Position numbers and translations under genes: made by a program. A stretch of 32,000 nucleotides of DNA, from the NCBI RefSeq assembly GCF_001457815.1, contig NZ_LN898221.1, forward strand, positions 115,519 through 147,518. Direction: 5' to 3'. The DNA comes from Vitreoscilla massiliensis. Lineage in GTDB: Bacteria; Pseudomonadota; Gammaproteobacteria; Burkholderiales; Neisseriaceae. Position 1 is the stretch's first letter; every line of letters starts with the position of its first letter. Below, piece by piece: positions 1 to 32,000 of the stretch. The notes beneath the pieces were generated by a model, which saw only the letters and a program-made list of their open reading frames with translations, had not been told where the DNA came from and ran no database searches.

Positions 1-11282: not shown

Positions 11283-12239
11283 TCACGATTGTTGGTTTAG
11301 GATGGTTTTTGGGTCAAACTGATTACCTGTTTTCAGAACGGTGAAGCAGTAAACCAAGAGCTTGCGCATCATTGCACAAATAATCTGCTTGTTGGTCTTT
11401 CCCTTGTCTTTTAGACGTCTGATGAATGGCTGATATACCGCCATTCTGAACGCTACAACGGCTGGCATGTACAGTGCTGACCTGATGTACTTGTCGCCCA
11501 TCTTTGAGATTGCTAAATGCCTTGTGGACTTGTTGCCTGACTGCTTGATGATGGGATTAAGACCAACGTACTTTGTGGCTTGTTTGGCGGTTTTGAATTG
11601 CTTATCTGCAAACAAAGTGAGGATGTGCGGTATGGTGCCATCGCTGATTGCTGTGATTGATTTTAGAAGCTTTGCCTGTTTATCCAAATCATCATCGGAT
11701 TTGATGCGCGACTGGATAACTTTCTCAATGACTTTGATTTCTGCTTTTGTGTTTTTAATACTGGTCTCTATATAAGGTTTTACAGAATGATGTGCGACCA
11801 GGAAACGATTGTTGTGTGATGTGAGCAAGTCTTTCAAACCGTCTAAATATCGTGTGAGGGCTTTTAATTCTCTTTCAGATGGTGAAGCAGGTTTATACAA
11901 CTCTGGTTGATTTCGTTGGCAGTAGATCGCAATGCTTTTTGCGTCTTGTTTGTCTGTTTTGACATTTTGTAATTCACTGGTAACGAATGCTTTAATGCGT
12001 AATGGATTGACTACTGAAATCTTGTGGCCTGTATCGTGTAGATAGTCGGCTATGGCTTCACTGTATGACCCAGTAGCTTCACAACAGGCGTAAACCTTGT
12101 TTGCGGTGTGTTTTTCTAACCAGTTTGTCAGCTTGATGAAACCCTCTTGATTGTTTTCGAATGTACGGTGCAGGTATTTTGTATCGTGCATTAAACAACA
12201 ATCAATCTTTGCCTTGGCAATGTCTAAACCTAAATACAT
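11283..12239 (-). CDS. IS110-family (DEDD, Piv/MooV-like) transposase
   Basis: 318 aa. The N-terminal RuvC-like region has MYLGLDIAKAK, CCEATGSY and KTDKQDA. The C-terminal Tnp domain has GLNPIIKQSGNKS...ISKMGDKYIRSALYM. GGGGAG lies upstream of the ATG. Confidence 0.9.
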   Translation of the reverse strand: MYLGLDIAKAKIDCCLMHDTKYLHRTFENNQEGFIKLTNWLEKHTANKVYACCEATGSYSEAIADYLHDTGHKISVVNPLRIKAFVTSELQNVKTDKQDAKSIAIYCQRNQPELYKPASPSERELKALTRYLDGLKDLLTSHNNRFLVAHHSVKPYIETSIKNTKAEIKVIEKVIQSRIKSDDDLDKQAKLLKSITAISDGTIPHILTLFADKQFKTAKQATKYVGLNPIIKQSGNKSTRHLAISKMGDKYIRSALYMPAVVAFRMAVYQPFIRRLKDKGKTNKQIICAMMRKLLVYCFTVLKTGNQFDPKTILNQQS

Positions 12240-12387
12240 GCAACTCCCCTTATATGCAAGCTGGCTTATTCCCTTTGCCGCTTTTGATACTGTTCAGATT
12301 TTTAGACAATAGAAAGCCCCAGTTACCAATCTTGTTTCCAAGCTCGAGGCTTAGCGGCTAGTGCGGTATATCTGGGGCTGGTACAAC

Positions 12388-12543
12388 TTAATTTTTCTTT
12401 TGGCCAAATAGCATCCAACCAAAAAAAACAGATGTATAAAAAACAAGTTCTTCAATTGTGAATGTTAGCTCACCAACACGAAAAACATTAATAACTTTAA
12501 GAATGACTATTACAACAAATAAAATTACTAAAAAACGTTTCAT
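12388..12543 (-). CDS. 51-aa hydrophobic protein translationally coupled to zot
   Basis: Below the ORF-track cutoff. Its ATG overlaps the zot TGA as ATGA at 12541-12545. The product MKRFLVILFVVIVILKVINVF...FYTSVFFGWMLF has two hydrophobic segments. Confidence 0.35.
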   Translation of the reverse strand: MKRFLVILFVVIVILKVINVFRVGELTFTIEELVFYTSVFFGWMLFGQKKN

Positions 12544-13784
12544 CACTGAGCATCAAGTTTTACAGATGGCCTCATTGTGTCTTTTGTAGTGCTATCAGTC
12601 AATGACAGTACATTGGCATTGTTTTGTTGCTGGGCTTGTTGCTGGCCTTGCTGTACTGGCGGTATTGGGTCACGGTACGGGTCAAACGGTAAACCTTCCT
12701 TTGCCCACTTTTTACAGAACACATCGGAGACATTAACGACCGTGCCTTGTTGGCTGTAAGCAGTGCATTTGCCTTTGCTAATCATCACCCCTTTAACCTG
12801 TTCAAATGTCTTGGGCTGGCGTATACCGTCGTAGAGTGGTTTTGATTCAGGTTTCTCAGGAATCGTGGGTACAAAGTCGGTAGGCTTTAAAGACTGTCCA
12901 GCTTGCGGAGTATCGTTATTTGATACTGCTCGATTATCCTGGACACCTTGTTTAGTAGCATTTGGTAATACGTCGCTTGCCATTTGCGCATCTAACTCTG
13001 TTTTTGGGCTTGTATCAATGCCACCAATATCTTGTTTGGCTCGATTACTTAAATGATAGAAACTGTATGCAATAAATAAAATGCCTACCATAAGAACGTA
13101 AATAACTGGGCTTACACGTCTTTTATGTTTAATGTGTATTGAGCTGGATTTGTAATATTTGAATGCGTTTTTAGGGGGCTTATAAAGCCTCTGTGTGGCA
13201 TCAGCAAGCGATTGCTTGCTGAGGTTGACCATGCATTCATTCCATTCATACAGCCGCGTTGTGGCTTGTTTACGGGCAACATGGATGTGTCTTGAGACGA
13301 GATTGCGAACATAGATGTCTATGTTCGCCGGGTGTTGCGTCATGATAATGAGTGTGTGGCCTTGATGGCGTAATTCTGTCAGTTTTGATACGTACTCTGG
13401 AACAGCTCTGGCACTGGAACGAACGGGGTAAACATAGTGACATTCATCAACGACTATCAAAGAACCATCGGGAAACAATTCAGCCAGTGGTGCAGATGAC
13501 ATGGTTTCATGGGAGACACGGGATGCGCCAAGCTTTGTAACTTTCAGACCGTCGATGTGTGAGATGTAATAAGGGCGTTTTATCCACTCGTAATCGGATG
13601 CTTTAGCTGCGGTTTCATCATCTTCATCGGATTCATTTTCATAATTGTAGTCAGGGTATTTCCACTCTTCTTTGCCATCAATTCGGGCAGGCATCTGGCC
13701 CAATTTGTCTTTGTTGTTGGCAATGGCATCGATGACGTAAGAAGTCTTGCCTGTACCCATATTACCTGTAATCAGGATAATCAT
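12543..13784 (-). CDS. zot: Zot-family assembly ATPase (pI-like)
   Basis: 413 aa. It has Walker A GNMGTGKT and Walker B LIVVDECH, one mid-protein TM helix (VIYVLMVGILFIAYSF), and a Q-rich C-terminal periplasmic domain. Confidence 0.9.
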   Translation of the reverse strand: MIILITGNMGTGKTSYVIDAIANNKDKLGQMPARIDGKEEWKYPDYNYENESDEDDETAAKASDYEWIKRPYYISHIDGLKVTKLGASRVSHETMSSAPLAELFPDGSLIVVDECHYVYPVRSSARAVPEYVSKLTELRHQGHTLIIMTQHPANIDIYVRNLVSRHIHVARKQATTRLYEWNECMVNLSKQSLADATQRLYKPPKNAFKYYKSSSIHIKHKRRVSPVIYVLMVGILFIAYSFYHLSNRAKQDIGGIDTSPKTELDAQMASDVLPNATKQGVQDNRAVSNNDTPQAGQSLKPTDFVPTIPEKPESKPLYDGIRQPKTFEQVKGVMISKGKCTAYSQQGTVVNVSDVFCKKWAKEGLPFDPYRDPIPPVQQGQQQAQQQNNANVLSLTDSTTKDTMRPSVKLDAQ

Positions 13785-14074
13785 ATACCGACACCTGTCA
13801 CACCCATCATGATGCGTTTGCCGACGTTTAGGGCGATTTTAAAGGCAATGGCACCGAAGATAATCGACAAGGCATAACCTAAACCTGCAATCATCATAAT
13901 GTTATAAGCCTCGGGCTGTGTTCTACTGAACTGAGTCAATATGATGTCTTTAAACTGCGTAAGAAGGTATGCAGAAACACCGCCAGTAACGAACGCTATA
14001 CCAAAGGCAGCAATCAGCTTAATGACTAAATAACGTGCAATATACGCAAGAACAGCTGCTAAAACGGCTGGCAT
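13781..14074 (-). CDS. DUF2523-like small membrane protein (pVI-position minor coat candidate)
   Basis: 97 aa with three hydrophobic helices. It lies immediately upstream of zot with an ATGA overlap, the usual inovirus arrangement. Confidence 0.55.
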   Translation of the reverse strand: MPAVLAAVLAYIARYLVIKLIAAFGIAFVTGGVSAYLLTQFKDIILTQFSRTQPEAYNIMMIAGLGYALSIIFGAIAFKIALNVGKRIMMGVTGVGI

Positions 14075-15633
14075 CAGTCTTTACTCCTTATGATGAGATA
14101 CAAACCTACGAGTGATGAAATAATGATGATGAATGGGCGCAACATTTCAGCCGCTTCACAGTGTTTTTCATAACTTTGAACGATGGTTCCCATGCTAAGC
14201 GTGATGGTTTTAGGAGCAGGGCAAGTACCTGTCGATGGTAAAAAGCTATCTAATTTAAATTCTGCAGGATTGGCAATTTCAGGGATTTTGATTTTGTCAA
14301 AGATTGATTCGGCTTCCTCACCTGTTCCAGATTGCAAACATGCACCCGCAGTGGGATTTTGTTGACAGAACTCGGCAATATCAGTGAACTCAGGAAATTC
14401 GATGTTGATGTCAGGTACGGATGGATTAACAACCTGTGGTTTTGTGCCAGTTTGCTCGTTTGGCTTAGCCACTGGAGCAGTATCTGTGTTGGTTAAGTCA
14501 GGACGAGCAACTGGAGTCACTTGCGTGGGATTTAATGTGCCACTTTGACCGAGAGACGGATTGTATGTCCAAGCGTCATTTGTGCCTGAATTCACGCCTA
14601 TGCCTGAGCTACCACCACCAATAATGACCTGGTCTTGTTGAGCGGTTCCTGTGATTGGATTCGTGTAAGGAGGGCCGATAACGCTAACTGGAGAGCCAAC
14701 AACGCCCCCAGTAAGCTGAACGTCTTTGATATTTTTGCCTTGAGTGGGTTCGTTAACGCACTCGCTTGGAAATTTTGCACACACTTCATCGAAATACTTT
14801 AATAAATCACGGTCTTGCATCAATCTTTCTTCAGTGAGAGTTGGTGATAAAGTAGACCACGAAAAAGAATAACCATCATAACCTGTCTGCGGAGCCGGTC
14901 TTTTGTAATAACAATTGACATGAACATTGACATTGCAATATTCAAGCGTTGAGCCATTAGGATTAACAGGCTTTAATTTTGACTGAACAACGGCAATAAG
15001 CTTGTCATGACTGACATATTCATCACGTGTTGCATAAATCGTATTTGTAGTCACAACTTGTTGCGTAGCAGGATTGACAACTTTTGAGACGTACATGTAT
15101 TCGACTTTTTGTTTGCAATCCACTTCATCACAATTAATACCATCTGTTCTAGCAGCCTCCAAAAAATACGCTAAAGCACCACCCATAACAGCATTTTTAG
15201 CAGCATTTTTAAGAGCGAAGTTTTTAAAAGTATTCCAAGCCACAGTTCGCCCAATAAAGCCACCCACACTTGGTGCCAAACGAGCCAACCAAAACCATGT
15301 GTGTTGGTATTGACCTTTGTTTTGGTAATTGAATGGTTGCTTGATGTAATTCGCGTACATGATGCCATCAGATTTTTTGTTTGCTACAACTTGCTCTAAC
15401 CAATCATCAGATGTGTACTTGGTTTTCAAATCCATGTTGACTTTGATTTCTGCGCTGAATCCTGTGGTTTTGTCATACGTCCAAGCCCTATTATCAAAAA
15501 CGTAAGGGTCAAGATTGAAGTACAAATTACCCTGTTCAGCATAGACATAGTTGCCGCCACCAAAGCCAAGGTAATTGATTGCGTGTGAGAATGTCGGAAG
15601 CATCAAAATGATGGCAATGAGGATACGGTACAT
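14074..15633 (-). CDS. pIII-like adsorption/minor coat protein
   Basis: 519 aa. It has a signal peptide, Gly/Ser/Thr/Pro-rich linkers (GGGSSGIGVNSGT, PVAKPNEQTGTKPQVVNPSVP) and a C-terminal membrane anchor FIIIISSLVGLYLII. It sits between the coat genes and zot. It is about 85-90% identical over long stretches to the partial ORF at 30961 onward. Confidence 0.65.
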   Translation of the reverse strand: MYRILIAIILMLPTFSHAINYLGFGGGNYVYAEQGNLYFNLDPYVFDNRAWTYDKTTGFSAEIKVNMDLKTKYTSDDWLEQVVANKKSDGIMYANYIKQPFNYQNKGQYQHTWFWLARLAPSVGGFIGRTVAWNTFKNFALKNAAKNAVMGGALAYFLEAARTDGINCDEVDCKQKVEYMYVSKVVNPATQQVVTTNTIYATRDEYVSHDKLIAVVQSKLKPVNPNGSTLEYCNVNVHVNCYYKRPAPQTGYDGYSFSWSTLSPTLTEERLMQDRDLLKYFDEVCAKFPSECVNEPTQGKNIKDVQLTGGVVGSPVSVIGPPYTNPITGTAQQDQVIIGGGSSGIGVNSGTNDAWTYNPSLGQSGTLNPTQVTPVARPDLTNTDTAPVAKPNEQTGTKPQVVNPSVPDINIEFPEFTDIAEFCQQNPTAGACLQSGTGEEAESIFDKIKIPEIANPAEFKLDSFLPSTGTCPAPKTITLSMGTIVQSYEKHCEAAEMLRPFIIIISSLVGLYLIIRSKD

Positions 15634-15634
15634 A

Positions 15635-15709
15635 TCAACGCCCCATCGTCAGTATGCCCATCGCAACGATGACGCAAGCAGCTAATCCGAGAAGTGTGTA
15701 GATAGACAT
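15635..15709 (-). CDS. 24-aa hydrophobic peptide (pVII/pIX-like candidate)
   Basis: MSIYTLLGLAACVIVAMGILTMGR. Its stop lies directly next to the pIII-like ATG. A positional counterpart of 26 aa exists in prophage 2 at 30881..30961. Confidence 0.3.
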   Translation of the reverse strand: MSIYTLLGLAACVIVAMGILTMGR

Positions 15710-15717
15710 AACGAACC

Positions 15718-15993
15718 TCACAAACCACGTCTAAGAATGGCAACACCAACCATTGATACTGCTACTACAATCAAAGCCCAACCCATTTCGATACCGTCTA
15801 GAACCTGCTGTAATGGGCTGCATTGGGGGAATGAATCAACGATTTGTATGCCGTTTAATTGCCATTGTTGGCCAACTTGCTCGGGCTGAACCAGTTGGCC
15901 GTTTTGATTGATAACAGGGGCAACAGAGCTGTATTTATAGTTCTGCGCTTCTTGAAGCGTTTCAAAGCACTGGAAACCTACTTGATAACCCAT
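15718..15993 (-). CDS. conserved inovirus protein with C-terminal TM anchor (minor coat candidate)
   Basis: 91 aa. AGGGGG lies upstream of the start. It is homologous to 30609..30881: MGYQVGFQCFETLQEAQNYKYSSVAPVI versus MGYFVDGVCVSTKEQAEAMLYSKVAPVI. Confidence 0.5.
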   Translation of the reverse strand: MGYQVGFQCFETLQEAQNYKYSSVAPVINQNGQLVQPEQVGQQWQLNGIQIVDSFPQCSPLQQVLDGIEMGWALIVVAVSMVGVAILRRGL

Positions 15994-16008
15994 GTTGCCC
16001 CCTGTTAA

Positions 16009-16209
16009 TTACAATGCGCGACGCAAGTATTTAACAACCATGATGGCAACCAATCCTGCAAAGATTGCCCATGCTACCAAGGCACCATCGGTACCAATAT
16101 TGGTAATCACATTGGTTACGTCCGCTGGAACCTCAGCGTGTGCTGCTACTGCCAATGCTGCCAATGATGCGCCAGCGCCATACTTCACTACCTGGTTAAT
16201 GCGTTTCAT
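16009..16209 (-). CDS. major coat protein (pVIII-like)
   Basis: 66 aa. The signal peptide ends AHA-E. The mature peptide of about 41 aa has an acidic N-terminus, a hydrophobic core and a basic C-terminus, KYLRRAL. AAGGAG lies upstream. Confidence 0.8.
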   Translation of the reverse strand: MKRINQVVKYGAGASLAALAVAAHAEVPADVTNVITNIGTDGALVAWAIFAGLVAIMVVKYLRRAL

Positions 16210-16224
16210 AATGAAACTCCTTGA

Positions 16225-16443
16225 TTAAATGTGTGGCCATGAAAGCGTGACCCCTTCGCTTAAAAACTCTTCAAAATCATCTAAATTCAGACTGAACTCT
16301 TCTTGCGGCTCTAATTCCCAACCATCGTCGCCAAGGTGTTCGATGTCGCCATCGGGATTCATGCGGTAATCTGAATTTCGGTACTCGTTGCCTTCATCGT
16401 CGATTTCACCGCTCATATCGTCGATGTCCCAATAGCCTGTCAT
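16225..16443 (-). CDS. extremely acidic small phage protein (YWDIDD motif)
   Basis: 72 aa, roughly one third Asp/Glu. It has an ATGA overlap with the upstream gene. It is homologous to 30015..30317 in prophage 2. Confidence 0.6.
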   Translation of the reverse strand: MTGYWDIDDMSGEIDDEGNEYRNSDYRMNPDGDIEHLGDDGWELEPQEEFSLNLDDFEEFLSEGVTLSWPHI

Positions 16444-16787
16444 TTGTTAGGCTTCATCGGCTGAGCGATGGATTTCATATGGGTTAAGCTGACTTGTGCG
16501 TTACCTGATTTGTCGATGTAGGCTGATACAAAGATGGGTAAGCGCAACAAGTCACCTGATTGGAAGTTTTCATCTACAAACTGACAGGTTTCTGCACTGA
16601 CACGGATGGATGTGCGACCGTCATTGTTGCGGGGTAAACCTGAACACTCTTCCAAATCCATGAAGTACATGGATTCTTTCTTTTCACCGTATTCATGACG
16701 GCGAAAGCCTGCGAATACACCAGTGGCCACCAACGGATGGCCGCCAGTACCTGCTGATTTTTGTTTGGGTTCATAAACTTGGCTCAT
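16440..16787 (-). CDS. ssDNA-binding protein candidate (gV position)
   Basis: 115 aa starting from the ATG at 16787 (MSQVYEPK), preceded by GAGAGG. It lies directly after Rep. The call is by position only. Confidence 0.4.
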   Translation of the reverse strand: MSQVYEPKQKSAGTGGHPLVATGVFAGFRRHEYGEKKESMYFMDLEECSGLPRNNDGRTSIRVSAETCQFVDENFQSGDLLRLPIFVSAYIDKSGNAQVSLTHMKSIAQPMKPNK

Positions 16788-16798
16788 TTCGATACCTC

Positions 16799-17806
16799 TC
16801 ATATTTCTTGTGATAAAACGATGTCGCGGCACTTGTAACCCCAAGAGCTGCCGACCATGAAACACATCATTTCGCTGTAATTGTCAGCGTTTAATGTGAT
16901 TGTGTTGACCATGCCAAATGCTTGTTGCACGCGGTTCCATTGGTCTTGGTTCGTTTCGATGTAAGCTTGGAGCTTCTTGCGCCACAGTGTTGAGCCGTAG
17001 CTGAAGAAGGAGAAATTGCTGTTAGCCACTTTCCAGCTATGGCCTGAATCTTGGGAGCATTGGACGAGGCGAACGCCTTTGTCTTTTGCTATGCGTGATT
17101 GAACGTGTTTGCTGATGTATTTGCCGACGTACTTGGCAAGACGTGCAGAGCAGGTGCGAATCGGCAGTAATTCGTGACGGCCAAAGCCATATTTTTCCAT
17201 CGAATCACGGAGCAATTTCCAAATCGCTTTTAAAGCCTTGTTTGCTGACTTGTAACGGCCGTAACGTGGCAATTTTTTGTTGTAAAACTGTTTGAAATCA
17301 AAGCCTGTCAGGATGTCTACTTTGCAATCTAAAATCAGGTGGTAATGAATACGGCCATTTTCTTGGCGTTCGTAACAGCGGATGTAATCACCGAAATATT
17401 TGTGTAAGCAGTATTTGTAGAATGATTTGAAGCGTTTTTGGGCTTCTTTTGGGCATTGGATGTCATCGGCAAAAGTCAGGGTCAGGAAGCCAATGTTATT
17501 AATCGGGTAATAATTGCAAAACGCTTCTACATTCATCTCAAGTGCTGCGGTGGATTTCTTGCCTTGAGAGGACAATTCAAACTTCTCAGATTCAACAATT
17601 GCACCTTCGGCGCAGTTGTTACTATTTTGACAAGGAACGTCCAAAACCTTGCGGTTTTGAACGTCTCCAGCAGCAGAATTGCGTGAATTTTGAACGCATG
17701 CAGAACACAAAGCACCTTCGGTCAACATGAATTTGAACGTGAAAACGCCACAGCCTTTGCACTGATGCTGTAACTTGAGCGGAACACCATGCATGAACTT
17801 AGCCAT
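16799..17806 (-). CDS. rolling-circle replication initiator, HUH endonuclease type, with N-terminal CxxC...CxxC zinc-ribbon-like segment
   Basis: 335 aa starting from the ATG at 17806 (MAKFMHG), preceded by GAGGT. Motif 1 is GFLTLTF, the HUH motif is HYHLIL, and the Tyr motif is AKYVGKYISK. The N-terminus has CKGCG-x16-CSAC. Confidence 0.72.
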   Translation of the reverse strand: MAKFMHGVPLKLQHQCKGCGVFTFKFMLTEGALCSACVQNSRNSAAGDVQNRKVLDVPCQNSNNCAEGAIVESEKFELSSQGKKSTAALEMNVEAFCNYYPINNIGFLTLTFADDIQCPKEAQKRFKSFYKYCLHKYFGDYIRCYERQENGRIHYHLILDCKVDILTGFDFKQFYNKKLPRYGRYKSANKALKAIWKLLRDSMEKYGFGRHELLPIRTCSARLAKYVGKYISKHVQSRIAKDKGVRLVQCSQDSGHSWKVANSNFSFFSYGSTLWRKKLQAYIETNQDQWNRVQQAFGMVNTITLNADNYSEMMCFMVGSSWGYKCRDIVLSQEI

Positions 17807-18104
17807 GATGTACCTCACTGGATGCAGAAGCAGGGGCGGACTCGTCAGCTCGTCCATCCCCTTGCTTCTGTTCTGTTTTGTTTGATTGTTTTATGCGGCG
17901 TTTACGCTTTGGACGTGAATCAAAATCAATAAGAAATTTTGAGATTAGGAGGAACAAATAGCAGGCAAGCATGAGCATAACGCCCAAACTTAGACCCTCA
18001 GTAACACCTTTAACATAAGCAGAACTTACATCAGGGGATGCATTGGCAATAATTTCTTGGCAAAGTTGTAAAACTTCAGGCTGTGCAGTGATATTGGAAT
18101 TCAT
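17799..18104 (-). CDS. single-pass membrane protein with basic C-terminal tail
   Basis: 101 aa starting from the ATG at 18104, which makes an ATGA overlap with the upstream ORF. The TM helix is LSLGVMLMLACYLFLLI, followed by RPKRKRRIKQ. Confidence 0.4.
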   Translation of the reverse strand: MNSNITAQPEVLQLCQEIIANASPDVSSAYVKGVTEGLSLGVMLMLACYLFLLISKFLIDFDSRPKRKRRIKQSNKTEQKQGDGRADESAPASASSEVHHG

Positions 18105-18298
18105 ACCGCACTCCCCACACGAATCAGGGGCAAATTGTTCCAATGAGCAAAGAGGATGCAGCGGAATAGGAAATTGTATTGACGAACTGGGGAGCGTTTA
18201 CCACCATCGACAAGCGTCACAATGTATTTGCGGCTTGGAGTACGTGAAACCTCAAAATATGCGGTTTCAATATCAAACTCTGGTAATGGTCTTTGCAT
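18101..18298 (-). CDS. conserved small inovirus protein (first gene of the operon)
   Basis: 65 aa starting from the ATG at 18298 (MQRPLPEF). The N-terminal ~45 aa are homologous to 27694..27885 (MHKPLPAHDKHTAYIEIS...). Confidence 0.5.
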   Translation of the reverse strand: MQRPLPEFDIETAYFEVSRTPSRKYIVTLVDGGKRSPVRQYNFLFRCILFAHWNNLPLIRVGSAV

Positions 18299-18432
18299 GT
18301 AAAACGCCCCTATGAATGAAATCACAGGGGCGTTTTCGCTTATGGATGCAGGTTTTTTAGCAAAATTTCAGCTAACACCTAAGATACTGTTCAAACTAAT
18401 GATTTTGTCATGCCCGAGTGATGGGCAAAATA

Positions 18433-18475
18433 TAAGCGGCCTGTAAACCGATTATATGGGTTTACAGGCCGCTTA
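18433..18475. terminator. inverted DUS-like pair terminator downstream of nhaC
   Basis: TAAGCGGCCTGTAAACC-gattatatg-GGTTTACAGGCCGCTTA forms a 17-bp stem. Confidence 0.7.
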
Positions 18476-18491
18476 ATGATTGAAACACAGC

Positions 18492-28070: not shown

Positions 28071-28183
28071 TTCGTTACACAGTTTATTGCTTCTTGTGGT
28101 GGGTAAATTTTATAGCCTGTGTTTTCAATAGCATCTTCACTTTTGTAACAGATAAATTTACAAAAAATGAGGTGAAATTATGA
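28067..28183 (+). CDS. 38-aa hydrophobic peptide
   Basis: MIRYTVYCFLWWVNFIACVFNSIFTFVTDKFTKNEVKL. It has ATGA overlaps with both neighbours and is bracketed by a 21-bp direct repeat. Confidence 0.3.
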   Translation: MIRYTVYCFLWWVNFIACVFNSIFTFVTDKFTKNEVKL

Positions 28184-29655
28184 TTCTTTCTCCAAAACAG
28201 CTTTACATGCTTGACCCCAAAGCACGCAAATCTAAACCACTAAATACAGACAAAAAAGCCCCTGTGCTGGAGTTCGTCGACCCATTAAACCAATCGGATA
28301 AATTTGCCGCGTTCGGCGGTATAGGTCGCGCAAGCGACCAGAGCGCCGTCGCTGCGGGCGATAGCCCCCCGTTATGTAACACGGGGGGAACATCAGAAGC
28401 TGTTTTTTATGCCATTGGTTTGCAAAACCACGGCGAAAAACAAAAGCAAAAACTCTTTAAACGCGGCTTGGATGGCATCGCCTTTATAGACACCCTCACC
28501 TTTACCCTGTCTGAGGACGTTTTTATCCCCGATACCGAAATGCCCGAACCCGAAGTGATTGCCAACAACATCAGCGCATTTTTATACAGCATCTTCGGTT
28601 TCGGTTTGGTCGCCAAGTGCAACGGCTTGCACGGCTATCAAATCAGTTTCTTGATGGGTCAAGCCAACGCCGAATATGGCCGTGCCGCCTTTTGGGGCAA
28701 CAAAAACACGGTTTACATCAACCTTACTGGCTTGGGGCTAACAATGGCTGCAGATGGTTGGGAAGAACGCCTGTATGATTTTTTTCAGACCCATGCCCCT
28801 GAAGCCAAGATTACCCGCATTGACCTGTCTCACGACTTCTTAAATGGTGAGTACAGCATCGACCAGTGTTTTCAAGACTGGAAAGACGGCAAATTCAAAA
28901 ACATTAAATCAGCCCGAAACCCAGTGGCCGAACAGTTCGGCACCGATTGGCTTAACGACACCAAAACAGGTCGCACCCTGTACATCGGTTCTGCGAAGTC
29001 CGACAAGCGTTTGATGGCATACGAAAAAGGCAAACAACTCGGCGACCCCAATAGCCCTTGGGTACGTCTTGAACTGCGCATGCGCAACCACAAGCTCACC
29101 TTACCGCATGAAATGCTTATAAACCCTAGCCCGTTCTTTGTCGGTGCTTACGATGCCATAAACGACATTTTCAGCAATTACAACTTGAAAACCGACAAAC
29201 CAGCGGTCAAGCAAAAAAAAAAGGATTTGGGCATTTTGCATGTAACCAAGTACGCCAAGATGCAAGTTTCCCCTGCTCTGAAGCTGCTTACTGAAGAACT
29301 CGGACTGACCAAAGAACAAGCCTTTGACAGCCTGTTCAATGATAAATGCAAGATGCCCAAACGCTTGCTTAAAGATGGTTTAACAGACAGCACTGAAATG
29401 ACGTATTTCCATGAATTTGGCCGTTTACCGCAGTCGATTGAGGACATGACCCGAATTTACAAAATTGATTTAGTACGCAGCAACGACAAACCGTATTGGA
29501 TGACAGACGAAGAATACCAACGCTTACACCCTGAAAACATACTGACCGTACAAGACACACACGACACTTACTTTGACTTTACAAAACCACTTTCTAATCC
29601 GATTGGAGCTAAAAATGTTAATTCTGCAATGCACTTTACTCAACATCATCGATAA
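28180..29655 (+). CDS. replication initiation protein, Rep_trans (RstA/pT181 RepC-like) family
   Basis: 491 aa. It contains the motifs AFIDTLTFTL, ITRIDLSHDF, LYIGSAKSDKRLMAYEKG and WVRLELRMRN, which I recall as typical of phage Rep_trans initiators. GAGGTG lies upstream. Confidence 0.75.
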   Translation: MILSPKQLYMLDPKARKSKPLNTDKKAPVLEFVDPLNQSDKFAAFGGIGRASDQSAVAAGDSPPLCNTGGTSEAVFYAIGLQNHGEKQKQKLFKRGLDGIAFIDTLTFTLSEDVFIPDTEMPEPEVIANNISAFLYSIFGFGLVAKCNGLHGYQISFLMGQANAEYGRAAFWGNKNTVYINLTGLGLTMAADGWEERLYDFFQTHAPEAKITRIDLSHDFLNGEYSIDQCFQDWKDGKFKNIKSARNPVAEQFGTDWLNDTKTGRTLYIGSAKSDKRLMAYEKGKQLGDPNSPWVRLELRMRNHKLTLPHEMLINPSPFFVGAYDAINDIFSNYNLKTDKPAVKQKKKDLGILHVTKYAKMQVSPALKLLTEELGLTKEQAFDSLFNDKCKMPKRLLKDGLTDSTEMTYFHEFGRLPQSIEDMTRIYKIDLVRSNDKPYWMTDEEYQRLHPENILTVQDTHDTYFDFTKPLSNPIGAKNVNSAMHFTQHHR

Positions 29656-29905
29656 ACCTGAAACCGTCAACCGTCAAACAGGCGAAGTCATTCCAGCTAA
29701 AAAAGTGTTACAGGTTCAAGACCAAACACGCCAAAAAGACGGCCAAATCAAGTTCATGCAACACGATTTGTCGTTCACAGGCAATGCCGACATTTTTAAG
29801 GGCTTGGTAGGCAAAGAAGTTCATATCAATGTTTCTGCATACTCAAAAGACCAGTTTAACGTTGGTTACACCATGCTAGGTCTACACGGTAAACAAACAG
29901 ATTAA
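29615..29905 (+). CDS. ssDNA-binding protein candidate (gV position)
   Basis: 96 aa starting from the ATG at 29615, preceded by GGAG. It overlaps the Rep 3' end by 41 nt. The call rests on position and size only. Confidence 0.4.
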   Translation: MLILQCTLLNIIDKPETVNRQTGEVIPAKKVLQVQDQTRQKDGQIKFMQHDLSFTGNADIFKGLVGKEVHINVSAYSKDQFNVGYTMLGLHGKQTD

Positions 29906-30014
29906 GCCATTTGGGGGCGTGGCTTTGGCACTTTCGCAGCCCCCACAAACCAAGCTTTAAAACTTGGGGCGGTTTTAAACCTTGCCGAATCTGCCCCAAG
30001 TATTGAGGTTTGCT

Positions 30015-30317
30015 ATGTCAGATTATTGGGATATTGATGATTCAACAGGTGAAATTGACATTGATGGCAATGTTTATCGCAATGAATCGTTCAGAGAAAC
30101 ACAAGACGGTGAAATTGAAGAGTTAACAGACAAAGGCTGGGAATACTCAGCCATGAATGACTTTGCTCTTGAATTTGAACATGATGAGGATGGAAATATT
30201 GTGGGTTCTCATCAGGTTGATGCTGATGGTAATGAGCTTGAAAGCTTTGATTTGAATTTTGGTGATGAAGAAAGTTTTGATTTGGATTTTGGTGATGAAG
30301 GGGATTTGAATTGGTAG
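30015..30317 (+). CDS. extremely acidic small phage protein (YWDIDD motif) with internal tandem repeat
   Basis: 100 aa starting from the ATG at 30015, preceded by TGAGGT. It is homologous to 16225..16443. The C-terminus carries the duplicated ESFDL(N/D)FGDE. Confidence 0.6.
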   Translation: MSDYWDIDDSTGEIDIDGNVYRNESFRETQDGEIEELTDKGWEYSAMNDFALEFEHDEDGNIVGSHQVDADGNELESFDLNFGDEESFDLDFGDEGDLNW

Positions 30318-30369
30318 TTTTACGGGAAGCAAACACCCTATTTTGTTTGCAAATTTTGGAGAACGTCTT

Positions 30370-30600
30370 ATGAAAAACGTAACTAAAAAAGCTGGCATCT
30401 CAACTGCCGTTGCAACTGCTTTGACTGTTTCTGCGCCTGCTGCTATGGCTGCTGATGCTTTTACTTTGGATACCACTGCTGTTGTAGCCGCTGCTGCTGT
30501 TATTTTGGGTGCTGTTGGTGTGATTGGTTCTGCTTTTATGATGATTCCTGCAGCTATCAAAGGCTGGGGTGTTGTTAAAGCAATCATCTTCCGCAGTTAA
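30370..30600 (+). CDS. major coat protein (pVIII-like)
   Basis: 76 aa starting from the ATG at 30370, preceded by GGAGA. The signal peptide ends AMA-AD. The mature peptide has an acidic N-terminus, a hydrophobic core and a basic C-terminus (KGWGVVKAIIFRS). Confidence 0.8.
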   Translation: MKNVTKKAGISTAVATALTVSAPAAMAADAFTLDTTAVVAAAAVILGAVGVIGSAFMMIPAAIKGWGVVKAIIFRS

Positions 30601-30608
30601 GGTGTGAT

Positions 30609-30881
30609 ATGGGCTACTTTGTTGATGGTGTGTGTGTATCTACCAAGGAGCAGGCAGAAGCCATGCTGTATAGCAAGGTAGCCCCTGTAATCACAGAAAA
30701 CGGCGTTAAGCAGTTGGACTATATAAACGGGCAGTATGTTTTTGAAAGCCAAGTCTTAACGTCTGTTTTTCCTGAATGTTCACAGGCTGCAAACTTCATA
30801 CAAGGTGCACAATTCGGCCTGTATATCGGTTTGTTCTTTGCAGCAGCTTACGGTTTTATTGCAATGAAAAGGGCCATGTGA
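30609..30881 (+). CDS. conserved inovirus protein with C-terminal TM anchor (homolog of 15718..15993)
   Basis: 90 aa, homologous at the N-terminus and in overall architecture to the prophage 1 protein. Confidence 0.5.
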   Translation: MGYFVDGVCVSTKEQAEAMLYSKVAPVITENGVKQLDYINGQYVFESQVLTSVFPECSQAANFIQGAQFGLYIGLFFAAAYGFIAMKRAM

Positions 30882-30961
30882 TGACTTTCCAAGACCCTTA
30901 TTTCCTAGCTGGTTTTATATCTGTCCTTGGCTTCGCTTGGATATTTTTCTCAAGGCTCTGA
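30881..30961 (+). CDS. 26-aa hydrophobic peptide (pVII/pIX-like candidate)
   Basis: MTFQDPYFLAGFISVLGFAWIFFSRL. It has 1-nt TGATG-type overlaps with both neighbours. It occupies the same position as 15635..15709 in prophage 1. Confidence 0.35.
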   Translation: MTFQDPYFLAGFISVLGFAWIFFSRL

Positions 30962-32000
30962 TGATGAAATATTTGATAAGCATTCTTCTACTGTTTATTT
31001 CTTTTCAAGCAAATGCTGTCAATTACCTCGGCTTTGGCGGCGGCAATTATGTGTATGCTGAACAAGGTAATCTGTATTTCAACATTGACGAGTATGCATT
31101 TGATAACAGGGCTTGGACATATGATGGTCAAAAGTTCACAAGTCAAATTAGTATCAAAATGGATTTAAAAACAAAGTACACGTCAGATTGGTATGAACAA
31201 GTATTAGTAAACAAAAAATCAGATGGTTTTATGTATGCAAATTATATTAAGCATCCATTTCATTATCAAAATCGTGGTGACTATCAAAAAGTTTTTTGGC
31301 AAAGATATGCGGCTGCGGCAGTTGGTGGGCAAATCGTAAGAACTGCATCATTTGGAGCTTTTAAAGGATTTATAAAAAATAACTTTCCAAAATTTGCTGC
31401 TACTGTAATCGGTAGTTATTTTATTTCTCTTGGAGTTGCTGATAGTGTTAATTGTGAATCAGGTGATTGTAAGCAAACAGTTGAATATATGTATGTTTCA
31501 AAAGTAGTCAATCCCTCAACACAGCAAGTAGTGACAACTAATACGATTTACGCCACTCGTGATGAATATGTCAGTCACGAAAAACTCATTGCTGTTGTTC
31601 AGTCTAAATTAAAACCTGTTAACTCTAATGGTTCAACGCTTGAATATTGTAATGTTAATGTCAATGTGAATTGTTATTACAAACGTCCTTCACCTCAGAC
31701 CGGCTATGACGGTTATGCGTTTTCATGGTCTACTTTACCTTCAAAATTAACTGAAGAAAGACTGGTTCAAGATAGGGACTTGCTTAAATACTTTGATGAA
31801 GTCTGTGCAAAATTTCCAAGCGAATGCATTAACGAACCTAGTGATGGTAAAAAAATTAACGATGTTCAATTGACTGCAGGCAGTATTAGCGGTGGGGTTA
31901 GTGTTACCGGTCCACCTTACACAAATCCTATAACTGGTAAAGCAGAGCAAGATCAAGTGGTTATAGGTGGCACAAATTCTGGTATTGGTGTGCCATCTTC
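30961..32000 (+). CDS. pIII-like adsorption/minor coat protein, 3'-truncated by the window end
   Basis: This frame is open from the ATG at 30961 to the window end, so it is not in the ORF track. The product MMKYLISILLLFISFQANAVNYLGFGGGNYVYAEQGNLYFN... parallels 14074..15633. Confidence 0.7.
   Translation, partial: MMKYLISILLLFISFQANAVNYLGFGGGNYVYAEQGNLYFNIDEYAFDNRAWTYDGQKFTSQISIKMDLKTKYTSDWYEQVLVNKKSDGFMYANYIKHPFHYQNRGDYQKVFWQRYAAAAVGGQIVRTASFGAFKGFIKNNFPKFAATVIGSYFISLGVADSVNCESGDCKQTVEYMYVSKVVNPSTQQVVTTNTIYATRDEYVSHEKLIAVVQSKLKPVNSNGSTLEYCNVNVNVNCYYKRPSPQTGYDGYAFSWSTLPSKLTEERLVQDRDLLKYFDEVCAKFPSECINEPSDGKKINDVQLTAGSISGGVSVTGPPYTNPITGKAEQDQVVIGGTNSGIGVPS

What the first reader, a model, noticed from the sequence alone, without database searches (positions are those of the whole stretch)
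11283..18336. Prophage 1: a complete Nf/MDA-like filamentous prophage carrying its own IS110-family transposase
Twelve co-directional, tightly overlapping genes reproduce inovirus order: Rep, ssDNA-binding candidate, pVIII-like coat, pIII-like, DUF2523-like, then Zot. The last gene is a DEDD/IS110 transposase rather than a tyrosine or serine integrase. This architecture is described for the Neisseria Nf/MDA phages, which are proposed to integrate through a PivNM-like transposase. The block looks AT-richer than its flanks, and I saw no DUS copies in it, which argues for recent foreign origin. Outside Neisseria such elements are, as far as I know, poorly described.
Basis: partly seen in the sequence, partly recalled or inferred. 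Interest (0 to 1): 0.7.

Follow-up and report, generated by a model that had tools for sequence, protein, structure and literature searches.

The report
Bridge-RNA-guided filamentous prophage at DUS terminator
This is an intact 7.4-kb filamentous (Nf/MDA-like) prophage of Vitreoscilla massiliensis whose IS110-type recombinase comes with a conserved guide ("bridge") RNA whose guide segments match both junctions of the prophage, which lies just after the host's DNA-uptake-sequence terminator, so the phage most likely integrates by RNA-guided recombination.

Summary
Window 11061-18436 (minus strand) is one 7,374-bp insertion compared with an empty site in a relative. It carries Rep, Coat_B, a TspB-like protein, DUF2523, Zot and, last, a DEDD/IS110 recombinase. 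It is AT-richer than its flanks and free of the host's DUS.

The recombinase is not a separate IS. Homologues at 51-61% identity sit in the same place in the same phage gene order in other Neisseriaceae, in a second copy in this genome, and in two circular relatives.

- The 133 nt upstream of the recombinase gene (12247-12379) form an IS621-type bridge RNA. In 26 loci, 96% of cells pair and 25 of 26 pairs show compensatory changes.
- Its guide segments match both prophage junctions.
- The right-target guide changes with the flank, even between copies about 90-97% identical.
- The left target is always the outer arm of an inverted DUS pair (10 junctions, 7 DUS variants), and the guide follows the variant.
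- Circularisation would create a TTGACT-17-TATATT promoter across the junction.

No experiment was done. RNA guidance is inferred from homology and covariation. Verdict: a new variant of a known kind (Nf-type inovirus plus IS110 bridge recombinase, targeting DUS terminators rather than dRS3).

The parts
18437..18475 (-). Host inverted DUS pair, the terminator hairpin of the nhaC-like gene 18492-19889. The arm at 18437-18450 (...CGGTTTACAGGCCG on the minus strand) is the left target (LT).
   Evidence: (repeat I2). The hairpin is intact in the empty site L001.
18435..18436 (-). CT core at attL (left junction).
   Evidence: The same CT lies at attR. A circular relative (L187) reads LD-CT-RD across its junction.
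18429..18434 (-). Phage left end. TATATT serves as the right donor (RD) and as the -10 hexamer of the junction promoter. Its T-rich sequence also replaces the terminator's T-tail.
18411..18430 (-). 5' stem-loop (GCCC-N7-GGGC). It is conserved at the left end of relatives and matches the stem-loop that follows the left end in compact IS relatives.
18339..18392 (-). Second donor-loop-like module (DBL'): GAACAGTATCTT, a stem, then GCATCCATAAG. Its role is unexplained.
   Evidence: (weak CM hits at the same place in L020, L024 and L187).
18301..18336 (-). Terminator-like hairpin plus T-run, just before the first phage ORF.
   Evidence: conserved with compensatory changes in 8 loci.
18101..18298 (-). 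Small ORF of about 65 aa counted from its ATG, with no Pfam match. A homologue at 43% identity lies in the second prophage of the window.
17799..18143 (-). Small ORF of about 100 aa, no family match. A 97-aa gene is called at the same place in the second genomic copy.
16799..17857 (-). Rolling-circle replication initiator (Rep, REP_ORF2-G2P).
16440..16787 (-). 115-aa ORF in the position of the ssDNA-binding protein. That function is inferred from position only.
   Evidence: 115 aa called in L191.
16225..16443 (-). 72-aa acidic ORF of unknown function. A homologue at 54% identity lies in prophage 2.
16009..16209 (-). Major coat protein (Phage_Coat_B).
15718..15993 (-). 91-aa minor virion or membrane protein candidate (phrog_12382), conserved across relatives.
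14074..15633 (-). pIII-like adsorption protein with a TspB C-terminal domain.
13781..14074 (-). DUF2523 protein (pVI-like).
12543..13784 (-). Zot / pI-type assembly ATPase.
12388..12546 (-). 52-aa hydrophobic ORF. Relatives have a small ORF at the same position.
12247..12379 (-). Bridge RNA gene. The target-binding loop spans 12315-12379, with LTG loop 12353-12364, inner hairpin 12340-12352, and RTG plus the AU handshake 12328-12339. The donor-binding loop spans 12247-12298, with LDG 12284-12295, hairpin 12258-12283 and RDG 12249-12257.
11283..12239 (-). IS110-family DEDD / serine bridge recombinase.
   Evidence: IS621 8WT6, E 6e-52.
11063..11282 (-). Right-end non-coding region. It holds a hairpin at 11237-11276, the conserved element GCGGCGTCGCAAGTGAGAC at 11156-11174 (candidate origin or packaging signal, inferred), the -35 hexamer TTGACT at 11078-11083, and the left donor ...ACAGTAT at 11063-11075.
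11061..11062 (-). CT core at attR (right junction).
11050..11060 (-). Right target (RT), TGTTTATACAC on the minus strand. This is host DNA; the first 5 nt pair with the RTG.

Best explanation
The block is an inovirus of the Nf/MDA type. Its integration module is a full IS110-group bridge-recombination system that has been stretched around the phage genome.

Proposed mechanism:
- The circular replicative form carries the donor site ...ACAGTAT-CT-TATATT...
- The recombinase (11283-12239) binds the bridge RNA encoded just upstream (12247-12379).
- The donor loop of the RNA pairs with the two halves of the donor site.
- The target loop pairs with the last bases of an inverted DUS pair (GCCG-CT) and with the 5 nt after the CT core (TGTTT).
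- An AU 'handshake' pairs with the donor bases AT after strand exchange.
- Recombination at CT places the phage between the terminator stem and its T-tail. No target duplication is made.
- Circularisation rebuilds a sigma-70 promoter (TTGACT-17-TATATT) across the junction, reading into the co-directional phage genes.

Shown by sequence:
- the insertion boundaries;
- protein homology to IS621;
- a conserved, covarying RNA structure;
- guide-flank complementarity and its covariation;
- the attP sequence in circular relatives.

Inferred:
- that the RNA is made;
- that it guides recombination;
- that this copy is active.
For: - Single insertion: the empty site L001 has the flanking genes adjacent, and the junctions share CT.
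- Recombinase: it matches IS621 (8WT6, E 6e-52) and ISCro4 over its full length. D6, E54, D96, D99 and S234 are invariant across 19 homologues.
- RNA: a covariance model built only from this phage and a 96%-identical relative finds one hit directly upstream of the transposase in 26 of 26 phage loci, E from 1e-44 to 2e-3.
- Structure: on that alignment 96.1% of cells pair, 25 of 26 pairs have compensatory changes, 0 of 500 shuffles reach this, and slid controls pair at 30-50%.
- Right target: the RTG matches the 5 nt after the core perfectly in 18 of 23 loci against 3.9 expected (0 of 20,000 permutations). Among loci whose flank is not poly-T the figure is 11 of 13 against 1.3.
- Reprogramming: three copies about 90-97% identical carry different guides that fit their own flanks. 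These are the window (AAACAAG with CTTGTTT), L184 (AAAAAAG with CTTTTTT) and the second genomic copy L191 (TTAACAAG with CTTGTTAA).
- Left target: the LTG shares 5-7 nt with the DUS arm at the junction in 9 loci, an LCS sum of 55 against 35.9 (0 of 20,000). With L191, ten resolved left junctions abut an inverted DUS pair.
- Donor side: the LDG (ACAGTATC) and RDG (AUAUAAG) match the phage ends. The circular contig L187 and GenBank OR148969.1 show the predicted LD-CT-RD junction and junction promoter.
- Handshake: the AU next to the RTG pairs with donor positions 6-7 (AT), as described for IS621 (PMC11208158).
Against: - There are no expression or recombination data. Transcription of the RNA, which lies 6 kb from the junction promoter, is assumed.
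- No convincing promoter was found in front of the RNA.
- The CM alignment is fitted to the model's structure, which inflates the pairing counts.
- LTG-target pairing is short (5-7 nt). In four loci (L017, L188, L020, L065) the target has one more C than the guide, and in L028 the guide ends CA rather than CT.
- In this subgroup the transposase-proximal LDG covers only the C of the core, and a second donor-like module (DBL') of unknown role exists.
- Several natural sites carry mismatches (L185, L026, L071).
- No circular form of this particular phage was seen.
Confidence: 0.8

Rival explanations
1. The transposase and its upstream region are an independent IS110-family insertion sequence that landed beside, or at the end of, an unrelated filamentous prophage. 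The phage itself would integrate by some other route.
For: Stand-alone compact IS elements with 38-43% identical transposases, the same RNA and a right end only about 16 nt long exist in soil and water metagenomes. The phage modules are mosaic, because Zot and Rep have different nearest relatives.
Against: - There is no IS left end (CT plus the RD sequence) next to the RNA. The only CTTATAT lies 6,045 nt upstream, at the phage's far end.
- The guides match the junctions of the whole 7.4-kb element.
- The layout is conserved down to 33% transposase identity.
- The transposase lies inside circular phage genomes.
- No copy lacking phage genes was found.
Confidence: 0.03
2. The recombinase recognises its sites by protein-DNA contacts alone (the pre-2024 Piv/IS110 view). 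The sequence similarities between the upstream region and the ends would then be subterminal repeats or binding sites, not an RNA guide.
For: No transcript has been shown. The ACAGTATC motif occurs three times in the element as DNA, which could equally be protein-binding repeats.
Against: - Helices with compensatory changes in 25 of 26 pairs point to selection on an RNA fold.
- The guide changes together with host flanks, which are not phage DNA.
- The protein is a close full-length homologue of IS621 and ISCro4, whose RNA dependence has been shown structurally.
Confidence: 0.05
3. The prophage is a fixed, no longer mobile remnant. The architecture is real, but this copy neither excises nor produces virions.
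For: No circular junction of this phage was observed. The exact transposase protein is not on record in the gene-call index although its neighbours are. In the integrated state the junction promoter is split.
Against: - All ORFs are open and of the usual lengths.
- A second copy at 90-97% identity sits at another site in the same genome, with a different guide and a replaced TspB N-terminus.
- Phages with 96%-identical transposases occupy two further sites in metagenomes.
- Together these argue for recent mobility.
Confidence: 0.12

Closest known systems
Neisseria Nf1-Nf4 / MDA phi filamentous prophages (Kawai 2005; Bille 2005; PMC7058167)
   Same: The gene order is the same, from replication genes through coat, TspB, DUF2523 and Zot to an IS110-family transposase as the last gene. 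The size is about 7-8 kb. Both integrate at an abundant host repeat around a CT motif, and both have Neisseriaceae hosts.
   Different: - Protein identity to a Neisseria-context relative (L087) is only 28-40%, with the transposase at 33%.
- Rep here is REP_ORF2-G2P. The annotated saliva relative OR148969.1 and the window's second prophage have a 'replication initiation factor'/Rep_trans-type Rep, and the window's Rep found no match in the Neisseria-context loci.
- The host genus is Vitreoscilla.
- The target is the edge of an inverted DUS pair, not dRS3.
- In the papers held here, no RNA guide has been linked to Nf phages.
IS621 / IS110-group bridge recombinase systems (PMC11208160, PMC11208158)
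   Same: - A homologous recombinase (E 6e-52).
- An RNA upstream of the gene with a target loop and a donor loop.
- A CT core.
- A left guide identical to the top strand and a right guide complementary to it.
- A 2-nt AU handshake pairing donor positions 6-7.
- A promoter rebuilt at the circle junction.
- Repeat or terminator-like hairpin targets.
   Different: - The element is 7.4 kb, not about 1.3 kb.
- A whole inovirus genome lies between the left terminus and the RNA.
- The right end is 220 nt instead of about 16 nt.
- An extra donor-like module sits at the left end.
- The junction promoter faces the phage operon rather than the RNA directly.
Expanded, cargo-bearing IS110 elements (bioRxiv 10.64898/2026.08.14.744561)
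   Same: An IS110 recombinase and its RNA mobilise several kb of cargo as one unit, with the boundaries defined by guide matches.
   Different: That study stresses resistance and plasmid-derived cargo. The words Inovirus, Zot and Neisseria do not occur in its main text. Here the cargo is a self-replicating, virion-forming phage, and the arrangement is an old, conserved lineage trait.
Inovirus D_HF6_34 and related saliva inoviruses (GenBank OR148969.1 and others)
   Same: These are the closest annotated phage records, with Zot at 41% identity. The genome is a 7.5-kb circle with a transposase after Zot, a bridge RNA hit (E 5.6e-5) and a TTGACA-16-TATATA junction.
   Different: The transposase is only 33% identical. 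Rep is of a different type. There is no DBL' module at the left end.
CTX phi / XerCD-dif integrating inoviruses
   Same: Both are Zot-encoding filamentous phages that lysogenise by site-specific recombination.
   Different: CTX phi has no recombinase of its own and uses host XerCD at dif (this rests on my own knowledge). Here the phage brings its own recombinase and guide, and has many possible sites.

Membership tests
Inoviridae-type filamentous phage | Zot/pI-family assembly ATPase | tested here: met
   PF05707, E 1.6e-27; phrog_197, E 1.4e-58.
Inoviridae-type filamentous phage | Small major coat protein of the Coat_B type | tested here: met
   PF05356, E 2e-13, 66 aa.
Inoviridae-type filamentous phage | Rolling-circle Rep, and a compact co-directional genome of 5-15 kb | tested here: met
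   REP_ORF2-G2P, E 3.6e-12. Twelve ORFs on one strand, 7,374 bp.
Inoviridae-type filamentous phage | Circular replicative form and ssDNA virions | not testable with these tools
   Seen only for relatives: the circular contig L187 (30-nt terminal overlap) and the circular GenBank record OR148969.1.
Nf/MDA-like Neisseria prophages | TspB-type large ORF followed by DUF2523 and Zot, with an IS110-family transposase as the last gene | tested here: met
Nf/MDA-like Neisseria prophages | Integration into dRS3 repeats (ATTCCC-N8-GGGAAT) | tested here: not met
   The junctions are a DUS pair and a T-rich tail, with no dRS3. The CT core is shared.
Nf/MDA-like Neisseria prophages | Close sequence relationship to the Nf1-4 genogroups, with a Neisseria host | tested here: not met
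   Protein identity to a Neisseria-context relative is 28-40%. There is no nucleotide match in 50,697 phage records. The host is Vitreoscilla massiliensis.
IS110-family bridge-RNA recombination system | DEDD RuvC-like domain plus a Tnp domain with a catalytic serine | tested here: met
   PF01548 and PF02371. D6, E54, D96, D99 and S234 are invariant. Full-length match to IS621 and ISCro4.
IS110-family bridge-RNA recombination system | Structured non-coding RNA with two internal loops next to the recombinase gene | tested here: met
   CM hits in 26 of 26 loci. 96% of cells pair and 25 of 26 pairs are compensatory. There is no Rfam family for it.
IS110-family bridge-RNA recombination system | The loops are complementary to both the target and the donor around a shared dinucleotide core | tested here: met
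   RTG matches 18 of 23 loci perfectly. LTG versus the DUS arm gives 0 of 20,000 permutations. LDG and RDG match the phage ends and the attP of relatives.
IS110-family bridge-RNA recombination system | RNA-dependent recombination activity | not testable with these tools
   This needs an in vivo or in vitro assay.
IS110-family bridge-RNA recombination system | Compact element of about 1.2-1.6 kb holding only the RNA and the recombinase | tested here: not met
   The element is 7,374 bp and includes the phage genes inside its boundaries. Compact relatives do exist.

The most novel reading that the evidence does not exclude
A lineage of Neisseriaceae inoviruses is in effect a giant IS110 element. 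Each phage carries a bridge RNA whose left guide is tuned to the DUS variant of its host and whose right guide is rewritten from site to site. The phage therefore uses the thousands of DUS-pair terminators, the host's own self-recognition tags for transformation, as programmable safe landing sites. Circularisation switches on the phage operon through a junction promoter. A second, junction-proximal donor-loop RNA (DBL') may split or regulate the guide function. The same logic would explain how the classical Nf/MDA phages choose dRS3.
Probability: 0.6. Interest if true: 0.8.

Novelty: new variant of a known kind. Interest (0 to 1): 0.68.

Why it matters
It has been proposed since 2005, from genome comparison, that Nf/MDA-type phages integrate using their own transposase (PMC7058167). 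How the site is chosen was never explained in the papers I could search.

This locus and its relatives give a concrete, testable answer: an IS621-type bridge RNA. They also provide natural reprogramming events between near-identical phages.

The case has four further points of interest:
- It is a natural example of bridge recombination moving a complete, self-replicating 7-kb virus.
- It links phage lysogeny to DNA uptake sequences, the markers of transformation specificity in Neisseriaceae.
- It suggests that the guide sequence could be used to predict host range and integration sites.
- It supplies a set of diverse natural recombinase and RNA pairs with known targets.

Tried and rejected
- Nucleotide search of the element against 50,697 phage records found no match.
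- Rfam found nothing at gathering thresholds. With permissive thresholds it gave only a chance-level COG3943 hit at 12485-12595, E 0.96.
- No tRNA gene is in the window, so tRNA-site integration is excluded.
- A scan of GTDB representative genomes with the transposase returned only distant hits. The best, 37% in Pseudoalteromonas, had no obvious phage layout and was not followed up.
- My first reading of the left junction was wrong. I took the 10-bp repeat AAGATACTGT (11061-11070 and 18381-18390) as the att core and the 50 nt beyond it as host DNA. I rejected this when that 50 nt proved to be conserved among phages from different hosts and when the circular relative showed the true junction.
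- I first considered an IS1111-style RNA downstream of the transposase (11063-11282). The covarying RNA lies upstream instead.
- The MAFFT alignment of the RNA region put the outer stem out of register. I replaced it with a covariance-model alignment.
- Attempts to find the left junctions of the Neisseria-type phages from their RDG sequences failed. Only L028 could be resolved, through its DUS.
- The promoter scan of the integrated element found fewer sites than chance and no convincing promoter for the RNA.


Full report

All twelve ORFs lie on the minus strand. Pfam and PHROGs identify:
- Rep (REP_ORF2-G2P), 16799-17857;
- a Coat_B major coat protein, 16009-16209;
- a 519-aa protein with a Neisseria_TspB C-terminus, 14074-15633;
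- DUF2523, 13781-14074;
- Zot, 12543-13784;
- a DEDD_Tnp_IS110 plus Transposase_20 protein, 11283-12239.

GC falls to 0.40-0.46 inside the block, against 0.48-0.54 outside.

The canonical Neisseria DUS is absent from the whole window. The host does have its own DUS-like 12-mer, AAGCGGCCTGTA. It occurs 22 times, mostly as inverted pairs after genes, and never between 10175 and 18430. That absence has P of about 1e-3 to 2e-4.

Exact-sequence look-up places the window in Vitreoscilla massiliensis, a member of the Neisseriaceae.

**2. Boundaries**

A metagenomic contig from a relative (L001, about 88-91% identical in the flanks) has the SRPBCC gene and the nhaC-like gene 71 nt apart. The whole block, transposase included, is therefore one insertion.

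Read on the minus strand:
- The left junction is ...GGTTTACAGGCCG-CT-TATATTTTGCCC... (core at 18436-18435).
- The right junction is ...TCAATACAGTAT-CT-TGTTTATAC... (core at 11062-11061).
- The element is 7,374 bp.

The left flank is the outer arm of the inverted DUS pair that forms the terminator hairpin of the upstream gene. The phage's T-rich end replaces the terminator's T-tail.

**3. Is the transposase part of the phage?**

- Its closest homologues (51-61% identity) come from contigs of 5-8 kb.
- Every homologue I fetched sits after Zot and a small ORF, at the end of the same gene order. This holds in hosts with Eikenella-type DUS (L017-19, L188), in Paralysiella testudinis (L020/21), and in L022-24, L186, L187 and L189.
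- IMG/VR holds at least 80 such contigs.
- L187 is circular (30-nt terminal overlap) and reads ...GATAACAGTAT-CT-TATATTTTGCCCC... between the transposase and Rep. This is exactly the donor junction predicted from the prophage ends.
- A circular GenBank genome from saliva, OR148969.1, has the same layout.
- A second copy at 90-97% nucleotide identity lies elsewhere in the same genome (CP091511.1).
- The exact transposase was not on record. Of the two contigs with the 96%-identical protein, L184 also carries Zot and L185 is too short to show neighbours. No copy without phage genes was found.

**4. The bridge RNA**

The motif ACAGTATC occurs at the right end, about 45 nt inside the left end, and in the 150-nt gap upstream of the transposase. 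That gap also contains the reverse complement of the right junction.

Stand-alone IS relatives (38-43% identity) have the same upstream region and a right end only about 16 nt long.

I built a covariance model from this phage and a 96%-identical relative, with a hand-drawn structure. Its results were:
- It found one full-length hit just upstream of the transposase in 26 of 26 phage loci, with transposase identity down to about 33%.
- On that alignment 96.1% of cells pair.
- 25 of 26 pairs show compensatory changes.
- No shuffle out of 500 reaches this.
- Slid controls pair at 30-50%.

One caveat applies: the alignment is fitted to the model.

The fold has two modules, like the IS621 RNA:
- Target loop: outer stems enclose an internal loop whose two strands flank a hairpin.
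- Donor loop: it has the same plan and ends at the ribosome-binding site.

The protein matches IS621 (8WT6) and ISCro4 (9T56) at about E 1e-52 over its full length.

**5. Guides and sites**

In the window:
- The 3' strand of the target loop reads AAACA-AG-AU. This is complementary to RT (TGTTT), the core CT, and the last two donor bases AT.
- In IS621, the two bases after the RTG are the 'handshake guide' that pairs donor positions 6-7 after strand exchange. They are also A and U there.
- The 5' strand of the target loop ends GCCGCT, identical to the DUS end plus the core.
- The donor loop carries ACAGUAUC (the left donor) and AUAUAAG (complementary to CT-TATAT).

Across loci:
- The RTG matches the five bases after the core perfectly in 18 of 23 cases, against 3.9 expected (0 of 20,000 permutations).
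- Among the 13 loci whose flank or guide is not TTTTT, the figure is 11 of 13 against 1.3. The perfectly matching flanks include TGTTT, TTTGT, GAAAT, TCTTT, TTCTC, TTCCC, CGTCA and TCGGA.

The most telling cases are three copies about 90-97% identical that carry different guides fitting their own flanks:

| Copy | Guide | Flank (core plus RT) |
|---|---|---|
| Window | AAACAAG | CTTGTTT |
| L184 | AAAAAAG | CTTTTTT |
| L191 (same genome) | TTAACAAG | CTTGTTAA |

On the left side:
- All ten resolved junctions abut an inverted DUS pair.
- They cover seven DUS variants: ...CAGGCCGCT, CAGGTAGCCT, CAGGCAGCCT, CAGGCAGCT, CAGGCTGCT, CAGATAGCCT and CAGACGGCCT.
- The LTG carries the variant-specific bases: GCCGCT, AGGTAGC, GCAGC(T), GCTGCT, TAGCCT and ACGGCC.
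- The LCS sum is 55 against 35.9 (0 of 20,000).

Weak points:
- The pairing is short.
- Four loci have one more C in the target than in the guide.
- One guide ends CA.

**6. Regulation (inferred)**

- Joining the ends gives TTGACT-17-TATATT.
- In L187 the equivalent TTGACC-17-TATATT is the only promoter-like site in the transposase-Rep gap.
- OR148969.1 has TTGACA-16-TATATA.
- Integration separates the two hexamers.
- Downstream of the -10 hexamer lie a stem-loop, a second donor-loop-like module (DBL') and a terminator-like hairpin, and then the first ORF. This arrangement is conserved in eight loci.
- In this subgroup DBL' covers the full CT core, while the transposase-proximal LDG covers only the C. 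Conversely, the proximal RDG matches RD better than the DBL' one does. I cannot say what DBL' does.

**7. Comparison with what is known**

The gene layout and the CT-centred, repeat-directed integration match the Nf/MDA phages. The differences are:
- Identity to a Neisseria-context relative is 28-40%.
- The Rep type differs from the Rep_trans-type Rep of the annotated saliva relative and of the window's second prophage, and the window's Rep has no match in the Neisseria-context loci.
- The host is Vitreoscilla.
- The target is a DUS terminator rather than dRS3.

The modules are mosaic. Zot is closest to Neisseria-type phages, while Rep and the transposase are closest to the Eikenella and Paralysiella group.

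In the held library, no paper links bridge or seek RNAs to Nf phages, dRS3 or DUS-directed phage integration. A 2026 preprint describes cargo-bearing IS110 elements but does not mention inoviruses. Subscription-only literature was not searchable.

**8. Verdict**

- The locus is a new variant of a known kind.
- The added value is a sequence-level mechanism for integration. It is well supported computationally and has not been tested experimentally.

Noticed in passing
window 27200-32000 (+ strand), running off the window end: A second, different filamentous prophage. It has a Rep_trans-type Rep (28180-29655), homologues of three small ORFs of prophage 1, and a TspB-like gene 69.5% identical at the protein level (30961-31956). 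A 116-aa gene on the opposite strand (27221-27571) may be a repressor. The region from about 26640 is AT-rich and has no DUS. Its left end does not show the DUS/CT/TATAT junction.
   Followed up: partly
whole window, e.g. 8330/8346, 9441/9458, 10141/10159, 18435/18462, 21437/21453: The host's DUS-like repeat is AAGCGGCCTGTA(A). There are 22 copies in about 19 kb of non-phage sequence, mostly as inverted pairs after genes. From memory it is not one of the eight DUS dialects described for Neisseriaceae. This was not checked against the literature.
   Followed up: partly
L191 (CP091511.1 229896-250954), phage at about 9434-16880 of the locus: A second copy of the same phage in the same genome. 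It has a different right-target guide, a replaced TspB N-terminal part (474 against 519 aa; window-element positions about 2970-4309 do not align) and an extra AT-rich stretch of about 130 nt after the transposase stop codon.
   Followed up: partly
L185 (ENA ERZ15184733) right junction, and the empty site L001 1688-1700: A phage with the window's guide (TGTTT) sits at a site reading CT-TTTGTTTGG, an imperfect or slipped match. The empty site in the relative reads CT-TTTGTTTC, the same kind of sequence. Natural insertion therefore seems to tolerate mismatch or a 2-nt offset in the right target.
   Followed up: no
window 11156-11174, and the same element in L187, L188, L189 and L071: A strongly conserved non-coding element, GCGGCGTCGCAAGTGAGAC, flanked by GC-rich hairpins in the right-end region. 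A looser GGCGAACG-type motif lies downstream of the transposase in L022/L186 and upstream of the bridge RNA in Neisseria-type relatives (L025, L026). It is a candidate replication origin or packaging signal.
   Followed up: no
window 11283-12239: The exact 318-aa transposase sequence is not on record in the gene-call index, although the neighbouring phage proteins of the same genome are. The deposited annotation may use another start codon or mark the gene differently. The paralogue in L191 is called at 315 aa.
   Followed up: no
L017 versus L019 right flanks: Two contigs carrying an identical transposase share 11 nt (TTTTGTGTGCC) beyond the core before they diverge. This may reflect similar target sites or an assembly effect.
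   Followed up: no
L087 (IMG/VR, Neisseria context with 9 DUS and 2 dRS3): In this Nf-like prophage the right-target guide (complement CT-CGTCAT) matches its right flank CT-CGTCATTTCC in dRS3-rich sequence. This hints that site choice in the classical Nf phages follows the same RNA rule.
   Followed up: partly
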